Shown here: positions 1-64,000 of the stretch, one piece after another
Layout: each line of letters starts with the position of its first letter
Numbering within the stretch: position 1 is the first letter of the stretch
DNA from: Enterococcus phage 9183
Direction: 5' to 3' (one strand)
Length of the DNA stretch: 64,000 bases
Sequence record: MT939241.1
Translations under genes and position numbers: made by a program
Notes under the pieces: model-generated
What the model was told of the DNA's origin: nothing
The model's input: only the letters and a program-made list of their open reading frames with translations
The model's database searches: none

Positions 1-1
1 T

Positions 2-30
2 ATATTATTATTTATATTATTATTTATATT
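2..30. repeat. 12-bp AT tandem direct repeat (atattattattt x2.4)
   Basis: positions 2-13 and 14-25 are identical, followed by a partial third copy. Confidence 0.8.
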
Positions 31-58
31 GTATCAGTTTCCGTAGGAAACTGATACA
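30..58. repeat. Perfect palindrome: 13-bp arms tgtatcagtttcc / ggaaactgataca with a 3-nt spacer
   Basis: reverse-complement identity read directly from the sequence. Confidence 0.9.
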
Positions 59-61
59 CGC

Positions 62-84
62 GTTAGTTTCCTACGGAAACTAAC
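62..84. repeat. Perfect palindrome: 10-bp arms gttagtttcc / ggaaactaac with spacer tac; shares the agtttcc/ggaaact core with the neighbouring palindrome
   Basis: reverse-complement identity read directly. Confidence 0.9.
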
Positions 85-112
85 AGCGCTATTATAATAT
101 ATTAGTAACACT

Positions 113-270
113 AGTTACATAGTTGCTTTTACTATAAAGGTGGAGAGTATTATGTTACGATTATAAATAATTAATAAATAGAGTAGTATATGTTACATAG
201 TTCTAGTCCATTACAAATGTGGAGACAAAATTGTTACGTCTGATAGTTTACACAGTCGTATATGATTGAT
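113..270. repeat. Degenerate ~80-bp tandem direct repeat x2 (conserved blocks gttacatagtt, a[at]gtggaga, tgttacg)
   Basis: manual alignment of 113-190 against 193-270; conserved blocks keep their order and spacing. Confidence 0.6.
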
Positions 271-275
271 AAAAT
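247..275 (+). promoter_or_regulatory. Promoter variant (TTTACA, 17 nt spacer, TAAAAT) upstream of the first helicase gene
   Basis: matches the window-wide promoter consensus, with a weaker -10. Confidence 0.45.
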
Positions 276-312
276 AAACAAGTAATAAATAATTAGAAAG
301 AGGTAATTAAAA

Positions 313-1884
313 TTGAATAAAGGAAAAGTAAGATTACATTATATAGGTGGTGAACCCGGCACAGGTAAAAGTACTTATCTATTAAACTTGGCTCGTAAAT
401 TAAACAATGATATCATAACGATAACTCCAACACATGCTTCGGCAAATCGATTACGTAATGAGATAGATCGTTTGATCAAGTCAAAGAATAATTTTAATGA
501 AGTAAATAAATGGATGTCTTTAAAGAAAAAGATAAACGTTCAGCACGGATATAAAGATGAACCTATCGTATTCATTGATGAGTTTGGATATTTAACCGAA
601 ACGATATTCCAATCATTACTCGTTGACATTCATGATAGTCCGCATGCTTATGTAGACGTCTACGTGTTTGGAGATATTAAGCAGCTTCCTGCAATTAGAG
701 GTATATCACCACTTGAAAGACTGTTTCGTTATAATATGCAAGAATGGTCAGTTCCTTTTTATGAAGGAGTATTTACTAAATTATATGGATCATTAGATGA
801 AGGAGATATGGCTGTTCCTGGAAAATGGAAACATTTCATTCAGTCAATCGATTACAAAATATTACATGATAATTATAGATTAATGAATAATGATTATAAA
901 AGCTTCTCTTTTGATTTCATATATGATTTAATAAATAAATCTATCGTTGCTGAAGATTATTCTAATGATATCATTAGACTATTTAAAGATGATTTCATAT
1001 TCTTAACGCCTACGCATGAACGCGGACAAATTATTGATGAAGTAATCTTTAATGCATTAGATAATCCTAATGACATGCCATTCTTACGTATGGGTAAAGA
1101 GGTTTATTTGAATCCAAAGAACAAACGATTTGAAGATTATAAGAATATTTATCCTTCATTAAAGAGTACCTATGATTCTCAAATAAATATGCGAATGCTT
1201 ACTTACTCTGCCTATTTGACTGTTAATTATATGCAAGGTAGTGAATCAAATAATGTGGCATATTTCTTAGGTAATAAAGAGATACCAAAAAGTAGACGTT
1301 CTCATTATAGTATTAATAATTTCTACACAGCTATCACACGAGGTAGGAAACAGTTTCAATTAGTAGGAGATAAGAATATCTTTTATGAAATGTTAGAGAT
1401 TTATCCTGAGGAGCCCCAATCATATTTTCTCCCAAGTATTAAAAGAGATTCATATAAAGCTACAGCAGAAGGAATCATATTGAAAAAGATAGATCCTTAT
1501 AAAGCATATGAGGCCTATGTAGATATCTTTACGAATAAATTAAATGAAACATTTAATGAACGATTCATGTTAGATATGTTTAATGAAGACGAGTATCAAA
1601 AAATGTTTAAAAATTCATTAGGGAAAATAGATAAAGAACAAAGTGTCTACACAATATTGAAAAAAATGATTGCGAATGACGCTGAAGCTATTGTATTAAT
1701 AGAAAAACGTATTAGTGAATTACGTCGAAGACCTAAACGAGGTAAAATTAAAAACTTGGTTGCTTCAATGACTGAAGAGGAGAAGGATGCAGTAAGAAAA
1801 GATTTAGATCCCAAGGTCTTAACTAAGGTTCAATTCCACGAGAAGTATGGATTTCATAAACATAGAATTAAAGATTACTTATAA
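313..1884 (+). CDS. SF1 helicase, RecD/Dda-like
   Basis: Walker A GEPGTGKST; Walker B VFIDEFG; motif III VFGDIKQLPAI; motif VI YTAITRGRK; TTG start with RBS gaaagagg. Confidence 0.7.
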   Translation: MNKGKVRLHYIGGEPGTGKSTYLLNLARKLNNDIITITPTHASANRLRNEIDRLIKSKNNFNEVNKWMSLKKKINVQHGYKDEPIVFIDEFGYLTETIFQSLLVDIHDSPHAYVDVYVFGDIKQLPAIRGISPLERLFRYNMQEWSVPFYEGVFTKLYGSLDEGDMAVPGKWKHFIQSIDYKILHDNYRLMNNDYKSFSFDFIYDLINKSIVAEDYSNDIIRLFKDDFIFLTPTHERGQIIDEVIFNALDNPNDMPFLRMGKEVYLNPKNKRFEDYKNIYPSLKSTYDSQINMRMLTYSAYLTVNYMQGSESNNVAYFLGNKEIPKSRRSHYSINNFYTAITRGRKQFQLVGDKNIFYEMLEIYPEEPQSYFLPSIKRDSYKATAEGIILKKIDPYKAYEAYVDIFTNKLNETFNERFMLDMFNEDEYQKMFKNSLGKIDKEQSVYTILKKMIANDAEAIVLIEKRISELRRRPKRGKIKNLVASMTEEEKDAVRKDLDPKVLTKVQFHEKYGFHKHRIKDYL

Positions 1885-1919
1885 TAATAGTATGAGCCTC
1901 ATATTTTTTCTAATTTATG

Positions 1920-1947
1920 TTTACACATTAAAAGTCATTGATATAAT
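1920..1947 (+). promoter_or_regulatory. Consensus phage promoter: GTTTACA, 16 nt spacer, TGATATAAT
   Basis: -35 at 1920-1925; extended -10 at 1939-1947. Confidence 0.65.
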
Positions 1948-1981
1948 ATAAACATAAATTAATAGGAAAGAGGTAAATGAA

Positions 1982-3919
1982 TTGGAAGTTATGTTCTACT
2001 CACCACGAGAAAGTAAACAATATGCGGCTCACCTATGCTATAAGTTAGGAATTAAGTATACGATAGCAAAAAAGATAGCTGAAAATAGTACGGCAATGCA
2101 ATCATTATTCGATGCTTATCGTACAGGAGACGAAGCTGATTATGATGATGCTTGGAATAATTTGAAAGAGATCGATGGAATTGGCCCTAAACGTTCTACT
2201 CTTTATTTGGAAAAATATTTTGAAGACCCTTATCGTTCGATCAATTGGGAAATGTTCAATATCCTTCAAAAGTATCAACAAGTAACAGGTTGGACAGAAA
2301 ATAGAATGTATGATTTAGCTAGACGAATTGATGATCCTTCTAAAATTTGGTTAGTCTATCTTAACGATGAATCTATTACATTACCAATTGCTATTGAAAT
2401 TTATAAGATGACAACGAAAGATGAGCCTTATCTTCAGTCACAAACGATTCAATACTTTACGCAATACACAGATCTTAAAGCAAGTCAATTCCAACATAAT
2501 AATTTAACTTCACCCAAGTTCTTATTCAACAAAGATTTAAATGAACAATATAAATTATTTATGGAAATTGAAGATGTCGTAATGCTAAGAGAGACTGCGG
2601 AAGATTACGTTGCTATCTTAAAGTTTATGAGAGAAAATAAGAATGAAACTTTAGAACTTAGTCTTAATGATATTGATATTTCAGATTTTGGAGAAGATCA
2701 AGTCGTAGCTTTTGAAAAATTAAAAGATAAACGAGTAATGTTGCTTACAGGTTATGCAGGCACTGGTAAAACTTATATGCTTGATAAATATATATCTGCA
2801 TTGGCAGGACATAGAATTTATGCTTGTGCTTTAGCGGGTAAAGCTGTAAAGAACTTTGTTGATGCAATGTCAGTAGAGAGCATGAGAAAGATTAATCAAT
2901 CGACTATCGCAGGATTGCGTTACGTTCCAACTTATAAAGATTATTTTTCTAAATCGTCAGTCGTTATCGTCGATGAAGCAAGTATGATTTCAATGTCAGA
3001 CTTAGCTTATATTATTCGATTAATGAATGAAGATACGAAATTAATTTTGATCGGAGATATTAATCAATTGCCAGCGATTCAATTGGATGTTCTTAATTGG
3101 CTCGTTAGTGATAATGAATTAGAAAAGGTAACTCTTGATATTCCTAAACGACAAGCTGCAGACTCAGGTATCTTTAAGGATAGTATGTCTATCATTAATA
3201 AAGAGATCCCAGCTTTTGACACTGAAGAAAGTCAAGCTCGTATAGGACAAACATATGTTCAACAGATCATTGCTGAAAATATGGATGCAGATATTTTCTT
3301 GACGACAACGAATCAAGTTAAAGATACGATCAATAACATTAAAGCTGAAGAGGTTCGTCAAATTCCAAATCATGCTGTTTTTCAAAATAAGATTTATAAA
3401 GAGACAGTTGATTTTCATGAAGGCTATCAAATTATGATTGGAAAAAATAATGTTGACACAGGTTTAATGAACGGAGATATTTTCGTTATTAATTACGAAG
3501 GTCATTTAGTAGATCCTTATACTTTAGAAGCTGCAAAAGATTTAGATGGGAAAATCTTAAAGATTGGGGAAAATCGTGATTATCCTGATGCAGGCTTTGG
3601 AGGTAACACAAAAATATTGGATACGACTGCTCATAATGTTCAAATGGCATTTGCTATCACTACCCATAAGAGTCAAGGTAGTACAATGAATAAAGGTGTA
3701 ACTGTTATGGGTCCTGGACCATTAGCAACAAGAAATCTTTTATACACTGCAATCACTCGTTTTAAAGAGAAACATGTTTTATATTTACCTGATCGTGCAT
3801 TGTTGGAACAAATCTTACAAACTGGTGTTCAATATCAAAAATTAAGCAAAGATGAACAAGATATTTTGATCAAGAAAGTTGAACAAGAAAATGAAAAACA
3901 GGAGGAAGAAAATGAATAA
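1982..3919 (+). CDS. RecD2-like ATP-dependent helicase with N-terminal HhH region
   Basis: GYAGTGKT Walker A; VVIVDEASM; LILIGDINQLPAI; THKSQGST; LYTAITRFK. Confidence 0.75.
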   Translation: MEVMFYSPRESKQYAAHLCYKLGIKYTIAKKIAENSTAMQSLFDAYRTGDEADYDDAWNNLKEIDGIGPKRSTLYLEKYFEDPYRSINWEMFNILQKYQQVTGWTENRMYDLARRIDDPSKIWLVYLNDESITLPIAIEIYKMTTKDEPYLQSQTIQYFTQYTDLKASQFQHNNLTSPKFLFNKDLNEQYKLFMEIEDVVMLRETAEDYVAILKFMRENKNETLELSLNDIDISDFGEDQVVAFEKLKDKRVMLLTGYAGTGKTYMLDKYISALAGHRIYACALAGKAVKNFVDAMSVESMRKINQSTIAGLRYVPTYKDYFSKSSVVIVDEASMISMSDLAYIIRLMNEDTKLILIGDINQLPAIQLDVLNWLVSDNELEKVTLDIPKRQAADSGIFKDSMSIINKEIPAFDTEESQARIGQTYVQQIIAENMDADIFLTTTNQVKDTINNIKAEEVRQIPNHAVFQNKIYKETVDFHEGYQIMIGKNNVDTGLMNGDIFVINYEGHLVDPYTLEAAKDLDGKILKIGENRDYPDAGFGGNTKILDTTAHNVQMAFAITTHKSQGSTMNKGVTVMGPGPLATRNLLYTAITRFKEKHVLYLPDRALLEQILQTGVQYQKLSKDEQDILIKKVEQENEKQEEENE

Positions 3920-4460
3920 TTATTTTAGAATTGGAGACGTAGTAAAAATAATTGGACATGCAAATGATGAAAGCTATTATCATGTAGGCGCATTGCTTTA
4001 TAATTATGGTGAAATAATTGAACTTCACAAAAACGACGATTTTGCGAAGTTGAAGATGGAAAATGGAGAAGAAATAGTTTTAAATGTTCGTTGTCTTGAA
4101 AAAATGAATTTTCCAATGGTTGATGATAAACATAAAATTGCTTTTATCATGTATCCTGAAGAAGGAAAGAAAAATGAAGCTGGTGTGGCAATTAGTATGT
4201 CAATTTGCTATAAATTATTCAAAGTGAATAATACTTCACAACTTGATTTTATCGTTTCCAAAATAAAAGATAAATATTTAACAGGATCAAAATTATTATT
4301 TAACGTCTCATTACTTGACTCGGAGAAATCTGAAGACTTATTTTATTATGAAAATGGGTTTAAACCTACAGACGATCAATTGATCAGTTTTCTTGCTGAA
4401 AAAATAAAAGAGGAGCAAAAAGGTGTGGAAGATAAGATACGAAATAGAAGTTTTCATTGA
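3912..4460 (+). CDS. Hypothetical protein
   Basis: ORF with GGAGG RBS 7 nt upstream of the ATG; start chosen inside track ORF 3879..4460. Confidence 0.5.
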   Translation: MNNYFRIGDVVKIIGHANDESYYHVGALLYNYGEIIELHKNDDFAKLKMENGEEIVLNVRCLEKMNFPMVDDKHKIAFIMYPEEGKKNEAGVAISMSICYKLFKVNNTSQLDFIVSKIKDKYLTGSKLLFNVSLLDSEKSEDLFYYENGFKPTDDQLISFLAEKIKEEQKGVEDKIRNRSFH

Positions 4461-4525
4461 GACAATTTTTTGTATGATTGTTTTATTATTTGATGTAATT
4501 GCATATTATATAAAAAAGTTAAAGA

Positions 4526-4553
4526 GATAGGTTTACACTAACCTATCTTTTTT
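4526..4553 (+). terminator. Intrinsic terminator (8-bp stem gataggtt/aacctatc plus T-run) whose loop carries the -35 of the next promoter
   Basis: hairpin and TTTTTT read directly. Confidence 0.6.
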
Positions 4554-4560
4554 ATATAAT
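4532..4560 (+). promoter_or_regulatory. Consensus phage promoter
   Basis: TTTACA at 4532-4537, 17-nt spacer, TATAAT at 4555-4560. Confidence 0.65.
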
Positions 4561-4595
4561 ATAAACATAAAATTAAAGCAAAAGAGGTTAAGAAA

Positions 4596-4925
4596 ATGCA
4601 AATGAATTTATCAGTATACGAAAAACTAATTAAGAAGGACGATGTCGGAAAATACTTCTTAATTGATTCAGATAGATATAAAACTTGGATAAGCGGATGT
4701 TCTAGACTTGATGCTTATCGCATGCTAATCAACACAGGTTTCATTAATGAAAATCGTGCTTGGGTGTTTGGAATTGAAAATTACGTTGAGCTCGTTGATC
4801 GTATTTTAGATGGCAGCTTAGAGATTGGACGATTTCGTTTTTATCGTGTGTCAGAGTCAACTGAGACTCTTGAAGAACAATTAAGAATTGAAAGGAGAAA
4901 ATGTTGGGAGGTTAAAGAGAGATGA
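4596..4925 (+). CDS. Hypothetical protein
   Basis: ORF with RBS aagagg. Confidence 0.5.
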   Translation: MQMNLSVYEKLIKKDDVGKYFLIDSDRYKTWISGCSRLDAYRMLINTGFINENRAWVFGIENYVELVDRILDGSLEIGRFRFYRVSESTETLEEQLRIERRKCWEVKER

Positions 4926-5386
4926 AAACAGTTCGCGTTGGTTCATTAGATATAAATATTTCGGATCATAGCATTCAAAGGTATCGTGAAAGAATTATGT
5001 CTCATAGACACTGGAATGATGACGAACCCAAATCGGAAACAATGAAAAAAATTAGGAGAGAAATTGATCCTAGGAACGTTTTAAAGGTAGTAAATTATGG
5101 AGAGAAATATAAGTTCATTTTTACTAAAAAACATACGGAATTTCGTTTCGAAAGAAGTAATGATAGAACATGTTGGATTCTTGTTACATGTGTTCGTTTC
5201 GTTCGTTTAATGGAGTCTGAGGAACCTATTGATATTAGTCAGATTAAACGAGGTCATATTTATGGCATTCGCACTGCGATTAAAATTCGTGAAAAGAAAA
5301 AGTTAGAATATGAAAAAGGTTTGATCGGCCGAAAAGAAATTGAAGAAACTATCTTTGACGATGAATATAAGGAGGAAGATTTATAA
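4922..5386 (+). CDS. Hypothetical protein
   Basis: ORF; start overlaps the upstream stop (ATGA). Confidence 0.5.
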   Translation: MKTVRVGSLDINISDHSIQRYRERIMSHRHWNDDEPKSETMKKIRREIDPRNVLKVVNYGEKYKFIFTKKHTEFRFERSNDRTCWILVTCVRFVRLMESEEPIDISQIKRGHIYGIRTAIKIREKKKLEYEKGLIGRKEIEETIFDDEYKEEDL

Positions 5387-5790
5387 TGGCGAAAATGACT
5401 GTATGGGTAGGAGAACAAGATTTTTTAATTGGATCAAAAGTTGTTGCGATTAATAGTGATTTTAAAACTTTACAGGCAGGCAAAGAATATGACATAATTG
5501 ATATTGATGAAACAAATAATCAAATAGAACTTGAAGGTTTTGGTTGGATTAATGCAAAATATTTTATGCTTAGTAAAAACGATACTTCTCTTGAAAAAAT
5601 TAATGATGCTCGCGATAAGATGTTTGAATATGAAGATGAATATCTTAAATACTTAGCAAAGGTTGATATTTATCGCAATTTATTAAATGAAGCAAAAGCT
5701 AAAATGGATGATTTGCAAAATAAACATTTAAAAGCAAAAGAAGAATATTATGATATGATTAAAGAGGCTCAGGAGGCAATGATAAAATGA
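5386..5790 (+). CDS. Hypothetical protein (coiled-coil C-terminus)
   Basis: ORF, translationally coupled to its neighbours. Confidence 0.5.
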   Translation: MAKMTVWVGEQDFLIGSKVVAINSDFKTLQAGKEYDIIDIDETNNQIELEGFGWINAKYFMLSKNDTSLEKINDARDKMFEYEDEYLKYLAKVDIYRNLLNEAKAKMDDLQNKHLKAKEEYYDMIKEAQEAMIK

Positions 5791-7073
5791 AATGGTTTGA
5801 TATTTTAGAAGAGGTTGAAAATGCAAAAGGAAAAGAAAAAGTTGAAGTATTGAAAAAATATAGTAATGATTCATTGTTGCCTGATATTTTAAATTTCATT
5901 TATAATCCCCGTATCGTTACAGGAATTAGCAAAAAGAAAATGGGTAAAGAAATTGAAACATATGAAATTAAAATTGATCAAACCAACGAACGTGTATTAG
6001 CAATTATGGAATATTTAATTGAGCACAACACAGGAAAAGATGAAGACATTTCAACAGTAAAATCGCTTATTGAAAGCACAGACGATATGAAAGAACGTCA
6101 ATACTTAGAATCATTGGTAATTAAAGATATGCCAATAGGAATTAGTGCTACTTCAGTTAATAAAGTATGGAAGAAATTAATTCCTGTTTTTAAATTACAA
6201 AAAGGTCAATTATTCGAAGGTGAATTTGAAGGTGTTCAAGCTGTATCTCTTAAACTTGATGGAAATAGCGCAACTGTTTTTAATTTAGAAGATAAATCTT
6301 TTATGCTATCTCGTTCAGGAGCTATTATAGAAGGATTTGATCATATCTTAAAATATTATCGTGAAAATCTTCCAAAAGGCTTCGTTTATCAAGGGGAACT
6401 AATTGCGAAAAATTATCATAAAATGGGTCATGGTGAATTATTCCGTTATTCAAATGGAATCACAAATAGTAAGAAGGATGATGAAAAAGAAAATTTACAA
6501 CACATTATCTTTGATGTAATTGACGAGGTATCTTTTGAAAAAGGAAAATCATATATACCTTATATTGCACGACTTGATCAACTTAAAGATTATAATATTA
6601 AGACTTATGATCCATATGGAGATTCTTTTAATGAAGTTGAAATTGTTCCATTCTATGCATTCACAGATGACATTGATTTAATTATGTCTTTGGCAAAAGA
6701 GACAATCAATAATAATTTAGAAGGACTAATGATTTGTAAGGCAAGCTCAATTTATAAAAAAGGTAAACAAAAATGGCTGCAAAAAATCAAAGAATTTCAG
6801 ACATTAGATCTTGAAGTAATTGATCTAAAAGAACATGTTCGTGGTGGGAAAGTTGGATCATTGGTAGTAAATTATCATGGAGGAGAAGTCAATGTCGGAG
6901 GTATAAAAGATGAAGATCGTATCAAATGGTGGAACGAACCAAACACTATCATTGGAAAGATTGTTGAAGTTAAATTTTTCAGAGAGACAACTGACAAATT
7001 TGGAAACAAATCTCTTCGCTTCCCAACATTCGTTAGAGTCAGAGACGACAAATTTGAGGAGAGCTATGAATGA
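5787..7073 (+). CDS. ATP-dependent DNA (or RNA) ligase
   Basis: adenylation motif I SLKLDGNSA (KxDG); motif IV-like EGLMICK; motif V-like KWLQKIK. Confidence 0.65.
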   Translation: MKWFDILEEVENAKGKEKVEVLKKYSNDSLLPDILNFIYNPRIVTGISKKKMGKEIETYEIKIDQTNERVLAIMEYLIEHNTGKDEDISTVKSLIESTDDMKERQYLESLVIKDMPIGISATSVNKVWKKLIPVFKLQKGQLFEGEFEGVQAVSLKLDGNSATVFNLEDKSFMLSRSGAIIEGFDHILKYYRENLPKGFVYQGELIAKNYHKMGHGELFRYSNGITNSKKDDEKENLQHIIFDVIDEVSFEKGKSYIPYIARLDQLKDYNIKTYDPYGDSFNEVEIVPFYAFTDDIDLIMSLAKETINNNLEGLMICKASSIYKKGKQKWLQKIKEFQTLDLEVIDLKEHVRGGKVGSLVVNYHGGEVNVGGIKDEDRIKWWNEPNTIIGKIVEVKFFRETTDKFGNKSLRFPTFVRVRDDKFEESYE

Positions 7074-7258
7074 AAAATAAAAATGTTTACATTGTCGATG
7101 TAATGAATAAAGGATATAAATGGGAAAAATGGTGTGTCGTAACTTCTTATGGCACTGCCATTATGGTAAGAGATCATTTAAGGTCTCGTAACATTTATAA
7201 AGACGTTCGTATAGAAACTTTAGAGTTAGACAACACCCATTTAAAAATTAATGAATAA
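7070..7258 (+). CDS. Small hypothetical protein
   Basis: ORF coupled to the ligase stop. Confidence 0.4.
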   Translation: MKNKNVYIVDVMNKGYKWEKWCVVTSYGTAIMVRDHLRSRNIYKDVRIETLELDNTHLKINE

Positions 7259-7353
7259 CATAATATGTTTTTAACTCTCTTAAATGAGACCTTATGCAAC
7301 ATTCTTTGATGAAATAGAACAAAATATTCGTATAGAAAGAGAAGGTAAACTGT

Positions 7354-7545
7354 ATGAAAAATTTTAGTGCAGCCATGAAACGCGAATTTAATTATTTGAT
7401 GAAGAATAGCAAACTTAGTGATTGGGCAAATAATAATTTTACTCCTTGGCAAATTGAAAAATTATATGAGGCTCGTGAAGCAAAAATTGATGGAGAAAAG
7501 ACAGCAAGTGGAATGGAGGCTATTATTAAACATGGAAGAAAGTGA
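7354..7545 (+). CDS. Small hypothetical protein
   Basis: ORF with RBS gagaagg. Confidence 0.4.
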   Translation: MKNFSAAMKREFNYLMKNSKLSDWANNNFTPWQIEKLYEAREAKIDGEKTASGMEAIIKHGRK

Positions 7546-7747
7546 AATTGAATTAAAATATGGAGATCGTTTTTATATAAGCGAAGGCGAAGAAAATCTA
7601 ACAATTGAAATCACCGATGAAAGTGGTATTTACATTAGTAAAGGATATGTCACAGTTGAACAAGCAGAAGAAATGGTTAAAGCCTTACAAGAAAAAATTG
7701 ACCTATTAAAGAAAGGAAGACGAAAAGTTGGAAAAAGACGTAAGTAG
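7532..7747 (+). CDS. Small hypothetical protein
   Basis: ATG start chosen inside track ORF 7418..7747 to avoid a long overlap with 7354..7545. Confidence 0.35.
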   Translation: MEESEIELKYGDRFYISEGEENLTIEITDESGIYISKGYVTVEQAEEMVKALQEKIDLLKKGRRKVGKRRK

Positions 7748-7919
7748 ATTTAAGATTTTTTATCCTAATAATGAATGGGTTGCTGTAATGGCGACAAATG
7801 ACGAAATTTTTGATGCTTTTCAGAAAAAGGATGCAGTAATGCAATTTAAGAACGCTTTAAACGAAAATGTCTTTGTTGACTTCAGTAAAGTTCTTTTTAT
7901 CATTAATACGACCCGATAA
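7728..7919 (+). CDS. Small hypothetical protein
   Basis: ORF with TTG start and RBS aaggaag. Confidence 0.35.
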   Translation: MEKDVSRFKIFYPNNEWVAVMATNDEIFDAFQKKDAVMQFKNALNENVFVDFSKVLFIINTTR

Positions 7920-7993
7920 GGCCTCTAAATGAATCCTATCTAAAAGTAAGATATTTACAACGAATAAAATTCAGATTTTATTCTATAAATAAT

Positions 7994-8035
7994 GCATAAT
8001 ATGTAGATGAATCTATTTACATATTATGCTTTTTA
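7994..8035 (+). terminator. Intrinsic terminator (12-bp stem gcataatatgta/tacatattatgc plus TTTTT) embedding the -35 of the next promoter
   Basis: perfect inverted repeat followed by a T-run. Confidence 0.65.
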
Positions 8036-8044
8036 ATTTATAAT
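8016..8044 (+). promoter_or_regulatory. Consensus-like promoter (TTTACA, 17 nt spacer, TATAAT)
   Basis: read directly. Confidence 0.55.
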
Positions 8045-8087
8045 AAACCATATAATCAAACAACTAATAAAGAAAGAGGTTTATAAC

Positions 8088-8294
8088 ATGACAACATTAC
8101 AATCAAACAACGAATATTTCTTTCCACCAATTAAAAATCCTTTTAATACGGAGGAGGAATTTAGAGAGGAGAAAAGAAAAACTCAAGAGATATTTGATTC
8201 TCTAGATATTGAAGATAGCCTTCAATCAATTCAAAGCGATTATTACGGAGAAAAACTTACGTGGTTAGAACAATTAGAATATGAATATATTTAA
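8088..8294 (+). CDS. Small acidic hypothetical protein
   Basis: ORF with RBS aagagg. Confidence 0.5.
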   Translation: MTTLQSNNEYFFPPIKNPFNTEEEFREEKRKTQEIFDSLDIEDSLQSIQSDYYGEKLTWLEQLEYEYI

Positions 8295-8301
8295 ATTAAA
8301 A

Positions 8302-8335
8302 AATATCTATTACGAAAGTGATAGATATTTTTTTA
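8302..8335 (+). terminator. Intrinsic terminator (aatatctat/atagatatt stem plus T-run)
   Basis: read directly. Confidence 0.6.
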
Positions 8336-8374
8336 CAAACTTCTTCATTTATTTCACAAAATATAGAATAAAAT

Positions 8375-8403
8375 TGTTTACATATTGTGCTTTATTAGTT
8401 ATA
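8375..8403 (+). promoter_or_regulatory. Consensus phage promoter
   Basis: TTTACA, 17-nt spacer, TATAAT. Confidence 0.6.
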
Positions 8404-8445
8404 ATTAATATATAATAAATAAACAAATGAAAGAAGGAATTTAAA

Positions 8446-8703
8446 ATGACAAAAGAAAAAGAACTAATGAACGAATTGATTAAATTGGTAAAGGACAATG
8501 GTTTTTATCTTAGTGAAAAAGAAATTAATGAAGCTAAAAAATACGATGTAGAACTTTTTATTTGCCAAACACCTGAAAATGATGGAGGATGGACAAAAGA
8601 TGTTTCAGAAGTATTTTCACTTGAAGATTGTGAAAAATTTCATTCATTATGTAAAGAATTAAATATTTTAACCCCTTGGGTAGTTATTGTTGATGAATTA
8701 TAA
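8446..8703 (+). CDS. Small hypothetical protein
   Basis: ORF with RBS aaggaa. Confidence 0.5.
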   Translation: MTKEKELMNELIKLVKDNGFYLSEKEINEAKKYDVELFICQTPENDGGWTKDVSEVFSLEDCEKFHSLCKELNILTPWVVIVDEL

Positions 8704-8713
8704 AAATTATAAA

Positions 8714-8742
8714 ATAGGGATTTAATCCCTATTTTTTTTTTT
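8714..8742 (+). terminator. Intrinsic terminator (atagggat/atccctat stem plus T11)
   Basis: read directly. Confidence 0.7.
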
Positions 8743-8761
8743 GCTTATTTTACATAAAAAG

Positions 8762-8789
8762 TTTACATATTTTTATATGATGATATAAT
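8762..8789 (+). promoter_or_regulatory. Consensus phage promoter; near-identical copy at 40784..40811
   Basis: gtttacatatttttatatgatgatataat. Confidence 0.65.
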
Positions 8790-8824
8790 ATAAAGGAATT
8801 ATATAAAAGAAAGAGGTATTAGAA

Positions 8825-9364
8825 TTGAATATTGCTGTTTTTATGGGCTCAAGATTTGGAGATAAAGCTATCTATAAAAGAGTGGCTAAGGAGACAGGAC
8901 GTCTTATTGCTGAAAGTGGTAACACTCTCGTTTATGGTGGATCTGTTTCAGGTTTAATGGGCTCAGTCGCTAAAAGTACGAAAAAACATGGAGGAAAAGT
9001 TTTAGGCATTTATCCTAAAGATCATTTTGAAGATGAACTCCCATTATATGACGTTGATGAATTTATTGAGGTTGAAAACATGGATGAAAGAAAACGACTT
9101 TTGATTGATAAAGCCGATACTTATATCATTCTTCCTGGAGGCACAGGAACATTAGAGGAGTTCGCACAATTAGTATGTGAAATGGTAATAGGTCTTACAA
9201 CTTGGAAGACAATTTACATTATGAACACTGATGGATATTACGATGGATTAATTACGCAATTAGTAAGATTCATTGATGATGGCTTTTCTGATTTTGATCA
9301 CCTTAGTGATAACATTTTTGTCGCTGAAGATATTGAAGAAATCTTCAATGACTTGAAAAAATAA
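8825..9364 (+). CDS. LOG-family protein (nucleotide 5'-monophosphate N-glycosidase / 'lysine decarboxylase-like' fold)
   Basis: LOG signature ILPGGTGTLEEF; N-terminus matches the family pattern (VFMGS). Confidence 0.65.
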   Translation: MNIAVFMGSRFGDKAIYKRVAKETGRLIAESGNTLVYGGSVSGLMGSVAKSTKKHGGKVLGIYPKDHFEDELPLYDVDEFIEVENMDERKRLLIDKADTYIILPGGTGTLEEFAQLVCEMVIGLTTWKTIYIMNTDGYYDGLITQLVRFIDDGFSDFDHLSDNIFVAEDIEEIFNDLKK

Positions 9365-9378
9365 TAGGAGGAATTTGA

Positions 9379-10026
9379 ATGAAATTTAAAGAAAAAGATT
9401 TAGTGAGAGTGGATTTAGGTGGAGAAATTAAGCGCGTAGGTAGAATTGATGAATTTGATCCTGAAGATCAGCATTTTCCTTTTGCAATTGATTTTCCTAA
9501 ACGATTAGATGAAGATAATTATTCAAAAGATTGTGGTTGGTACAGTGAATGGGACATTGAAGAAATTAAAAATGAATTGAATGTTTATCTTGCAGGCCCT
9601 TTCTTCTCTGAAAAACAAGTTGAAATCGTTAAAGAATTACGTAAAGCCTTAGAAGAAAATGATACTATTGGCGAAGTTTTTGTTCCTATGGAGCATCAAA
9701 TGAACGATGGTGAATTAGAAGAATTTACTGCTCCTTGGGCACGTGAAGTTGCGAAAAATGATTACATTCATGTTCGTGAAGCTGATATTGTTGTCGCAAT
9801 CGTTGATTTTGATGGTGAAGATATGGATTCAGGAACAGCAGTTGAAATTGGATATGCATATGCATTAGGCAAACCCGTATTTCTATATCACCGAAACGAT
9901 CATAACATTATGGTGAATTTAATGGCGACTGAAGTTGCTCAAGCATATTTCACAGATGCACAACAGGTTAAAGAATATGATTTTAAAGAAATGAAACATA
10001 TTCCTTTTACTGGAAATTATCGTTAA
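9379..10026 (+). CDS. Nucleoside 2-deoxyribosyltransferase family protein (NDT / dNMP N-glycosidase fold) with ~65-aa N-terminal extension
   Basis: VYLAGPFF motif and catalytic-Glu motif GTAVEIGYAYALGKPV, matching the Lactobacillus NDT family. Confidence 0.65.
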   Translation: MKFKEKDLVRVDLGGEIKRVGRIDEFDPEDQHFPFAIDFPKRLDEDNYSKDCGWYSEWDIEEIKNELNVYLAGPFFSEKQVEIVKELRKALEENDTIGEVFVPMEHQMNDGELEEFTAPWAREVAKNDYIHVREADIVVAIVDFDGEDMDSGTAVEIGYAYALGKPVFLYHRNDHNIMVNLMATEVAQAYFTDAQQVKEYDFKEMKHIPFTGNYR

Positions 10027-10029
10027 TGT

Positions 10030-10055
10030 TAGGAGTCTTTTGACTCCTTTCTTTT
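10030..10055 (+). terminator. Intrinsic terminator (aggagtc/gactcct stem plus T-run)
   Basis: read directly. Confidence 0.6.
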
Positions 10056-10074
10056 AAAATAAATCATAATATCG

Positions 10075-10103
10075 TTTACACTAAGATGTGTACTTGATAT
10101 AAT
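10075..10103 (+). promoter_or_regulatory. Consensus phage promoter
   Basis: TTTACA, 17-nt spacer, TGATATAAT. Confidence 0.65.
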
Positions 10104-10142
10104 ATTAAAGTAAAAATTTATAAACGGAAGGAAATTCCAAAT

Positions 10143-10991
10143 ATGAGAGAAAAGGAGACTGGACCATTGATCACAATTGAAGCTCCAATTGGAGCAGGTA
10201 AGTCAACTCTTACCAAACTGTTATCAGATATCCTAGGTTCAACACCCGTCTACGAACCAATCGCAGACAATGAATTGCTTGACAAATTTTATGAAAGTAA
10301 GGAAAAATATGGATTCGTATTTCAAATTAGTATGATCTCCAAACGATTTGACCTTATCAAAAAAGGATTAGTACAACGCAATTCGGTGTTAGATCGATCA
10401 ATTTATGGAGATCGTGTATTCGTTGATCTTTTAGTAAAACGAGGAGAAATTGATCCAATTTCTGCTAAAGTTTATTATGATCTTTTAGATACAATGCTTG
10501 AAGAATTGGAATACATTCCTTCAAAAACACCTGACTTAATGGTGTACATTCATTTGCCACTAGAATTAGAATTAGAACGAATTGAAAAACGTGGGCGCGA
10601 TTTTGAGCAGCTTGACGCCGATCCAGGTTTGCTTGAATATTATACACAACACAATGAAATGTATAATGATTGGTTCATGAAATTTGACAAGTGTCCTAAA
10701 TTGGTGATTGATGCAACGAAATACGATTTCGCCAATAATGAAGAAGATGCTAAAGAAGTTCTAGCTTTAATTCTAGCGAAGCTCGTTGAGGTAGGAGCTT
10801 TATCATTTAAAGAATGCGTAATTGCTTTTTGTAAATTAAACGGAGGAAATCCGAAAGAAACAGCAATTAATGCATATAACGCAGTTCAAACACAAATGAA
10901 TGGTAATTTACCTTACCATGAATTATCGTCAATCTTTGACAATAAATTATTCACAATTGAAGAATTACAAAATTACATTGATCAAAAATAG
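10143..10991 (+). CDS. Deoxynucleoside kinase (dAK/dGK/dCK family)
   Basis: P-loop IEAPIGAGKST; DRS-type motif VLDRSIYGDRVF; lid arginine motif RIEKRGRDFE. Confidence 0.75.
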   Translation: MREKETGPLITIEAPIGAGKSTLTKLLSDILGSTPVYEPIADNELLDKFYESKEKYGFVFQISMISKRFDLIKKGLVQRNSVLDRSIYGDRVFVDLLVKRGEIDPISAKVYYDLLDTMLEELEYIPSKTPDLMVYIHLPLELELERIEKRGRDFEQLDADPGLLEYYTQHNEMYNDWFMKFDKCPKLVIDATKYDFANNEEDAKEVLALILAKLVEVGALSFKECVIAFCKLNGGNPKETAINAYNAVQTQMNGNLPYHELSSIFDNKLFTIEELQNYIDQK

Positions 10992-11014
10992 AAAGAAAGA
11001 AGGAATTTATTTAT

Positions 11015-11779
11015 ATGGAAGCTACAGGACTTAAAGGAATTACTCGTAAAGAGATCTTAGGAAATATTAAAGAATTATTCACCGTTTCTTATTACAAAGA
11101 AGGCTTATCGAATTGGATGCCAATTACTAAGGTAGCAGCTTTAATTGGTTTTGCAATTATCATTGGAACAGGCCTACCACATGGTTTCGCTATTACGAAT
11201 ATCATTTCGATCATTTCAGGCTTAATTGGTTACACGTGTGTTTTAGCTATCACAAATGGCAAACGAATTAATGGTTTACTTGGTTTCATTTCTGCAATTG
11301 GTATCGGAGGAATGGCAATTCATGCTGGAAACCCAGCTGATGCAGTGATGCAGCTTGCTTATCTTCTTGCTCTTGACATTCCTGTGATTGTCTTTGGTCA
11401 CCGTTGGACAAATGCAAAAATCAAGACGTTTGATAAAGGCGCATTAAAGATCATTTTAATCGTAGGCGTGATCGGTTTTGCGGCAATGTACTCAATGGAT
11501 GCATTCTGGCTACACACTCCGCGTCCTATCTTAGACGCTTTCGGAGCCACGATTGGTTTCATTGGATCTGCATTAATGCTAGGTAAATATTCTACACAAT
11601 ATTTCTTCTGGAATTTCCAAGGAATTATGAGTATTGCTCTATGGGGTATGACAGCAATGCAAGGCGACGCCAACTGGGTGTTATTCGCAACTTATATGAT
11701 GTACTTGATGAACTCAATGATCGGTGCATTCCATTCTCCTTGGTCTGAAGCACGTAAACAAAAACATTTAGAAAAATAA
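11015..11779 (+). CDS. pnuC: PnuC-family membrane transporter (nicotinamide riboside / deoxynucleoside-type)
   Basis: ~7 predicted TM helices; 254 aa; W-N-...-W block; sits in an operon with deoxynucleoside kinase and NDT. Confidence 0.5.
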   Translation: MEATGLKGITRKEILGNIKELFTVSYYKEGLSNWMPITKVAALIGFAIIIGTGLPHGFAITNIISIISGLIGYTCVLAITNGKRINGLLGFISAIGIGGMAIHAGNPADAVMQLAYLLALDIPVIVFGHRWTNAKIKTFDKGALKIILIVGVIGFAAMYSMDAFWLHTPRPILDAFGATIGFIGSALMLGKYSTQYFFWNFQGIMSIALWGMTAMQGDANWVLFATYMMYLMNSMIGAFHSPWSEARKQKHLEK

Positions 11780-11792
11780 AAAGATAAAATGA

Positions 11793-11815
11793 ACTCCACT
11801 TCGGTGGAGTTTTTA
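11793..11815 (+). terminator. Hairpin with UUCG loop (actccac-ttcg-gtggagt) plus TTTT
   Basis: read directly. Confidence 0.5.
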
Positions 11816-11831
11816 ATGAAAGGAAAGAGAC

Positions 11832-12071
11832 ATGAAAGTTATCATATATTCAAGGAATAAATGTATGCAATGTAAAATGATGAAAAACTACTTCACTGGA
11901 TTAAAAATACCTTTTCAAGAGGTAAATGTAGACGAGGATGAGGTAGGCATGAACGAATTAAAAATGTTAGGATTTCAATCAGTGCCTGTGACACATATAG
12001 TAAATGAAGAAGGTCACCATTGGATCAAAGGTTTTGCACCACATAAAGTTTCTAAATTATTGAAATTTTGA
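11832..12071 (+). CDS. nrdH: NrdH-like glutaredoxin (CxxC redoxin)
   Basis: N-terminal CMQC motif in an ~80-aa thioredoxin fold; C-terminal motif HxWxGF. Confidence 0.6.
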   Translation: MKVIIYSRNKCMQCKMMKNYFTGLKIPFQEVNVDEDEVGMNELKMLGFQSVPVTHIVNEEGHHWIKGFAPHKVSKLLKF

Positions 12072-12073
12072 GG

Positions 12074-12100
12074 CAGTAAGTTTACACTTACTGTCTTTTT
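12074..12100 (+). terminator. Terminator (cagtaag/cttactg stem) whose loop is the TTTACA -35 of the next promoter
   Basis: read directly; T-run tcttttttt. Confidence 0.6.
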
Positions 12101-12109
12101 TGATATAAT
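12081..12109 (+). promoter_or_regulatory. Consensus phage promoter
   Basis: TTTACA, 17-nt spacer, TGATATAAT. Confidence 0.65.
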
Positions 12110-12145
12110 ACTAAGGTAATTGAAGATTAAAAAGGAGAAATTGAT

Positions 12146-13189
12146 ATGGCATATGCTGGAAACTCTTTCTTCTTCGGAGAAATTGATGGAGTAACTTTAA
12201 AAGACTTAGGAAAATTAGATGCGTCCAAAACTTCTCTTGAAGATAGAAAGAAATGTTTGTCTGATCAATTAGACAGCACAAACTATTTCGTTGACTACTT
12301 AAGTCAATTTTATAAAGTAAATATTAATTCCAACGAAGCTCTTAGCGAAGACGTTGATATTTTTAAACGTTTGGAACAAATGGCTACATATTTATTGAAG
12401 TCAGACGAATCCAAGGCGATCGATCAAACAGAAAAGAAAGTTTATGTTTTTCATAATCGTCGTGAACGTTTTTCAAATTATATGAATCGTGAATCAGTTT
12501 CAATGAATCAAAATGGAAAAAGCATTAATATCGTCGATTCGGATAATATTGTTCATGCATTAATGGCGAAGAAGAAAAATAGTCGTAAACCAAAAATTCA
12601 AAAAATATTGCCTCAAGATTTAAAACGTAAAGATATTGTAGGAGAAGTTTTACGAGACTACCAAGTTTTTCTTGATTACATTGAACGAAAGCTGCATGAA
12701 GAACAAGATAAAAATTGGAGAAAATATTCTCGTCAACGCTATCTTGTTCAACAAGATATGATTGATGCAAAAAATATGTTAAGTGGAGTATGGGGTTTTA
12801 ACATTTCAGTTAGTGAAAGCCATGTACCCGACTTAAATATATTTGATTTCACTGATTACGACACTGTTCGCTACTTATTGGATTATCCTTGTCCTAGTGT
12901 AGATTTTGAAGAAGAAATGTGGATAGTTTGGCAAGATTTCATGGAAACTGTCAAGAAAGCAGGATTGACTAAAGAGGAAGCAAAAATCGTTTGTTGTCTC
13001 CAACAAAATTGGAGGATTCAAGAAATTAGTGATGAATTAGGAATTAAATATGCTTCTCTATATCAAACTGTCATTCCAAGGATCGTTAAGAAAATTATGA
13101 AAGTTGGAAACAAATACGATTGCTTTGACCCTAAAGTTGAGGAAAAAGTAAAACGTCGTAAAATTAATGCGGGAAAAATTAAAGAATAG
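12146..13189 (+). CDS. Hypothetical protein with C-terminal sigma-70 region-4-like HTH (putative transcription factor)
   Basis: C-terminus LTKEEAKIVCCLQQNWRIQEISDELGIKYASLYQTVIPRIVKKIMK resembles region 4.2. Confidence 0.35.
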   Translation: MAYAGNSFFFGEIDGVTLKDLGKLDASKTSLEDRKKCLSDQLDSTNYFVDYLSQFYKVNINSNEALSEDVDIFKRLEQMATYLLKSDESKAIDQTEKKVYVFHNRRERFSNYMNRESVSMNQNGKSINIVDSDNIVHALMAKKKNSRKPKIQKILPQDLKRKDIVGEVLRDYQVFLDYIERKLHEEQDKNWRKYSRQRYLVQQDMIDAKNMLSGVWGFNISVSESHVPDLNIFDFTDYDTVRYLLDYPCPSVDFEEEMWIVWQDFMETVKKAGLTKEEAKIVCCLQQNWRIQEISDELGIKYASLYQTVIPRIVKKIMKVGNKYDCFDPKVEEKVKRRKINAGKIKE

Positions 13190-13217
13190 TTTACATTTCA
13201 AATGTCAATGATATAAT
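13190..13217 (+). promoter_or_regulatory. Consensus phage promoter
   Basis: TTTACA, 16-nt spacer, TGATATAAT. Confidence 0.6.
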
Positions 13218-13232
13218 ATGAATATAAAAATT

Positions 13233-13255
13233 TAGCTCTAGTTTTTCTAGAGCTA
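13233..13255. other. Perfect 9-bp-stem hairpin (tagctctag/ctagagcta) in the 5' leader between promoter and CDS
   Basis: read directly; followed by TTTTA. Confidence 0.5.
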
Positions 13256-13277
13256 TTTTAAAGAAAGGAAATTGATT

Positions 13278-14126
13278 ATGGCTTTTAAGTATGAAACCTA
13301 TATCAATAGTAAAGAATGGTTGGAAAAAAGCGAACGATATTTGAAAGAATATCCAATTTGTGAAATTTGTCACAAGCATAAAGCCACGCAAGTACACCAC
13401 ACTAGCTATAAGAATATAGGAAAAGAAAAACGAAGAGATCTTTTAGGTGTTTGTGATCGTTGTCACACTCATTTACATTTACTTCCACCTAAAATCGAAG
13501 ACAAAGTTAGATTAGTAAAAGCTGAAAAATTGATCGAGACTTTCATTCAGTATCCCGCATTAAAAACTTTGGCCTTTAATGAACTAATGGAAAAGTATTA
13601 TCCAGGAGAAAATTACATGATCGATTTAGCTTCAAGAGTTTGTGACGACACAGCTTTCTTTATGCAAAACGTCATGGAAATGTTAGATGCTGACAGTGAA
13701 GAAAAAGGCACAGATTTAATTGAGGAATTATCTCGTATCGTTTACTTGCTTAAAATGAAAGCGGGTAAAAATAAAATGCTTCATGATAAAGAAAAAGCTG
13801 AACGCAAACGTAAGTATGAAAATGGTGATTATGATTACATGTTCACTACGACAACGACAGATAAGGTAAAACAAACTGTTGATGAAGTAATTAAAAACAG
13901 ACGTAAGAATTTTTGCTTAAGCGAACTTGCAAGTCGCCCAATTTTAGGTGAAGCAATGCGATGGGCAAATATAACTTTTTACGAAGGGCAAATGTTCTTT
14001 AAACGTTCAGGTATTGTTACTAGTGCTCAATTTTATCTTGAAGCCGTAAAGAAAGGTTTTGATCAAGATTTATTTGAACATTTAGGAGGTACACTTAACG
14101 ATTTAGTTGGTGATGTTGATGCTTGA
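13278..14126 (+). CDS. HNH endonuclease-domain protein
   Basis: CEICHK...HH...N...CDRCH zinc-finger/HNH motif at the N-terminus. Confidence 0.55.
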   Translation: MAFKYETYINSKEWLEKSERYLKEYPICEICHKHKATQVHHTSYKNIGKEKRRDLLGVCDRCHTHLHLLPPKIEDKVRLVKAEKLIETFIQYPALKTLAFNELMEKYYPGENYMIDLASRVCDDTAFFMQNVMEMLDADSEEKGTDLIEELSRIVYLLKMKAGKNKMLHDKEKAERKRKYENGDYDYMFTTTTTDKVKQTVDEVIKNRRKNFCLSELASRPILGEAMRWANITFYEGQMFFKRSGIVTSAQFYLEAVKKGFDQDLFEHLGGTLNDLVGDVDA

Positions 14127-14712
14127 AATAATTAAAGATTTTTTAAACTGGAGAAAAAGCAATAGGAGTAAAGAAAATGCCATGAATATTTTTAGAGATA
14201 TTCGTGGCACTGAACTCAAAGAATTGCAAGATACATTAGATGGAATTTATCCTGATATTTCAAATGTAATTAATAAGCAACTTGATTCAAAAATAGGATG
14301 TATAAACATTAATGTAAATGTTCCTATATATTCTCCTTTTAAAAAGGAAGAAAAAGATGTTCAATTAATGTTGCCTACTTACCCGCCAGAGAAAAAGATA
14401 GAAAAATTAATCGTTCAAGTATCTCTTGAGACTATTGAATATTATGACAAGAAAGCAAGAGATTTATATCCTTATAACGAAGATCAAAGATTATTATATT
14501 TTATAATGAAAATATTTCGTAAGCCTTTACCACCAGGATATGGCTTTGATATTCATTCTCTTGAGAAGAAAATTTCCGATCAGGTATTAGGTAGTGTTTT
14601 CTTTATGATTAATGTTGTTCCTTATGAGGAACAACAAGTAAGTTTTTATGAGGATGGAAAATTGAGAAGAACTTTCAATAAAGTACCCAAAGGAGTAATT
14701 GTTCACGAATGA
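14110..14712 (+). CDS. Hypothetical protein
   Basis: ORF. Confidence 0.4.
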   Translation: MMLMLEIIKDFLNWRKSNRSKENAMNIFRDIRGTELKELQDTLDGIYPDISNVINKQLDSKIGCININVNVPIYSPFKKEEKDVQLMLPTYPPEKKIEKLIVQVSLETIEYYDKKARDLYPYNEDQRLLYFIMKIFRKPLPPGYGFDIHSLEKKISDQVLGSVFFMINVVPYEEQQVSFYEDGKLRRTFNKVPKGVIVHE

Positions 14713-14725
14713 CAAGGAGGAAATT

Positions 14726-14926
14726 ATGCTAGATAATCAAAAAGGAATTGTTGAGGTAATGAGTGAAACAGGTTTAGAGGCTAAAGAAGCTGCAGAAAAG
14801 ATTAATGCTTCTTTACGTAAATTAGACAACGGAGAAATCGTTGTAGTAAAAAGAAAAAATAAAAAAGTCGTCTCTCGTGAGGAGAGAAAACTTAATAATA
14901 AAATTCGAAAAAAATTACGAAAGTAG
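14726..14926 (+). CDS. Small basic hypothetical protein
   Basis: ORF; AGGAGG 6-7 nt upstream of the ATG. Confidence 0.45.
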   Translation: MLDNQKGIVEVMSETGLEAKEAAEKINASLRKLDNGEIVVVKRKNKKVVSREERKLNNKIRKKLRK

Positions 14927-14955
14927 TTTACAGTGAATTTAGGCAATGATATAAT
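14927..14955 (+). promoter_or_regulatory. Consensus phage promoter
   Basis: TTTACA, 17-nt spacer, TGATATAAT. Confidence 0.65.
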
Positions 14956-14966
14956 ATAAACATAAT

Positions 14967-14984
14967 TAATGATTAATATCATTA
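14967..14984. promoter_or_regulatory. 7-4-7 palindrome TAATGAT-TAAT-ATCATTA at about +5..+23 of the SSB transcript (operator-like)
   Basis: read directly. Confidence 0.4.
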
Positions 14985-15019
14985 TTTAAAAATTAAAAAG
15001 AAGAAAGAGGTATTTATTT

Positions 15020-15982
15020 ATGGCAGCAAATTCATTACGTGAAGCAGATAATAACTTGGAGATCGTAGGAACAGTTAAGAAAATCGATCTTGAAGAAAAA
15101 GTTTCTAAAAAAGGTAAAGACATGATCATTGGATCAATCTTAATGGAAGTTAAAGAAGCTGATAAAGTTCATAACATTAAGGTTAAAGTATTTTCAATGA
15201 AAATGAACAAACAAGGAAATGTTTCTGCTTTATTCAAAGGATATAAAACAGTTAAAGATGAATGGAAACCAGGAGATCGTGCTCGTATCACAGGTTCATT
15301 AACGATTAATGAATATTACACACAAGCTGGTAGCTTAACTTCATTTAACGAACCAAAAGCATTATTCTGCAATCGTTTAGATGAAGATGATCAAACTCCC
15401 GATAAAGCAATTGCAACGATCGAACTTGTCGTTGAAGGAATTACTCCTCAGGTTGACGCTGAAGGTATTCCAACTAACTTCTTAGAAGTTGATGCTTTCA
15501 CTGTAGGATATAATTCACAAGTAATTCCATTGAATAACTTAATTATTAGTGGTGATTTAGGTCAACAGTTCCAAGGAATGTATACTCCAGGATCAACTGG
15601 TAAAATCACTATGAAAATTAATAATTATGCAAAAATTGAAAAACAAGAAGTTCAAGCTGCTCCAACTCATGGCTTTGGAACAACTGAAGCTGTTGAAAGT
15701 AATATCGTTAAAGATTATGAAAGTAATCTTGAAATCATTGGTGGAGATCTTCCATACACTGATGGTGTCAATAATTATTCTCCAGAAGATATTGAACAAG
15801 CACATAAGAATCGTGAATTGACACTTCAAGAATTGCAACAAAATGCTTCAGCTCCAGCACAACCAACAGCTAATGGCTTTGGAACGACAGGGCAAACAAC
15901 AGATCCAATGACAAATGCATTCACTAATGCTCCAAATAATGAAGATCCATTTTCTAATGGTAGTGATACACCAGCATTTTAA
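15020..15982 (+). CDS. ssb: Single-stranded DNA-binding protein
   Basis: N-terminal OB-fold-like region; Gly/Thr/Asn-rich linker; acidic C-terminal tip ...SDTPAF (cf. bacterial SSB DDDIPF tail). Confidence 0.55.
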   Translation: MAANSLREADNNLEIVGTVKKIDLEEKVSKKGKDMIIGSILMEVKEADKVHNIKVKVFSMKMNKQGNVSALFKGYKTVKDEWKPGDRARITGSLTINEYYTQAGSLTSFNEPKALFCNRLDEDDQTPDKAIATIELVVEGITPQVDAEGIPTNFLEVDAFTVGYNSQVIPLNNLIISGDLGQQFQGMYTPGSTGKITMKINNYAKIEKQEVQAAPTHGFGTTEAVESNIVKDYESNLEIIGGDLPYTDGVNNYSPEDIEQAHKNRELTLQELQQNASAPAQPTANGFGTTGQTTDPMTNAFTNAPNNEDPFSNGSDTPAF

Positions 15983-16012
15983 AGACGACACTTCGGTGAT
16001 CACGTCAATCTA

Positions 16013-16040
16013 GGAGAGATGCGTCTCTCCTAGTATTTTA
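16013..16040 (+). terminator. Hairpin ggagaga-tgcg-tctctcc plus a weak T-run
   Basis: read directly. Confidence 0.4.
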
Positions 16041-16055
16041 ATTGGAGGTAGGAAA

Positions 16056-16523
16056 ATGAGTGATGATTTGAAAAAGTTCGTTTCAGATATGAAAATTCAT
16101 TTGATCAAAGAAATTGAAAAAGAAAATGATCCTTTGAAGAAAATCTTAATTGCTGACGAACATATGAAACAAATCAGTGAAATAATTCGTTCTTATGAAA
16201 AAGTATTATTATTCATTGATGGAATTAAAAAAGAAGCTGTTCAAGAAGATCCAAAAGTTCTCGATAAAGTTGCATTTATTAATATGATTTCAATAGGCTT
16301 AAAGGTTAAGCCTGATAAAAATGATGAAAAAATGATCGTTGATTTTGAAAATTCCAAATTCTTTAAAGAGGTATTTCAAGAATTACCTGCAATCGAAAAA
16401 CCTTTATATAAACGAATTGCTAATAAATTCGTTGACGATTTAAATGATAAACTAGAATATAAGATTGAGTCTTATAACTTACAAAGAGATGTAATTAAAG
16501 ATTTAGGATGGGAGATTTTTTAA
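16056..16523 (+). CDS. Hypothetical protein
   Basis: ORF with RBS ggagg. Confidence 0.5.
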   Translation: MSDDLKKFVSDMKIHLIKEIEKENDPLKKILIADEHMKQISEIIRSYEKVLLFIDGIKKEAVQEDPKVLDKVAFINMISIGLKVKPDKNDEKMIVDFENSKFFKEVFQELPAIEKPLYKRIANKFVDDLNDKLEYKIESYNLQRDVIKDLGWEIF

Positions 16524-16524
16524 G

Positions 16525-16941
16525 ATGATGAGTAAAGAAAGTCAAAAAGAGTTGGCAGTACGCCTTTATAACGAAGCTGTAAACAAGGTAGAATATCTTA
16601 AAGTTTTAGAACAAGGAACGGAAAATGCGGATCCTATCTTAGGAAAAGATGATAGCGAAAATCGCACTTTGATGTCAACATTCAATACGCAACAATTAGT
16701 TTCAGCAAAATTTGAAGAAGCTTATCACCAAAAGCATGTAGCTGAAATTATGCTACGAGATATTTATAAGGATGAAATTGTAAAACTTGATCCTAAAGAA
16801 GAGGAATTTATGAGCGAACTAAATGAAATTTGTGAAGATATGATTAATGGTCAGGTTTCAGGTCCCGATTTCACTAAAGGATTTCTTAAAGGAATATTAG
16901 AAATTTCTCCTAAATATTTTCCTGAAAAATTTGGAAAGTAA
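16525..16941 (+). CDS. Hypothetical protein
   Basis: ORF. Confidence 0.5.
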   Translation: MMSKESQKELAVRLYNEAVNKVEYLKVLEQGTENADPILGKDDSENRTLMSTFNTQQLVSAKFEEAYHQKHVAEIMLRDIYKDEIVKLDPKEEEFMSELNEICEDMINGQVSGPDFTKGFLKGILEISPKYFPEKFGK

Positions 16942-16942
16942 G

Positions 16943-16970
16943 TTTACAATATCATTTTAGATGATATAAT
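16943..16970 (+). promoter_or_regulatory. Consensus phage promoter
   Basis: TTTACA, 16-nt spacer, TGATATAAT. Confidence 0.65.
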
Positions 16971-17015
16971 ATATAGGTAACAAATAAATAAAAAGAAAAG
17001 AAGAGGTAATTTATT

Positions 17016-18083
17016 ATGATCGACATTTTCAACGTAGAACCTGTGAAAGTTTCAGTGAATCCAGCTGACTATTCAACATTCATTTATGGAGTACCAAAAA
17101 TTGGTAAAACTACTTTAGCTTATGACTTATATGGAAAACGTGGTTTATTCTTAGCGACCGAAGATCGTCATAAAACTTTAGCTGGAGCAAACGTGATTCG
17201 TTTAACTTCATGGGTTGATTTTCTTACAGTTATGGGACAATTACGTCAGCCTCAAGCAAAAGAATTATATGATGTAATTATCGTTGACACAGTTGAAAAC
17301 TTATATAATATGTTAGAAAAATTTGTTGCTGCTAAACATAAAGAAAGCAAAGTTGGCGAACGTAAAGATATTTGGGGCGCTGACTGGACAGATTTGAAAA
17401 ATATGTGGAAAAATGGTTTGAATATGATCAGTGAAGCAGGATTCGTACCTTGCTTTATCGCACATGCAACTGAACAAATGGTTCAAATTCCAGCTTCAGG
17501 TGTTCTTCAATCTGAATTAGAAGGAGCAACTGTTGAGCTTAAAACAGTAAAAGGTGAAGATGGAAATACTTTAGAAGTATATGAGTTCCAAAAATACATG
17601 CCTGATTTGAAGGATAAAGTTTTTGCACCGATCAATCGTATGGTAGATAATATCTTATTTGCAAATACTACTTTGGATGTTTCAACTGGTCAAGAACAAC
17701 GTGTTCTTTACTTACGTGATACTTTGCAATGGTTGGCAGGATCAACATTTGAAGATATTGACCCAATTGTTCCACTTGACGCAAAAGCATATACAAAAGC
17801 TGTTGAAAAAGCTTTGGGTAAAGTTGATAAAGAACAAACTAAAGAAACTGAAGAACGTCATGCAAAACAAGAATTAGACTTTGATGCTATTAAAGCTGAA
17901 GTACTTGCTTATGGAAAAGCATTTAATGAAGCTAAAAAATTAGATGTTCTTAATAAAATTAGTGCAGATATCTTTGGTATTGGAAATAAAATGACTGATG
18001 CCACTGAAGATCAAGTAGAATTGCTTGCAGCTGCATTGACACAAATTAAGAATAAAGCACAACAATTAGGAATTAAATTATAA
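17016..18083 (+). CDS. AAA_24 / Sak4-like RecA-fold ATPase (recombination or annealing protein)
   Basis: N-terminal IYGVPKIGKTTLA P-loop; architecture typical of phage AAA_24 proteins. Confidence 0.55.
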   Translation: MIDIFNVEPVKVSVNPADYSTFIYGVPKIGKTTLAYDLYGKRGLFLATEDRHKTLAGANVIRLTSWVDFLTVMGQLRQPQAKELYDVIIVDTVENLYNMLEKFVAAKHKESKVGERKDIWGADWTDLKNMWKNGLNMISEAGFVPCFIAHATEQMVQIPASGVLQSELEGATVELKTVKGEDGNTLEVYEFQKYMPDLKDKVFAPINRMVDNILFANTTLDVSTGQEQRVLYLRDTLQWLAGSTFEDIDPIVPLDAKAYTKAVEKALGKVDKEQTKETEERHAKQELDFDAIKAEVLAYGKAFNEAKKLDVLNKISADIFGIGNKMTDATEDQVELLAAALTQIKNKAQQLGIKL

Positions 18084-18093
18084 GAAAATAATA

Positions 18094-18123
18094 AATAGAG
18101 GAATTAATTTTCCTCTATTTTTA
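18094..18123 (+). terminator. Intrinsic terminator (aatagagga/tcctctatt plus T-run)
   Basis: read directly. Confidence 0.65.
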
Positions 18124-18140
18124 TCTTGGAGGTAAAACAC

Positions 18141-18830
18141 ATGAAAGTAGAATTGAATCGAGTACAAGCAAATACTATTCTTAGTGCCTTATATCTTAAA
18201 AAGCAAGGATGCACGCCTAATACACCTTTTTATTATGAATTGGAACACGTGCTAAAAACGTTCGCTGAACAAACAAGAAAGAAACATATTCATTTGGTGG
18301 AAAATTATACGCGATCACAAGATTTATTCATAAGAATGAAAAATAAATGTGAAAGTATAAATGATAGTAAAACTTTACCAAAACAAATAAATAAGCAAAG
18401 TTTTTATGATCAACGTAATAATACTATTCATGTTTTCATCTCAATGAGTGGAGCAACGACAGATGGCCTAGTTGCTGATGAAGTCACTATTGAAACTGAA
18501 ACATTTAACGGAAGAAACACCGAAAAATTATTAGAGGCTATCAATATTAAAAAACAAATTGAAGTAAGAAACAATGCAATGAATGAAAAAGAAGTTGAGT
18601 CCGATAAATGCACTGAAGCTCCTAAAGATATAGCATTGAAAGAAAATCCTGAAACGAATTATGATCGCGCCCTTAAGAAAATTGAAAAAGCAAGTAAAGG
18701 TTTTAGTGGCGGAGAAATTATTCCTCCAAATATGAATGTTCCAAAAATTATGATTAATAATGAACCAATTGAAAAATATATTCGTAAAGAAATCAAAAAA
18801 GTATTAGGAGAAATGTTTAATGAAAAATAA
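18141..18830 (+). CDS. Hypothetical protein
   Basis: ORF; GGAGG 8 nt upstream of the ATG. Confidence 0.5.
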   Translation: MKVELNRVQANTILSALYLKKQGCTPNTPFYYELEHVLKTFAEQTRKKHIHLVENYTRSQDLFIRMKNKCESINDSKTLPKQINKQSFYDQRNNTIHVFISMSGATTDGLVADEVTIETETFNGRNTEKLLEAINIKKQIEVRNNAMNEKEVESDKCTEAPKDIALKENPETNYDRALKKIEKASKGFSGGEIIPPNMNVPKIMINNEPIEKYIRKEIKKVLGEMFNEK

Positions 18831-19020
18831 ATATGTTAAATTTTTGTTTTCTTTAGCTTGGGCTTTTATCATAATTGCTTTTCAAACTTGGTTCATTTCA
18901 ATGTGTTTTCAAGTAGGCTTTTCAGTGATGTTCAACATTGATTTAAATATTAAGGGAATTATGTCAATTGTGTTAGGCATTGCATTTTTTAAACGTTGGT
19001 TTGGAGAGGGTATTCAATGA
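18820..19020 (+). CDS. Small membrane protein
   Basis: two hydrophobic helices. Confidence 0.4.
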   Translation: MKNKYVKFLFSLAWAFIIIAFQTWFISMCFQVGFSVMFNIDLNIKGIMSIVLGIAFFKRWFGEGIQ

Positions 19021-19757
19021 TACTAACTGATTATAAATTACGAGGATTTAAAGCAACATTTAATGCACAAATTAGAGAAGACGTTGATGATAAGACAAAG
19101 TTTAAAATCTTTAAGACAGAGCTGTTTCAGTGGTTAAAGTCCTATGATGTAGATTTACATGTTTTTCCTGATTTGAAAATTGAGGTTGAAGGATACAGTT
19201 TAGTGATGTCTTACACTGAAACAACAGACACTACAATGACGATTCGTTTTATATGGCGAGTATCAAGAATGACTATCGTTGAAGTATTGGATTTTTGCTC
19301 ACAGTTCTGCCTAGAGTTAGGTGTTAAGGAGCCTACGATAAATGTAACTGATCAATTTACCTATAATAATTTAGGTTTATATTATCCTCAGGATAAAACG
19401 CTGGTAATCTCGGAGCATATTATTTTTCAGTTTAAACCTGAAACTGTCATTGCAATTTTGAAACATGAACTGCTTCACCATTATTGTAATGTAAAGAAAT
19501 TAGGAGCAAGAGATGTAGATTACGACTTTATAGAGCTGCTTATTAAATATGATGCATATATTTCTAAAGCGCCTGAAGCAAATCTTGCATATGAAACATT
19601 TGTTGCTAATTTGATGAAACATAATGATGGCCGATATGGTGAAGTCTTTTCTGACGCAAAAAGAGAAACTCTTGTTCGTCGCTGGTTGGCGAAAAGAAAA
19701 TTACATTCAAATGCATTCAGAATAAGCAATTCTTCAACTTACACGCTTGGTGCATAA
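19017..19757 (+). CDS. SprT-like zinc metalloprotease-domain protein
   Basis: HELLHH zinc motif; start overlaps the upstream stop (ATGA). Confidence 0.5.
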   Translation: MILTDYKLRGFKATFNAQIREDVDDKTKFKIFKTELFQWLKSYDVDLHVFPDLKIEVEGYSLVMSYTETTDTTMTIRFIWRVSRMTIVEVLDFCSQFCLELGVKEPTINVTDQFTYNNLGLYYPQDKTLVISEHIIFQFKPETVIAILKHELLHHYCNVKKLGARDVDYDFIELLIKYDAYISKAPEANLAYETFVANLMKHNDGRYGEVFSDAKRETLVRRWLAKRKLHSNAFRISNSSTYTLGA

Positions 19758-19836
19758 ATACTGGCTGATAGATCAACCTTTAGAACCACAATTTTAAAAT
19801 AAAAATTAAATTTTATTTATATGGAGGAGTATTCAC

Positions 19837-20013
19837 TTGGAAAAGAAATGTAAGAAATGTGGATCAATCATTGACTGCGAATGTATGACGTGTCATGAAT
19901 GCTATCCAGAGACGATATGTGAAACATGCGGTTTTTGTCACATTGATCATTGGGAAGCAATGCATTGTTGGTCTTTGGAAAATGATCCTGATTACGATCC
20001 AATGGATATATAG
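19837..20013 (+). CDS. Cys-rich 58-aa zinc-finger-like protein (11 Cys, 5 His); not in the ORF track because under 60 aa
   Basis: TTG start 9 nt after GGAGG; repeated CxxC pairs. Confidence 0.45.
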   Translation: MEKKCKKCGSIIDCECMTCHECYPETICETCGFCHIDHWEAMHCWSLENDPDYDPMDI

Positions 20014-20022
20014 GAGGAAAAT

Positions 20023-20259
20023 ATGACACACGAAGAATTTATTGAAGTATGTAGAAATCGTGTTGCTGTTAACGAACTTTGTTATACGGATGACGTTTTC
20101 GTCGTTTGGTCTTGTAAGACATTACAAAATAGTAAAGCAATTTTATCTGCAAAAAGTAAATGCGCTTACTTATATGAATTTACGATGAATGGAGATAAAG
20201 GCGTCATTTATATGGACGCTTATGAAAAAATTAATCACGAAGAATACATTATTAAGTAA
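20023..20259 (+). CDS. Small hypothetical protein
   Basis: ORF with RBS aggagg. Confidence 0.5.
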   Translation: MTHEEFIEVCRNRVAVNELCYTDDVFVVWSCKTLQNSKAILSAKSKCAYLYEFTMNGDKGVIYMDAYEKINHEEYIIK

Positions 20260-20285
20260 TGAAAAGGTTAAGCTGTTTTCCTAGT

Positions 20286-20310
20286 AAGGTTTACAGTTTA
20301 ACCTTTTCTT
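20286..20310 (+). terminator. Hairpin aaggtt/aacctt plus a T-run, overlapping the -35 of the next promoter
   Basis: read directly. Confidence 0.5.
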
Positions 20311-20318
20311 GATATAAT
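20290..20318 (+). promoter_or_regulatory. Consensus phage promoter
   Basis: TTTACA, 17-nt spacer, TGATATAAT. Confidence 0.65.
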
Positions 20319-20350
20319 ATTAAAGTAAAAAATTAAAAGGAGATGTATTT

Positions 20351-20854
20351 ATGGCACGTCTTTTGAAATGTTATGGAGAAGACTGCATTCAAACCGGAAA
20401 GAAATGGGAAAAAGATCAATTAGTAAAATATAAAAACAAAAATTTTTGCTTAAGCTGTGCTGCTAAAGAAAAGAAAAATGATGAAGATCGAACTCTTCTT
20501 TATAAGCTAATCAGTGAACTTTATGAAATTCCATTTCCAAATGGTTTAATGCTAAGACAAATAAAGCAATTTAATCAAGAAAGAAAATACACATATGAAA
20601 ATATTCGTAAAGCTTTACTTTATGGAAAACATGTAAGGAATATGTCATTTCACCCCAAATATGGTTTAGGAATTGTTCCATACATTATTGATGAAGCAGT
20701 TGCTTATCACGATGATCAAGTTAGAAAAGCAAAAGCTATGGAAGGAAAGACAGTTTCAAATGAAAGAAACGTCGTTAAGAAAAAATTCATAGCTGTTGAT
20801 CGCGATGCAAAAATTAAAGATAAAATGATTAATTTGGAGGATATTGAATTATGA
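20351..20854 (+). CDS. Zinc-ribbon protein (possible helicase-loader or primosome accessory)
   Basis: CYGEDC...CLSC motif; lies directly upstream of the DnaB-like helicase gene. Confidence 0.3.
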   Translation: MARLLKCYGEDCIQTGKKWEKDQLVKYKNKNFCLSCAAKEKKNDEDRTLLYKLISELYEIPFPNGLMLRQIKQFNQERKYTYENIRKALLYGKHVRNMSFHPKYGLGIVPYIIDEAVAYHDDQVRKAKAMEGKTVSNERNVVKKKFIAVDRDAKIKDKMINLEDIEL

Positions 20855-22431
20855 GCGCTGTCGATATGACTTTAAACCCAACACGTTCAATTTACAATTT
20901 ATTTGGTGCTATTTGCAGGCAACCTGAACTTTTAAGAGATCCAAACGTAATTTTAGGTGATCGTGATTTCGTTCAATCATTTCATAAAATTGTTTTTGCA
21001 GCAATGCATAATATCGTTTATAGTTCGGCAAGAGATGGATTGGAAAAAATTACACCGATTGATATTGACAATTATCTTGCGCAATATCCAACTTATTATA
21101 AAGTATGGGATGAAAACAATGGTGTTCAATATGTAAATGACGCAATGAATCAAACGAATACTCAATTAGTGACAAAAGATTATGAAATGATTAAAAAGTT
21201 TAGTCTTTTAAGAAATTATGTAGATAATGGAATTGATGTTTCAGATATTTACGAATACCAATCAAATGATTTAGGAAAGCTGACTGAATCAAATAAAGTA
21301 TTGGAAAATACGTCAATAAATGAAATCATTGAGCATTTCACTCAAAAAGCAATTGGAATTAGAAATGAATGGAATGTTGATGATGGTAAAGTGAAAGATT
21401 TTAAAGCAGGCGATGATTTAGATGGTTTACTTGATCGTTTGATGGAAAATCCTGATATGGGATTTCCATTCCAAAATTTAATGTATAACACATTATTTAG
21501 AGGTATGAGAAAATCAAAATTCATGCTTCGATCAGGTGCAACAGGAACAGGTAAAACGCGTCAGGCGATAAGAGATATGGTTTCAGTTGCTTGTGATAAG
21601 ATATGGGTAACAGGTTTAGGATGGCAAAGTTTAGGACCTTCTTTTCCAGCATTATTCATTTCAACTGAAATTGATCAAGAAGAATTGCAAACGATTATGT
21701 TAGCTTATCTTACAGGTATTCCAGACACTGACATTAAAAATGGAACTTATGATGCAGCTACAAGAAAAAGATTAGAAGAAGGAATTGAAATTTTAAAACG
21801 AGCTCCACTTTTCTTATCTTATATTGAAGATTTTTCGATCAGTGATATTGAAATGAAAATAGAGGAATATATCATTAAGGAAAACGTTCAATATGTAGCA
21901 TTTGACTACATTCAAATGACGCCTAAGTTAAGTAAAACAATGAATGATAACTTTGGAACAACATTACGTGAAGATCAAATCTTAGTTCATTTTTCGTCAG
22001 CAATGAAAACAATCGCGGGTCGTTATGATGTATTTCTTGAAAGTAGTACACAGTTGAATAGGGGTAGTAAAGAAGTAGAAAATCGTGACGCAAGTTCTCT
22101 TCGTGGAGGTTTGGCGACAGCTGATAAAGTTGATTACGGTATCTTAACATTTAAAACGACGAAAGCAGAAAAAGATGCATTAAAACATATCATTCAAAAA
22201 GGCTTCGGCGGCGCTGAAAAAATGACGCCTGATTTCAGCCATTGGGTTTACAAAAATCGGGCAGGTCTTGATCATTTAGTGATTTGGTCAAAAATGAATT
22301 TGGGCACAATGAGAGAGGAAGTTCTTTTTGTCACTGATTATGATTATAATTTGATAGAAATTGATGGAACAGAAATTGAGTTTGAAGATGTTGATGCAGT
22401 TGATGAAAATGAAGAAACTGTTTCATTTTAA
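20851..22431 (+). CDS. DnaB-family replicative helicase
   Basis: DnaB-like N-terminal domain (LFGAICRQPELLRDPN...FHKIVFAAM); RecA-fold Walker A GATGTGKT; Walker B-like FDYIQM. Confidence 0.65.
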   Translation: MSAVDMTLNPTRSIYNLFGAICRQPELLRDPNVILGDRDFVQSFHKIVFAAMHNIVYSSARDGLEKITPIDIDNYLAQYPTYYKVWDENNGVQYVNDAMNQTNTQLVTKDYEMIKKFSLLRNYVDNGIDVSDIYEYQSNDLGKLTESNKVLENTSINEIIEHFTQKAIGIRNEWNVDDGKVKDFKAGDDLDGLLDRLMENPDMGFPFQNLMYNTLFRGMRKSKFMLRSGATGTGKTRQAIRDMVSVACDKIWVTGLGWQSLGPSFPALFISTEIDQEELQTIMLAYLTGIPDTDIKNGTYDAATRKRLEEGIEILKRAPLFLSYIEDFSISDIEMKIEEYIIKENVQYVAFDYIQMTPKLSKTMNDNFGTTLREDQILVHFSSAMKTIAGRYDVFLESSTQLNRGSKEVENRDASSLRGGLATADKVDYGILTFKTTKAEKDALKHIIQKGFGGAEKMTPDFSHWVYKNRAGLDHLVIWSKMNLGTMREEVLFVTDYDYNLIEIDGTEIEFEDVDAVDENEETVSF

Positions 22432-22443
22432 GGAGTGAAATAA

Positions 22444-23493
22444 GTGGACGCAAGAAAAGTTGTAGGAATGTTGAGTGATAGAGACGTTTTTGATTTAATG
22501 GATGAACTTGATGCTCAACCAATTTCTAAGGGTAATACTTTTGAATGTAGGACAGTTTGCCATGATGGTCATAAACATAAGCTGATTTATTATAAAGATA
22601 GTAAGTCATTTTATTGTTACACAAATTGCGGACACTTATCAATTTTTGACATGTTAGGTAAAGCTCTTGATTTGGAATTTATTGATGCATTAAAATATAT
22701 CGTTAAGAAATATAACTTGCATGACTCTGATCATATTGAAGGATTTACATATGAAAAAGTAGTGAATCCAGGAGCTTTACTTAAACAAAAATTAGAGAAA
22801 GTAAAGGCACCAGCTTTCGAAAAATTAGATGAACACTTACTGCTTGACTTTTATCCATATTATCATAAATCATGGATTGATGAAGGTATTTCGATCAGTT
22901 CGATGATGAAGTATAATATAAGATATTCAATCGTTGATAATCAAATTATCATTCCACATTATGACGAATATGGAAATTTAATAGGTGTTAGAGGACGTAA
23001 TTTAAATAAAGATAAGGTTGATGAAGGTAAAAAATATATGCCAATCTTTTATGAAGGCAAAGTTCTTAAGCATTTAACAGGAGCAAACTTGTATGGCTTG
23101 GATAAAAATAAAGAGATGATTGAAAAACATAAAACGATGATCTTATTCGAGTCAGAAAAAAGCGTTCTTCAATTAGATAGTATGATGCCTGATCATTCAA
23201 TAGGAGTTTGTGTATCGGGATCGTCTTTAACACAATATCAATTGGAGCTGATCAAAAAATTACGTATTGATGAAGTAATAATTGGCGTTGATAAAGAATT
23301 TGAAAATATAGGTGATGACAAAGAAAAACGATATGCTGAAAAGATTATTAAAGTATTTCGTAATAAGTTAGCTCCCTATGTTAGAGTAAGCGTGTTATGG
23401 GACTTGAAAAATGAGCTTAATGAAAAGGATAGTCCAACTGATAGAGGTGTTAAAATCTTTAAAGATTTATATGAAAATAGAATTTATATATAG
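22444..23493 (+). CDS. DnaG-like DNA primase
   Basis: CHC2-type zinc finger CRTVCHDGHKHK...FYCYTNCGH; TOPRIM-like MILFESEKSVLQ; DxD-like GVDKEFENIGDD. Confidence 0.6.
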   Translation: MDARKVVGMLSDRDVFDLMDELDAQPISKGNTFECRTVCHDGHKHKLIYYKDSKSFYCYTNCGHLSIFDMLGKALDLEFIDALKYIVKKYNLHDSDHIEGFTYEKVVNPGALLKQKLEKVKAPAFEKLDEHLLLDFYPYYHKSWIDEGISISSMMKYNIRYSIVDNQIIIPHYDEYGNLIGVRGRNLNKDKVDEGKKYMPIFYEGKVLKHLTGANLYGLDKNKEMIEKHKTMILFESEKSVLQLDSMMPDHSIGVCVSGSSLTQYQLELIKKLRIDEVIIGVDKEFENIGDDKEKRYAEKIIKVFRNKLAPYVRVSVLWDLKNELNEKDSPTDRGVKIFKDLYENRIYI

Positions 23494-23504
23494 GGAGAGA
23501 TTTA

Positions 23505-25328
23505 ATGTTTAGTTTTGTAGAGAAAGAAAAATTTGAAGTAAGAAGTAACCATTTCGTCGAAGACATATTAAGTAACGCTGGTATAGAAAGCCCAGAAATG
23601 TTTTTAAACGGTAAACAATACAGTGATGAAATTGAAACGACACCAGAATGCTTATTTGGAATGACGGAAGCTGTCATTATGGTAAAGGATGCTATTAAGA
23701 ATTATCGGAGCATAGGAATTCTTGTTGACGATGATGCCGATGGTATGACTTCGTCTGCAATCATTTATAAGGCATTAAAACATTACAAAGCGAGATATTT
23801 AACAACGATATTTCACGATCAAAAAGGTCATGGTTTAAGTGGTGAAATTGATAAGATCAAAAAAGGTGATTATGACTTAATTATCGTTCCTGATGCAGGA
23901 TCAAATGATTTTTACGAACATGAAATGCTGCTTAAAGAAGGAAAACAGCTTATCATTCTTGATCACCATGAAATGGATAAACCTGAAAAAATGCTTGACT
24001 TGAAAGAAAAATATAAAGGTAATTATGTTTTAGTAAATAACCAATTGGAATATAATACTGAAACGAATAAGAATTTCGTAGGAGCGGGTATGGCATACAA
24101 GTTCGTTCAAGCTTACGATAATTATGAAGGTGATAACTTTGCGGAGCAAGTATTAGATTTGGTGGCTGTAGGTCAAACAGGGGATGCTTCGGATATCTCC
24201 GATTATGAAATTCAATATCTTGTTCGTTTAGGATTGGACAACATTAAAAATGGATTATTGAAGGAAGCTCTTAACAGTCGTATTGAAAAAGGGCAAAAAT
24301 TGGCACCAGTGAATTTATCGTTTGACATTATTCCCTTCATTAATGCTGTAACACGTGTGGGAACTTTGGAAGAAAAAGAAGAATTGATTAAAGGCTTAAT
24401 TGGTCATTATCCAACTGATGGTTTAATTGAAGTTGAAAAACGACGTAAAAATAAAGAAACAGGTAAATTTGAAAAACGCAAAGAGCTTTGGAGCCCATAT
24501 GCAATTTTAATGGATAGTCTATCAAAAATCAAAAATCGTCAAAATAAAGAAGTTGATAAAATTTTGAAGCTTATCAAAAATCCATTTTTAGATGGTGTCG
24601 TGATAGCAGAAATCAAGAAAGATGAAATTGCTTATCGTTCAATCACAGGTTTAATTGCGAATAAACTTGTTTCAAAATATAATATGCCTGCTTTAGTCTT
24701 AGTTGAAAATGAAGATGGAACATATAGTGGATCAGCTCGAGGATATGAAAAGAAATTTACTTCATTCCGTCAATGGTGTTTAGACACTGGTAAATTTGAT
24801 CTTGCGCAAGGACACGATAATGCGTTTGGTGTTATCATTAAAAATGAGAAATTAGAAGAATTAAAAAAATGGTTAACATGTTATGACTTACATGATGAAA
24901 ATATCGTTTATGAAGTAAATAAACTTTATGAAGGCGAAACCAATTTAGATGAAGTTCGTTTGATCAATGATCATGCTTGGATGTTTGGCGGAAGATTACA
25001 AACACCAAAATTTGGTTATAAAGATCTAATAATTACGCGTAACTGTGTTTCACAACGTGGTTCAGTCGTAACGTTCTTTAATCAAGGTTTGGAATTTATT
25101 ATGTACAAACAAGAACCTGGTATAATTGATGAATTTATGTCAACAATGGGATTCGAACAAGAGATCGTTGTAAATCTTGTAGGACGTCCTTCTCGTAGTG
25201 AGTGGACTGGAAGAATTAAAGAGCAAATCGTTCTTGATGATTTCTCTATGATGCCACTATCAAAAACGAACGTTCAAAAGAAACAAGAAAAGACTTGGAA
25301 AGACGAAGATGAAGAATTAGAATTTTAA
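23505..25328 (+). CDS. DHH-family phosphoesterase, RecJ-like exonuclease
   Basis: DHH motifs LVDDDADGMTSS, VPDAGS, LDHHE; DHHA1-like GHDNAFG. Confidence 0.6.
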   Translation: MFSFVEKEKFEVRSNHFVEDILSNAGIESPEMFLNGKQYSDEIETTPECLFGMTEAVIMVKDAIKNYRSIGILVDDDADGMTSSAIIYKALKHYKARYLTTIFHDQKGHGLSGEIDKIKKGDYDLIIVPDAGSNDFYEHEMLLKEGKQLIILDHHEMDKPEKMLDLKEKYKGNYVLVNNQLEYNTETNKNFVGAGMAYKFVQAYDNYEGDNFAEQVLDLVAVGQTGDASDISDYEIQYLVRLGLDNIKNGLLKEALNSRIEKGQKLAPVNLSFDIIPFINAVTRVGTLEEKEELIKGLIGHYPTDGLIEVEKRRKNKETGKFEKRKELWSPYAILMDSLSKIKNRQNKEVDKILKLIKNPFLDGVVIAEIKKDEIAYRSITGLIANKLVSKYNMPALVLVENEDGTYSGSARGYEKKFTSFRQWCLDTGKFDLAQGHDNAFGVIIKNEKLEELKKWLTCYDLHDENIVYEVNKLYEGETNLDEVRLINDHAWMFGGRLQTPKFGYKDLIITRNCVSQRGSVVTFFNQGLEFIMYKQEPGIIDEFMSTMGFEQEIVVNLVGRPSRSEWTGRIKEQIVLDDFSMMPLSKTNVQKKQEKTWKDEDEELEF

Positions 25329-25346
25329 AAAATATGAGAGGATTGG

Positions 25347-25375
25347 TTTACAGTTCTCTCATATCTTAATATAAT
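25347..25375 (+). promoter_or_regulatory. Consensus-like promoter inside the loop of hairpin 25333..25363
   Basis: TTTACA, 17-nt spacer, TAATATAAT; 8-bp stem tatgagag/ctctcata. Confidence 0.55.
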
Positions 25376-25412
25376 ATATAAGTAATAAATAAAAAGAAAA
25401 GAGGAAATTATT

Positions 25413-25988
25413 ATGGTAAAAGTAAAATATTCAAAATATGATGTATATGATTTTTTAACGGAGAAAAGAAACGCAACATTAAAAGCAAAACTTGAGCCTA
25501 TAAACAATCTTAAAGAAGAGATGCGCGAACAAATTAAACATGCACGTTTAACAGGTATTGACTTAAATGATTTTCATGAAAAAATTAATGATCTTCTTAA
25601 GGTGACTGTTGAATTGCAATCACGTATGAATTATTCATATGGAGAATTATATCGTTTAAATTCCGCCTTAGATGATTTATGTACGAAAGAAAATATTGAT
25701 AATGCAATTGATTATCAAATTGACTATAAAGATAATGTAGACTATGATCGTTTACTTGATGAAGCAAGTAACCTACGAAGAGAAATTAATGATGAATTTG
25801 ATAAATTAGAAAAAATGGTTAAAGCATGTTCTGATGGTGCACAAGCTGTTCGTAACTTAAAAAATATTGGGTTTGATGTTTCTTCAATTCCTACGACAAA
25901 AACAAGAGAAATGATGATCATTGATGCTTCAAATGTAAACACTGATCTTTTAGGTTTACCTGAGGAGAATACAAGTGAAAAATCTTAA
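25413..25988 (+). CDS. Hypothetical coiled-coil protein
   Basis: ORF with RBS agagg. Confidence 0.5.
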   Translation: MVKVKYSKYDVYDFLTEKRNATLKAKLEPINNLKEEMREQIKHARLTGIDLNDFHEKINDLLKVTVELQSRMNYSYGELYRLNSALDDLCTKENIDNAIDYQIDYKDNVDYDRLLDEASNLRREINDEFDKLEKMVKACSDGAQAVRNLKNIGFDVSSIPTTKTREMMIIDASNVNTDLLGLPEENTSEKS

Positions 25989-26175
25989 GTATATTATTAT
26001 TAGTATTATTATGTTATTAATAGTGCTTGCAGCCTATTTAATAACGACAATTTTACAAAAGTATATTTAACAAGAATTATGCAGTATATTATTAGGCTCG
26101 TTGATGATGATACTTATTTTTATATTGCTTATATGTATAGAATAATAAATGTAAACATGATTGGAGGAAAAATCA

Positions 26176-26355
26176 TTGAGTTTAAAGAATAAGATAGGTC
26201 TTGCTATCATTGCAATTATCGTCACAATTTACCTAATCTTTGCTTTTGCATATGTTTATATTTCAATTGGATTAGTACCATTTTTGTTTACAATTGTTGT
26301 GTGTTTATTATTGGTGATAGGTGGAATACTTTTAACATCGGAGGATGACAAATGA
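26176..26355 (+). CDS. Small membrane protein
   Basis: two TM helices; TTG start 8 nt after GGAGG. Confidence 0.4.
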   Translation: MSLKNKIGLAIIAIIVTIYLIFAFAYVYISIGLVPFLFTIVVCLLLVIGGILLTSEDDK

Positions 26356-26690
26356 ATAAAGATCAAATTTTAGAAGAAATTGAAGGTCTCCTAATAGTAG
26401 GAGAAATTGGTAAAGACAGTCAGGTTTGGTTTGAAGATGAAAAAGATGTTTTTCCAGTAGTTTCAATGGAAATTGATGAAGATAATGATTTAATCATTAA
26501 TGTTGAAGATTATGAACAAGGAGCAAATATCACAAGTTTTCATAATAATTTTGATAAGATGACGAGCGAACGCGGTGTAAATGAAGTATATGTTTACGTC
26601 AAAGAGGAGGATGAATTTTATCACATTGACGAAGTTTTTGGAGATGATGACAACGATCTTATCTTACTGTCAAAAGAAGGAGAAGTTTAA
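26352..26690 (+). CDS. Highly acidic small protein (DNA-mimic-like composition)
   Basis: 112 aa, about one third Asp/Glu. Confidence 0.5.
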   Translation: MNKDQILEEIEGLLIVGEIGKDSQVWFEDEKDVFPVVSMEIDEDNDLIINVEDYEQGANITSFHNNFDKMTSERGVNEVYVYVKEEDEFYHIDEVFGDDDNDLILLSKEGEV

Positions 26691-26691
26691 T

Positions 26692-27207
26692 GTGGTGTGG
26701 TATGATTTTGAAAGAGTAGGATCAAGAGCAATACTTGATGAAAGTAAATTTCGTCACCCGATTTATAATAGAACATTCATTGATGATGATTGTGAAAAAA
26801 TTATTGATCATGTTGATGTCTATCGTGAAAGAGAAAAAATTCATATAATTCAAAAAGATTTACAGGAACAAAGTAAAAATATAAAATTCATTTATGATTG
26901 TCGTGATGAAACATATTATGTCATTAGGTATGATTTTGAAAATCCTAAAAACACTTTTTATTGTCCAATTAAAGCTTTCTTCATTGAAGAAGAAATTATT
27001 GATCGAGGCTTCACAAGAAATTATCAAACAGCACAACGAGGCTGTTTCATGCTTCTTGGTTATCATGAGGAAAATGAAGACATAGGATTAACGTCAATTT
27101 CATGCGTTAAAATAATAGAACATAATAAGAAAATATATTCTTTCGTTGATCAATATGACAATGAAAATCGTATTTACGAATTTAATTATAAAGAAGAAAT
27201 TTTATGA
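26692..27207 (+). CDS. Hypothetical protein
   Basis: GTG start 9 nt after AAGGAG; trimmed from track ORF 26581..27207 to remove the overlap. Confidence 0.45.
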   Translation: MVWYDFERVGSRAILDESKFRHPIYNRTFIDDDCEKIIDHVDVYREREKIHIIQKDLQEQSKNIKFIYDCRDETYYVIRYDFENPKNTFYCPIKAFFIEEEIIDRGFTRNYQTAQRGCFMLLGYHEENEDIGLTSISCVKIIEHNKKIYSFVDQYDNENRIYEFNYKEEIL

Positions 27208-27400
27208 AGAAGTGCTCAAAGTTTATTTACTTTGAGCGCTTTTTATGATAAAATTAATTTATCAAATAAATATAGAAAGGAAATACATTATGAAAGACGA
27301 TAAGTATTTCTTTGAACTTCTTCGTAATATAGAACTTGAAGAAATTAAGTCCATTATCGAAAATAATGGAAAAATAATTGGTAAAAGCTTATAAAAATTG

Positions 27401-27429
27401 TTTACATTTTCTTCATTGCCAGTTATAAT
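27401..27429 (+). promoter_or_regulatory. Consensus promoter, part of the duplicated promoter-leader cassette (copy A)
   Basis: TTTACA, 17-nt spacer, AGTTATAAT; about 90% identical to 52141..52169 together with its leader. Confidence 0.6.
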
Positions 27430-27465
27430 ATATATATAATCAATAAACAAACAATAAAGGAGATT

Positions 27466-27702
27466 ATGAAAATGAAAGAAAAATTATTTGAACTATATGA
27501 AGAAATCACAGGAATGAAAAATAATAATGTACACATTAGTCAACGTGCTATTCATTTCAACGGAAGATTAAACGCAATTGAAAATGAAATTAAAGAAAAA
27601 CATAGTTTAGGTATTTTAAACGATAAAGAAATTAAAGATCTAAATGGTTTAATTAAAGGACTCTGTGAAGTTTGTTCACAAGAATATTCATACAACAAAT
27701 AA
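27466..27702 (+). CDS. Small hypothetical protein
   Basis: ORF with RBS aaggag. Confidence 0.5.
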   Translation: MKMKEKLFELYEEITGMKNNNVHISQRAIHFNGRLNAIENEIKEKHSLGILNDKEIKDLNGLIKGLCEVCSQEYSYNK

Positions 27703-27881
27703 AAAAATATATTGGAGGAAATTAAAATGAAAAAATATCAAACTAAAGAACAAGAAATGTTAAACAAGGTGAAAACTGTATCAAAATTGGAGAGTTTATC
27801 TCCAAAAGAAAAGGTTGCTATCATGAAATTTTATGAAAATAAACATTTAAACATGACAACCAATTTTTAATCGTTTTTATT

Positions 27882-27912
27882 AAGGTACTCAATTGAGTAC
27901 CTTATTTTTTTT
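27882..27912 (+). terminator. Intrinsic terminator (aaggtactcaattgagtacctt plus T9)
   Basis: read directly. Confidence 0.7.
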
Positions 27913-27944
27913 ACATAAATAAACGAAATAAAGCTCCTAATATG

Positions 27945-27973
27945 TTTACAATGTCGACTTAGCTTGATATAAT
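27945..27973 (+). promoter_or_regulatory. Consensus phage promoter heading the nucleotide-modification operon
   Basis: TTTACA, 17-nt spacer, TGATATAAT. Confidence 0.65.
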
Positions 27974-28003
27974 ATGATCGTAAATAAATAAAGGAGGAAA
28001 CAA

Positions 28004-28522
28004 ATGAGTATTAATATTGTTTTAGATGGTCCTAAAGCATGTGGAAAAAGCACAATTGCGAATATGATCATTAATGAATTAGGAAATTGGAAATATATTC
28101 ATTCGGATTCACAAACGAAAAATGATTTAGAATATCATTTAGATCTTTTAAATCAAGGTGAAAATACGGTATTAGATCGTTTTTCATTCGGTGAGGTAAT
28201 TTATTCGAAAGTATATGATCGTAAATGTAAACTTACGCCTAGTGAATTTTTGAAGACAGTGACTAGAGAAAATACGATTTACGTCGTTCTTTACTCAAGC
28301 TCAATGATTCTTTTAGAAGAAAGAATAGTAAGGCGTGGAAGAAAAACTGAAGACGAAGAATTAAGTCTCGTTTCGTCTAGCAACAGTTTATTCATTAGGT
28401 GTGCTACTTGGATGCAAGATCAACCTTACTCAGTAAGAAAAAGATACTTAACTTTTGACGTAGCAAAATACACCGCTGAAGAAATCTTTGAAAAGATAAA
28501 AGAAAAAATGGAGGAATTTTAA
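28004..28522 (+). CDS. dNMP kinase, thymidylate-kinase-like P-loop
   Basis: VLDGPKACGKST P-loop; VLDRF motif; ~170 aa. Confidence 0.6.
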   Translation: MSINIVLDGPKACGKSTIANMIINELGNWKYIHSDSQTKNDLEYHLDLLNQGENTVLDRFSFGEVIYSKVYDRKCKLTPSEFLKTVTRENTIYVVLYSSSMILLEERIVRRGRKTEDEELSLVSSSNSLFIRCATWMQDQPYSVRKRYLTFDVAKYTAEEIFEKIKEKMEEF

Positions 28523-29356
28523 ATGCAATCATTTGATAATTTAAATGCAGCTTGGGCATGGTTCGCAACAAAAGCTTTAACAGGAAAAAGAGTTGCGGGC
28601 ACAACCGAATTAAATAATGTATCTTTCACGCTTGAAAATATTAATGAAAATTTACTTACAATTCGTGAAAACTTTTCATTATCATATTATTTAGGAGAAG
28701 GAATTTGGTATGGAGCAGGCTCAAATTCTATGGAGTTCATTTCAAGATTTGGAAAAATTTGGGAAAAATTAAGTGATGATGGTGTTACAAATGAAAGTGC
28801 CTATGGATATATTCTAAAGAAAAAATATGGCTTTGATCAAATTGAAAAAATGGTTGAACTTTTAAGTAAAGATCCAAACAGTCGTCGCGCAGTGATGAAC
28901 ATTAATTTCGCTCGTAAAAATGTAATTGAAACGAATGATGAACAATGCACTATTGCTTTGCAGCTTTTGCTTCGTGATGGTGAGTTAAATATGACAGGAA
29001 TTATGCGTTCAAATGATTTATGGACGGGAACACCGTATGATATTTTCTACTTCACGGAAATTCAAAAATATATCGCTAATCGTTTAGGTGTTCAATATGG
29101 AACTTATACTCATTTCGTTACTTCATTGCATATTTATGATCGTGATAAAACGAAAGTAAGTAAATCGATTTTGAATTACTTAAATGATGAAAAAGTTGAT
29201 GTTACTATTGATGGTCAACTTTTATTAGAAAGCGCACCTGACTTATATAAGATAATAGGTAAGATTATAGATCCTAAAGAAGCCAAGAAAAAAGCAATTG
29301 AATTAGCAAAAATAAGAAATATCGTTGGAGGTAAAGACATTGAAAATCAAAATTAA
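28523..29356 (+). CDS. Thymidylate-synthase-fold pyrimidine hydroxymethylase / methylase homolog (dCMP- or dUMP-hydroxymethylase-like)
   Basis: RRAVMN; nucleophile block EQCTIALQLL; MRSND; SLHIYDRD; Asp in PYDIF where ThyA has Asn (PFNIA). Confidence 0.65.
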   Translation: MQSFDNLNAAWAWFATKALTGKRVAGTTELNNVSFTLENINENLLTIRENFSLSYYLGEGIWYGAGSNSMEFISRFGKIWEKLSDDGVTNESAYGYILKKKYGFDQIEKMVELLSKDPNSRRAVMNINFARKNVIETNDEQCTIALQLLLRDGELNMTGIMRSNDLWTGTPYDIFYFTEIQKYIANRLGVQYGTYTHFVTSLHIYDRDKTKVSKSILNYLNDEKVDVTIDGQLLLESAPDLYKIIGKIIDPKEAKKKAIELAKIRNIVGGKDIENQN

Positions 29357-29756
29357 AATGTTTGAGGATGATCCATTATTTAAACCAAAAAGAGCACATT
29401 ACAATGATGCAGGAGCTGATGTTCGATCAACTGTAGATGCTGTTATCTTACCAGGTCAAACTGTAAAAATTCCATTAGGATTTGGATTGGAATTACCCGA
29501 TGGTTACATGGGTGTAATGATGAGTCGATCAGGCCTCGCCTCTAAAGGTCTTGTTTCACAAAATGCTCCTGTTGACTCAGGTTATAAAGGTCAAGTACAC
29601 GCTATCTTGACAAATACGACAAATTTATCTATTACAATCGATCGCTTTACTCGTGTTGCACAATTAGTGATCGTTCCAATTATGGTGGCAGATTTCGTTG
29701 AAGAATTTGGAAATGAAAGAACTTCCGACGGTTTTGGAAGCACAGGTATTAAATAA
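29334..29756 (+). CDS. dut: dUTPase-family protein (canonical length)
   Basis: motifs AGADV, RSGLASKG, VDSGYKGQV, SDGFGSTG. Confidence 0.75.
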   Translation, partial: KTLKIKIKMFEDDPLFKPKRAHYNDAGADVRSTVDAVILPGQTVKIPLGFGLELPDGYMGVMMSRSGLASKGLVSQNAPVDSGYKGQVHAILTNTTNLSITIDRFTRVAQLVIVPIMVADFVEEFGNERTSDGFGSTGIK

Positions 29757-30100
29757 TGATACTTGTCTTTGATTTAGATGGAACGATTTGTGAGGAGAAA
29801 CCGAAAGGTACTCCTTACGCCGCTTATGCGGACGTTCAACCAAAAAGAAAAATGATTGAAAAGATTAAAGAATATCATGATGCAGGTCATAAAATCATTA
29901 TTTATACTGCTCGTCATATGGTTTCTACCAATGGTGATTTAAAAATGATTGAGGAACGTGTTGGTAAAATCACTCGCAATTGGTTAGAAAAAAATAATGT
30001 TCCTTATGATGAATTAATTTTTGGTAAACCATATGGGGATATGTACATTGATGATAAAGCAATGCAGCTTGATCAATTCTTATTGGAGGAAATGCTATGA
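29756..30100 (+). CDS. Small HAD-superfamily phosphatase
   Basis: DLDGT motif I; T/S motif II; GKPYGDMYIDDKA motifs III/IV. Confidence 0.6.
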   Translation: MILVFDLDGTICEEKPKGTPYAAYADVQPKRKMIEKIKEYHDAGHKIIIYTARHMVSTNGDLKMIEERVGKITRNWLEKNNVPYDELIFGKPYGDMYIDDKAMQLDQFLLEEML

Positions 30101-31731
30101 TTAATAATATCGCTCTTATTCCTGCAGCAGGTAGAGGAACGCGGATGAAATCAGTCACGGATAAATATCCAAAGGCAATGATTCCACATTTAGGAAAACC
30201 AATTATAGGCCACCAAATTGAATATTTGATAAAAGAAGGCTTTGATAAGGTAGTTATCGTTGTAGGTTATCAGAAAGACATTCTAATGCAATACGTGATT
30301 AAAAATTATGCGGATAAAATTCGTATTTTATTCGCAAATCAAGACGAATTAGATGGACTTGCGACAGCGATTCTTGAAGGAATCAACGCCTTAAACGAAA
30401 AAGACTTATTATTATCAAATCTCACAATTATTCTAGGAGACATTTTACCTCAAGAAGAAATGCCTTATTTTAATGGAGAAAGTTTCATTTGCTATAAAGA
30501 GGTTGATGACTGGCAACGTTGGTGCATGGTTAAAGAACTTTATTCAGGTCGTTTATGTTTTTATGATAAACCAATTGATAAGCCAAACACCAATAAAGCT
30601 TTAATGGGAATTTACATGTTTAATGATATCGATCTATTAAAAGAAAGCATCGAACATATCAAAGAAAAAAATATTCGAATCAATGGGGAATTTCAATTAA
30701 GCTCTGCAATGAATATCTATAATGAACATGTTAACATTAATTTGAAAAAATATGAAAAATTCATTGACTTCGGTCAAGCTGAAGACATTAGTGCCGCAAG
30801 AAAAAATGCTGCTCGTTACTTCAATGATATTTTAATTGAAGATGAGGTAGTAACAAAAAGAAGCACTGATAAAAGTAAAATGTACGACGAATCAATGTGG
30901 TACCAATTAGCCAAAAATTACTTAGGTGATTATTTACCTGAATGTTATGGCATGACAAAAGAAAATGATGGATATAAAATGAGTCGCATTAAGCTGCCTT
31001 CTCTCCAAGAACAATTCGTCTTTGGAACATTAAGTAGAGTAGAAGCTTACCAATTGATGATTGACTTAATGAATTATTTCAAAGACACGAAAAAATACGG
31101 GACTAAGCGCCCAAATTTGATTAAAGCAAATCAAGATATGTTTATTAATAAGACAAGAGAACGTATTGAAAAAATCAAAAATATGTTCGATGAAAAATAT
31201 TATGTAATTAATGGAGAAATTAAAGAAAATCCAATTTTTATATTTGAAGAAAAAATCGTTCCTCGTTTAGAGGAAATTATTGCCGATGATAATTATGCCG
31301 CAATGATTCACGGTGATTTATTCTTTGGAAATATGATGTACGATCCAAAAGGAGAAGATGGGCAACGTTTGAAAATCATTGATCCTCGTGGCAAATATGG
31401 AGAAGATAATCGTCTTATGGGTGATATGCGATATGATTATGCTAAATTAAATCATTCAATTTCAGGATATTATGATTTCATTATTAATGGGCTTTATTAT
31501 TTGGAAGATAATGGAACTGTGATCAATTATAACTTTTACGATAGTGAAAAGCAGGTAGAAGTACAAGGTTTATTTGAAGATTTACTTTCATTGTCTCATA
31601 TGAAAAAGAAAGATATTGATATGATCACGGGTATCTTGTTCCTATCGATGATTCCGCTTCACAAAGAGAATAAAAATAATCAAATCATTCAATTTGCACA
31701 AGCAATTAAATTTTTAGAATTAGGAGCATGA
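30097..31731 (+). CDS. Bifunctional sugar-phosphate nucleotidyltransferase (N-terminal) / APH-ChoK-fold small-molecule kinase (C-terminal)
   Basis: N-terminus LIPAAGRGTRMKS...GKP (GlmU/RmlA/LicC-type NTase); C-terminus IHGDLFFGNMMYD...IIDPRG (HGDxxxxN catalytic loop plus D-x-R/G). Confidence 0.6.
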   Translation: MINNIALIPAAGRGTRMKSVTDKYPKAMIPHLGKPIIGHQIEYLIKEGFDKVVIVVGYQKDILMQYVIKNYADKIRILFANQDELDGLATAILEGINALNEKDLLLSNLTIILGDILPQEEMPYFNGESFICYKEVDDWQRWCMVKELYSGRLCFYDKPIDKPNTNKALMGIYMFNDIDLLKESIEHIKEKNIRINGEFQLSSAMNIYNEHVNINLKKYEKFIDFGQAEDISAARKNAARYFNDILIEDEVVTKRSTDKSKMYDESMWYQLAKNYLGDYLPECYGMTKENDGYKMSRIKLPSLQEQFVFGTLSRVEAYQLMIDLMNYFKDTKKYGTKRPNLIKANQDMFINKTRERIEKIKNMFDEKYYVINGEIKENPIFIFEEKIVPRLEEIIADDNYAAMIHGDLFFGNMMYDPKGEDGQRLKIIDPRGKYGEDNRLMGDMRYDYAKLNHSISGYYDFIINGLYYLEDNGTVINYNFYDSEKQVEVQGLFEDLLSLSHMKKKDIDMITGILFLSMIPLHKENKNNQIIQFAQAIKFLELGA

Positions 31732-31735
31732 TAAA

Positions 31736-32956
31736 ATGGGTAAAACAATCGTTTTTGGAAAATTAGGAAGAACTATACGATTCAACCGCAAGAATTGGAA
31801 ATCAGGTGCTGGCAATAATGAGCCGGCAACATTGCTTTCAGCTTTAGCTAATGCAAATCCTCAAAATAAATATATTATCATTGGTAGAAGTGATTTCTCT
31901 CGTTGTGATGAAGAAACGATAAACTATTGGTTTAAATATGATAATGTTGAAGATGCTTGGGCAGACTATGACAAGAAAAAACATGATCTTTATAATTTCC
32001 TTTATGAAAAATATAAAGATACTCATATTGATTATGGGATTATCAATGGAGGTATCACAGGTAACACAAACTCTCCAGGCTGCTTTATTAAATATGATAA
32101 AGATGGAAATTCAACTGGAGAAAAATTACGTGTGTTAGATGCTATGGCTATTTACGTTGGCCCAATCATTTGCTTATTTAACAAACGAAAAATAAAATGG
32201 GTAAACTTCCATGCAGATGCTCGTCAGTTTCCTATTAAAGGTAAAGATGTTTTCCAACAGCCTGAACTTACAATTGGGACAAGAAATATTGATCGAGTGA
32301 AAATGACATATAAAGATTATGATGATCAAACTGATATTCCTAGAGAAATGAGTATGAGATATGGAATGACTGAAGCTCTCCTTTTACTTGACCCTGAATA
32401 TAAAGATTTTCCTAAAGTTGAAAAAGATATTAAAGTAGGATTCTTCTTCCATAATTATGAAAAAATCAAAAATCGTACTCATGAATTACTTAATTATATT
32501 GATCAGTTTGGAGAAGATGAAATTTCAGTTTATGGCAAATGGAAAGGTTTTGAGGATCAACCTAAATTTAAAGGTGAATGTACCTTTGATGAGATGCAAG
32601 AAATTTTACCTCGGATCAAATATACACTTTGCTATCCTATCGTTAAAGGTGATATTAGTGCAAAATGGATTGAAGCTGTAAGAGCTGGTATTATTCCTTT
32701 CTTCGATGAAAAATATGATGAAAATCGTTTGCTCGTTGATATTCACAACGTTCCTTCATTCTTATATGTATCTTCACCTGAAGATATGAAAGAAAAAATT
32801 AACCTGCTTGAAAAAGATCCTCACATTTACAAATCTATTCTTGATTTATTGACTGATCGTTTAGAATATCTTAAAGAAAATGTTCTTTCAATTTATGAAT
32901 GTGAAATTGAGGATGCCATTGAAGGCGGCGTTGAAAGATACGATAAAATTTATTAA
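31736..32956 (+). CDS. Putative GT-B glycosyltransferase, T4 beta-glucosyltransferase-like C-terminal motif
   Basis: KWIEAVRAGIIPFFDEKYD resembles the GT-B EAxAxGxP(V/I) motif and the T4 BGT block RVWETMASDAVMLIDEEFD (recalled from memory); ~400 aa. Confidence 0.4.
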   Translation: MGKTIVFGKLGRTIRFNRKNWKSGAGNNEPATLLSALANANPQNKYIIIGRSDFSRCDEETINYWFKYDNVEDAWADYDKKKHDLYNFLYEKYKDTHIDYGIINGGITGNTNSPGCFIKYDKDGNSTGEKLRVLDAMAIYVGPIICLFNKRKIKWVNFHADARQFPIKGKDVFQQPELTIGTRNIDRVKMTYKDYDDQTDIPREMSMRYGMTEALLLLDPEYKDFPKVEKDIKVGFFFHNYEKIKNRTHELLNYIDQFGEDEISVYGKWKGFEDQPKFKGECTFDEMQEILPRIKYTLCYPIVKGDISAKWIEAVRAGIIPFFDEKYDENRLLVDIHNVPSFLYVSSPEDMKEKINLLEKDPHIYKSILDLLTDRLEYLKENVLSIYECEIEDAIEGGVERYDKIY

Positions 32957-32966
32957 AAATAAAAAT

Positions 32967-32997
32967 CACGGGCGAATAAGTTTACTATTTGCCCGTG
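32967..32997 (+). other. 7-bp-stem hairpin (cacgggc/gcccgtg) with the next promoter's -35 (TTTACT) in its 17-nt loop; no T-run
   Basis: read directly. Confidence 0.5.
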
Positions 32998-33009
32998 TAA
33001 TGATATAAT
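32981..33009 (+). promoter_or_regulatory. Promoter variant (TTTACT, 17 nt spacer, TGATATAAT)
   Basis: read directly. Confidence 0.55.
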
Positions 33010-33042
33010 ATAAAAGTAAAAATTATAAAGGATGGTATTTAT

Positions 33043-33567
33043 ATGAGTACGACTTTTAAAGTTAAAAAACACGAAGATAATATCATTCACCTTTATTCTG
33101 ATGGAGGCTGTCGTTCAACGGCAAAGAAAGGTGAAAAAATTAAAGACACCGATAAATGTGCTTACGCTTTCTTCTTAAAACAAGGAGGACACGAAAAACT
33201 TGATGGATTTGCTTCTTATGGAAAGACAAATAATAATCAAGAAATAATGGGATTGCTCATGGGGCTAAGAGCAATTAAACGTCCTGAGTTTCCAGTTATT
33301 GCTTATCTTGATAGCGCTTACGTTGTTAACTGTCTTCAAGCAGGTTGGTGGCGTAAGTGGGAGCAAAATGGGTGGACGAAGAAAGGTGGCCTTGCAAATG
33401 CTGAAGAATGGAAAGCATTAATTAAAGAACTTAAAAGATTTCCATTTTTCTCCATTGAAAAGGTGAAAGGTCATTCAGGTAATGCTGATTATAATGATCT
33501 AGTCGACAAGCATTTAAACAAATTAATGGATGAACTTGAGGAGAAAGGTAAAGGTAATGTATTATGA
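33043..33567 (+). CDS. rnhA: Ribonuclease H
   Basis: RNase HI fold motifs LYSDGG, NQEIMG, YLDSAYV. Confidence 0.65.
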   Translation: MSTTFKVKKHEDNIIHLYSDGGCRSTAKKGEKIKDTDKCAYAFFLKQGGHEKLDGFASYGKTNNNQEIMGLLMGLRAIKRPEFPVIAYLDSAYVVNCLQAGWWRKWEQNGWTKKGGLANAEEWKALIKELKRFPFFSIEKVKGHSGNADYNDLVDKHLNKLMDELEEKGKGNVL

Positions 33568-34535
33568 TTTATTTTGGTAAAACTCGTATTAACCTATTTT
33601 CATATGACGCGTCAGCAAAGCCAAGATTAGATACTGAAGAAATATTAAAAGGAATGGGTTTCACACCTTTAATTGTGTCAGCTTTTGAAGAGGTAAAAGA
33701 TGTAAAATTACGCGTCGAACAAGAACTGGCAAACATAAAAGAAAATGATATCATAATCGTTCAATATCCTTCTTTTAGTTGGAGAGAATACGAAATAGCT
33801 TTTAATGAACAAGCACATAAACAAGGAGCTAAAGTGTTTGCTATCGTTCACGATCTGGAGACATTAAGATGGCCTGGTGATACGTCAGACTTTGAAGTAT
33901 TAAATACTTTTGATGCTATTTCATTGCCTTCATATAAAGCTGCAAGCTTTTTAATGAAGAAAGGTTTGAAAACGCCTTTTTACTTCCAGTTCTTTTGGGA
34001 TTATTTATGTGAAAACAATGGGCAAATGTTAGACTTGAATGCCGATATTGTGTATGCAGGAAATATCATTGAACGTAAAACAGAATTTCTTAATGATGTA
34101 AAATTTCCAATACGCCTTTATGGTGATAATATCGAAAATAGAACATTTAGGGAAAATATCACATATGAAGGTAGACGAACGAATGAGGAATTAGTTTTGG
34201 AAATAGGAGGAAATATTGGCTTATCATGGGATAGTAATAATTATTTAGAATATGCAAAATATAATCTTTCATATAAGCCTGCTATGTATTTAGCCGCAAA
34301 CTGTCCTATTATCGTTCATAATAAAACGAACATAGCAAGAATAGTTGAAGCTTATAATTTAGGTAAAGTTATAGGTGATTTAAAATATGATACAGTTTTA
34401 AAAGCTGTCGTTGATATTAAGAAAGAACGTGAAAGATATGCAGAAGCAACTCTTGCATTTGGACAAAATTTAAGAGATGGAAGATGTTTGAAAAATTTAA
34501 TAGAAAGGATGTTGACTTCACAAGATGCATATTGA
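33564..34535 (+). CDS. Hypothetical protein, possible second GT-B-like glycosyltransferase
   Basis: weak GT-B-like C-terminal block YLAANCPIIVHN...EAYNLGKVI; ~320 aa. Confidence 0.3.
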   Translation: MIYFGKTRINLFSYDASAKPRLDTEEILKGMGFTPLIVSAFEEVKDVKLRVEQELANIKENDIIIVQYPSFSWREYEIAFNEQAHKQGAKVFAIVHDLETLRWPGDTSDFEVLNTFDAISLPSYKAASFLMKKGLKTPFYFQFFWDYLCENNGQMLDLNADIVYAGNIIERKTEFLNDVKFPIRLYGDNIENRTFRENITYEGRRTNEELVLEIGGNIGLSWDSNNYLEYAKYNLSYKPAMYLAANCPIIVHNKTNIARIVEAYNLGKVIGDLKYDTVLKAVVDIKKERERYAEATLAFGQNLRDGRCLKNLIERMLTSQDAY

Positions 34536-34779
34536 AATGTATATTTTTGATCAATGTTTCGTCGATCATGCAAATTATTTAGAGACAAGAGTTGGAGAAG
34601 GTTATAAGGTTTATCAATTCCAACAGTCAGGTGGAAATCCTCCATTTAGTCCTATTTATTCTATTAAATTTAGAAAGTTGCTTAAATATAAATGGTACAA
34701 TAATTTTCATGGTTGGTTATTTAAATATAGGAGAAAACGTTTTGTTGAAAAAGAATTAGGGAGGAAATACGTTGGCTAA
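34525..34779 (+). CDS. Small hypothetical protein
   Basis: ORF fills the gap, coupled to its neighbours. Confidence 0.4.
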   Translation: MHIEMYIFDQCFVDHANYLETRVGEGYKVYQFQQSGGNPPFSPIYSIKFRKLLKYKWYNNFHGWLFKYRRKRFVEKELGRKYVG

Positions 34780-35380
34780 ATTAATCTTCTTTTATGGGGC
34801 AATGAAAAGTGGTAAAAGCATGGAAATTGCTAAGACATATACGAACTACAAAATTAAAGGACAAGATCCAATGGTTTTTAAACCTTCGATCGACACTCGT
34901 GATAAAAACATTAAGTCAAGATTAGGTATTGAAATTCCTTGTGAAGTTATAAAACCTGATGAAGATTTAAATAGGAAAATTTTTATTGATCGATTTTCAC
35001 AAAAATTGCCTCCTGTCGTTTTAATTGACGAGGCGCAATTTTTAAGTGACAAACAGGTTCGTGAATTGGGAGTAATTGTTGATGTAGGCAATATTGACAT
35101 AATTTGCTTTGGTTTAAAAAATGATTTTAAAGGCAAACTATTTGAAGGATCAAAGGCATTAATTGAGGAAGCTGATAAGTTAGTTGAAGTTAAGACATTA
35201 TGTGCTTTTTGTAACCGTAAAGCAACTCATAATCTTTTAACTGAAATTCATGATGATGGAAAAAGATATGCAGTTGACACTTCAGTTGAAGGAAACTTAA
35301 GGATCGGCGACGAAGATTTCTTTCAGTGTTGCCGAAAACATTATTATCAATATTCAACACGCACGCGTGAAATTAAATAG
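34772..35380 (+). CDS. tdk: Thymidine kinase
   Basis: FFYGAMKSGKS P-loop; VLIDEAQF; C-terminal zinc ribbon CAFCN...CCRKH. Confidence 0.8.
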   Translation: MAKLIFFYGAMKSGKSMEIAKTYTNYKIKGQDPMVFKPSIDTRDKNIKSRLGIEIPCEVIKPDEDLNRKIFIDRFSQKLPPVVLIDEAQFLSDKQVRELGVIVDVGNIDIICFGLKNDFKGKLFEGSKALIEEADKLVEVKTLCAFCNRKATHNLLTEIHDDGKRYAVDTSVEGNLRIGDEDFFQCCRKHYYQYSTRTREIK

Positions 35381-35391
35381 GATTTTTAATG

Positions 35392-35420
35392 AAGGTTCGT
35401 TTACATAGCGAACCTTTTTT
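35392..35420 (+). terminator. Intrinsic terminator (aaggttcg/cgaacctt plus T6) whose 9-nt loop is the -35 TTTACA of the next promoter
   Basis: read directly. Confidence 0.7.
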
Positions 35421-35428
35421 GATATAAT
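35400..35428 (+). promoter_or_regulatory. Consensus phage promoter
   Basis: TTTACA, 17-nt spacer, TGATATAAT. Confidence 0.65.
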
Positions 35429-35459
35429 AATATTGTAAGTAAAATAAAGGAGGAAATAA

Positions 35460-38400
35460 ATGAGTTGGTTTAGTATTCATAATCATAGTTATTATTCAAA
35501 CTTTCGTCTTCGTGATGCGACGAATGCACCTGAAGATATCATTGATAAAGCGATAGAGTTAGGCTTAACAGGTATCGTTTTGTCTGATCATGAAACTATA
35601 GCGGGAGCACCAAAATTTCTTGATTATGCAAAGAAATTAGAGAAAGAAAATAAATTGCCTGAAGGTTTTAAAGTAGGTGTTGGTAATGAAGCTTACTTAA
35701 TTGATCGAAAATATGAACAAGCAATGATTGATCAAGAAAAAGTTAAGTATTATCATTTTATCATGCTTGCAAAAAATCAAAGAGGATTTGAGTTTTTGAA
35801 AAAGCAAACAGCTTTAGCTTGGTCACACCGCATTTATTCAAGAGGTATGGAACGTGTACCAACATATAAGCAAGATTTGGTTGAATTAATGAAAGAATAT
35901 AAAGGTGACGTTGTTGCTTCAACAGCTTGTATAGGAGGAGAACTACCTCAACTTATTCTTAAATTGGAGGAAGCTACTTTAAATGGAAACGACAACGAAG
36001 TTAAAGAAATCAAACAAGAAATTCACAACTTTATTCATTTTTTGGTTAACACTTTCGGTCATGAAAATGTATTCTTTGAGTTACAACCTTCGTACCAAGA
36101 AGAACAAAAAATCGTAAATAAATGGTTGCCAACGATTGCTGAAGCTTATAAGATTAAATGCATTGTGACAACTGATGCTCATTATCTTACTTTAGCACAA
36201 CAAGAATTTCATAAACAATATCTTCAAGCGTCAGAAGGAGAGCGTGAAGTTGAACAATTTTATGCAACTACTTACATTTTTTCTTATGATGAATTACTTG
36301 AATATTTTGATCAGGAATTGCTTGATGTTTTAGTTGAAAATACAAATATCATTAAAGATATGATAGAGGAAATTAATTATAAACATGAAACCGTTATTCC
36401 AAACAGTCATATTCCTTCGTTTAAACCTAATATGGAAATTATGAAAAAAATCGACGAAGAAAAATATCCAAACATTTATAAGATGATGAACTCAAAAGTT
36501 TTGGAAGATCGTTATTATCATCACAGGGTTATGCAAGGTTTCATTGATAAGAAACAAGAATTTAATGATGAAAATCTTTCAAGAATTGATTTGGAATATA
36601 GTGAACTTGAAGAAATCAGTGAACAGCTTGGACAACCAATGACGTCATATTTCTTAGCCATGACAGAGTTCGTTGATATTATGTGGGAGCATTCGCTTGT
36701 TGGAGTAGGTCGTGGATCAGCTGTATGTTATTACACGAATTACTTATTGGATATCGTTCAATTAAACCCAATTAAATATGATTTACCATATTGGCGATTC
36801 TTATCACGTGAATATGTTGGAGAGTTTCCTGATATTGACGTTGATGCACAAGGATCACAACGAGCTTCAATCATTGAAGGCGTTAAAGAAAGATTTGGTC
36901 ATGAAAATGTATTAAACATTGGAACATACACAACTGAAGGAGCACGAGCTGCATCGCTTACTGCTTGTCGCGCGTTAGGACTTGATCCTGACACAGCACA
37001 AAACATTACAAATATGATTCCATCGGATAAAGGTAATCCATGGCCATTACATGATGCATTCTTTGGTAATGAAGAAGAAAATCGTAAACCTGATAAAGCA
37101 TTCATTAATGAAGTAAATAATTATGAAGGTTTACAAGAATTGATGCTTCAATCACAAGGATTAGTATCAGGTCGAGGACAACACGCAAGTGGAGTTGTTG
37201 TCTTTCCAAATGGATATACGTCAATGAACACAATGATGAAAACAAGTAATGGTTTACCTATTACACAATGGGATGCAGGTACTACTGAAGCTGCAGGCGG
37301 TATTAAGTATGATTTCTTATCAATTAATGCTCTTGATCGAATTAAAAGTGCGATGGATATGTTATTGAAAGATGGAAAAATTGAATGGCAAGGATCATTA
37401 AGAGATACATTTAATAAATATTTCCATCCTGACGTACTTGAAATGGATGCAGATAAAATGTATGATATGTTATTCGATGGTGAAATCATTTCAGCATTTC
37501 AGTTTGAAGCAAAAACGGGTCGTCAAGCATTAGAAAAAATTAATGCACGAAACTTTAATCAATTAGTCGCAGCAAATTCATTGATGCGCTTATCATGCGA
37601 AGGTGAACAGCCAATTGATAAATTCATTCGTTATAAAAATGATTTAAGTAATTGGGATAAAGACATGGATGAATATGGTTTGACTGAAGATGAAAAGAAA
37701 GTGATGCATGAATTGCTTGATGCAAGATATGGGGTTTGTGAAACACAGGAAGCAATTATGCAAATTGCAATGCATGAAAAAGTAGCAAAATATAATTTAA
37801 GAGAAGCAAAGGGGTTACGTAAAGCATCAGCTAAGAAGAAACCTGAAATTCAAGAAAAACAAAAGAAACTGTTCTTTGAAAAAGGAACAGCGAATGGTAC
37901 GTCAACAAACTTACTAAATTATATTTGGAATGAATGTTACGTTCCAACTTTTGGTTATTCTTTTAGTGCGCCTCACGTTGCAGCTTACACAATGATCTTG
38001 ATGATTGAAATGAACATTGCTTATCGTTATGGAGTTCATTATTGGAAGGCAGCTTGCTTAAATGTTGATGCAGGTATTTTAGATGGTGAAGTAGAAGGCG
38101 GAACAAGATATGGTAAAATTGCTAAAGCTTTATCAGGTTTTCGTGAAGATGTTGTTCCTCCGTCAGTCAATAAAAGTGATATTGGGTTTACACCCGATTC
38201 AAAAACGGGTAAAATTATGTATGGTTTAAAGCCAATCGTCGGTATGAATGGAAAACTCGCAAGACAAATCATTGAAAATCGACCTTATTCGAACATTAAA
38301 GATTTCATTGAAAAGAATCTTGAAAATGGTGATTTGACAAAAGGTAAAATGGTTAACTTAATTAAGAGTGGAATTTTTGATGAACTTTACGCAAATCGTA

Positions 38401-39314
38401 GAGAATTAATGATTAAGTTTGTTGAATACGTTGAACCTCTTAAAGAAAAATTGACGACCGCGGTTATTCCAAAAATAATTGATCGCGTGCCTGAAACTTA
38501 TAAAGAAGGCGTAACTGCTTACATGTTTCTTAAGGAAGTAAAAGGTAAGAAAAATCATACACAATATTCGGATCATTTCTTTGATAATTATGAAAAATTA
38601 TGTAAAGAAAAAGTAACGAAAAAATATCCAAATTCATATTATTATGATGATAATGGTGAATTAGTAATTGAAGTAAAAGTACTTGAAAAAGTAGTAAAAG
38701 ATAAGATGGAACCAATTAAAGAATGGCTTAAGACTGAAGAGGCTTTACGTGCTGAAGCTGCATTAAGACGAACAGCGTTTTGGAATAAGTATTGTCAAGG
38801 AACGATTTCTCATTGGGAAATGGAATCAATTACGTTCTACATTTCAAATCACGAACTTAATGAATATCCACTTGATTCATACTTTAACATTGCGTCATTT
38901 AAAGATATGCCAAGAGAACCTGAAATTATTGGTTGGTCAAATGGGAGAGGAAGAAAATGGCCTCAATTAAAAACGGAGGTCATTGCGGGAACCGTCATTG
39001 ATACTTTACCTAAGAAGGGTATCGTCACAATTATTACACAAACTGGAGTCGTCGATGTTCGTGTAGGAAAAGGAAAGTATCAACATTATAATAAGAAAAT
39101 AATGGTTGGCGAAGGTAAAGAACGAGTAAACATTGATGATACTTGGTGGAAACGTGGAAATATGATTGTCGTCGTTGGTTATCGTCGTGAAAATGATTTT
39201 TATGCTAATGCAAGAAATAGTTCATATCAACATTCAGTGATGCTGATCAAAGGTCACGATGGTAAGAAAGTATTCGTTCAACAGGAAAAGAAAAAAATAG
39301 GAGAAGATTATTAA
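35460..39314 (+). CDS. dnaE: DNA polymerase III alpha subunit (DnaE-type) with N-terminal PHP domain
   Basis: PHP motif SIHNHSYYS...VLSDHETIAG; 1284 aa; polymerase core region conserved. Confidence 0.75.
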   Translation: MSWFSIHNHSYYSNFRLRDATNAPEDIIDKAIELGLTGIVLSDHETIAGAPKFLDYAKKLEKENKLPEGFKVGVGNEAYLIDRKYEQAMIDQEKVKYYHFIMLAKNQRGFEFLKKQTALAWSHRIYSRGMERVPTYKQDLVELMKEYKGDVVASTACIGGELPQLILKLEEATLNGNDNEVKEIKQEIHNFIHFLVNTFGHENVFFELQPSYQEEQKIVNKWLPTIAEAYKIKCIVTTDAHYLTLAQQEFHKQYLQASEGEREVEQFYATTYIFSYDELLEYFDQELLDVLVENTNIIKDMIEEINYKHETVIPNSHIPSFKPNMEIMKKIDEEKYPNIYKMMNSKVLEDRYYHHRVMQGFIDKKQEFNDENLSRIDLEYSELEEISEQLGQPMTSYFLAMTEFVDIMWEHSLVGVGRGSAVCYYTNYLLDIVQLNPIKYDLPYWRFLSREYVGEFPDIDVDAQGSQRASIIEGVKERFGHENVLNIGTYTTEGARAASLTACRALGLDPDTAQNITNMIPSDKGNPWPLHDAFFGNEEENRKPDKAFINEVNNYEGLQELMLQSQGLVSGRGQHASGVVVFPNGYTSMNTMMKTSNGLPITQWDAGTTEAAGGIKYDFLSINALDRIKSAMDMLLKDGKIEWQGSLRDTFNKYFHPDVLEMDADKMYDMLFDGEIISAFQFEAKTGRQALEKINARNFNQLVAANSLMRLSCEGEQPIDKFIRYKNDLSNWDKDMDEYGLTEDEKKVMHELLDARYGVCETQEAIMQIAMHEKVAKYNLREAKGLRKASAKKKPEIQEKQKKLFFEKGTANGTSTNLLNYIWNECYVPTFGYSFSAPHVAAYTMILMIEMNIAYRYGVHYWKAACLNVDAGILDGEVEGGTRYGKIAKALSGFREDVVPPSVNKSDIGFTPDSKTGKIMYGLKPIVGMNGKLARQIIENRPYSNIKDFIEKNLENGDLTKGKMVNLIKSGIFDELYANRRELMIKFVEYVEPLKEKLTTAVIPKIIDRVPETYKEGVTAYMFLKEVKGKKNHTQYSDHFFDNYEKLCKEKVTKKYPNSYYYDDNGELVIEVKVLEKVVKDKMEPIKEWLKTEEALRAEAALRRTAFWNKYCQGTISHWEMESITFYISNHELNEYPLDSYFNIASFKDMPREPEIIGWSNGRGRKWPQLKTEVIAGTVIDTLPKKGIVTIITQTGVVDVRVGKGKYQHYNKKIMVGEGKERVNIDDTWWKRGNMIVVVGYRRENDFYANARNSSYQHSVMLIKGHDGKKVFVQQEKKKIGEDY

Positions 39315-39316
39315 GG

Positions 39317-39342
39317 CTGTGTTTACACAGTCTTTTCTTCTT
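39317..39342 (+). terminator. Hairpin gctgtg-ttta-cacagtc plus T-rich tract, carrying the next -35
   Basis: read directly. Confidence 0.55.
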
Positions 39343-39350
39343 GATATAAT
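39322..39350 (+). promoter_or_regulatory. Consensus phage promoter
   Basis: TTTACA, 17-nt spacer, TGATATAAT. Confidence 0.65.
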
Positions 39351-39380
39351 ATTATCGTAAATAAAAATTGGAGGAATGTT

Positions 39381-39644
39381 ATGAAACAGACAGAAGAAAA
39401 AGCTGAACGCAACAAAGAATTGCTTAGTCATATTTCAGAGGCACAAGCTCAAGTAAATACGCAAATCGAGCGCAAAGAAAATTTAGCCAATCAAGAGGTC
39501 GACATTGAGGCAAAAATTGGTGTACTCCAAAATAAATTACACACAATTAAAATTAAGCAAAAATATAATGAGAAAGATCTTCAAGATGCAACGAGACAAC
39601 TTAATTATATGAAAGAAAAATTCTGGGAGGAAAATTTGGTATGA
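39381..39644 (+). CDS. Small coiled-coil protein
   Basis: ORF with RBS ggagga. Confidence 0.5.
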   Translation: MKQTEEKAERNKELLSHISEAQAQVNTQIERKENLANQEVDIEAKIGVLQNKLHTIKIKQKYNEKDLQDATRQLNYMKEKFWEENLV

Positions 39645-39919
39645 GTATGAAAAATGCATTTATGTTTATGAAATTGGAAAATAAGTTAAAGAAAAGCGAA
39701 ATCTTTATTTTAGGATATATTTTTGGTTCGCGTGACTCAGCTTTGCAGCTTGCACAAAATACTCATAAGCTGACTGACGAACAAATCAATGAATTGGATG
39801 AAGATGTATTTACGCCTGAAGCTCTTGAAGACGCTTGGAATCGTATTGCGGCTGAAATGCAAATCACTGATGCGCGATCATATTTTGATGTAATGGAAAT
39901 TTTAGAAAAAGCGAAATAA
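39641..39919 (+). CDS. Small hypothetical protein
   Basis: ORF. Confidence 0.5.
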   Translation: MSMKNAFMFMKLENKLKKSEIFILGYIFGSRDSALQLAQNTHKLTDEQINELDEDVFTPEALEDAWNRIAAEMQITDARSYFDVMEILEKAK

Positions 39920-39920
39920 A

Positions 39921-39948
39921 TATGGGGATTTTACCCCATATTTTTTTA
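39921..39948 (+). terminator. Intrinsic terminator (tatgggg/ccccata plus T7)
   Basis: read directly. Confidence 0.7.
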
Positions 39949-39990
39949 CATATTAATTTGATAAAATTAGTTAAAATATGCATTCTTATG

Positions 39991-40019
39991 TTTACACATA
40001 CTTTTTCCTATGATATAAT
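39991..40019 (+). promoter_or_regulatory. Consensus phage promoter driving an ORF-less transcript
   Basis: TTTACA, 17-nt spacer, TGATATAAT. Confidence 0.65.
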
Positions 40020-40026
40020 ACTAAAG

Positions 40027-40195
40027 TAGATAAATAGATATACATATTTGTCTGAGGGACTTCGTTAGAAGTTCCGAAGGGCATCAGCTTCGCTGATGTA
40101 TTGCCAAGGTTGTACATATTTTATGTGGTTCCTTACCGAACGAGATAGAACGAAATAGGTAAAAAAAAAAATAGAGGATTTCTCCTCTATTTTAA
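40027..40195 (+). ncRNA. Candidate structured small RNA (~170 nt) between a consensus promoter and a bidirectional terminator; no ORF
   Basis: hairpins GGGACUUC-GUUA-GAAGUUCC (40056-75) and CAUCAGC-UUCG-GCUGAUG (40082-98); terminator at 40161-40200; longest ORF 20 aa with no RBS. Confidence 0.5.
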
Positions 40196-40200
40196 TTTAT
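40161..40200. terminator. Bidirectional terminator: A11, atagagga-tttc-tcctctat, T-run
   Basis: read directly. Confidence 0.7.
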
Positions 40201-40610
40201 TTTTTATGGAAATTTACTTCTTCAAAGAATCGATCAAGAGGATAAAAATCATCAATTTCAGGATCTTCAATCATGCGATAAATTTCTTCATTTTGAATTT
40301 TATCAAAGATTGGAAAATATTCATTAGCTCTATACTTATATGATCGTGCAACTTCCTCTTTAACACTTGCATCTAGGTTCGTTGAATTTAATTGTCCTCT
40401 TACATGATCAATGATAAAATCAATGAATTCATTTTTATTAACGTAAAGATCTTGGAAAAATTCTTTTTCTCTTGAGGCAAAATCTTCAAGTTCGTCGATC
40501 ATTGATTCGTATTGTTGATAAAGATCTTCATTATAATGAGGAATCTCCATTAGCAAATATTGACTTTCTTTAGTTTTCTTTAATAATTCTTGGTATTTTG
40601 TGTTTTTCAT
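40197..40610 (-). CDS. Acidic hypothetical protein; the only minus-strand gene inside the plus-strand early region
   Basis: ORF with minus-strand RBS aggagtga; own terminator; Glu/Asp-rich. Confidence 0.55.
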   Translation of the reverse strand: MKNTKYQELLKKTKESQYLLMEIPHYNEDLYQQYESMIDELEDFASREKEFFQDLYVNKNEFIDFIIDHVRGQLNSTNLDASVKEEVARSYKYRANEYFPIFDKIQNEEIYRMIEDPEIDDFYPLDRFFEEVNFHKK

Positions 40611-40698
40611 TATAATTCACTCCTAAAATTTTTGTTATAGTTATTGTTTAACTATAATTATATTATAACCTGTAATGAAGCAGATGTATATAGTAAAT

Positions 40699-40739
40699 TG
40701 ACGAAATATGACGAAATTATCACAAAATATGACGAAAAT
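40699..40739. repeat. Three direct repeats A(A)ATATGACGAAA(A/T)T phased at 10 and 21 bp (iteron/operator-like)
   Basis: TGACGAAAT at 40699, 40709 and TGACGAAAA at 40730. Confidence 0.6.
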
Positions 40740-40783
40740 ATGCATATTTTTAGAATAAAATTTTGATTTTATTTCGATCAATG

Positions 40784-40811
40784 TTTACATATTTTTATAC
40801 GATGATATAAT
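40784..40811 (+). promoter_or_regulatory. Consensus promoter, near-identical duplicate of 8762..8789
   Basis: gtttacatatttttatacgatgatataat. Confidence 0.65.
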
Positions 40812-40849
40812 ATATAAGTAATAAATAAATAAACGAAAGAGGTAGTTTT

Positions 40850-41422
40850 ATGATTGAAAACGAAGCTCTAGGAATTGAAAGAACTTTTGTTCTTAGAAAA
40901 GCCTACGAAGAAATTAATCGAGGTGTTGTAGGGGAACCTATCTTAGTAGCATTTAAAGATAATATGACAAAAAAATTTAATAAAGACAATTTATACCTAT
41001 ATGCATATGATGCTTTTGGTTTACCCCACTTAACACCTGGTGATCTTGTGTTAGTTCCTGCTATTAAACATGATAATTATGAGGTAGTTAAAGTAATTGC
41101 TACTTACACTGATATGCTTAATGATGAACGCCTTTTCAACAAAGCGCTTTATTCAATGGAAAAAACAAAAGAAAAAGGTTTGACGGTACGACCTGTTATT
41201 ACTAATATTCAACAATCAATTAGTGATTATCATCGACGTCTTCAAATCACAAAAGAAAAATTGATCAAAATTGAATCATTGAAACGCGAAATTGAAAAAA
41301 CTATCACTTTAGATAAAGTAAAACATTTCGCCAATTACAATCCTAATATAAAAGAAATTATGGATGAATTTAATGAAGATGAATTATTTAATCTTTTAGG
41401 AGGAGACATTGATGTTAAATAA
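40850..41422 (+). CDS. Hypothetical protein
   Basis: ORF with RBS aagagg. Confidence 0.5.
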   Translation: MIENEALGIERTFVLRKAYEEINRGVVGEPILVAFKDNMTKKFNKDNLYLYAYDAFGLPHLTPGDLVLVPAIKHDNYEVVKVIATYTDMLNDERLFNKALYSMEKTKEKGLTVRPVITNIQQSISDYHRRLQITKEKLIKIESLKREIEKTITLDKVKHFANYNPNIKEIMDEFNEDELFNLLGGDIDVK

Positions 41423-41699
41423 AGGCGAAGTTTATGTAGGTAAAGTAGGTACGTCACAAATTTTATTCGAGGTTGCTTTTGCCTACGATAACGATACTTA
41501 TAGCGCAGCACACGCTATTAGACTTGACAACGAAATCAATAATGAAAGCGTCGTTGTCTTTAATCATTCAAACGATGTTGTGATTTCATTATTTGACGAA
41601 GGAAAAGTTCGTGAGGCTACAACTAGAGAAATAATGATTTATGCTGAAGCTGTAAAACTTTACGATAAATTTTATAATGAAACGAGTTTACGAAAGTAA
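41409..41699 (+). CDS. Hypothetical protein
   Basis: ORF. Confidence 0.5.
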   Translation: MMLNKGEVYVGKVGTSQILFEVAFAYDNDTYSAAHAIRLDNEINNESVVVFNHSNDVVISLFDEGKVREATTREIMIYAEAVKLYDKFYNETSLRK

Positions 41700-41715
41700 C
41701 TCGTTTTGATATAAT
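41681..41715 (+). promoter_or_regulatory. Hairpin (aacgagtt/aactcgtt) overlapping the upstream stop codon, plus promoter variant (TTTACG, 18 nt spacer, TGATATAAT)
   Basis: read directly. Confidence 0.5.
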
Positions 41716-41743
41716 ATAAAAAGATTTAAGAAGGAGAGATTTG

Positions 41744-41962
41744 ATGAATTTTAGTCAAGCTTTTGATACCGTCAGTCAACGAGAAGGAACGTTTATGCGT
41801 TTGCCTCAATGGAAAGAGGACGTAAAAATTCGTGCTCAATTTCCTGATGAATACAGTAAAATGAGTCATCCTTACCTATATGTGGAATCGCGTTTTGGTA
41901 ATGTACCTTGGATTCCAACACAGGTTGAAATGTTTTCAAATAAATGGGAGGTAGGAATTTAA
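41744..41962 (+). CDS. Small hypothetical protein
   Basis: ORF with RBS aggaga. Confidence 0.45.
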   Translation: MNFSQAFDTVSQREGTFMRLPQWKEDVKIRAQFPDEYSKMSHPYLYVESRFGNVPWIPTQVEMFSNKWEVGI

Positions 41963-42705
41963 TGAGAAAATTTGAAGTAGTAAGTGCCTATAAGGACAAA
42001 GAAATTAATTTGCCAATGCGAGCAACTCCTCATTCAGCAGGTTATGATTTTGAGGCTGCAGAAGATATTGAAATCCCTTCATTCTTCGTGGGTGTTCGTC
42101 AGTTGATGACATATATTGAGGATAGAATCGATCAATCAAATAATCATCCAATGGATGAACGAACATACGAAAGGTTGATGAGATATGAAGAAGAAACTGA
42201 TGAAATATCTAGACACCTATCTGAATATGAACAGCTTCCTGTTGCATATGTTAAAGAGCTTTTATCGTTAATCGATGATATTCTCGACGATGATGAAACT
42301 TCATGCTTAGAAGCTGTTGAAGATTTCCGTAAAAAATTAAAACCTACGTTAGTTCCTACAGGAATTAAAGCTTGCATGCATAAAGATGAATTTTTAGGAT
42401 TATACAATCGTTCTTCAAATCCATTAAAACGAATGCTCGTATTGGCAAATGGCGTTGGAGTTATTGATAGTGACTATTACGATAATGAAGACAACGAAGG
42501 CCATATCATGTTCCAATTTATTAATCTAGGATTCCTTCCTGTAAAGATTAAGAAAGGCGAACGAATTGGGCAAGGTATCTTCCAAAAATTCTTAACAGTT
42601 GAGACAGTTGAAGAAACGCGTGAAGATACAAGAAGCGGTGGTTTTGGTTCAACAGGTGTTGACGACACTATTCCTGGAGAAATGTTTGAAAAAGAGGTGC
42701 TTTAA
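41962..42705 (+). CDS. dUTPase / dCTP-deaminase-family paralog with a ~130-aa insertion between motifs 2 and 3
   Basis: motifs SAGYDF, GVIDSDYYD, RSGGFGSTG; large insert ~70..200. Confidence 0.6.
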   Translation: MRKFEVVSAYKDKEINLPMRATPHSAGYDFEAAEDIEIPSFFVGVRQLMTYIEDRIDQSNNHPMDERTYERLMRYEEETDEISRHLSEYEQLPVAYVKELLSLIDDILDDDETSCLEAVEDFRKKLKPTLVPTGIKACMHKDEFLGLYNRSSNPLKRMLVLANGVGVIDSDYYDNEDNEGHIMFQFINLGFLPVKIKKGERIGQGIFQKFLTVETVEETREDTRSGGFGSTGVDDTIPGEMFEKEVL

Positions 42706-43005
42706 TTGGAAAAATTTGTTGTTCATATTTTCTATAATAAAGAATTAATCAAGAAAGATTTAGTATTAGGTATCGCTGATCAAATTTCTAATATAAAAGT
42801 CAAAGACATTGAGCTCGTTCCTAATGTAATGGATATCACTGAAGATGAAGTAATGCGTGAAGCTTATGGAATCTCTCGTGAATTGAAGCGCATTACTGCT
42901 ATCGTTCTTGATGTAAAAAATAATGAATTATTTAGGGCTGAAGGAAATAATTCTACTTCAATTCTTACAACAATTCAAATGGGGTTAAATAATTATGAAA
43001 GATAA
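42706..43005 (+). CDS. Hypothetical protein
   Basis: ORF with RBS agagg. Confidence 0.5.
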   Translation: MEKFVVHIFYNKELIKKDLVLGIADQISNIKVKDIELVPNVMDITEDEVMREAYGISRELKRITAIVLDVKNNELFRAEGNNSTSILTTIQMGLNNYER

Positions 43006-43594
43006 TATTTGCTTTGTTCTTGCGGGAAAAACACTTTCTGGCAAGACAACTTTACTAAAATATCTTGAAGAGAAAAAAGGTATTAAGCGTTTCATTACGA
43101 CAACGACAAGACCTCCTCGTCCAGGTGAAATAAATGGGGTTGACTATTTCTTCATTAGTGATGAAAAATTTAATTCATTGATGAAAAAAGATTTAATCGT
43201 TGCTCCTAATTTTTACCAACCTGCTGAAGAAACAGGCAGCTCAATTTGGTCTTATGGGCTAGATGCAAATCTTCTTAAAAATAAAGGAAGAACTTTAGTT
43301 GTCACTGAAATCAAAGGAATTATTGACTTGCAAGATTACTTTGGTAAAAAGAACGTATATGCAATTTATCTTGATGTTTCTCGAGAAAAACAGTTAGAAC
43401 GTTCACAATTACGTAATGAAAAATTCACTGAAGAAAAAATGCGTCGTATCTTAGCTGATGATGAAGCATTTGATAATATCTTCCAATACGCTGACCTCGT
43501 ATTGAATGCCGATGATTCAATAGAAGTAAATGCTGAAAGAATCGCTTCTTATATTGAATACGTCGAAAATTATTATAGGAAATTTCGCAACTAA
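42995..43594 (+). CDS. gmk: Guanylate kinase-like nucleoside monophosphate kinase
   Basis: P-loop GKTLSGKTT; TTTRPPRPGEINGVDYFF guanylate-kinase signature. Confidence 0.7.
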   Translation: MKDNICFVLAGKTLSGKTTLLKYLEEKKGIKRFITTTTRPPRPGEINGVDYFFISDEKFNSLMKKDLIVAPNFYQPAEETGSSIWSYGLDANLLKNKGRTLVVTEIKGIIDLQDYFGKKNVYAIYLDVSREKQLERSQLRNEKFTEEKMRRILADDEAFDNIFQYADLVLNADDSIEVNAERIASYIEYVENYYRKFRN

Positions 43595-43603
43595 GTGAAA
43601 CAA

Positions 43604-44179
43604 ATGAAAATTGTTCTGCCAATCCCTCCTTCTGTAAATGGATATCTTTACCCTAAAATGATAAGAATGGGCGGAAGAATGATAGGAAGATTGGCAGAAA
43701 CAGTTGAGTCAAAAGAATATAAGGCTCATATCATTCCAATTATTAAGAAAAGAATAAAAGAAGAAAATTGGAAGCAGCCTGAACCTGGAACATTCGTTGA
43801 CGTTAAAATTGATTATTTTTTTCCTCGTAAACGAATGGATCCTTCCAATTATCTTAAGGTACCATATGATGCTTTTACCGCTGCAGGAGTATGGGGTGAC
43901 GATGATATGGCTAAACCTCAAACAGGTTTAGTGATAATTGATAAATTTGATCCTCGCATTGAGATAACTGTTTCAGTTTCTGATCAAAAAGGAATCTTCA
44001 ATAATAAAAAAGATCGTGATAGATTTATAACTAAGTATATGAACATGATCCCTAAACGATCATTTGATGCACTCCTTCGTAAACTTGATGAAGGTCGAGT
44101 CACTGAAAAGGTATATTTGACGGATAAAAACAAAGTGGAGGTAAGAGATGAATTTCTTAAGGGAATCAAAAATAAGTGA
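43604..44179 (+). CDS. rusA: RusA-family Holliday-junction resolvase
   Basis: IVLPIPPSVNGYLY N-terminal signature; catalytic Asp cluster DPSNYLK..DA..GVWGDDD. Confidence 0.6.
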   Translation: MKIVLPIPPSVNGYLYPKMIRMGGRMIGRLAETVESKEYKAHIIPIIKKRIKEENWKQPEPGTFVDVKIDYFFPRKRMDPSNYLKVPYDAFTAAGVWGDDDMAKPQTGLVIIDKFDPRIEITVSVSDQKGIFNNKKDRDRFITKYMNMIPKRSFDALLRKLDEGRVTEKVYLTDKNKVEVRDEFLKGIKNK

Positions 44180-44531
44180 TTACTTTGCGTTTTTTGCCGC
44201 CATATTCATTACAGCTGCCCTATTGTCTTTTGGTTTCTATAAGCAAAATATAGATGAAAAGATTAAGCAGCTTGAAGACGACAAGACGACTCTTATCTAT
44301 GAAAATAAAGAACTTAAAAAGAAAGATAATTATTTAAGTGACACATATGATGATTGGAAAGAGTCTGCTGGAGAAAAATTAGGATATGGTTCTATCTTTC
44401 AGCTTGAAGGAATTGATAGTGTAAAAGATACGACAATTCTTACAGTTAAAGACACAAAATATGGTGGCGAATATATTATAATAACAAACAGCGATCGTTC
44501 GTTTATGCAAATAACAGAGAGAAAAAAATAG
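44148..44531 (+). CDS. Membrane-anchored hypothetical protein
   Basis: N-terminal TM helix. Confidence 0.45.
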   Translation: MNFLRESKISDYFAFFAAIFITAALLSFGFYKQNIDEKIKQLEDDKTTLIYENKELKKKDNYLSDTYDDWKESAGEKLGYGSIFQLEGIDSVKDTTILTVKDTKYGGEYIIITNSDRSFMQITERKK

Positions 44532-44553
44532 AGGGATTACCCCTCTATTTTTA
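44528..44553 (+). terminator. Intrinsic terminator (tagaggg/ccctcta plus T-run)
   Basis: read directly. Confidence 0.65.
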
Positions 44554-44585
44554 TACATATTTTAGTAAAAATGTACAAAATTTTG

Positions 44586-44614
44586 TTTACAAGTCACTCA
44601 TTGATTGATATAAT
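44586..44614 (+). promoter_or_regulatory. Consensus phage promoter driving an ORF-less ~290-nt leader
   Basis: TTTACA, 17-nt spacer, TGATATAAT. Confidence 0.6.
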
Positions 44615-44620
44615 TATTAA

Positions 44621-44908
44621 GTGGTCAAAATTAATAAAGAAATTAAAGATCCTCGGAACTTTATCCTTCCTACTTAAACAACATTTGATCGCTTTCATAC
44701 AATTCATTTAAGGTTTTAAAATCAACCATTTTAAGTATAAACTTTTCAATTAAAAAACATTAATAAAAGAAAATTTTCTATATACATTGTTCTTAATAAG
44801 GTTTATAATTAATATGTTGGTTAAAAACACAACAAAGCATTACATAAAGAATCAGTCTTGAAAACCTAGCTTTTAAAGAAGAAAGCCAGATTCAGGTGGC
44901 TATTTTTT
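44621..44908 (+). ncRNA. AT-rich ~290-nt non-coding transcript/leader ending in an intrinsic terminator (agcca-gattcagg-tggct plus T6), directly upstream of the sigma-factor gene
   Basis: no ORF over 15 aa with an RBS; terminator at 44884..44908. Confidence 0.45.
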
Positions 44909-44945
44909 ATGCACAAAAATACTATATTAAAGGTGGAAAAATAAC

Positions 44946-45575
44946 ATGACAAAAACATTCTTAATGACAACGAAAACAGGTGCAGTGCAAAAAGATTTTA
45001 CATTTGAAGAATTATACACCCAGTTCTTTAAGATGATTCAAAAAGAAACTTGGTCAATGGTTAAAGTTTATGGAAACATTATGAAACGAGAAGAAATAGA
45101 ACAACAATTCACGATTGAACTTTGGAACTCATATGAAAAATATGACATCAGCCACGGAACTTGCATTTCAACTTACATCTATAATCGTTTCCAAAAAGCA
45201 AAAAGAGATCTTCTTTATCCACTTATTGGTTCAAGTAAAAGCAAATGGGAAAAGAAAAACACAACTTCATTATCAGCAAAACATAATGAAGATGATCGTA
45301 ATGATCAGTCTAATAAGATGTTTACAAACGATAAGACATATAACCAAATAGTTAGCGCAGAAAATCTTCTTGTGAGTCAAGATTTAATTGAAGCAATCAT
45401 AAGCGTTTATAATAGAGAAGAAGATCTTGATCTTATTTTAATCTTGATTGATAAGAAGACTTATTCAGTCGCAAATTATGCAGAAAAATGGGGAATTTCA
45501 CGTGTAGCAGCCAATAATAGATTAAGAAAAATTAAGAAAGAATTGGTTAATGTGTTGGAAGATTTCAAGAATTAA
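44946..45575 (+). CDS. Phage sigma-70-family (ECF/SPO1 gp28/gp34-like) sigma factor
   Basis: region 2 block FTIELWNSYEKYD...STYIYNRFQKAKRDLL; region 4 HTH YAEKWGISRVAANNRLRKIKKEL. Confidence 0.6.
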   Translation: MTKTFLMTTKTGAVQKDFTFEELYTQFFKMIQKETWSMVKVYGNIMKREEIEQQFTIELWNSYEKYDISHGTCISTYIYNRFQKAKRDLLYPLIGSSKSKWEKKNTTSLSAKHNEDDRNDQSNKMFTNDKTYNQIVSAENLLVSQDLIEAIISVYNREEDLDLILILIDKKTYSVANYAEKWGISRVAANNRLRKIKKELVNVLEDFKN

Positions 45576-45601
45576 AATTTTCATATTAAAAATAGACGAA
45601 A

Positions 45602-45634
45602 TAAGCCTGGTAGTTTACACACTACTAGGCTTAT
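45602..45634 (+). other. 12-bp-stem hairpin (taagcctggtag/ctactaggctta, one G-U pair) with the next promoter's -35 as its loop; no T-run
   Basis: read directly. Confidence 0.5.
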
Positions 45635-45642
45635 GATATAAT
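45614..45642 (+). promoter_or_regulatory. Consensus phage promoter
   Basis: TTTACA, 17-nt spacer, TGATATAAT. Confidence 0.65.
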
Positions 45643-45676
45643 AAAAATGTAAATATTAAATGAAGGTGGAATATGA

Positions 45677-47614
45677 ATGTCTGACAAAATTAGAAAATTA
45701 GATGATAGAGCACAAGCACGTGAGAAATTAAGTATTTGGTACGGATCACGTGATAACTTCTATCATGGTATTAAAGAGCTTATCGCGAATGCCGCCGATG
45801 AATTACGAAATCATGCGACAGATCCGGGTAAAATTGAAGTTACACTTTATGAAGGAAATCGTCAAATTATGGTTAGTGATAACGGACGAGGAATTCGTAT
45901 AGGTGGTGAAACTGATGGTGAAAAGAATTATGATCTTTTATTTAGAACATTGTTCGCAGGTACAAAATATGACGTCACTGAATCGGTTACGACAGGAACG
46001 AATGGTGTAGGAACGACTGTCTTAAACTTTACATCGAAGCTGTTCGCAGTAATGTCTCATTACGATGGTTTCGTTCATAAAGTTCGCTTCAAAAATGGTG
46101 GTGAATTAGATGGGGAATACACCGAAATGAAATTAGAAAAAGGTATGAAAGATGTTCATGGTTCAACTTTTGTCGTTGAATTAGATGAAACTATTTATCC
46201 TCATGTCGAATTTTCTCCTGATAAAGTAAAAGAAATCGTTCAACATTTTGCAGCTGCTACATTAGGCGTAGAATTTACATTTAATTATCTTGATCAAAAA
46301 GAAGTATTTAAATATGAAGACATTCGTGAACGTTTCGAAGAAATGATTGGATCAACATCAACTTCAGCGATCTTTACATTGGGTGAAATTGAAAATGTAA
46401 CATCAGTTGAAATCGTTGATGGAGATAAAGATGTTGAAGAAAAAAATAGTTACAATATTATGTTAACATCAACTCCTGACGTTTACCAAGAATCATACTT
46501 AAATATGACTTGGCTTGAAAATGGTGGAGCTATTAATGAAGGTATTCTTGATGGTGTTCGTTTATTCATGAATAAGTATTGCCGCACCAATAAATTATTT
46601 CCAGGAAAGATCACCGCATTTTCAAAGGATGATGTTGAATCATCAATTTCTTTCTTAGCTTTCACTGAATCAAATATCGTCGAATTTTCTAACCAAACTA
46701 AGTTAAGTACAAATAAGAAAAAATATAGAGACGAAGCAAAAGATTATGTAATGAATTTGCTCACAGCTGTTTCAATGCAACAACCTAAAGATTTCAAAAA
46801 GCTCGTTGATCATCTTCTTATGGTTCAAAAAGCAAATGGAGCTAACGAACGTGCTCGTCAAAAATTAAAGAAACAGTTAACTGAAAAAGTTTCAGGAATT
46901 GGTAATAAAATTGAAAAACTGATCGACAGTGAAAAACATGGATTAGATGCAGAACTCTTCTTAACAGAAGGTGACTCAGCCAATGGGTCGATCGTTGATT
47001 CTCGCAACGATGAGTTCCAAGCTGCATTTCCTTTACGAGGTAAAGTTCTTAACGTTCTTAAAGCACCACTTGAAAAGATCTTTAAAAATGCGGAAATTGT
47101 GAATATGGTAAAAATCATTGGAACAGGTATCACTGATGGAAAGAAAAATGATTTTGACATTAATAATTTACGCTTTGGAAAAATCATTATCACAACTGAC
47201 GCGGATGCGGATGGTGGACACATTGCTTCATTATTGATCGCGTTCATCTATCGTTTCATGAGACCTTTACTTGAAAATGGCCATGTTTACGTAGCACAAA
47301 CGCCTTTATATGAATTGAAGTTTCCTGATGATTCAGTTGTTTACTTTTTAACTGAAGATGAAAAAGAAAAGAACATTGGTAAATATGAAGGACAAAAATA
47401 TGTTATCCAACGTCTTAAAGGATTGGGAGAAGTTGATGCTGAAACAATGGAAGCAACAACGATGAATCCTAAGACGCGAAATCTATTACAATTGACGGTC
47501 GCCGATGGAGAAGCAAATTATGCGATGATAAATAATTGGATGGGTGACGATGTAAATCCTCGTAAGAAATTAATTGAAGAGCAACTTCATAATTACATTA
47601 ACGATATTGATTAA
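45677..47614 (+). CDS. Type II topoisomerase ATPase/TOPRIM subunit (GyrB / T4 gp39-like)
   Basis: GHKL N-box ELIANAADE; TOPRIM LTEGDSA; PLRGKVLNV. Confidence 0.7.
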   Translation: MSDKIRKLDDRAQAREKLSIWYGSRDNFYHGIKELIANAADELRNHATDPGKIEVTLYEGNRQIMVSDNGRGIRIGGETDGEKNYDLLFRTLFAGTKYDVTESVTTGTNGVGTTVLNFTSKLFAVMSHYDGFVHKVRFKNGGELDGEYTEMKLEKGMKDVHGSTFVVELDETIYPHVEFSPDKVKEIVQHFAAATLGVEFTFNYLDQKEVFKYEDIRERFEEMIGSTSTSAIFTLGEIENVTSVEIVDGDKDVEEKNSYNIMLTSTPDVYQESYLNMTWLENGGAINEGILDGVRLFMNKYCRTNKLFPGKITAFSKDDVESSISFLAFTESNIVEFSNQTKLSTNKKKYRDEAKDYVMNLLTAVSMQQPKDFKKLVDHLLMVQKANGANERARQKLKKQLTEKVSGIGNKIEKLIDSEKHGLDAELFLTEGDSANGSIVDSRNDEFQAAFPLRGKVLNVLKAPLEKIFKNAEIVNMVKIIGTGITDGKKNDFDINNLRFGKIIITTDADADGGHIASLLIAFIYRFMRPLLENGHVYVAQTPLYELKFPDDSVVYFLTEDEKEKNIGKYEGQKYVIQRLKGLGEVDAETMEATTMNPKTRNLLQLTVADGEANYAMINNWMGDDVNPRKKLIEEQLHNYINDID

Positions 47615-47640
47615 GATGGGTTAAAACCCGTCTTTTTCTT
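47614..47640 (+). terminator. Intrinsic terminator (agatggg/cccgtct plus T-run)
   Basis: read directly. Confidence 0.55.
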
Positions 47641-47647
47641 TCCAATG

Positions 47648-47676
47648 TTTACACTTACTCATTTTAATGATATAAT
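47648..47676 (+). promoter_or_regulatory. Consensus phage promoter
   Basis: TTTACA, 17-nt spacer, TGATATAAT. Confidence 0.65.
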
Positions 47677-47708
47677 AAGATAGTAATAAATATAAAGGAG
47701 ATTATGAA

Positions 47709-47966
47709 ATGTATTTTGAATCAAAAGAATTGTCTTTAAAACAAAAGACACGACGAGTAATTGAAATGAGCAATGAGATTAATTCAACATTGGACGTTTA
47801 TCGTTCAATCATGGTGAAATATGAATTAAATAAGAAATTGGAAAAAGAAGATCTCGCTCTTCTTGAAGAAACAATTGAACGATTTGATCGTTCACAATTA
47901 AAATTAGAAGATGTTCTCTTCGGCGTATTAGAACAACATCGATTTTTAGGAGGCAACAATGATTAA
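47709..47966 (+). CDS. Small hypothetical protein
   Basis: ORF with RBS aaggag. Confidence 0.5.
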   Translation: MYFESKELSLKQKTRRVIEMSNEINSTLDVYRSIMVKYELNKKLEKEDLALLEETIERFDRSQLKLEDVLFGVLEQHRFLGGNND

Positions 47967-49962
47967 TAAAATTGAAGTAGGATCACATTTAAATAGCGCT
48001 ATGATGGGTATGTCTGCTTATGCATTACTACAACGGGCAATTCCCGATTATCGTGATGGCTTTAAACCTGTTCATCGACGAATCATTACTTCAATGGTTC
48101 AAAATAAAACATTAAACTTCACTAAGTCAGCCACAGTGGAAGGAAGAATCATGCAGCTGCATCCACATGGAGGATCATATGGATCAATTGTTGGTCTTGT
48201 TCAAAAAGATAGAAATAATTTACCTTTCTTAATAGGTAAAGGATCTTGGGGACAAAATACATCTAACGATCATACTCCTGCTGCAGCTCGTTACACCGAG
48301 GTAAAATTGGGCGATAATGCTTTAGAAATCACTAAAGAATTAAAAGAAAATAGTGTTGATTATGTACCTAATTATGATGGGACAATCATGGTACCTGAAG
48401 TCTTACCTGTCACATATCCTTCTATTTTAACACAATCACAAAGCGGGATGGCTATTGGTTTTGCATCATCAACATTGTCTTATAACATTCATGAATTATA
48501 TGATGCTATTGAAGATGTACTCATGATGAGACCAATGAAAACAATTTATCCTGATTTTCCAACAGGTGCATCAATCATTGAAGATGATGAAGCTGCAAAA
48601 GAAATCATTCGCACCGGTCGAGGATCTTTAAGAATGAGAGCGAAAATAGAAGTAGAAGGAAATAAAATTATCGTTCATGAAATTCCTTATGGTGCTAAAC
48701 GAGAAGCTATCATCAATAAGATCATTGATTTAAACAAGCAAGGAAAATTGAAAGAGGTAACTGACGTTCGTGATGGAACATCATTTAAAGGAATGAAGAT
48801 TGTCGTCACTGTTCGTAAGAATGCGGACATCAAAGAGGTAATCGCAAAGCTTTATAAATGGACAGCTTTACAAAGTTCAGTTTCATCCAACTTAAACGTT
48901 TTGATTGATGGGAAACCTCAAGTCGTCGGCGTAGAAGAATTATTAATTAAATGGCTTGGATGGAGAATGAAAGTAATTCGTCGAGGTATGCAAAATAAGA
49001 TCGATAAAATGATGAAAGAATTAAACGTTTTGATCGGACTTCGAAAAATTACGTCAGTCGATGAAGCAATTAAAATCATTCGTTTTTCAAAAGATAATGA
49101 AGTTGAAGAAAAGCTAATGAAAACATTTGACTTGAATTATGAACAAGCTGAATACATTGGTAAAATGACTTTACGTTCATTAAATGAAGAACGTATTCAA
49201 AAGAAAATTCAAGCGATCGACGAATTGGAAAAAGAAATTGATCAGTTGAAGAAAAACGAAAAAAATGACGGATATATCAAGGAAGAAATTAAACGTCGTA
49301 TGAAAGAAACGATTGAAAAAATTAATGCACCTAAACGTCGTACGAACGTAATCACGATCTCTGAAAAAGAAGAGAAAATCGTTAAGAAAGTTGCTAAACA
49401 AGAAAAAATTGGTAGTGATCACGATGTGACTGTCACAGTTACAAAAAATGGATGGGCATACAAAACAGATCGCTCAGGAAAAGAAAGATTCAAGATTCTT
49501 GCGGGTGACGAAATTCGTTATCAAGTACAAATGAAAAACAATGAAAAATTTACTACATTATTAAATGATGCTCTAGCAGGTTTAATTTGTGTAAATGATA
49601 TTGATGAAACTATTGGAATATTCTTGCCGACGTATTTTGAAAAAGAAGATTATATTGCTTGCATTTTTCCAGGACAAGAAACAAACGAATTACTTTTAGG
49701 ATATAATGATGGGCATATTGTTCGTGTACCTATTGAACAATACTCTGAAGCGTCAAGACGGATTTTAAAAAATGCTTACTGGAAAGACGAACCTTTAGTG
49801 TTAGTCCATCAAATTCGATCAAAAGATTCATCTATCGTCATCGAGTATGATGGAAAGGTTAAAAATATTGACATTGACAAAATAAATGTTAAACAATGGA
49901 GAGCTTCAAGAGGTCAATCTATTGTGAAAGTAAAAGAAAAAGTTGTAATGAATGTAGAATAA
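47959..49962 (+). CDS. Type II topoisomerase DNA-cleavage subunit (GyrA / T4 gp52-like)
   Basis: DGFKPVHRRI; HPHGGSYGS; active-site Tyr block AAARYTE. Confidence 0.7.
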   Translation: MINKIEVGSHLNSAMMGMSAYALLQRAIPDYRDGFKPVHRRIITSMVQNKTLNFTKSATVEGRIMQLHPHGGSYGSIVGLVQKDRNNLPFLIGKGSWGQNTSNDHTPAAARYTEVKLGDNALEITKELKENSVDYVPNYDGTIMVPEVLPVTYPSILTQSQSGMAIGFASSTLSYNIHELYDAIEDVLMMRPMKTIYPDFPTGASIIEDDEAAKEIIRTGRGSLRMRAKIEVEGNKIIVHEIPYGAKREAIINKIIDLNKQGKLKEVTDVRDGTSFKGMKIVVTVRKNADIKEVIAKLYKWTALQSSVSSNLNVLIDGKPQVVGVEELLIKWLGWRMKVIRRGMQNKIDKMMKELNVLIGLRKITSVDEAIKIIRFSKDNEVEEKLMKTFDLNYEQAEYIGKMTLRSLNEERIQKKIQAIDELEKEIDQLKKNEKNDGYIKEEIKRRMKETIEKINAPKRRTNVITISEKEEKIVKKVAKQEKIGSDHDVTVTVTKNGWAYKTDRSGKERFKILAGDEIRYQVQMKNNEKFTTLLNDALAGLICVNDIDETIGIFLPTYFEKEDYIACIFPGQETNELLLGYNDGHIVRVPIEQYSEASRRILKNAYWKDEPLVLVHQIRSKDSSIVIEYDGKVKNIDIDKINVKQWRASRGQSIVKVKEKVVMNVE

Positions 49963-49972
49963 GGACATTCTG

Positions 49973-50032
49973 GGATCATGTTTATTTCATAATAATATAA
50001 TTATACGAACATGATCCTAAACTTATTTTTTT
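49973..50032 (+). terminator. 10-bp stem (ggatcatgtt/aacatgatcc) with a 25-nt loop, then a T-run
   Basis: read directly. Confidence 0.5.
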
Positions 50033-50037
50033 AATTG

Positions 50038-50067
50038 TTGTAATTTTAATGTCAATCATGATATAAT
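50038..50067 (+). promoter_or_regulatory. Promoter variant (TTGTAA, 18 nt spacer, TGATATAAT)
   Basis: read directly. Confidence 0.45.
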
Positions 50068-50113
50068 ATAATAAAGGTAGCAATACCTATTAAATAATTG
50101 GAGTGATCATTTT

Positions 50114-50290
50114 ATGGTACAAGTAAAACGAGTAGCAGGTTACCAACAAGAACAAGAAACACCTCTAGGAGTTTCCGAACATAACCTAGGAAAACAAGTA
50201 TTCACTGAAGAAGTAATTGGAAAAGGTGCAAAAGCTGATCAAGAAGCATTACATCCTACAACAACAACTACTTCAACAGTGGGAGCTTAA
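50114..50290 (+). CDS. Small 58-aa hypothetical protein (Thr-rich C-terminus); not in the ORF track
   Basis: ATG with RBS ttggag; followed by terminator 50298..50322. Confidence 0.4.
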   Translation: MVQVKRVAGYQQEQETPLGVSEHNLGKQVFTEEVIGKGAKADQEALHPTTTTTSTVGA

Positions 50291-50297
50291 TAATTAA

Positions 50298-50322
50298 ATA
50301 GAGCTTCGGCTCTATTTTTTTC
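50298..50322 (+). terminator. Intrinsic terminator with a C(UUCG)G tetraloop (tagagc-ttcg-gctcta plus T7)
   Basis: read directly. Confidence 0.7.
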
Positions 50323-50331
50323 ATAAAAATA

Positions 50332-50360
50332 TTTACATCCTATATATTAATAGTTATAAT
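50332..50360 (+). promoter_or_regulatory. Consensus-like promoter (TTTACA, 17 nt spacer, AGTTATAAT)
   Basis: read directly. Confidence 0.55.
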
Positions 50361-50392
50361 TAAATAGTAATCAATTAAATGGTGGTGAATCA

Positions 50393-50623
50393 ATGAATAA
50401 GAAACAGTTTGATTCGTTAAGTCAAGATGGACGAAAAAGATTTTTAAATAATCTTCCTGAAGGACTTACGGAACATGAAAGAACACTATATTTTAAGGAA
50501 AAAAATGTAGTGAAAATTTTATATATACAAGCCTCCGGATATACATCTGAGACGTCATATAATTTAAATGGATTACTTATAGGCCATGAGTTCGGAGGAC
50601 AACCACGAACATCTAATATGTAA
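50393..50623 (+). CDS. Small hypothetical protein
   Basis: ORF with RBS ggtggtg. Confidence 0.45.
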   Translation: MNKKQFDSLSQDGRKRFLNNLPEGLTEHERTLYFKEKNVVKILYIQASGYTSETSYNLNGLLIGHEFGGQPRTSNM

Positions 50624-50636
50624 TTATGTAAAAATA

Positions 50637-50649
50637 GACGAATTTCGTC
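50637..50649. repeat. Palindrome GACGAA-T-TTCGTC (inverted version of the TGACGAAA iteron at 40699..40739)
   Basis: read directly. Confidence 0.6.
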
Positions 50650-50688
50650 GAATAAAAATCGAATTTTATTTATAAAGGAGAATATAAA

Positions 50689-50709
50689 ATGCATAAGAAA
50701 ATGAAATAA
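50689..50709 (+). other. Mini-ORF MHKKMK with a perfect RBS (AAGGAG, 8 nt spacing)
   Basis: read directly. Confidence 0.3.
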
Positions 50710-50763
50710 GAAACGTATAATAGAGGAAATTCATCTATTTTTTCATATAAAATATGTAAACAG

Positions 50764-50792
50764 TTTACACTTTCTCCTCCTTCGTATATAAT
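50764..50792 (+). promoter_or_regulatory. Consensus promoter with -35 inside the palindrome GTAAACaGTTTAC
   Basis: TTTACA, 17-nt spacer, TATATAAT. Confidence 0.55.
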
Positions 50793-50819
50793 ATAAACAT
50801 ATATGAAGGAGGAATTTTT

Positions 50820-51230
50820 ATGTATATTTTATTAAAAGATTTATTGAAAAACGCTGAAGGGAATTTCTTATATCTAACACTTGATAATAGTGTATGTGTA
50901 TTCTCTTCAAAAGATGAAGCTATTATGAAATATGGAGATAAAGAAGTTATAAATATTGATACGTGTGTAAATAATTTTGGTGCTAGTTTGGTCGTTAAAG
51001 TTAAGACTCATAATGATGTTGAACTTGAACGTAAAATGACTAAAAGAATTGAAAGTCAAGTTGAGCTTTTGGAAGGGTGGCGTAGCGTCACTTCTGATGT
51101 CATGTTTAAATTATTGGTTAACAATTATATTGAAGGATTCACAGATGCGCTTTATATTTTAGGACTCGACTATTCTAATTTACTTAAAGATGTTGAGAAA
51201 ATAAAGAAAGGTGATATCATTGAGAAATAA
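50820..51230 (+). CDS. Hypothetical protein
   Basis: ORF with RBS aaggagg. Confidence 0.5.
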   Translation: MYILLKDLLKNAEGNFLYLTLDNSVCVFSSKDEAIMKYGDKEVINIDTCVNNFGASLVVKVKTHNDVELERKMTKRIESQVELLEGWRSVTSDVMFKLLVNNYIEGFTDALYILGLDYSNLLKDVEKIKKGDIIEK

Positions 51231-51531
51231 AATGTATGATACAGTTGATAAAATATGGTCATGGATTGTGGTAGGTGTTGAGGTTTTATGGGAAGCGGCT
51301 TTAAACATTGCCGAGGTGTTAATTCCATTTCTTCTAGCTATAGGACTAGGATCATTACTAATATTATTTCTATCAGTCATTCCTAAAATTTTTAGTGATG
51401 TAATAATGAAGATATTCGTTTTATCATTAATCTCATTGTGGATATTTTTTATATTGAAATCATTTATTGATCGATGTAAAATTGTCAAAAAGCAACATGA
51501 AATAAGAAAGGATTTGGAAAATAAAAAATGA
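51211..51531 (+). CDS. Membrane protein (2-3 TM helices)
   Basis: hydropathy judged from the sequence. Confidence 0.45.
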   Translation: MISLRNKMYDTVDKIWSWIVVGVEVLWEAALNIAEVLIPFLLAIGLGSLLILFLSVIPKIFSDVIMKIFVLSLISLWIFFILKSFIDRCKIVKKQHEIRKDLENKK

Positions 51532-52100
51532 AAAAGTTTATATTGATTATCTTAGCTATAATTGGAGTGCTATTCATAGGAGGAAAAGATCAAAGAGCCT
51601 ATGCGATGGTTCATTCTTCGTTTCATTCTTCATCGCATTCATCTTTTCATTCATCATCGAAAGTAGGTCGATCAACATTTAAGTCGCCCAGTCGATCAGG
51701 ATCTTCTATTAAAAGTGGATCAACTTACAAAGGTTCGGTTAAAACTCCTAAGGTGTCAGTTCCTAAGACAAATAAATCATCTTCATCTAAAGTGAAAAGC
51801 AATTCCAATTTTAAAGGTAAACCTATTAAAAATGCTGACATTCCTACGAAAGTTAAGCCTCATTCATCAAGATCATTAGGCTTTAATGAAACGAATTATC
51901 GTCCATCTTATGAATCATCTTTTTCTTCACCGAGATTTTGGATGTGGTACTGGATGTTCAATCATCATGATTATAAAGACTCCAAAGGCGTAATTCATAA
52001 GTCATCAAAAATTAATTGGTTGAGAACTATTATGATGTTCATACTTGGAGCTTCATTATTAATCTTAATATTCCTAATAATATGGGCAATACTTCTATAA
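51528..52100 (+). CDS. Membrane protein with N- and C-terminal TM helices and a Ser/His/Lys-rich low-complexity core
   Basis: HSSFHSSSHSSFHSSS repeat; signal/anchor MKKFILIILAIIGVLFIG. Confidence 0.5.
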   Translation: MKKFILIILAIIGVLFIGGKDQRAYAMVHSSFHSSSHSSFHSSSKVGRSTFKSPSRSGSSIKSGSTYKGSVKTPKVSVPKTNKSSSSKVKSNSNFKGKPIKNADIPTKVKPHSSRSLGFNETNYRPSYESSFSSPRFWMWYWMFNHHDYKDSKGVIHKSSKINWLRTIMMFILGASLLILIFLIIWAILL

Positions 52101-52140
52101 AAATAAATAGAAAAATATGAAGAAATGTGAGTAAAAATTG

Positions 52141-52169
52141 TTTACATTTCTTCATTCTCCGATTATAAT
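52141..52169 (+). promoter_or_regulatory. Consensus promoter, duplicated promoter-leader cassette (copy B)
   Basis: about 90% identical over ~80 bp to 27390..27470. Confidence 0.6.
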
Positions 52170-52216
52170 ATATATATAATCAATAAACAAATAATAAATG
52201 AAACGAGGAATATGAA

Positions 52217-52405
52217 ATGAAAAAAGGTCAACGCATTATGTTATTAGTAGATGTTAAAACAATGATGGCAAAATTTTCAAAAGGCGAAGAATTATTAATC
52301 ACTAAAGTTTCAATGGCCAACGGAAGAAAATCAATCACAGCGAGAAATGGTTTTGGATCAACTGTCGCTTTAAGAGAAGAACAGTTTAAAGTTTTAAGTA
52401 AATAA
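52217..52405 (+). CDS. Small hypothetical protein
   Basis: ORF with RBS gaggaa. Confidence 0.5.
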   Translation: MKKGQRIMLLVDVKTMMAKFSKGEELLITKVSMANGRKSITARNGFGSTVALREEQFKVLSK

Positions 52406-52430
52406 AAATTAATGAAAAGAGGGAATTAAA

Positions 52431-52904
52431 ATGAAAAAATTAAACGAAATGACAGCAAAAGAACTTAAGGAAATGGCGAAAGAACAAAACATCAAAAATT
52501 GGTGGAAAATGAATAAGGAGCAACTTATCGTTGCTCTTTCTCAAGGAGACAAAGTTGAAGAAACTAAAGAGGAAAATACTAAGGAGGAAACACAAATGAA
52601 TAAAGAAGAAAACATCTCAATCATCGAAAAAGTTTACCAAATGTTAGAAAATGAAAGTGATGAAGTTAAACGACAAATCGCAAATAAACTTCTTAAAGAT
52701 ACTAAGAAGAAAAAAGAAAAAATTGAAATCGTCGTTGATGATGAAACATTCACTTTCGAGTCATTACGACAAGCACACATCACTCTTAGCGAGAAATATG
52801 GTTTTACTTACTATGGTATTAAAGCTTTACTTGAAGGTAATGAAAATCATAAAGGTTACAAAGCAATGATGAAAGATCATAAAGTAACAGGAAAATTCTT
52901 ATAA
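52431..52904 (+). CDS. Rho-N/SAP-like domain protein
   Basis: N-terminus MTAKELKEMAKEQNIKNWWKMNKEQLIVAL resembles the Rho termination factor N-terminal (SAP/HhH) motif. Confidence 0.4.
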   Translation: MKKLNEMTAKELKEMAKEQNIKNWWKMNKEQLIVALSQGDKVEETKEENTKEETQMNKEENISIIEKVYQMLENESDEVKRQIANKLLKDTKKKKEKIEIVVDDETFTFESLRQAHITLSEKYGFTYYGIKALLEGNENHKGYKAMMKDHKVTGKFL

Positions 52905-52920
52905 GAGAGGAAAGAGGAAG

Positions 52921-53103
52921 ATGTATAAATTCTTAGGTTTATTATTCATATTATTAATTGAGGTTGTAGCGATGCATCTTGTCGCTACGCCTTGGTACGG
53001 ATTAAATGTTTTTATCATAGGACTTATCACAATATTTTTAGGAACAATCGCTATAGGAATTATCGTTTATGATGAAGATGTAGATGAAAGAGTTCATAAT
53101 TAA
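52921..53103 (+). CDS. Small membrane protein
   Basis: two TM helices; RBS gaggaag. Confidence 0.45.
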   Translation: MYKFLGLLFILLIEVVAMHLVATPWYGLNVFIIGLITIFLGTIAIGIIVYDEDVDERVHN

Positions 53104-53106
53104 AAT

Positions 53107-53141
53107 AAAAAAAAAATGAGGAGCTAAATGCTCCTCTTTTA
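53107..53141. terminator. Bidirectional terminator between convergent plus-strand early and minus-strand late blocks (A10, gaggagc-taaat-gctcctc, T4)
   Basis: read directly. Confidence 0.7.
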
Positions 53142-54116
53142 TATACCAAAAGCTTCAAATAGAATTTCATCGCTGCGATCCATTAGATATGATTCTGTTG
53201 TAGATACATCCTCATGATGAGCGATTAATTTCAACACTTTCAGGTCTAATGATTCTTTCCCTAATTCTTTCAACACATGATGTGTTCCATTTGAATAGTT
53301 GTCCAATGACGAATGTCGGAAACAGTGAGGATTAATGTCTAATTGAACGCCTGTTTTCTCCTCAAGAATTGTCCTAAATGTTAAACAAAATGAGTACAAT
53401 GATTCATAAGAACGAGCTCGTTTGTTTTCTCCTTTGCCCGCTACCCACAACGATTCAATATCATCTTCTCCTCGTTGATCAAACCATTTCTTTGCAATTT
53501 CACGTGTACGATCAAAGTATAATAATTGGAATTTCTTTCCACGTTTACCAACTACTTCATTAGTCATCTTACCTTCTAAGAAACCTTTCTTATTTACCTG
53601 TAAGATTTCATTTCTCCTTGCAGCAGAATCGTATGATAATGAAAGGTAAAGAGCCATTTCATATCGTTCTTCCGCCAATAATTGATCAAGGATCACATTA
53701 ATTTGATCATCTGTTAAGAACACAATATCACGTACTTTTTCTCCTTGCACGCCCTTGATCGAACGCATTACATTTTTATCATAATCATATTCGTCCTCAT
53801 CATCTTCAGCGAATGTTAAGAGGTTACGAATTGAGCTTTGGAATCGATTAATGCGTGCTGCACTAGTCCCATTATCTTGAAGCTGTAAGAAGAAAGTTCG
53901 GAACATTCTTTTCTTTAGGTCTAATATAGATTTGTTTCCTGCATTATCATGAATCCAACAAAAGAAAGCACGAATGTCTGCCACATACTGATAAATCGTT
54001 TTCTCTGCTCGTCCTTTACTTTTAAGCTCTAGAACATAATCTTCTAAAAGCATTTTGTTTTCAGTGTTGACAGTCTCCCAAGTCTTTTCATTAAATAAGT
54101 TATTACGTTTGCCCAT
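53139..54116 (-). CDS. Tyrosine recombinase / integrase (XerD-like)
   Basis: C-terminal catalytic motifs HCFRHS...AHHEDVSTTESY; SAM-like N-terminal domain. Confidence 0.7.
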   Translation of the reverse strand: MGKRNNLFNEKTWETVNTENKMLLEDYVLELKSKGRAEKTIYQYVADIRAFFCWIHDNAGNKSILDLKKRMFRTFFLQLQDNGTSAARINRFQSSIRNLLTFAEDDEDEYDYDKNVMRSIKGVQGEKVRDIVFLTDDQINVILDQLLAEERYEMALYLSLSYDSAARRNEILQVNKKGFLEGKMTNEVVGKRGKKFQLLYFDRTREIAKKWFDQRGEDDIESLWVAGKGENKRARSYESLYSFCLTFRTILEEKTGVQLDINPHCFRHSSLDNYSNGTHHVLKELGKESLDLKVLKLIAHHEDVSTTESYLMDRSDEILFEAFGI

Positions 54117-54175
54117 ATTATTATCTCCTTACTTTATATATGTAAAAGGAGAGGAATGAACCTCTCCTAAATTAA

Positions 54176-55339
54176 TTAATAGAAAGAACCATGTGCGATC
54201 CCAGTATTAGCATTACGAACTGCTACCCAACGATCTTGTCCTGAATATGATACGTAATGTGCCCAAATATATCCATCAGCCTTTACATATCCATCGTAAT
54301 GGAATGATTGTCCTGTATAATATTGTCCTACGACTCCAGCGTTCACTGAAGGATTTGAACGAATGTTCACAGTTGTTCCAGCAACGAACGTTCCGTTTTC
54401 TTGATGGAATGTTGGAGTTGGAGCTACATTTTGTGTTTCAGTTACCAATGCGCCTGATACCCAACCAGCGCCATTTACTTCAAACCAAGTTGTGTAACCA
54501 TTTACTGATTCACCATTACGAGTGATACGTGTTGCTGTAAAACGATCGCCAGCTTTTAATTGACCAATAATTTTTGCTTTGGTGTTTTGGGCTGCTCGAA
54601 TATTCACAGTTGTGTCGGCTACTTGAGGTTTGTTCCAAGCTGCGATATTGTAAGGAGAAGTTGGTGTAGGATTTGGATTTGGTTTTGGATTAGGATTTGG
54701 TGTAGGAGCGACAGGATCTTGTGAATCTCCAGCGACGCCATATTTCAAATCATTAGCCAGTTTTTGTTTGCTTACGCCCATTTCAGCTAAATATCCATAA
54801 GGATCAGTGTGATCGCCCCAGATATTTTGTGTTACCCACAAATGAGACTTAATACCAGGTGTTCCTGCGCCACCTTCATCTAACGTCAAAGGAATGCCAT
54901 AAGCTTTAGCAGCAGCACGAGCCAATTCTACATAAGCATTATAGTTTTTCTTAAATAATGCTGGGTCAGATGTGTGCTGCAACTCAATTTGCACAGGTGC
55001 ATAAGGATTAGCATTTCCGGCTCCCCATGACACGTAACCCCATTGACCTACACGATAGTCAATTCCACCGTCACCGATGATGTCAGTCGTATAAGCACTT
55101 TGCCAGTTGTTTCTCATATACGTAGCTTCATTGCGGCCCGTTGCTCTAGGATTGGCTGTTTCATGCAAGATGATGTATTTATTTTGAGCAATACGACCAT
55201 CTCCAGCTCCGGCAGGTAAATTAAATTCATTGTTCACTGTATAAAGAGCGGCTGCATCAGCTTTATCTCCTGCGAACAAACCTCCTACGCCTAAAGCGAC
55301 TGTTGCGGCAACGATAGCGATAATTTTCTTAATTTTCAT
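54176..55339 (-). CDS. Endolysin: signal peptide, N-acetylmuramoyl-L-alanine amidase (amidase_2/PGRP-like), two SH3b-like wall-binding repeats
   Basis: MKIKKIIAIVAATVALGVGGLFAGDKADA signal peptide; amidase block YIILHETANP...QIELQHT; Pro/Asn linker; repeats GYTTWFEV / GYIWAHYV. Confidence 0.65.
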   Translation of the reverse strand: MKIKKIIAIVAATVALGVGGLFAGDKADAAALYTVNNEFNLPAGAGDGRIAQNKYIILHETANPRATGRNEATYMRNNWQSAYTTDIIGDGGIDYRVGQWGYVSWGAGNANPYAPVQIELQHTSDPALFKKNYNAYVELARAAAKAYGIPLTLDEGGAGTPGIKSHLWVTQNIWGDHTDPYGYLAEMGVSKQKLANDLKYGVAGDSQDPVAPTPNPNPKPNPNPTPTSPYNIAAWNKPQVADTTVNIRAAQNTKAKIIGQLKAGDRFTATRITRNGESVNGYTTWFEVNGAGWVSGALVTETQNVAPTPTFHQENGTFVAGTTVNIRSNPSVNAGVVGQYYTGQSFHYDGYVKADGYIWAHYVSYSGQDRWVAVRNANTGIAHGSFY

Positions 55340-55379
55340 AAATTAAGTACCTCATTCTTTCTTTATTTTGTTTTTATAT

Positions 55380-55442
55380 GTATAATCTATTGTCAGTAAA
55401 ACGAACATGTCATTAGAATGTCCTTCTGACAATAGATTATAC
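55380..55442. repeat. Perfect 17-bp inverted repeat (gtataatctattgtcag / ctgacaatagattatac) with a 29-nt spacer between the holin and endolysin genes
   Basis: read directly. Confidence 0.85.
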
Positions 55443-55450
55443 TTTACATT

Positions 55451-55810
55451 TTATTTGTCTTTGTTGCTACCATTTAATTTTCCGTCATCTAAGATATCTC
55501 CTACACTATTCCAGTCTTTGATCTTACCCGTGAATAAAGCAACAATTAAAGTAAGTAAATCTTTACCTCCAGCTGCGATAAGACCAGCAATTACACCATC
55601 ATAAATTCCTAAAGCGATTGATTGATCAGTTGCCCAAGTAGCAAAAACTCCAATTACGACCCCAACTCCACATGCAATTAAAGGTAAAAATCGATTGTCT
55701 ACTTTTTCAACATTTTTAAGAATGTACGTTACTAGAAAGACTCCTAAACCAATCATTAGGATGTAATTATTGTGAAGCATATTCATAGCATTTACGATTG
55801 TATCAATCAT
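55451..55810 (-). CDS. Holin-like membrane protein
   Basis: three predicted TM segments; charged C-terminus; directly upstream of the endolysin. Confidence 0.5.
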   Translation of the reverse strand: MIDTIVNAMNMLHNNYILMIGLGVFLVTYILKNVEKVDNRFLPLIACGVGVVIGVFATWATDQSIALGIYDGVIAGLIAAGGKDLLTLIVALFTGKIKDWNSVGDILDDGKLNGSNKDK

Positions 55811-56181
55811 TAAAAGTTCCTCCCATTAATTTTATTTCTTTCTTTTTCTCTTAAGGCTCTAGATAACTCTACGATTTGTTGTTCTTTTTCCTCTAGGAGT
55901 GCATTCATTTCTTTTTCTTTTAGTTCCAGCTTATCTAATAATTCTTGTGATTGTGCAAGCTGTAACCGAAGTTTTTCAGCCAAATCTTCCAATCGTGAAA
56001 TTTCCAAATCCTTTTCTCGATTTTGTTCCTTTAGTTCTTGAATGATATTACGAATCTCAGTTGTGTAAATTCCAGCGGCATCGGATTTGCTTTTCCTAGC
56101 AACTCCAAGGTAGGTCATTAGTCCGCCAAAGATGGCCGTGACTAGACCAATAAAAACTTCATTCGTGAGCATTTCTTTCAT
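55810..56181 (-). CDS. N-terminal TM plus coiled-coil protein (lysis accessory / XhlA-like candidate)
   Basis: TM followed by a heptad-rich region. Confidence 0.35.
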   Translation of the reverse strand: MKEMLTNEVFIGLVTAIFGGLMTYLGVARKSKSDAAGIYTTEIRNIIQELKEQNREKDLEISRLEDLAEKLRLQLAQSQELLDKLELKEKEMNALLEEKEQQIVELSRALREKERNKINGRNF

Positions 56182-56560
56182 AAAGCCATCTATCTCCTTT
56201 GTATCTTATTGAGAAAATTAGTAAGAAGAAAAGAGTGAATAAAAGAATCCATGTAATGTTATGGTATCCACTTACTGATCTTACCAAATAAATCGTCCCC
56301 AATGAAAAATACAAAGCTCCTAATAATACTATACAAATTTTCTGCAGCTTGGTTTTAATTCGCCAAAAAGAGTAAGCTAAAACCAATGAGAAAACTATGA
56401 TGATAGCACCAGTGATGTTGTCATCTATCCATTGAAAACTTTTTGGTAAAGTTAGAACTCCTCTTTGAACCAAATAGTCATCGTTGACTATTTGGAACAA
56501 TCCGAGGACGAAGGTTGAGATGACTAACGTATAAGCGTATTGCTTTTTGATAATCATCAA
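56159..56560 (-). CDS. Polytopic membrane protein
   Basis: four hydrophobic helices. Confidence 0.45.
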   Translation of the reverse strand: MMIIKKQYAYTLVISTFVLGLFQIVNDDYLVQRGVLTLPKSFQWIDDNITGAIIIVFSLVLAYSFWRIKTKLQKICIVLLGALYFSLGTIYLVRSVSGYHNITWILLFTLFFLLIFSIRYKGDRWLYERNAHE

Positions 56561-56563
56561 TTT

Positions 56564-56698
56564 TTATACCTCCTTGGCACCTTCAATAATTTCTCTAACT
56601 TGATCTTCAGTGATAGACTCTGGTACGAACATGTAAAGCTCTTCTTCCTTCAAGAATCCAACATTATACATATCTTTAATCAAATCAAATTCATACAT
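56564..56698 (-). CDS. 44-aa acidic small protein (not in the ORF track)
   Basis: minus-strand ATG with RBS aaggaga; fills the gap between genes. Confidence 0.3.
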   Translation of the reverse strand: MYEFDLIKDMYNVGFLKEEELYMFVPESITEDQVREIIEGAKEV

Positions 56699-56700
56699 AC

Positions 56701-57186
56701 TTATTCATCTCCTTTAAGAGTTGTCGTTGTCGTAAAAGGTAATGTTCCATTTTCAACTGTTGTTGATGTAGTTGTCGTAGGTTCAACAGTCGTAGATGTT
56801 GTCGTTGTTGCGGCTTTAGTGGTTGTCGTTGTCGTTAATCCATCAAGTAAAGGTTTTACTTTTCTTTCAAGATTAATTGTTGCTAACATTGCTTTTGATG
56901 ATGCCGATCCAGCAATAGCTAATTTTGCTTGATTTTCCGACAATTCTTGATTTGCTTGCGCTAAATCATTTTCTAATCCTTCATAGCGAGCACGAAGATT
57001 ATCAAATTCATCCTTCAAAGCTAAGTCTCCAATGAATACCCATTTCCCTTCAGTTGGAACAAACGTTTGTTGTCCCAAAGGATAATCTTCTAAAGGAGCT
57101 ACGTCAGTGAATGGAAACATCACTGGATATCCTTCACTGACTTCAAATTCTTGTCCGCCTACTTCTTCAAATTTCCAAATTTTCAT
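56701..57186 (-). CDS. Tail-associated protein with Thr-rich C-terminal low-complexity region
   Basis: TTTTTKAATTTTSTT repeats; located after the tail fibre genes. Confidence 0.4.
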   Translation of the reverse strand: MKIWKFEEVGGQEFEVSEGYPVMFPFTDVAPLEDYPLGQQTFVPTEGKWVFIGDLALKDEFDNLRARYEGLENDLAQANQELSENQAKLAIAGSASSKAMLATINLERKVKPLLDGLTTTTTTKAATTTTSTTVEPTTTTSTTVENGTLPFTTTTTLKGDE

Positions 57187-57206
57187 AATATGATCTCCTT
57201 TTATAT

Positions 57207-60089
57207 TTAAACTTCTTCGTTTATTTCTGGTAATGTAGGTGTATCAATTTCTGTAACGTGAACATTTATTAATTGACCTTGTACGTATTTTCCTGATGCC
57301 ATTTCCCAACCAAAACTTAAATTATCGCCTTTCTTACCATTAATTAAAAATGTATGATTAATAGAATTACGATATTGAATATCGCTAGTTGCTAATCCCA
57401 TACCATTACTTTCACGCCATTGAATTGTTTGTTCTGTATCTTTCCAGGCACACAGGTAAACATATCTTCCTGTCGTGGCAGCCAGCCCATTTGCTTTAGC
57501 TGTGACTTCAACTAATAATGTTGCATCACGATTAAATGTTTGATTCCATCGCCCACTATTGAAATCAAGCGGACAAGGTTTCATCTTAACACCTAATCTT
57601 TGACCAATTGTTCCAATTTCATTACCCCATCCCATGCGACCTTTATTTGGCATGTTTGATGTGTGATTTGTTCCAAGATAGAAGTGACCTTCATAAGGAT
57701 ATAACTTTTCTTCCAAAATAGTGATACGTTTTAATGCGTCTTGTAATGAAGCCATGTCTGCTACTTCCACCCAAGGTTTTGCCACATTAGGTGATACACG
57801 ACGAAATGCCATTCTTTGTTGAATTGAATCATTAGCTACGTTCGTATATAATATTTGAACGGAGCTGCCTGTGTCAATATCAGGAGTATTTTGTAGGATG
57901 TAACCAACTGTGTTAGCTTTCATCGATTCAGGAATATTTGCGTAATCCGTCATCGCTTGCATCTCTGCGCCGGTCAAATATACATATCCTTTTCTTAATC
58001 TTAGATCAGCCAAGGATGCTTTTGCTGATGTGATTTGTGCAAGTAAAAATGCATTTCCATCATCATTGGTTAATTTTGCTTTTTGCCACAAAACTGTAAG
58101 ATTATCAAAATCTGCTCTCCTAAACGTTTCATTCCATCCTGTAGCTGATCCGCCATATATGCGACGAAATGCAATTCGTAGGTTCGTAGCAGCATAAGCC
58201 ATTGCATAAACGAATTGAATTGTTCGATCTGGAGAAACGTCAGGAACATTATGAACGACGTAGCCTGAAATTTGAGATGCATCACCACTAGGAGTTCTTA
58301 ATGTTGAAGGCAATGTGTTGTAATCGGTCATTGCTTGAGCTTCAGCTTGTGATAGCATAATATATTTCTTATGAATTTTCAAATCAGCAAAAGAGGCTTT
58401 TGCTCCTTCAATATTTACTAAAGGAACAGCGTCACCATCATCCATCGTCATTGGATAATTTTGAACATTGTTTTCAAGATATTGTCTACTTAAATTCCAA
58501 ACATAGTCTTTAGGACTATCACTGTCTTGGAAACCAACACCTTGATATTTTAACATGTCTACATTAGGAGAACGTGTATCACCTTTTTCAATCTTAAGCC
58601 ATTCAATTTGACAAGCGCCTACTGTTGATTGCGGATACTGAAAAATACGCAATTCTTTAGGTACGTTTGAAGAAACATGATTTGGTGTAAATGTTAAAGA
58701 CCACACATCAGTTAATCCTTCTACTGGTTTTAAGTTTCCATAATTAGTAGTTCCTGATCCATCGTTATACACCATAAATGTTTGACCTGAGGGTTTTGTT
58801 CCTTTAAGCGTGATAGTATATGTTTGACCTACTATAAACTCTTTTTCCATGTTAGCTTTATATATTAAGTACTCACTAGAATTAATTGGAAATTTAACAT
58901 CTTTATTTGCAAGATTTTTTCCAATTTCTCTTTTACTTAAATTCCAAGGCTCACCTAATAAATTAGGCTGATATGGTGTGGCTGTTGAGCCTTCTTCAAT
59001 CTTAATATCACTGACAATCACACTACCGTTTATTTTAGCGCCTACTTCTGTGTCAATAGTTAAATAGAATCTTAATAAATCTGTGATTTCATAATTAACT
59101 ATTCCTGTACCCTTGATTGTTATTTCTTTTCCTACTACTGCATCTATAGTTGTAGCATACAATAAAATAGTACCACCGTTGGTTTTACGATAAGATACTC
59201 TCAACTTATCAATATTTCCAGTTGTACCTTCCTCTATTTTAACTTTTGCGCTTATAGTATACGTTTTACCACTAACTAAACTAGGTATGTTATTTGAAGT
59301 AAACGCACTAAGGCGGTTGACCCCCTGAGAAGTTAAACGTATGCTGTTATATCCTACATCTAAGACTGAGACGTCACTCTCTTTATTAAAATCAGAAGCT
59401 TTAATTACATGCATTAGATTGGAATTTCCACTATAATCATAGTCCCCGAAGTCTAATGAATTAGAATACATTACATGCAAATTTCCTAATGCTTCAATTG
59501 CCTTACGAATTTCTTCTGATTTTTGAGCTAAAGAATTATAACTTGTATTTAATGTATTTAACTTACTTTCCAAAGTTCCAATCTTCGTTTTCAGATCAGC
59601 TAACATTGCGTCTCCTGCTTTAGTGTAATTTGCTAAAGCGTCGTTGTAGGCTTTATTCAATTTATCGATCAGCTTATTGTATTCTGTGATAATTGTTTCA
59701 GCTTCATCTGCTGTAATGTCGGCATTATCAAGAACGATAACTTGGAAGTTTGAAGTTGTACTTCTTTGTTTAGTTGTGATGTTCGTTAATGAGAAATAAG
59801 CTCGTTCATATTCTCCTGGAACGCCAAAAGCCATATTAGGAAATGTATAATCAAATTTTCCTTGATTTGCTACGATTCCTGATACTCCTTCTGTGTCAAG
59901 AACGACCGTCTTATTTCCACTTGTGTTTCCTTCAAATGTAATTGTGTAACCCGTCAAATCAATTGGTTCGTCGTTGGCTGTAAGGTAGACGGTAACTTTT
60001 TGAACGCTACCGTCTCCAACACGACCATAGATTATAGGAGTTAAACGTGGCTGTTTGAAAATATCAAAACGCATTTCTCTATTTGCCAA
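57207..60089 (-). CDS. Tail fibre / receptor-binding protein (960 aa) with internal ~100-aa tandem duplication
   Basis: N-terminal domain paralogous to the next gene; repeated blocks ASFADLKIHKKY.. / ASLADLRLRKGY..; TTG start with RBS aaggaga. Confidence 0.55.
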   Translation of the reverse strand: MANREMRFDIFKQPRLTPIIYGRVGDGSVQKVTVYLTANDEPIDLTGYTITFEGNTSGNKTVVLDTEGVSGIVANQGKFDYTFPNMAFGVPGEYERAYFSLTNITTKQRSTTSNFQVIVLDNADITADEAETIITEYNKLIDKLNKAYNDALANYTKAGDAMLADLKTKIGTLESKLNTLNTSYNSLAQKSEEIRKAIEALGNLHVMYSNSLDFGDYDYSGNSNLMHVIKASDFNKESDVSVLDVGYNSIRLTSQGVNRLSAFTSNNIPSLVSGKTYTISAKVKIEEGTTGNIDKLRVSYRKTNGGTILLYATTIDAVVGKEITIKGTGIVNYEITDLLRFYLTIDTEVGAKINGSVIVSDIKIEEGSTATPYQPNLLGEPWNLSKREIGKNLANKDVKFPINSSEYLIYKANMEKEFIVGQTYTITLKGTKPSGQTFMVYNDGSGTTNYGNLKPVEGLTDVWSLTFTPNHVSSNVPKELRIFQYPQSTVGACQIEWLKIEKGDTRSPNVDMLKYQGVGFQDSDSPKDYVWNLSRQYLENNVQNYPMTMDDGDAVPLVNIEGAKASFADLKIHKKYIMLSQAEAQAMTDYNTLPSTLRTPSGDASQISGYVVHNVPDVSPDRTIQFVYAMAYAATNLRIAFRRIYGGSATGWNETFRRADFDNLTVLWQKAKLTNDDGNAFLLAQITSAKASLADLRLRKGYVYLTGAEMQAMTDYANIPESMKANTVGYILQNTPDIDTGSSVQILYTNVANDSIQQRMAFRRVSPNVAKPWVEVADMASLQDALKRITILEEKLYPYEGHFYLGTNHTSNMPNKGRMGWGNEIGTIGQRLGVKMKPCPLDFNSGRWNQTFNRDATLLVEVTAKANGLAATTGRYVYLCAWKDTEQTIQWRESNGMGLATSDIQYRNSINHTFLINGKKGDNLSFGWEMASGKYVQGQLINVHVTEIDTPTLPEINEEV

Positions 60090-60102
60090 ATTTATCGTCT
60101 CC

Positions 60103-63100
60103 TTATAAAAAATCTAAATTAGGATATAGTTGATCAGTTTCGATCATAGGAACACGCATTAATCTACATGTTTCATAATCAGCTTCAGTCTGAACACCAT
60201 AAACCTGATAATAAACACCTGATGCTTGAATGTCTCTCATAGATGTATCATCATTTAAGACAGCCATAGGAATTGAAAGGAGTGCTCCTCCATGTTTTCC
60301 ATATGCATAAATTTCATTTACTGTTCCAGCAGCTCTAGATCCTGGGCTATTCCAAAGCCATGAAACAGGATATTGAGGATAAAGCTTATGAAAAGCATCT
60401 CGTTGTGTTTTATTATTGATAACGAAGAATACTCGTTTTTCTAAACCATAACTTACAATCATATCATGAATCATTTTTGCAGTTGATGCAACGCTTAAGT
60501 CAATTTTACTTCCATCGAAATTAATTGTTAAATCTGTTCCTCTCAATGCTAAAAGAACAGATGATAATGAAGGAACTTTAAGTGTTTGACCAACAAGGTT
60601 AGGATATTTTACTGGATCGATTTTAATATTTAACGCTTTAACTTGAGCTTCTGTTAAATCGGCAAAATTGCCTGTTCCATTAGTTGTTCGATCAACAGTG
60701 TCATCATGCATTAAATATAATTTTCCATCGCTAGTTAAACGAGGATCCAATTCTACTCCGCCATAACCTAAGTCAATCGCAGCTTTAAATGCCTCAAGAG
60801 TATTTTCAGGATATGACACCGTAGCTCCTCGATGAGCCATCATTCGCTCAGTTACTTCATCAGTAAAACTTGTTGGGTAAGGATCAGATGTTTCCCATTC
60901 TCCATACCAATAAGTATTTCCTGTGTAAGTTGCTGTACCAATTTTAATATTGTTTGTACCCAGTCGTTCAACGAAACCTTTATAATTAATGCGTTCTGGA
61001 GCATTAAATTGAACACATGTTAAAGGAACATTCCAATAAGTATATTTTGCTGCATTGCTTAAGCGAAAACCAGTAGGAACTTGCGCAAAAGTAGCAACAT
61101 CTGTTCCTGTGGCACTAGTAAATTTAATTCTGGCAAAGAATTGTACTTTCCGTCCTTTTCTAATGAATTGATAATTAGTGATGTCAGCATCTGTTGTTGA
61201 GTTCGTTTGAATGTATTGCTTAAATCCTTCGTCAATATCATTCGCTGATCCTTCACCCGTTCCAAACCAACCAAATGTTTTCATCCAAGGTAAACGTCTT
61301 TGCATAACTCTCATTGAGCGTGCTGTCATAACTTTAGTAAAATCACCAGCGAAGTTAAAATCTGATGGGCGCATTGCTTCATCAGTAAGAGCATACATTA
61401 AAGCATCATTTTTTCTTGGATCACTGAAATTTTTTGTTCCTACAACATTTTGATTTCCAATAGTTTTTACGAATGTATTTTCTTGTGTTTTTGGAATGTA
61501 TTTTGAATCGACTTCAGTTTTCGTATACGTTTCAGTTTTCGTATATGAATCACCTTTTTTGGCAACTTCTACTCCGCTGCTTTGGAGCGTACCTGTAAAG
61601 TTTTTAAGGCCGGTAATATTTTGATTACCTGAAGTTTTCACTACATTCTTATCAATTTCATCAATTTTTGCTTCATTTGAAGCTGCATTTTTTTCAATGA
61701 AATCTACATTTTCGGGAGCACTGTTCCAATTATAATCTTTAGGATTAGATGACTTAGTAAAACCAATTCCTTTATATTTAAAAGGGGCATTTAAATTAGG
61801 AGTTCGTGTGTCACCTTTTTCGATTTTGAGCCAGTCAATTTGGCATGCACCAACACTTGACGCTGGAGATTGGTAAATGTACACAGCATTTTTCTTTTCT
61901 CCTAAAATATCTATTTTTAGGGTAGCCGTCCATGTATTATGCAGACCCTCAACCGGTTTGAATATGGTGTGATTTTTTAACGCTAAATATACTCCAAAAG
62001 ATTGAGCGGAAGGTTTTGTTGCACCTATGGTCACAGTGTACGTCTCCCCTTCAACGAAATCTTCAGGAGTTCTACCTGAGTATAACGTTTCAACACTTGA
62101 TGTTATAGGAAACTTCACTGCAGGGTCAATAAGATTCTCACCCCACACCGCCTTACTCAAATAATATGGCTCATCTAGTAAATTAGGCTGATAAGGCGTT
62201 GCTGTCGAACCTTCTTCGACTTTGATATTTTCGATTAAAACAGTTCCGACAAAAGGCTCTGTTGATGTTGTATTGATCGTGAAATACATTCTATCGAAAA
62301 TCGATGGATCGGTTGCCGAACTCGAATTTGCCGTGATGAATATTTTCGTCTTCTTTCCGACTTGCGCATCTTTAGCCGTCAATGGCAATATGATTGTCCC
62401 GTTAGGGCTTTTTCTATATCCTAACCTTAAATTTTCTAACTTCCCAGAATAACCTTCCGTAACCGTAACATCTGCACTTAACGTGTATTGTTTGTTAGGA
62501 AGTAAAGCTGGAACACTCTTCATAGTTTCTAAAAAAGTAGCACCATCAGTTTTTGTGAAAGTTACTTTTAATGCATTTCCTATATCTTCTATAGTACCAC
62601 CAGTAACTTTATAAAAATCACTAGCTTTTAGAGGAGTCATTAAGTTAGCATTTCCTGAATAATCATAATTGCCAAAATCCAATGAGTTAGAATATAATGA
62701 ATGTTCAGTGAATGCTTCATTCATTTCATCCTTAGTGTAATACTTACTTAAGTCAGGCTTAGGAATTAGGTCGTTAATGTTTAAATTTAAAGTTATTTCA
62801 CAAACGAAATAATCTAAATTAGTTCTTAACATTTTTGTTCCATCTGATGGGGTAGGTACGCCCATAATAAAAGCCATTACACCATTTTGATCCATTATTG
62901 TGTCAACGGATCCAACACCTGCTGTTACAGGATCGGGTTTGGAAGAACTGTGACTATTATTATCAATGCCCCAACCAGTCCAACCTTGCCAAGTCGTTCC
63001 AGTTGTCGTCCAGTTAGATCGGCCAATTGTATATTTATATACATCTCCTACTGATCCGAAGCCATAAGCAGTTGCACTAACAAAAGTAGCTTTCTTTATT

Positions 63101-64000
63101 AATTGTTCTTTTTGTTGTGAACGAGTAGTCGCTCCTACATTGATGAATAAGTTTGGAAAACGACGACTTATTTCTGACACTGCATCAATTCTTGCTAAAT
63201 GAAAAGTGACTTGACCATTTAGCGTTTGTTGTGCTTGAGCAAGTTTTCCATCTAATGCAGAAACATTTTTATAGTTCTTCCACATTGTTGCTGCTACATC
63301 ATCAGAAATTAATTCCGTTCCATCGTTCACTGTTCCTACAGAGTTTATATTCGCTGCGGGTATTGTGCCAAACTTCATTACGTTAGGATTTTCTGCAGTT
63401 GAACCTGAAATTTTTCCAGCGAAATCGATAGGAACCTTAATTTTAACATTTTTACCAGCTAAAAATGAAAGCACATCTTCCATTTTTAGTAACCCATCAT
63501 TCACTAAATCGTTCATTCTTTCTTCTAGATCAGTGAGTTTTGCGTTAGTTTTCTCGTAATTACTGTTTAAAATATCGATTTTATTCTGAGCCGCATTAAT
63601 CTTATTCGTAAGATCAGTAATGTAGTTATTGTACCTCGTATCGTAATTTTTCTTGAACTCATCGAAGTCTTGTTGTAATTCAGTTTGTGCTTCCAAGAAA
63701 ATACGATTTAATTCATCAACCAATTCTTCATATTCTGTAATGACTGTATGAGCTTCCTCAACAGTGATGTCTGCATTTTCGAATACTTGAATGTTAAAGT
63801 CTGAAGTCGATTCTCTTTGATCTCCTTTCACAAATGAAAAATATGCTCGTTCATATTTTCCAGCTGTTGAAAAAGCGATCAGTGGAAATGTGTAAGTAAA
63901 ATGACCTTTTGTGCGATCAACCATAACGATTCCTTCAAGATCTTTTACATATGTTCGGTTCCCACTTGTGTTACCTTCAAAGTTAATGACCCAACCTGTT
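60103..64000 (-). CDS. Tail fibre / baseplate protein, 5'-partial (N-terminus beyond the window), with C-terminal glycerophosphodiester phosphodiesterase (GDPD) domain
   Basis: GDPD motifs HRGATVSYPENT...ELDPRLTSDG...MHDDT; reading frame stays open through 63925..64000. Confidence 0.65.
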   Translation of the reverse strand, partial: TGWVINFEGNTSGNRTYVKDLEGIVMVDRTKGHFTYTFPLIAFSTAGKYERAYFSFVKGDQRESTSDFNIQVFENADITVEEAHTVITEYEELVDELNRIFLEAQTELQQDFDEFKKNYDTRYNNYITDLTNKINAAQNKIDILNSNYEKTNAKLTDLEERMNDLVNDGLLKMEDVLSFLAGKNVKIKVPIDFAGKISGSTAENPNVMKFGTIPAANINSVGTVNDGTELISDDVAATMWKNYKNVSALDGKLAQAQQTLNGQVTFHLARIDAVSEISRRFPNLFINVGATTRSQQKEQLIKKATFVSATAYGFGSVGDVYKYTIGRSNWTTTGTTWQGWTGWGIDNNSHSSSKPDPVTAGVGSVDTIMDQNGVMAFIMGVPTPSDGTKMLRTNLDYFVCEITLNLNINDLIPKPDLSKYYTKDEMNEAFTEHSLYSNSLDFGNYDYSGNANLMTPLKASDFYKVTGGTIEDIGNALKVTFTKTDGATFLETMKSVPALLPNKQYTLSADVTVTEGYSGKLENLRLGYRKSPNGTIILPLTAKDAQVGKKTKIFITANSSSATDPSIFDRMYFTINTTSTEPFVGTVLIENIKVEEGSTATPYQPNLLDEPYYLSKAVWGENLIDPAVKFPITSSVETLYSGRTPEDFVEGETYTVTIGATKPSAQSFGVYLALKNHTIFKPVEGLHNTWTATLKIDILGEKKNAVYIYQSPASSVGACQIDWLKIEKGDTRTPNLNAPFKYKGIGFTKSSNPKDYNWNSAPENVDFIEKNAASNEAKIDEIDKNVVKTSGNQNITGLKNFTGTLQSSGVEVAKKGDSYTKTETYTKTEVDSKYIPKTQENTFVKTIGNQNVVGTKNFSDPRKNDALMYALTDEAMRPSDFNFAGDFTKVMTARSMRVMQRRLPWMKTFGWFGTGEGSANDIDEGFKQYIQTNSTTDADITNYQFIRKGRKVQFFARIKFTSATGTDVATFAQVPTGFRLSNAAKYTYWNVPLTCVQFNAPERINYKGFVERLGTNNIKIGTATYTGNTYWYGEWETSDPYPTSFTDEVTERMMAHRGATVSYPENTLEAFKAAIDLGYGGVELDPRLTSDGKLYLMHDDTVDRTTNGTGNFADLTEAQVKALNIKIDPVKYPNLVGQTLKVPSLSSVLLALRGTDLTINFDGSKIDLSVASTAKMIHDMIVSYGLEKRVFFVINNKTQRDAFHKLYPQYPVSWLWNSPGSRAAGTVNEIYAYGKHGGALLSIPMAVLNDDTSMRDIQASGVYYQVYGVQTEADYETCRLMRVPMIETDQLYPNLDFL

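Follow-up and report, generated by a model that had tools for sequence, protein, structure and literature searches.

The genome of Enterococcus phage 9183 (MT939241.1) encodes a 277-aa member of the thymidylate synthase (ThyA) superfamily, which raises the question of which nucleotide this enzyme acts on and what it makes of it. Public records name the protein or its homologs either 'thymidylate synthase' or 'hypothetical protein', and a literature search covering Denvervirus, Planchet, 9183 and TJE4 yielded no report of modified DNA. We analysed a 64,000-nucleotide stretch of this genome (hereafter, the window), which shares ~94% identity with Enterococcus phage Planchet; the 277-aa protein itself is 100% identical to a protein of phage TJE4. 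Judging from its sequence, the ORF (Table 1) very probably encodes a folate-dependent dCMP hydroxymethylase (deoxycytidylate 5-hydroxymethyltransferase), that is, a further member of an already well-known enzyme type.

Table 1. Features of the predicted hydroxymethylase locus in phage 9183 (window coordinates)
Feature	Position	Strand	Details
3' remnant of T4 beta-glucosyltransferase-like gene	7247..7364	+	intact in Planchet (PLANC_101); 1077 bp deleted here
Terminator-like hairpin	27881-27904		precedes promoter-like site
Promoter-like site	27945..27973	+	TTTACA-17-TATAAT, TG-extended, 11/12 matches; consensus scan only
Tmk/YorR-like P-loop nucleotide kinase, 172 aa	28004..28522	+	PHROG thymidylate kinase family, E = 1e-13
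Predicted dCMP hydroxymethylase (5hm-dCMP synthase), ThyA fold	28523..29356	+	277 aa
RRAVMN motif	28883-28900	+	residues 121-126
Asp139 codon	28937-28939	+	E. coli L143
Q-C-T motif	28943-28951	+	residues 141-143
Cys142 codon	28946-28948	+	nucleophile
MRSND motif	29003-29017	+	residues 161-165
Asp165 codon	29015-29017	+	E. coli D169
PYDIF motif	29033-29047	+	residues 171-175
Asp173 codon	29039-29041	+	E. coli N177
HIYDRD motif	29129-29146	+	residues 203-208
Trimeric dUTPase-family enzyme	29340..29756	+	likely TTG start at 29340 behind GGAGG; ORF open from 29325
HAD-family sugar-phosphate phosphatase, AfhF-like	29756..30100	+	DxDGT motif; TIGR01689 capsule biosynthesis phosphatase, E = 5e-21
AfhE-like fusion	30097..31731	+	N-terminal sugar-1-phosphate nucleotidyltransferase (GxGTR), C-terminal APH/choline-kinase-like sugar kinase (HGDxxxxN)
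GT-B glycosyltransferase, 406 aa	31736..32956	+	AlphaFold2 pLDDT 91.6
Gtf3 / beta-1,6-galactofuranosyltransferase-like GT-B glycosyltransferase, 323 aa	33564..34535	+	48% identity in VPE25
Terminator-like hairpin	35391-35417		after thymidine kinase gene

Fold and active site of the ThyA homolog

The PF00303 profile matches the protein with E = 2e-23 and 83 bits (cut-off 24.3), and every top PDB fold match of its AlphaFold2 model (pLDDT 94.5) is a TS-family structure, implying that the resemblance to ThyA is not due to chance. Indeed, the ThyA-fold landmarks named in the initial annotation (RRAVMN, the nucleophilic Cys, MRSND and HIYDRD) were all found where it had placed them. In the fold ranking against PDB, MilA comes first (E = 2e-19, TM 0.73), followed by T4 dCMP hydroxymethylase (T4 dCH, gp42) and then by thymidylate synthases. 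Sequence searches give 102 bits for MilA, 50 for the best ThyA, 47 for the HY126/RB69-type hydroxylase and 34 for T4 gp42. Across its whole length the protein shares no more than ~25% identity with T4 gp42, which counts against the assignment.

In E. coli numbering, alignment assigns to the protein E58, W80, Y94, R126, R127, D143, C146, T147, R166, S167, N168, D169, G173, D177, H207 and Y209, and T4 gp42 is identical to it at 17 of the 20 active-site positions compared. The ThyA core set, comprising the Cys nucleophile (here C142), the phosphate-binding Arg pair (R121/R122) together with Arg166 (R162), the general-base Glu58/Tyr94 (E59, Y94) and the sugar-binding His207/Tyr209 (H203, Y205), is aligned and invariant in 120/120 homologs. 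Two sites had been singled out from the sequence as departing from ThyA. At the nucleophile, alignment with E. coli ThyA bears out Q-C-T in place of P-C-H. At the base-specificity site, where ThyA has Asn (PFNIA), Asp173 of PYDIF aligns with E. coli Asn177 and T4 Asp179; Asp occupied this site in every alignment made, those with E. coli ThyA and T4 gp42 included. The likeness of the C-T and MRSND blocks to T4 gp42, pointed out in the initial annotation, proved accurate, as gp42 reads M-C-T, MRSND and RNDYA.

Each of the 120 close homologs carries the combined signature D143-C146-S167-D169-D177; among the 150 best cluster representatives (clusters at 50% identity), 143 have it. The water-activating set, D139 (T4 Asp145), S92 (T4 Ser94) and Y94 (T4 Tyr96), is present and invariant in the homolog alignment, and the folate-contact residues D165 (T4 Asp171) and E59 (Glu58) are kept in 120/120 homologs; Asp165 at the D169 position fits folate use. 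The roles of the T4 dCH active-site residues, including Asp179, have been established experimentally (PMC6400193), as have the residues that switch substrate in the TS superfamily (PMC5175136; PMC13326640). From Asp177, the rest of the T4 dCH-type active site and the genomic context of relatives, we infer dCMP as the substrate and 5-hydroxymethyl-dCMP as the product, in support of the earlier proposal of 5-hydroxymethyl-dC rather than thymidylate synthesis.

By analogy with T4 gp42, Cys142 would attack C6 of dCMP, and Asp173 would protonate and recognise the N3/N4 edge of the cytosine. C5 would receive the methylene group of 5,10-CH2-THF, the folate being positioned and activated by Glu59 and Asp165. 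Without hydride transfer, the exocyclic methylene would be hydrated by a water molecule that Ser92, Tyr94 and Asp139 keep in place, yielding 5-hydroxymethyl-dCMP and THF. Consistent with a reaction releasing THF rather than DHF, the annotation of the near-identical Planchet genome lists no DHFR.

Gene context and the modified DNA of relatives

The gene lies in an apparent operon with a Tmk-like kinase, a dUTPase homolog, an HAD phosphatase, a nucleotidyltransferase/kinase fusion and two GT-B glycosyltransferases. Since a promoter-like site follows one terminator-like hairpin and a matching hairpin lies at the far end, a consensus scan suggests that 28004-35380 may be one transcription unit. 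The stop codon of the kinase gene is immediately followed by the start ATG, which has GGAGGA 8 nt ahead of it. This kinase has YorR as its best PDB match, as reported also for DLP3 gp78, and shares 34% identity with the kinase domain of a natural kinase-TS fusion (P0044); similarity to RB69 gp45 and DLP3 gp78 is at the P-loop level only. This adjacent, translationally coupled kinase is predicted to phosphorylate hm-dCMP and may act together with host enzymes to take hm-dCMP to the triphosphate, which the phage Pol III-type replicase would incorporate. In every relative inspected, a dUTPase-family gene lies beside that of the TS homolog; the dUTPase-family enzyme might provide dUMP/dCMP and remove competing dNTPs. 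The phage has two dUTPase paralogs. No homolog of T4 gp56 (MazG-type dCTPase) is present in the window. The search turned up no clear dCTPase, so replacement of dC may be less than complete.

The HAD phosphatase shares 35% identity with RB69 gp51 and likewise with DLP3 gp81. The fusion protein matches Pfam NTP_transferase (E = 6e-18) as well as kinase families, is 26% identical to DLP3 gp82 over 471 aa (E = 8e-21) and also matches RB69 gp52 and gp53. For the 406-aa glycosyltransferase, which belongs to a family of only 23 proteins, the best PDB fold match is T4 beta-glucosyltransferase (E = 9e-10), and other GT-B enzymes, among them 9iqz from phage HY126, resemble it in fold as well; a PDB sequence search returned noise only, and no significant sequence match was found to the RB69 gp46/47 and DLP3 gp76, gp77 and gp79 arabinosyltransferases. 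It is predicted to be a DNA glycosyltransferase using a phage-made NDP-sugar. In its more distant homologs (L021 and L022), the trio of HAD, AfhE-like and glycosyltransferase genes is conserved, with no PF00303 gene within 8 kb of it. An ORF of 219-230 aa between them is no TS homolog and gave weak HipA-like matches only. The 323-aa Gtf3-like enzyme is a candidate for the addition of a second sugar. Overall, the GT-B enzymes encoded a few genes downstream would glycosylate the hydroxymethyl groups in DNA, and the phage probably produces its own donor sugar by means of the HAD phosphatase and the fusion protein, rather than drawing on host UDP-glucose.

The context of related enzymes is of particular relevance. 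Orthologs in the Andrewesvirinae VPE25, VFW, nattely and vipetofem are 55-56% identical and have an identical active-site signature, and phage 9183 shares with VPE25-type phages the gene order kinase - TS - dUTPase - ... - RNase H - Gtf3-like GT - TK - Pol III. In VPE25, contig L012 and Lactobacillus phage ATCCB, whose enzymes are 55-65% identical, a T4-type beta-glucosyltransferase (PF09198 in L012) is encoded a few genes after the TS homolog; a dUTPase gene, and in L012 also a nuclease-like ORF, lies between the two. Furthermore, one member of the clade is fused to a TET-associated glycosyltransferase domain of the 5hmC pathway (P0124), and others are fused to Tmk-like kinases (P0044, P0182). 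Indirect evidence comes from bisulfite and restriction assays rather than mass spectrometry: cytosine in VPE25 and VFW DNA resists bisulfite conversion, and the DNA is MspI-resistant and cut by PvuRts1I, as expected of modified and glycosylated cytosine (PMC4999554). The enzyme missing from that 2016 account, which assumed a 5mC to 5hmC route, would now be identified.

Competing chemistries

A newly described alternative is a flavin/O2-dependent 5-hydroxy-dCMP synthase of the RB69 gp48, DLP3 gp80 and HY126 type, leading to glycosylated 5-hydroxycytosine with an ether-linked sugar. Such enzymes also have Asp177 and the C-T nucleophile (PMC13326640), and MilA is their best structural match too. 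Moreover, genes for AfhE/AfhF-type NDP-sugar enzymes, a trait of 5-hydroxy-dCMP synthase clusters, are co-encoded here (29756-31731). This neighbourhood counts against our assignment, as AfhE/AfhF homologs are so far known only from cytosine-hydroxylating (5hoC) phages: in the phage collection, nearly all matches of the fusion protein beyond Planchet are in T4-like Straboviridae that carry an arabinosylation cluster and infect E. coli, Acinetobacter, Serratia and relatives. The enzyme itself, however, lacks the published diagnostic change of these synthases, D169N, a recent and empirical rule for dividing the two chemistries: it has Asp165, whereas RB69, KARL-1, PTm1 and AF3 have Asn. It also keeps W80 and G173, where hydroxylase-clade sequences have Ala or Lys and Val, respectively, and E58, invariant in its own clade, is missing in two hydroxylase-clade sequences (PTm1, AF3). 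The HY126-type structure (9iqc/9iqu) scores less than half as many bits as MilA and falls outside the top 50 fold matches. Finally, the beta-glucosyltransferases adjoining close relatives with the same signature are of a type that acts on 5hmC. Taken together, we regard 5-hydroxylation as unlikely.

Very unlikely, in our estimate, is a dCMP methyltransferase (5-methyl-dCMP synthase, as ascribed to Xanthomonas phage XP12), in which methylene transfer would be followed by reduction, giving 5mC DNA. Asp177 would confer dCMP specificity in this case as well, and 5mC would likewise render the DNA of relatives bisulfite-resistant. Nevertheless, the enzyme has Asp at 143 in place of a bulky hydrophobic residue and preserves the T4 dCH water network (Ser92/Tyr94/Asp139), W83 is replaced, and a helical extension takes the place of the C-terminal closing segment of ThyA. 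The absence of an annotated DHFR in Planchet leaves no such enzyme to recycle DHF, 5mC would offer no hydroxyl to the two or three co-encoded glycosyltransferases, and VPE25 DNA resists MspI, which cuts 5mC DNA.

A further rival is an enzyme acting on dUMP: an ordinary thymidylate synthase, as public annotations of homologs have it, or a dUMP hydroxymethylase of the SPO1 gp29 type. A supplier of dUMP, dUTPase, is encoded alongside, and 5 of the 150 best cluster representatives do have Asn177. Against this, position 177 is Asp in the protein and in 120/120 close homologs, whereas SPO1 gp29 has Asn there, its type being defined by Asn177 together with an acidic residue at 143. The solvent-excluding pair L143/W83 and the His147 of thymidylate synthase are replaced by D139, L83 and T143, respectively, and the scores against NCBIfam TS models lie far under every equivalog cut-off (87 vs 174.6, 69 vs 327 and 49 vs 108). 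Cytosine, furthermore, is the modified base in relatives. We consider dUMP a highly improbable substrate. Least credible of all is that the enzyme hydroxymethylates the ribonucleotide CMP, in the manner of MilA and BcmA, and supplies a nucleoside metabolite instead of DNA. Among solved relatives MilA stands closest in both sequence and fold, but its ribose-preference pair, Lys133' and Ala176 (at Arg126' and Ser167), is represented here by Arg121 and Ser163, the deoxyribose state of TS and T4 dCH to which a MilA A176S/K133R mutant, switched to dCMP (PMC5175136), also corresponds, and the gene lies within a phage DNA-replication operon with DNA-type glycosyltransferases.

Donor sugar and comparison with known systems

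With dCMP hydroxymethylation as the preferred reading, the attached sugar-synthesis genes suggest a sugar that is possibly new on 5hmC. AfhE and AfhF are enzymes of UDP-arabinose synthesis (the UDP-arabinofuranose module). However, tblastn with RB69 gp55 found no match to arabinose-5-phosphate isomerase in the window or in positions 1-45000 and 69000-86460 of the Planchet record, and none is annotated in Planchet, whose annotation covers the stretch between the searched segments. There is thus no support for a pathway simply taken over from the arabinose route of RB69/DLP3, and the sugar would have to derive from a host sugar phosphate. We tentatively propose, as a possibility that falls short of an even chance, that this E. 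faecium phage, along with its genus Denvervirus, joins T4-type dCMP hydroxymethylation to an AfhE/AfhF-like, phage-encoded sugar-nucleotide pathway and a BGT-like GT-B enzyme, yielding an undescribed 5hmC with a non-glucose sugar, e.g. a pentose, possibly arabinofuranose or ribofuranose. Arabinosyl-5hmC is the structure that was first, wrongly, assigned to RB69. If the proposal is true, the loss of the beta-glucosyltransferase-like gene relative to Planchet would imply that the phage can do with the new sugar by itself. The cluster also offers a natural way to find out whether sugar modules of the AfhE/AfhF type occur outside the 5-hydroxycytosine pathway. More broadly, the phages of this group, therapeutic candidates against vancomycin-resistant Enterococcus faecium, are predicted to package hypermodified, cytosine-substituted DNA. 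Such DNA would affect resistance to restriction and CRISPR systems, render the phages susceptible to restriction enzymes of type IV (GmrSD-like) and complicate sequencing and cloning, and it may change innate-immune DNA sensing.

The RB69 gp48, DLP3 gp80 and HY126 systems share with phage 9183 a ThyA-fold enzyme with Asp177 and a cluster of similar content (Tmk-like kinase, TS homolog, HAD phosphatase, nucleotidyltransferase/kinase fusion and GT-B transferases). Their enzymes differ in having Asn169 and Val173, in lacking W80 and in using flavin/O2; their clusters include the arabinose-5-phosphate isomerase absent in phage 9183, and the module proteins are only 25-35% identical. MilA, the CMP 5-hydroxymethylase of Streptomyces rimofaciens (PDB 5b6d, 5jnh), is 31% identical (rmsd 1.9 A, phmmer E = 3.5e-28) and shares Asp at 143, 169 and 177, but serves antibiotic biosynthesis rather than DNA. 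The VPE25/VFW group has a T4-type beta-glucosyltransferase right after the dUTPase, whereas in phage 9183 this slot holds the HAD phosphatase, the AfhE-like fusion and a different GT-B enzyme. Planchet keeps elsewhere the beta-gt-like gene that phage 9183, like TJE4, has lost. Compared with T4 gp42 (EC 2.1.2.8; PDB 1b5d, 6a9a), the protein has a shortened loop without an equivalent of Lys28/Arg21 and is extended at its C terminus by ~60 residues, which fold into three helices. Phage 9183, unlike T4, is a siphophage of a Gram-positive host, and its kinase is Tmk/YorR-like, not gp1-like. Nonetheless, the two enzymes share the fold, C-T, MRSND, Asp at N177 and L143 and the Ser/Tyr water pair, and both phages follow the same pathway logic, a kinase and then a DNA glycosyltransferase.

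Active-site residues and predicted substrate

The ATG of the 277-aa ORF abuts the stop codon of the upstream gene, with GGAGGA 8 nt ahead of it. The initial annotation placed the product in the ThyA fold, and the motifs it quoted are all in place on direct reading: RRAVMN (residues 121–126), Q-C-T (141–143), MRSND (161–165), PYDIF (171–175) and HIYDRD (203–208). The fold is further borne out by a match to Pfam PF00303 (thymidylate synthase, E=2e-23) and by an AlphaFold2 model with a mean pLDDT of 94.5 (56 homologs as input). A 100% identical protein of Enterococcus phage TJE4 is labeled 'hypothetical protein', and PLANC_65 of Enterococcus phage Planchet, 97% identical, is annotated as 'Thymidilate synthase/pyrimidine hydroxymethylase'. 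Over the region, the window shares 94% DNA identity with Planchet, which belongs to the genus Denvervirus (subfamily Andrewesvirinae) and is a siphophage infecting vancomycin-resistant E. faecium. Identity to the query is 55–56% for the proteins annotated 'thymidylate synthase' in VPE25, VFW, nattely and vipetofem, phages that infect E. faecalis.

The protein was aligned with E. coli ThyA, T4 gp42 (dCMP hydroxymethylase), SPO1 gp29 (dUMP hydroxymethylase), RB69 gp48 and its KARL-1, PTm1 and AF3 homologs (5-hydroxy-dCMP synthase clade), and the MilA segment from the PDB search. Numbered as in E. coli ThyA, the residues of the query are E58, W80, Y94, R126, R127, D143, C146, T147, R166, S167, N168, D169, G173, D177, H207 and Y209. 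An Asn at position 177 confers dUMP specificity, an Asp dCMP specificity (T4 Asp179; PMC6400193, PMC13326640); the query has Asp173 there, as had been proposed from the sequence. At position 143, the Leu of ThyA keeps water off the methylene intermediate and hydroxymethylases have Asp or Glu; in T4, Asp145, Ser94 and Tyr96 hold the added water, and mutation of any one abolishes activity (PMC13326640, PMC6400193). The corresponding trio of the query, Asp139, Ser92 and Tyr94, is invariant in its clade. Finally, Ser and Arg at positions 167 and 126' confer deoxyribose specificity, MilA having Ala and Lys and preferring CMP until the A176S/K133R mutant switches it to dCMP (PMC5175136); the query has Ser163 and Arg121. 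The D143-C146-S167-D169-D177 signature is present in 120/120 close homologs; among the 150 top-ranking representatives of clusters at 50% identity, 143 carry it. The seven deviating representatives have Asn at 177 (five), Ala at 167 (one) or Asn at 143 (one), and none of them has Asn at 169.

The strongest rival reading is a flavin/O2-type 5-hydroxy-dCMP synthase, which is raised by the AfhE/AfhF-like neighbor genes. RB69 gp48, DLP3 gp80 and diverse ThyA homologs are such enzymes, and the diagnostic mark that sets them apart is D169N, a recent and empirical rule (Lee et al., NAR 2026, PMC13326640). Our alignment reproduces it: RB69, KARL-1, PTm1 and AF3 have Asn169, together with Val173 and Glu143, and lack Trp80. 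By contrast, the query and its VPE25 and L012 (a relative's contig) counterparts keep Asp169, Gly173, Asp143 and Trp80, the same as T4 gp42, and Glu58 is invariant. The solved hydroxylase (PDB 9iqc/9iqu, ~99% identical to RB69 gp48) is also much less similar to the query, scoring 47 bits and being absent from the best 50 fold matches of the model, and close relatives are partnered with a beta-glucosyltransferase. Among solved structures, MilA is the closest relative (102 bits, E=3.5e-28; Foldseek E=2e-19, TM 0.73, rmsd 1.9 A), and by fold it is followed by T4 dCMP hydroxymethylase. The top ThyA score is 50 bits.

A dCMP methyltransferase, a dUMP-directed (SPO1 gp29 type) or a CMP-directed (MilA type) enzyme fits the context poorly, and each fails at a tested residue: the dUMP type at 177 (Asp, not Asn), the CMP type at Ser163 and Arg121, the deoxyribose state. 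Thymidylate synthase is rejected by Asp at both 177 and 143 and by scores far under every cut-off of the curated NCBI models. Thus, residue identities and scores speak against all these activities, and the protein, which passed every sequence-level test for a dCMP hydroxymethylase, is predicted to be one. This upholds the original preference for 5-hydroxymethyl-dC over thymidylate synthesis.

Gene block and its relatives

At both ends of the block (27881–27973 and 35391–35428), the consensus scan places a strong promoter-like site behind a terminator-like hairpin. The arrangement suggests that the modification genes, from the kinase to thymidine kinase, may form one transcription unit.

Features of the putative DNA modification block of Enterococcus phage 9183
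Feature	Position	Strand	Remarks
Promoter-like site	27945-27973		11/12 matches, TG-extended; 3' of terminator-like hairpin; consensus scan only
Tmk/YorR-like kinase	28004-28522	+	
ThyA-fold hydroxymethylase gene (predicted)	28523-29356	+	277 aa
dUTPase homolog	29340-29756	+	
HAD phosphatase	29756-30100	+	
Nucleotidyltransferase/kinase fusion	30097-31731	+	544 aa
GT-B glycosyltransferase	31736-32956	+	406 aa
RNase H			between the 406-aa and Gtf3-like glycosyltransferases in gene order
Gtf3-like glycosyltransferase	33564-34535	+	
Thymidine kinase			last gene before the hairpin; Pol III alpha past it
Terminator-like hairpin	35391-35417		3' end of block; consensus scan only

Two genes of the dUTPase family are present in the phage. 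The homolog adjoining the hydroxymethylase gene scores 101.3 against the dUTPase equivalog cut-off of 103; the other (41944–42705) encodes 253 aa, of which the N-terminal ~130 residues have no assignment. Since no MazG-type dCTPase was found in the window, dCTP may be a substrate for either the first or the second. In L010, the contig of a relative with 81% identity, an ORF of 187 aa without a Pfam match (7791–8354) separates the dUTPase gene from a ThyA homolog shortened to 267 aa.

Natural fusions in the same clade support a tie between kinase and hydroxymethylase: in the kinase-TS fusion P0044, the kinase domain shares 34% identity with the window kinase, and P0182 is a TS-kinase fusion. 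A link to 5hmC glycosylation is likewise supported by P0124, in which a TET-associated glycosyltransferase domain is fused to the TS domain. In VPE25, L012 (enzyme 65% identical) and Lactobacillus phage ATCCB (57%), a T4-type beta-glucosyltransferase lies within a few genes 3' of the TS homolog; that of L012 belongs to PF09198 and that of VPE25 is 42% identical to T4 beta-gt. In ATCCB (contig L018, 5989–9044), the ThyA homolog is followed by beta-glucosyltransferase and UDP-galactopyranose mutase, which hints at a galactofuranose-containing 5hmC modification. Indirect experimental evidence comes from VPE25 and VFW: the cytosines in their DNA resist bisulfite conversion, and the DNA is resistant to MspI and is cut by PvuRts1I, as expected of glycosylated 5hmC; that study did not identify the enzyme making the 5hmC (Duerkop et al. 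2016, PMC4999554). The VPE25/VFW ortholog of the query is the obvious candidate.

Putative sugar module

Where VPE25 has its beta-gt, the window, Planchet and L010 have HAD phosphatase, fusion and 406-aa glycosyltransferase genes. The phosphatase is 35% identical to each of RB69 gp51 and DLP3 gp81, and the fusion is 26% identical to DLP3 gp82 over 471 aa (E=8e-21) and also matches RB69 gp52 and gp53. These proteins are counterparts of HY126 AfhF and AfhE, which convert arabinose-5-phosphate to UDP-arabinofuranose (He et al., Nat Chem Biol 2026). Direct reading of the translations shows intact phosphatase DxDGT, nucleotidyltransferase GxGTR and kinase HGDxxxxN motifs. These homologies and motifs make it probable that the phage synthesizes an NDP-sugar of its own for attachment to 5hmC. 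No arabinose-5-phosphate isomerase was found in the window, the Planchet segments searched or the Planchet annotation. The fusion has 224 matching records in the phage collection; beyond Planchet, nearly all are Straboviridae (T4-like) with the arabinosylation cluster, infecting E. coli, Acinetobacter, Shigella, Serratia and Proteus, the few others being cyanophage and Chryseobacterium phage matches and partial matches in Staphylococcus phages.

The 406-aa glycosyltransferase family numbers 23 proteins in 5.8 billion and has no PDB sequence match; the model (pLDDT 91.6) best matches the T4 beta-glucosyltransferase fold, with the HY126 glycosyltransferase also listed. On two ~100-kb metagenomic phage contigs (L021, 5211–9200; L022, 5163–9215), HAD, AfhE-like and similar glycosyltransferase genes co-travel with a small intervening ORF (219–230 aa) of weak HipA-like kinase similarity, and on L022 a PRA-PH (MazG-like) gene is close by. 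Neither trio has a PF00303 gene within 8 kb, and the sugar module is therefore separable from this ThyA homolog. A gene resembling T4 beta-glucosyltransferase, intact in Planchet as PLANC_101 (388 aa, 29% identical to T4 beta-gt), is reduced in the window to its 3' end at 7247–7364 (junction about 7250–7254); with 1077 bp gone, one DNA glycosyltransferase candidate has been lost from the phage.

Comparison with known systems

dCMP hydroxymethylases are textbook enzymes. Both the pyrimidine hydroxymethylase label of the Planchet protein and glycosylated cytosine in the VPE25 group were already known, and thus the identification appears correct and adds a new, MilA-like member to a known kind, within a large clade of mostly metagenomic phage sequences that is not characterized. 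The AfhF/AfhE homologs (29756–31731) stand beside an Asp169, hydroxymethylase-type ThyA homolog, not a hydroxylase-type one. It is less ordinary to find an enzyme of the hydroxymethylase type next to such a module without isomerase, and this may point to a not-yet-described hypermodified base.

Follow-up and report, generated by a model that had tools for sequence, protein, structure and literature searches.

A candidate structured small RNA with a conserved two-hairpin core in Enterococcus phages of the Andrewesvirinae

Described RNAs of comparable layout

Several phages and prophages make short, structured, non-coding transcripts from their early regions, e.g., lambda OOP, P22 sar, P1/P7 c4, P4 CI, DicF, and AsxR and AgvB of EHEC prophage. 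The predicted RNA described here is of the same general kind. It lies in an Andrewesvirinae phage of Enterococcus, within a stretch of 64,000 nucleotides that was analyzed as a whole (the window). Like phage small RNAs of the lambda OOP type, it has its own promoter and intrinsic terminator. The targets of the OOP-type RNAs, antisense or seed-matched, are known, while none could be detected in the phage for the window RNA, which is related to these RNAs neither by sequence nor through Rfam. It also differs in coming from a phage of a Gram-positive host, and in that a two-hairpin module is conserved rather than a single-stranded seed. To our knowledge, the small RNAs of phages infecting Gram-positive bacteria are almost uncharted.

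The put RNA of phage HK022 is about 60-70 nt long and consists of two adjacent stem-loops; a strong early promoter precedes it and a terminator follows. Compared by layout only, the window RNA is similar: its hairpins H1 and H2 are adjacent stem-loops just downstream of a predicted early promoter. However, put is found once per early operon, while the window RNA exists once per genome and runs into a strong terminator, beyond which lies a convergent gene. There is also some likeness to lambda nut, since the window RNA has a promoter-proximal hairpin and a boxA-like CCUUAC (CUCUUAC in one relative). This boxA-like motif is not conserved, however, the loops are not GNRA-like pentaloops, and no N-like protein was identified.

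In the pAD1 par system of Enterococcus faecalis, a type I toxin-antitoxin (RNA I/RNA II), the small RNA is convergent with its neighbor and the two share a bidirectional terminator. The window RNA likewise converges on a neighboring gene and shares a bidirectional terminator with it. However, this gene encodes an acidic protein of 137 aa and not a small hydrophobic toxin, and it is absent in the related phage VPE25. The window transcripts have no shared direct repeats, and blastn searches against plasmids gave chance matches only. The pRNA of phi29 is comparable as a Gram-positive phage RNA (120-174 nt) that has a strong early promoter and acts through its structure. The window RNA differs from it in having no Rfam match and in belonging to an 86-kb genome of another layout, with tail genes as in long-tailed phages (a tape-measure and a major tail protein).

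The RNA unit and its genome context

The gene layout of the window is that of VPE25: a long block of early and replication genes on the + strand is followed by structural genes on the - strand. Phage of the VPE25 type serves as a lytic model (PMC7064774). An integrase-family gene is annotated in VPE25. Phage Planchet (OX422066; Andrewesvirinae, Denvervirus) is 95.7% identical to the window over the 10 kb surrounding the RNA locus. The locus is located among genes for replication and nucleotide metabolism, not at a genome end. GC skew in the window tracks the direction of transcription only; there is no inflection at the RNA locus, and the skew gives no signal of a replication origin.

Conservation in related phages had been proposed as a check in the initial annotation of this DNA, and the RNA unit is indeed found at a syntenic site in four lineages: window/Planchet, W2, the VPE25/vipetofem/nattely group, and clade X. 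W2 is a metagenomic sister group of the window lineage (its 92-aa protein is 89% identical). Clade X is a distant metagenome contig whose homologue of the 92-aa protein is 58% identical to that of VPE25. Both were recovered by searching a large protein collection with the 92-aa protein and its VPE25 homologue. The members of the VPE25 group that have the unit are nattely, vB_EfaS_140, VPE25, VFW, vipetofem, and vB_EfKM29. In the window, the operon upstream of the unit contains PolIII-alpha, an 87-aa ORF, and a 92-aa ORF. In the VPE25 group the order is PolIII-alpha, a small ORF, the 92-aa homologue, a terminator, a consensus promoter, and about 125 nt without an ORF, followed by a weak hairpin with a U run and then the next promoter. 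Between this group and the window, PolIII-alpha is 77% identical and the 92-aa protein 35%; identity of the flanking proteins is 24-35% for window against VPE25 and 58% for VPE25 against clade X. By regular expression or covariance model, the RNA element is absent from relatives at 30-55% PolIII-alpha identity and from Geobacillus GR1 and a Leuconostoc phage.

The features of the locus and its surroundings are as follows.

39918-39943, + strand: upstream intrinsic terminator; 10-pair stem with 4 G-C pairs, then a T run; ends the PolIII-alpha operon
39991-40019, + strand: promoter TTTACA-N14-TGATATAAT; sigma-A type with extended -10; perfect consensus copy, conserved in four lineages
40026-40200, + strand: predicted small RNA, about 170-175 nt, from promoter and terminator geometry
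40027-40054, + strand: SL0, AU-rich 5' hairpin of 10 pairs
40051-40080, + strand: H1; lower stem UCU/AGG, tandem G·A/A·G loop, 8-bp upper stem, GUUA loop
40081-40099, + strand: H2, GCAUCAGC-UUC-GCUGAUGU; 8 pairs, triloop
40108-40132, + strand: H3, lineage-specific; 40108/9 pair with 40131/2, and 40113-17 with 40123-27
40133-40167, + strand: A-rich tail, predicted single-stranded; tandem 10-nt repeat, then an A run
40168-40193, scoring on both strands: bidirectional intrinsic terminator of 11 pairs, shared with the convergent acidic gene
40610-40197, - strand: convergent acidic gene, 137 aa; 31 D+E against 18 K+R, net charge about -13
40699-40737: three iterons TGACGAAA between divergent promoters, about 500 bp from the RNA locus
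41741-41962: Tad2-like Thoeris anti-defence gene, 1.6 kb downstream of the RNA; conserved in VPE25

The window has 25 copies of the promoter motif at two or fewer mismatches, where 3.3 would be expected. The one at 39991-40019, which the initial annotation had described as a perfect copy, is among the twelve without any mismatch. All but two of the 24 consensus promoters have a Shine-Dalgarno (SD) sequence and ORF 26-65 nt downstream; this tally sets aside a two-mismatch match at 27226, from which an ORF is reached only via a second promoter (27401). The two exceptions are the RNA promoter and that at 44586, and a further ORF-less promoter unit exists in VPE25 (at about 46,780). From the RNA promoter, the next SD-preceded ORF is 831 nt away, with the convergent gene intervening. 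The start of the predicted RNA was placed 6-7 nt past the -10 element and its 3' end in the U tract that follows the terminator stem. The VPE25 group and clade X have an equivalent of the upstream terminator in the corresponding position. By its predicted stem and T run, the upstream terminator insulates the RNA unit from upstream read-through. A promoter with upstream insulation, as expected of a small-RNA gene, is the layout common to all the lineages.

The 3' ends are less uniform. The terminator at 40168-40193 had been called bidirectional, and its stem does score on both strands. Among relatives the stem is conserved and the loop is found in both orientations (UUUC or GAAA). While the window and W2 have this strong terminator, the VPE25 group has a 7-pair stem with only 2 G-C pairs and clade X a weak stem made up entirely of A-U pairs, each with the next promoter directly after it. 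With stems this weak, a discrete 3' end is not assured in these two lineages, and transcripts may plausibly read through into downstream genes. The acidic gene and the strong terminator are confined to Denvervirus-like lineages, and the gene is absent in VPE25, which retains the RNA. By this distribution, the acidic gene was inserted, together with its terminator, in the Denvervirus-like lineages only. The iterons are found twice in W2, and none are present beside the VPE25 copy of the RNA. The initial annotation had tied the RNA to the iterons and the acidic antisense gene. Both features are real, but the tie to the RNA is weakened, since the RNA-bearing VPE25 lacks the acidic gene. The anti-defence island suggested at the same time is hinted at by the Tad2-like gene, which adds weak color only.

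The unit does not appear to encode a protein. Its longest + strand ORF, the 20-aa frame mentioned earlier (40096-40158), has no SD sequence and contains a stop codon in Planchet. On the - strand, the window has an ORF of 41 aa (40117-39992) and VPE25 one of 46 aa. These two differ in the frame used across the conserved motif and therefore do not represent a conserved protein. Coding sequences are annotated over the RNA in vipetofem (51 aa) and vB_EfKM29 (55 aa). Neither has an SD sequence, both continue across the next promoter, and the window lineage contains no equivalent; nattely has lost the first ATG of this ORF. Substitutions in H2 that preserve pairing lead to unrelated peptides. A small protein gene was thus rejected, there being no conserved ORF on either strand and no ribosome-binding site.

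The predicted RNA folds well. The whole molecule, terminator included, has a minimum free energy of -56.3 kcal/mol (z = -6.5); z is -4.8 without the terminator and -4.2 for the 49-nt core. When 114-nt pieces of the + strand were folded across the 64 kb, only one other among 1682 folded equally well. The G+C content of the core is 51% against about 31% for the genome, and the GC-rich structured segment noticed earlier does stand out.

RNAalifold applied to the window and W2 lineages gives five hairpins: SL0, H1, H2, H3, and the terminator. SL0 is found in the window and W2 only, with an invariant stem and a varying loop; none is predicted in the VPE25 group or clade X. Because its 3' arm (40051-40054) reaches into the lower stem of H1, SL0 and this lower stem are mutually exclusive. 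When the RNA is folded without SL0, H1 extends downward (UCU/AGG across the G·A loop). The upper hairpin of H1, GGGACUUC-GUUA-GAAGUUCC (40056-40075), is exactly as first read, and the tandem G·A/A·G internal loop places 40054-55 against 40076-77. The second hairpin also exists, but its earlier rendering as CAUCAGC-UUCG-GCUGAUG counted one G twice; the loop is a triloop. H2 adjoins H1 with a spacer of 0-1 nt, and both lie 25-40 nt past the predicted start. H3 is absent in the VPE25 group and clade X, and one of its pairs is U·G in the window and U-A in Planchet. By itself, the 3' domain has no significant structure (z = -1.5). The tandem repeat of the A-rich tail, AACGAGAUAG (40139-48) and AACGAAAUAG (40149-58), is well conserved between W2 and the window, and a single related copy, AGCGAAAAUUA, exists in the VPE25 group.

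Covariation of the H1-H2 core

The core can be written as the motif ACTTC-N3-4-GAAGTT-N1-3-CGAAGG, which has 17 fixed bases; the VPE25-group RNA contains ACUUC-N3-GAAGUU-N3-CGAAGG, like the window. In 2.9 million IMG/VR viral contigs the motif has 45 matches, three of which are in AT-rich intergenic DNA. These three are exactly the phages discussed here, at the syntenic site. Scans of genomes and of metagenomes, with at least 120 matches each, gave no genuine match among the 240 listed, several of which are groEL coding sequence. With a covariance model made from all four lineages, their members score 53-60 bits, and the rest of the 405 kb searched does not exceed 12.3 bits. Over the whole window and the whole VPE25 genome this model shows the RNA to be single-copy. 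A model built from the VPE25 group alone missed the window copy, also with filters off.

What is kept in H1 is largely sequence. Its apex, CUUC/GAAG, does not vary across the four lineages, and neither does the UUC triloop in H2. In its lower stem, H1 has UCU/AGA in W2 and UCG/CGA with a single G·A mismatch in the VPE25 group; in clade X, H1 consists of UUCU/AGAA, then GA/GA, then a 6-bp apex. There is compensation within H1 as well: the pair G40056-C40075 becomes A-U in W2, and an A-U pair becomes U-A in clade X. The second GAAG of the core is better taken as the 3' strand of this lower stem, an arrangement recurring in three lineages. The initial annotation had instead seen a possible CUUCG/CGAAG switch in it, which the comparison does not support; in the VPE25 group the alternative pairing amounts to merely 4 bp.

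H2, by comparison, changes its sequence and keeps its pairing. Both sides have changed in seven of its nine aligned pairs, and 94.7% of the cells are paired. Already between the window and W2 lineages, its closing pair (40081/40099) takes three forms, G·U, A-U, and U-A. Between these two lineages there are four compensatory pairs, namely G56-C75, G81·U99, and two at the base of H3, where GG/CC becomes AA/UU in W2. In the alignment of all four lineages, 85% of the cells pair; with the partner shifted by 1-3 columns, the figure drops to 27-47%. Over these lineages, which are the only four that are effectively independent, both sides have changed in 12 pairs of a hand-made alignment. Note that this alignment was anchored on the hairpin apices by N padding, which favors the proposed structure; the anchoring was imposed because MAFFT misplaces H2 by one column. 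G·U pairs are found on the + strand only (40058/40073 and 40081/40099), which fits an RNA of the + strand. Judged by the covariation, the two-hairpin core is certainly a selected RNA structure.

No described family matches this structure. The whole window has no match in Rfam 15 at gathering thresholds, and the Rfam covariance check that had been suggested found no known family; in a local E-value scan, sraA came out best, but its 31 bits, which stem from the terminator hairpin, fall short of the gathering score (56). ARAGORN found 0 tRNA or tmRNA genes in the window. Among phages, blastn with the window RNA found Planchet only, and with the VPE25 copy the vipetofem group only. In the literature on VPE25 and its relatives, no published description of the RNA, or mention of any non-coding RNA, was found; the paper on the VPE25 infection transcriptome analyzed 132 ORFs only (PMC7064774). 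We read the RNA, from these comparisons, as a new family so far confined to Enterococcus Andrewesvirinae (Denvervirus-like and Vipetofemvirus-like).

Possible role of the RNA in infection

As far as sequence analysis goes, the initial proposal of an ORF-less, structured small RNA running from promoter to terminator is borne out by synteny in four lineages, by 12 compensated pairs, and by a single copy per genome. We consider the odds about even (a probability of roughly 0.5) that the locus is a gene, present once per genome, for a non-coding small RNA that is structured, early, abundant, and trans-acting. Host sigma-A RNA polymerase would initiate at about 40026, at a promoter of the type that drives the early and middle genes of the + strand. 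From the strong consensus sequence of this promoter, the RNA would be made early and in quantity. The transcript would fold into the abutting H1-H2 core evident from covariation, which in the window lineage has a 5' hairpin on one side and, on the other, a third hairpin and an A-rich tail predicted to be single-stranded. Termination at the bidirectional terminator would free a discrete RNA of about 170 nt. This RNA may then act in trans on a host or phage partner, which is the least secure step of the scheme.

A partner within the phage was sought by computing the energies of duplexes between three segments of the RNA and all start regions with an SD sequence. In the window and VPE25, the start regions yielded no outlier shared between orthologues. 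Exact complementarity to the window genome is at the level of chance (five 11-mers against four expected), and an excess of complementary k-mers in VPE25 consists of low-complexity, A/T-rich k-mers. Individual seeds fared no better. CGAAGG is not conserved, being UGAAGA in W2. The boxA-like CCUUAC, part of which falls in H3, is replaced by UUAUAC in W2 and by CCAUAAGG in clade X, and an anti-SD loop UCCUU was dropped as missing in W2 and clade X; with CCUUAC not conserved, both the boxA/nut resemblance and the anti-SD-loop idea fall. The RNA shares a 9-nt match with the ORF-less leader at 44650, but a match of this length would arise by chance, and VPE25 lacks a corresponding leader.

Since H1 is kept in sequence and H2 in shape, and no phage target is found, we favor recognition of H1-H2 by a protein, or a short pairing with host RNA, and consider antisense control of a phage gene less likely. 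The conserved double-stranded sequence of H1 with its G·A mismatches, together with the H2 triloop, suggests recognition of shape by a protein or polymerase, or else very short pairing.

The main competing explanation is that the element works in cis, as a leader in which H1-H2 drive processive antitermination in the manner of HK022 put, or stabilize the 5' end. Transcripts would then pass the terminator into downstream genes; in the window lineage they would run antisense across the acidic gene. The geometry agrees with such a leader, in that two stem-loops 0-1 nt apart lie tens of nt past a strong promoter with a terminator after them. The weak terminators of the VPE25 group and clade X, which are followed at once by the next promoter and co-oriented genes, agree with it as well and may be the ancestral state, and the acidic gene with the strong terminator is present only in the Denvervirus-like lineages. 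However, almost all gene clusters have their own consensus promoter, which leaves antitermination without an obvious need, and a single copy per genome is not what is seen with put and nut sites, which exist one per early operon. No terminator/antiterminator alternative is conserved. In the window and W2, moreover, the RNA precedes an 11-pair terminator and a convergent gene, yet compensatory changes continue there. Selection thus persists where the RNA is severed from downstream genes, which speaks for the RNA itself being the product. On this evidence, a cis-acting leader is possible but doubtful. An ordinary riboswitch or attenuator leader was rejected, as the next gene in the window is convergent and the UUGCA/UGCAA antiterminator of VPE25 is only 5 bp long and absent in clade X.

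A more speculative idea, to which we give somewhat lower credence, is that H1-H2 is a new device of Gram-positive phages that works as nascent RNA or by binding a protein, either reprogramming polymerase as put does or serving as an abundant decoy. It is drawn from the G·A mismatches within a conserved double-stranded sequence, from the absence of a pairing target in the phage, and from the Tad2-like neighbor. If the device is put-like, antisense transcription across the acidic gene could be a timing switch in the window lineage; if it is a decoy, a host immune or RNA-processing protein would be neutralized.

Taken by itself, the decoy explanation holds that an abundant early RNA mimics a host RNA or ligand and titrates an immune or RNA-processing protein. 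A double strand conserved in sequence and containing G·A mismatches is typical of protein-recognition sites, and the phage offers no target for base pairing. The Tad2-like gene is nearby, in VPE25 also, and the window lineage has its acidic protein. However, the RNA resembles no Rfam family, has no plasmid match, and contains no long tandem repeats of the ToxI type. The partner is hypothetical, and one anti-defence neighbor in a long early region is weak evidence. We regard such a decoy as distinctly unlikely. A type III toxin-antitoxin or pseudo-ToxI was rejected; there is no tandem array of about 34-45 nt, and the sole tandem repeat is the 10-nt pair at 40139-40158.

It is very improbable that the selected element is DNA, i.e., that the palindromes are operators or the single-strand hairpins of a replication origin and the RNA is incidental. 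ACTTC-N-GAAGT is indeed palindromic, the locus is just past the PolIII-alpha gene, three TGACGAAA repeats lie about 500 bp away in the window lineage, and the 3' tail has related AACGARATAG repeats. However, the half-sites of H1 are spaced by either 3 or 4 nt, and H2 changes its sequence wholly with its pairing kept. Variable spacing and sequence turnover of this kind point to a folded single strand and not to a duplex bound by protein. The confinement of G·U pairs to the + strand is as for a + strand RNA, the GC skew has no inflection at the locus, and the VPE25 copy has no adjacent iterons. The weakest explanation, a relic in which an orphan promoter was left by gene loss and non-functional sequence folds by chance, can draw on the 3' end AACGAAATAGGTA (40149-61), which resembles the leader and ribosome-binding site AACGAAAGAGGTA of the gene at 40850, and on the other ORF-less promoter units, but it has next to no probability given that the 17-nt motif and 12 compensated pairs are kept while neighboring proteins fall to 24-58% identity, and the unconserved flanks of the core speak against its recent recombination at the site.

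VPE25 and its relatives are the main models of interaction between Enterococcus and its phages and are candidates for therapy. The trans-acting small RNA preferred here would be a new RNA family in these phages, and by the comparison of the four lineages its structure is well supported. Annotation is also corrected by this result, since two deposited genomes call a hypothetical protein over the RNA locus. Public RNA-seq data of VPE25 infection exist (PMC7064774), making expression checkable without new wet-lab work, and the phages are culturable and likely amenable to engineering. The RNA has outlasted a divergence that erased most of the similarity of its neighboring proteins, and it therefore probably matters for infection.

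Genes and repeats around the predicted RNA

The following features of the window flank the predicted small RNA.

39641-39919, gene for a 92-aa protein, directly upstream of the RNA
40197-40610, - strand, lone antisense gene for an acidic 137-aa protein (31 D+E vs 18 K+R)
40699-40737, three TGACGAAA(A)T repeats, spacings 10-21 nt
41741-41962, gene for a 73-aa Tad2-like product (hit to Pfam PF11195, Thoeris anti-defence 2, at E 1.5e-9)

The 92-aa protein belongs to a small family, which has two paralogues in phage VPE25 (41115-41384 and 43045-43323) and which, among the phages examined, is found in the same lineages as the RNA. It has a sub-threshold resemblance (E 0.0036) to the EcoEI restriction subunit C-terminal domain (PF08463). 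The acidic gene is present in Denvervirus-like lineages and absent from VPE25; the sole family match of its product is a weak N-terminal one to a PHROG of unknown function. The acidic gene and the gene at 40850 have divergent promoters, and the TGACGAAA(A)T repeats are situated between these; the metagenomic sister lineage W2 has two copies, 11 nt apart. A tandem AACGARATAG pair in the 3' tail of the RNA is related to these repeats. The VPE25 homologue of the Tad2-like protein is 52% identical.

In two phages of the VPE25 lineage, a hypothetical-protein CDS spans the RNA locus and the next promoter: gp072 of vipetofem (NC_055834.1, 43613-43768) and a CDS of vB_EfKM29 (PQ389505.1, 70903-71070). 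Both are probably mis-annotations.

Another promoter unit without an ORF

Besides the RNA locus, the window has another ORF-less promoter unit at 44586-44945.

44586-44614, perfect consensus promoter at the start of the unit
44884-44901, terminator-like hairpin and T run within the unit
44946-45575, sigma-factor-like gene, next after the unit (53% identity to a VPE25 protein)

The ~285 nt that follow the promoter contain no Shine-Dalgarno sequence with an ORF, and the MFE z of the unit is -2.8. It is 99% conserved in Planchet, where it carries no annotation. No similar leader precedes the sigma gene of VPE25; a different ORF-less promoter unit of ~95 nt is found near that gene (3279-3405 of the VPE25 stretch L322).

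Hairpins and terminator-promoter junctions

The AT-rich DNA that precedes the first promoter, at the start of the window, contains at 30-85 a pair of neighbouring, nearly perfect hairpins of related sequence, GTATCAGTTTCC-GTA-GGAAACTGATAC and GTTAGTTTCC-TAC-GGAAACTAAC. Among 114-nt segments of the entire + strand, the one here folds most stably (-38.2 kcal/mol at 27% G+C).

Close relatives (stretches L325 and L328-L330) show the loop of the bidirectional terminator (40179-40182) in either orientation, TTTC or GAAA, on an unchanged stem, as if the tip of the hairpin had been inverted. Other terminator hairpins hold the -35 hexamer of the next promoter, TTTACA, in the loop or 3' arm.

39313-39334 and 35391-35417, terminator-promoter junctions in the window
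3265-3290 of L322, terminator-promoter junction in VPE25

This compact junction is recurrent in the phage family that includes the window and VPE25.

Follow-up and report, generated by a model that had tools for sequence, protein, structure and literature searches.

Layout of the sigma locus

The window analyzed here, a 64,000-nt stretch of DNA from Enterococcus phage 9183 (MT939241.1), shares ~97% identity with Enterococcus phage Planchet (Denvervirus). Directly 5' of a gene encoding a 209-aa sigma factor it contains a gene-free control stretch of 414 nt. From 5' to 3', the order is a strong terminator (44524-44552), the promoters P1 and P2, a hairpin followed by six T's (44884-44908) and the sigma gene, which starts at 44946. 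All of the elements claimed in a first-pass annotation of this DNA were found where it had placed them. The features are listed below; L007 is a diverged relative.

44524..44552, no single strand: strong bidirectional hairpin terminator, 12-13 bp stem, -10.9 to -15.5 kcal/mol, T-runs on both sides
44586..44614, + strand: promoter P1, TTTACA-17-TGATATAAT, 11/12 plus TG
44625..44775, + strand: spacer between P1 and P2, without detectable constraint
44774..44822, + strand: promoter-like element P2, TATACA-17-TATAAT, 10/12, no TG or GA before the -10
44855..44864, + strand: conserved GTCTTGAAAA, 10/10 identical in L007, 5' arm of an extended hairpin
44884..44909, + strand: intrinsic-terminator-like element, 5-bp stem, 8-nt loop, then A T6 A
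44898..44920, + strand: 23-nt island GGCTATTTTTTATGCACAAAAAT, identical in L007, taking in the 3' arm and T-run plus the next 12 nt
44929..44948, + strand: ribosome-binding site (RBS) AAAGGTGG (44929-44936) and sigma ATG; AAAGGTGGAAAAATAACATGACAAAA is identical in L007
44946..45575, + strand: sigma factor gene, SigN/ZpdN family, 209 aa, assigned by tblastn, profile, Foldseek and gene order

The terminator at 44524-44552 closes the upstream operon (dUTPase to a 127-aa open reading frame) and insulates the sigma region against upstream transcription. It is kept in L007, where the alignment shows differences only in the loop. In the other intergenic regions of the window that contain a promoter, the order is almost always terminator, promoter and RBS; the order promoter, terminator and RBS occurs elsewhere only at a short 5'-UTR hairpin (13235).

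The sigma factor and its relatives

The 209-aa protein is a homologue of SigN/ZpdN, encoded by the Bacillus plasmid pBS32. A tblastn search aligned 89% of it with the pBS32 sigN gene at 29.5% identity (E 2e-14). Sigma70_r2 was detected in 10 of the 13 sigma family members (best E 3.9e-6), and the family profile matched FliA region 2 (E 1e-4). The AF2 model of the protein has a C-terminal HTH, and its top Foldseek matches were mostly sigma factors, with weak E-values. The gene order dUTPase, guanylate kinase, RusA, gap, sigma is common to the window, pBS32 and Geobacillus phage GR1, the gap before the sigma gene measuring 414 nt, 513 nt and ~700 nt, respectively.

The pBS32 sigN locus (Burton et al. 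2019, PMC6751061; 2023, PMC10601692) therefore has a homologous sigma factor in the same gene order, and the resemblance extends to the control region. The several sigN promoters occupy 300-500 nt, and the most distant is ~325 nt from the start codon; the phage likewise has a long multi-promoter region. In both, a TTTAC-N15-GATAWAA promoter is located 5' of the sigma gene, although this SigN-type promoter is 77 nt before sigN and 325 nt before the phage gene. Unlike the phage leader, the sigN leader has no terminator; there, LexA represses PsigN1, PsigN3 is autoactivated, and an antisense transcript also contributes to control. The interval 44532-44945 of the window has no LexA box (GAACNNNNGTTC, one mismatch allowed). 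A further difference is that pBS32 is a plasmid or prophage-like element whereas the Enterococcus phage is lytic. Competition with SigA makes SigN intrinsically toxic, and several layers of control restrain it (PMC6751061; PMC10601692); its regulon comprises replication and nucleotide genes (PMC6751061). As SigN is toxic, a need for low sigma levels may be shared by the phage.

Searches of IMG/VR and the protein database for further relatives turned up a single diverged lineage that shares this leader, L007. Its sigma factor is 83% identical to that of the window, while its whole leader is 60.6% identical, which is the neutral level given by third codon positions (60-67%). Despite this drift, P1, P2, GTCTTGAAAA, the hairpin (except for one pair), the T-run and the RBS are identical. 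In a second, independent lineage (L039/L045), whose sigma factor is 46% identical, the leader looks unrelated to that of the window; it is ~357-360 nt long and carries two hairpins with T-runs, the last of them 58 nt before the ATG. This leader is 88-96% conserved as compared to 78-80% at neutral sites. The L039/L045 leader also has a 13-codon open reading frame which, with the terminator stem, has the geometry of translation-coupled attenuation.

On the other hand, the sigma genes of VPE25-type phages, GR1, pBS32 and lineage L041 are preceded at 40-80 nt by a promoter and lack a terminator of this kind; the terminator arrangement is therefore lineage-specific. VPE25, the subject of a published RNA-seq study, is among the phages without the element. 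In VPE25, vB_EfaS_140, vipetofem and GR1 a TTTAC-N15-GATATAA promoter precedes the sigma gene, as it does here, but it is 40-50 nt from the RBS with no terminator between. VPE25-type phages also have a 14-bp perfect palindrome over the -10, which resembles an operator.

Two other possible relationships of the leader were considered and rejected. Small proteins whose genes occupy this place in VPE25-type phages, L013, L041 and L046 were compared with three leaders by tblastn as candidates for decayed genes, and none gave a match below E ~0.1. In public collections, the 20-mer GGCTATTTTTTATGCACAAA occurs in ~20 DNA stretches besides the phage's own IMG/VR contig, mostly in the terminator that separates the protease gene from the capsid gene in temperate staphylococcal phages. 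We judged this to be chance or convergence on a low-complexity word.

Predicted promoters and terminator of the leader

P1 consists of a -35 box TTTACA (44586-44591) and a -10 box TATAAT (44609-44614) preceded by TG (44606-44607), with a predicted start at G44621. The consensus promoter previously called at 44586 is therefore confirmed, with a score of 11/12 plus TG. Matches of this quality number 16 on the + strand of the window as compared to 0.05 in dinucleotide shuffles, and nearly all are just 5' of a gene; P1 is therefore a member of a real promoter class. Nineteen promoters in the window, P1 among them, have the sequence TGATATAAT. P1 fits the SigN-dependent pattern TTTAC-N15-GATAWAA (as TTTAC-N15-GATATAA), and it is equally a near-perfect extended -10 promoter of the host type, with a 17-nt spacer, TG and 11/12. 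In L007 its boxes are invariant while its spacer varies, and an A-rich stretch 5' of it (~44567-44581) is kept.

The ~160 nt between P1 and P2 appear to evolve neutrally: identity to L007 is 33-60% in 30-nt bins, and there are two 10-nt indels. P2, which the first-pass annotation did not include, has a -35 box TATACA (44781-44786) and a -10 box TATAAT (44804-44809; element 44781-44809), with a predicted start at G44816 and a predicted product of 93 nt to the terminator. In L007, CTATATACATT, AGGTTTATAATTA and TGTTGGT are identical, whereas the 10-nt inter-box spacer matches at only 2/10 positions with its length kept. Identical boxes around a spacer that has diverged at constant length suggest that P2 is a promoter; it is conserved as well as P1 in L007, the only diverged relative. 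The earlier description of a ~290-nt leader is accurate as to distance, since 289 nt separate the P1 start from the terminator, but the leader does not form a single unit, since its first 160 nt show no constraint and P2 lies inside it.

The terminator-like hairpin is formed by AGCCA (44884-44888), the loop GATTCAGG and TGGCT (44897-44901), followed by an A and six T's (44902-44908); the end of the T-run is 37 nt from the sigma ATG (44946). The simple stem has 5 bp, three of them G-C, and a predicted energy of -6.3 kcal/mol, while an extended form (44854-44901) reaches -10.5 kcal/mol. None of 200 leader shuffles gave a hairpin of -10.5 kcal/mol or better beside a T-run of at least 6/7, and 6.5% reached -6.3 kcal/mol or better. 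The element thus has the G+C-containing hairpin and the U6 starting one base after the stem that characterize an intrinsic terminator, at the weak end for this genome, where most other predicted terminators range from -9 to -20 kcal/mol. It had been described as a clean terminator; the hairpin and T6 are in place, but with 5 bp, an 8-nt loop and -6.3 kcal/mol it is weak.

A search for conserved structure in the leader showed that the hairpin and T-run are kept in L007 with one compensatory change. All 25 pair cells across the sequences are standard, and the fifth stem pair changes from A-U to G-C in L007; this single change in one diverged sequence, equaled in 115/500 shuffles, has low power. 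The T-run is invariant across relatives. GTCTTGAAAA pairs with TTCAGG/TTCAAG of the loop to give an extended hairpin of -10.5 to -11.6 kcal/mol in both lineages; its outer helix is 97.8% paired across sequences while the inner helix is interrupted in most close relatives. Folding predictions give a heterogeneous ensemble in which the 3' arm of the hairpin can pair with three partners, and a stem beside the U-run is present in every predicted conformer. The 12 nt that follow the T-run, ATGCACAAAAAT, are conserved in L007, which is more than a terminator alone accounts for.

No promoter-like site scoring at least 9/12 was found on the + strand between the terminator and the sigma start (44902-44945). 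This agrees with the earlier statement that the interval lacks a consensus promoter, and a scan of the sequence past 44908 gave no separate promoter for the sigma gene. Because no promoter follows the hairpin, sigma would be made only by read-through. The interval is not conserved in length or sequence: L007 has a 10-nt insertion and lacks TACTATATT. As a candidate for a hidden late promoter after the terminator we considered the candidate late motif TGGCTATATATTATAGAGA, taken from Planchet, which is absent from the whole window at up to three mismatches. Two further candidates were rejected. TTTTATGCACAAA is not enriched in the window (7 matches vs 8.8 expected), and an antisense promoter at 44952-44924 scores 9/12 with a -10 that is not conserved in L007.

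The P1 transcript had been described as free of open reading frames; none is conserved, but a 15-codon frame (ATG 44814, MLVKNTTKHYIKNQS) is present. We rejected it as a leader peptide: it starts with TTG in L007, where frame and stop are not kept; L006 has a frame-shifting and a restoring indel; and AAGG is changed to AAAG in close relatives. Frames of 46 aa (+ strand) and 37 aa (- strand) have no RBS, and the former begins upstream of P1. An Rfam scan of the whole window at gathering thresholds returned nothing, and a permissive scan gave only chance, terminator-driven matches. No tRNA or tmRNA was found, and there were no direct repeats that would indicate a replication origin or iterons.

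Control of sigma expression

Our best reading is that the 414-nt stretch serves a SigN-family sigma gene as its dedicated control region. The explanation we favor, at a probability of roughly 0.55, is that a constitutively leaky terminator limits sigma output from tandem promoters. With the terminator at 44524-44552 shielding the region from upstream transcription, P1 (44586) and P2 (44781) would fire toward the sigma gene, and transcripts from both would reach the conserved weak hairpin and U6 ~40 nt before the RBS. Most polymerases probably stop there, leaving by-product RNAs of ~289 and 93 nt, and the fraction that reads through would be the sole sigma mRNA. If so, the terminator would be a fixed attenuator that keeps sigma output low and slow.

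The dependence of sigma on read-through, already proposed in the first-pass annotation, is supported: no promoter that could serve the gene lies past the terminator, the otherwise drifted L007 leader keeps the hairpin and T-run, and the leader of the second lineage also has terminators. We infer that termination occurs and is partial, and that the purpose of the terminator is presumably dosage or timing control. By analogy with its toxic relatives, a brake on this protein is plausible.

Control of this kind is ordinary. The trp, pyr, T-box and riboswitch leaders are terminator-based attenuators of bacterial operons and, like the phage leader, they consist of a promoter, a non-coding leader, a terminator near the RBS and read-through. 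They differ in having a sensor; the phage leader has no conserved peptide, aptamer or antiterminator, and its control may be constitutive. Phage genes are controlled by read-through or antitermination in the lambda N/tR1 and Q/tR' systems, at HK022 put and in T4 delayed-early transcription. As in lambda, HK022 and T4, the terminator here is located between early promoters and a transcription regulator of the next stage. Unlike lambda and HK022, no nut-, qut- or put-like element or antiterminator gene was recognized, and the controlled gene encodes a sigma factor.

A tentative extension, which we think possible, is that the 19 TTTACA-N14-TGATATAAT promoters are not of the host type that they resemble, and that the phage SigN-like sigma factor reads them. 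The sigma gene would then be in a positive-feedback loop, with P1 autoactivated, P2 a weak starter read by the host and the terminator setting the threshold of the loop, giving a bistable takeover from host to phage sigma. This class is likened to the TTTACGTTT...AGATATAA promoters (~16 nt apart) that SigN reads in pBS32. TTTACA-N14-TGATATAAT promoters precede DNA polymerase III, topoisomerase subunits, a helicase/primase operon, a dUTPase/guanylate kinase/RusA operon and other genes. The proposal that the leader is a switch to middle or late transcription is uncertain: the sigma factor is a SigN homologue, the SigN regulon consists of replication and nucleotide genes, and P1 fits the SigN-type pattern.

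Another possibility is that read-through at 44908 is actively controlled, by an antiterminator protein of phage or host, by a change of the polymerase sigma or by coupling to translation. Sigma synthesis would then be timed and not merely damped. A plain terminator needs neither GTCTTGAAAA 5' of the stem nor the 12 conserved nt past the T-run, and the 3' arm of the hairpin has alternative partners. In addition, the 13-codon frame of L039/L045 has a strong RBS and stops 2 nt short of a terminator stem of 12 bp, and among the phage proteins are two annotated as transcriptional regulators and one with a Rho_N domain. However, we found no mutually exclusive antiterminator. The alternative folds (the extended hairpin and distal AGC/AGCC partners) keep a stem by the U-run and would terminate too, since they use the same 3' arm. 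Nor does the 15-codon frame (44814-44861) conserve its start, frame or length, and close relatives have lost its AAGG. The leader has no Rfam match at the gathering score (the only leader-family match is the Thr leader, with 17.4 bits vs 55 and E 1.1), and no antiterminator is recognizable among the phage annotations. Regulated read-through, as first suggested, thus finds no conserved antiterminator, leader peptide or Rfam family in its favor, and we regard it as unlikely.

It could also be speculated that P2 and the terminator produce a 93-nt RNA, and P1 one of 289 nt, that act in trans, with leakage into the sigma gene being secondary. In favor of this, both a conserved promoter-like element and a terminator belong to the unit, the GUUGGU of the predicted start region is conserved in L007, and the fold z-scores of -2.3 and -2.4 are moderately negative. 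At 40027-40200 the phage appears to produce a further RNA that runs from promoter to terminator and has no open reading frame. The evidence against a trans-acting role is that identity to L007 in the unpaired 5' half (44823-44852) is no more than 57-67%, the neutral level, with no seed-like island. The best duplex with any of the 79 phage translation-initiation regions (-17.2 kcal/mol) is equaled by 87.5% of shuffles (mean -19.9 kcal/mol). There is no Rfam match, and the sigma gene would be promoterless if there were no read-through. The poor conservation and chance-level complementarity speak against the independent small RNA originally proposed, and we consider it improbable.

Least likely, and in our view very doubtful, is that the hairpin is an RNA stability or processing element, or a protein-binding site in DNA or RNA, within a 5' UTR that is almost fully transcribed: its stem is short and its loop large, gene 13272 also has a small 5'-UTR hairpin (13235) and a T-rich run, TTTTTTATGCACAAAAA is an imperfect palindrome and potential operator, and VPE25-type phages appear to control the same gene by a 14-bp palindrome over the promoter, but six invariant T's start one base past the stem (the 13235 hairpin has only four), all predicted conformers retain a stem by the U-run, and canonical terminators occupy the equivalent place in the second lineage.

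Phage sigma factors set when the host transcription machinery is redirected, and limits on their synthesis are known for very few; those of the SigN family compete with the housekeeping sigma and are toxic. Its connection to the SigN promoter consensus suggests, in a directly testable way, what the present sigma factor transcribes. Planchet-type phages belong to an Enterococcus phage group considered in the literature for phage therapy, and annotators should not treat the 414-nt gap as empty. If the explanation is correct, Denvervirus and one other lineage would use attenuation where their relatives use an operator or LexA, and the locus would be a compact natural case of interchangeable control modules before one regulator.

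A sigma gene behind a long gap

The gap at 44532-44945 (414 nt), among the largest gene-free stretches of the window, is flanked by a 127-aa ORF on one side and a 209-aa ORF on the other. In Enterococcus phage Planchet (OX422066, Denvervirus, Andrewesvirinae), which is 97% identical to this region, the stretch carries no annotation, and the 209-aa product was named an ECF sigma factor by that record's authors. Nearly all genes up to ~53.1 kb lie on the + strand, with products in replication and nucleotide metabolism, while the structural and lysis genes are oriented opposite to this block. At 52431-52904 (+) there is also a 157-aa protein with the Rho N-terminal domain alone (Pfam Rho_N, E 2e-7), not a full Rho, which Planchet labels "putative Rho".

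Pfam and PHROGs searches with the 209-aa protein alone gave no match. Sigma-70 region 2 was matched by 10 of 13 family members, and the family profile matched FliA region 2 (E 1e-4). The top structural matches to an AlphaFold model of the protein (pLDDT 71) were mostly sigma factors, with weak E-values. The most telling evidence came from tblastn, where the phage sigma matched the sigma-factor gene of Bacillus subtilis plasmid pBS32 (E 2e-14); since position and published promoter sequence agree, this gene is sigN. The sigma activity of SigN has been demonstrated biochemically, and a homologue in phage VPE25 was remarked on by its discoverers (PMC6751061). The order dUTPase, guanylate kinase, RusA, long gene-free gap, sigma is common to the window, pBS32 and Geobacillus phage GR1, the gap being 513 nt in pBS32 and ~700 nt in GR1.

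Promoters and hairpin in the leader

Elements of the leader before the sigma gene
44586-44614, +, P1: -35 TTTACA (44586-44591), 17 nt, -10 TATAAT (44609-44614), TG before the -10; predicted start G44621
44781-44809, +, P2: promoter-like element TATACA, 17 nt, TATAAT; predicted start G44816; islands CTATATACATT, AGGTTTATAATTA and TGTTGGT identical in L007
44884-44901, +, hairpin: AGCCA / GATTCAGG / TGGCT, then A and six T's; T-run end 37 nt 5' of ATG 44946

We compared the leader with seven near-identical relatives (Planchet, one IMG/VR contig and five Logan contigs) and one diverged relative, L007 (Logan ERR11532577; sigma 83% identical), taking third codon positions of the flanking genes (60-67% identity to L007) as the neutral level. 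The whole leader was 60.6% identical to L007. Islands identical in L007 were both P1 boxes, an A-rich stretch 5' of P1, GTCTTGAAAA at 44855-44864, the RBS, and 23 nt at 44898-44920, from within the terminator stem through the T-run to 12 bases beyond it.

The first-pass annotation had placed a promoter at 44586, and P1 is indeed present there, scoring 11/12 plus TG. Promoters of this grade number 16 on the + strand of the window versus 0.05 in dinucleotide shuffles, and nearly all are 25-45 nt away from a ribosome-binding site. P1 is a member of this real promoter class, though no gene follows it, which is unusual. P2 has TATACA at its -35 and neither TG nor GA. Compared with L007, its spacer has the same length with 2 of 10 positions matching and both boxes are kept, a pattern that points to promoter-style evolution and not to that of an RNA helix. 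The one exact CTATATACAT elsewhere in the window is at the sole minus-strand promoter within the + block. No constraint was seen across the 160 nt that separate P1 from P2, where L007 differs by two 10-nt indels.

A hairpin with T6 just before the sigma ATG, and no consensus promoter between the two, had likewise been claimed; both were borne out, as no + strand site of at least 9/12 lies in that interval. Calling the terminator "clean" was an overstatement: its simple form is a 5-bp stem closing an 8-nt loop (-6.3 kcal/mol), and other predicted terminators in the genome mostly have longer stems (7-12 bp, mostly -9 to -20 kcal/mol). Of 200 leader shuffles, 6.5% had a -6.3 kcal/mol hairpin by a comparable T-run, and none had one of -10.5 kcal/mol. 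RNA initiated at P2 is predicted to fold instead as an extended hairpin (44854-44901, -10.5 kcal/mol; -11.6 kcal/mol for its L007 equivalent), in which AGU-CUUGAA-..-CU-GCUUUU pairs with GAAAGC-AG-UUCAGG-..-GCU. Its outer helix is 97.8% paired across sequences and accounts for the conserved GTCTTGAAAA, which is part of it; its inner helix is disrupted in most close relatives. At the fifth stem pair, the window group has A-U where L007 has G-C. Ensemble folding gives the 3' arm GGCU three partners, AGUC, AGCC and a distal AGC(C), in proportions that vary by sequence.

L007 carries an extra 10 nt between the T-run and the RBS and is without TACTATATT, a candidate weak -10 in the window; no promoter is conserved in this interval. 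An 11-codon ORF, MHKNTILKVEK (44909-44944, +), starts right after the T-run with the conserved bases ATGCACAAAAAT as its first 12 nt, covers the sigma RBS and ends 1 nt ahead of the sigma ATG. Its AGGTGG Shine-Dalgarno, 9 nt upstream within the terminator loop and 3' arm, is unique to the window, and the L007 counterpart stops after 6 codons and has no Shine-Dalgarno. This ORF is probably fortuitous.

At nearly all other sites in the window the terminator comes first, followed by promoter and RBS, often in a composite whose hairpin loop holds the -35; that the sigma gene reverses this order therefore seems deliberate. In the composite modules (e.g. 4524-4561, 12070-12110, 20265-20319, 35392-35429, 39314-39351 and 41683-41716) a -35 TTTACA lies in or near the loop and the T-run forms the promoter spacer, so that the end of one transcription unit coincides exactly with the start of the next. 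At 50764-50820 (+), the spacer of promoter 50764 (CTCCTCCTTC) pairs with the RBS of gene 50820 (GAAGGAGGA) in a -19.9 kcal/mol hairpin, by which the RBS could be masked in transcripts reading in from upstream but not in those from promoter 50764. The exact 20-mer GGCTATTTTTTATGCACAAA was found again in IMG/VR and metagenome contigs (L015-L037) as a terminator 3' arm plus tail. In most of these, a near-identical hairpin separates the prohead protease gene from the major capsid gene in staphylococcal temperate phages; a smaller group combines another stem with the identical tail.

Leaders of related sigma genes

In a second lineage, represented by L039, L040 and L045 (sigma 46% identical), 413-421 nt separate RusA from sigma.

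Elements of the gap in this lineage
Promoter: TTTACA-17-TATAAT
L039 2204-2312 and L045 equivalent: 13-codon GTG ORF with strong AGGAG RBS, ending 2 nt 5' of a 12-bp terminator hairpin + T5 (-17.3 kcal/mol)
58 nt before the ATG: second hairpin, T6 (-8.5 kcal/mol)

The geometry of ORF and hairpin is that of translation-coupled attenuation. The peptides of L039 and L045 differ at 2 of 13 residues; their leaders are 88-96% identical, a level reached neither at third codon positions (78-80%) nor 5' of the promoter (72%). In sequence this leader does not resemble that of the window. A terminator within a long sigma leader would thus have either arisen twice or persisted through sequence turnover, with the caveat that in L039 the T-run overlaps TTTACG, a potential partner of a poor -10 (TACTAT) 18 nt downstream.

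The sigN gap has three promoters: PsigN1 (SigA-dependent, strong, LexA-repressed), PsigN2 (weak, SigA) and PsigN3, which is SigN-dependent and gives positive feedback (PMC6751061). By a LexA-like box in the pBS32 sequence (L038, 2086-2101), PsigN1 would lie some 325 nt 5' of the start codon. Because the sigN gap too has several promoters, a multi-promoter region before the sigma gene is a family trait. In contrast, VPE25-type phages, sisters with the same sigma gene, have a 14-bp perfect palindrome, CTACTGTGGATATG..ATATCCACAGTAG, with its centre at the sigma promoter's -10 (L002, VPE25, 2933-2966). It looks like an operator, another mode of control for the same gene.

Proposed leaky attenuation and the reader of P1

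We favour, at a probability of about 0.55, a constitutively leaky attenuator before the sigma gene. The strong terminator at 44524-44552 would insulate the control region, P1 and P2 would fire toward the sigma gene, the weak hairpin plus U6 would halt part of the polymerases, and those that pass would produce sigma mRNA. The toxicity of SigN is intrinsic and comes from outcompeting SigA; several mechanisms hold SigN in check (PMC10601692), which offers a rationale for a brake on the phage sigma.

The first-pass annotation had read the leader as an sRNA or as regulated read-through. Its leader elements were confirmed and refined, and its interpretation is supported in part; fold prediction yielded no antiterminator among the ensemble conformers, each of which keeps a stem against the U-run, and the modelled folds do not support a two-state switch. 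Actively regulated read-through is an unlikely alternative. A leader RNA with its own function in trans is less likely again. That the hairpin lacks terminating activity is the least probable reading.

A far stronger candidate for a non-coding RNA than the sigma leader, by predicted folding, is 39991-40200 (+). There a TTTACA-17-TGATATAAT promoter is followed by ~175 nt with neither ORF nor RBS, forming five hairpins with a bidirectional terminator (40168-40193) at the end (MFE -56.3 kcal/mol versus -32.3 +/- 4.0 in shuffles, z = -5.9). It matched no Rfam family and was found in Planchet only.

SigN-dependent promoters consist of TTTACGTTT, ~11 nt and (C)AGATATAA(A/T), with a TTTAC-to-GATA spacing of 20 nt (PMC6751061). 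Of the 28 intergenic promoters in the window, 19 (1920 ... 50038) follow the pattern TTTACA-N14-TGATATAAT, with 20-21 nt from TTTAC to GATA and an A that never varies after TG; they are every window promoter with GA before the -10. In sequence they resemble the experimentally defined pBS32 SigN consensus, and the genes that they head correspond to members of the SigN regulon (DNA polymerase III, gyrase/topoisomerase, nucleotide enzymes). A SigN-type pattern also stands directly upstream of the sigma gene in pBS32, GR1, VPE25-type phages and the comparison sequence L046. P1 would thus correspond to the autoregulatory PsigN3 in both position and sequence. Equally, it comes close to a perfect host-type extended -10 promoter (17-nt spacer, TG, 11/12), and transcription in a lytic phage must begin with host sigma. 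We consider it a tentative possibility that the phage sigma reads the promoter class of P1.

A second class, without GA, occurs at 8016, 8377, 27401, 50332 and 52141; three of these (8377, 27401 and 52141) have the conserved downstream ATATATAAT(A/C)AATAAACAAA in common. In Planchet (L044), TGGCTATATATTATAGAGA occurs in two exact copies (2984-3002 and 13461-13479; 0.02 expected by chance), each preceded by TATAAAAAAAT-N6-ACA, one heading packaging and head genes and the other tail genes. It is a candidate late promoter and was absent from the 64-kb window.

The sigma leader is a new instance of a familiar type of control. Its interest is moderate and lies mainly in the link to SigN and in a testable idea on what the phage sigma reads.
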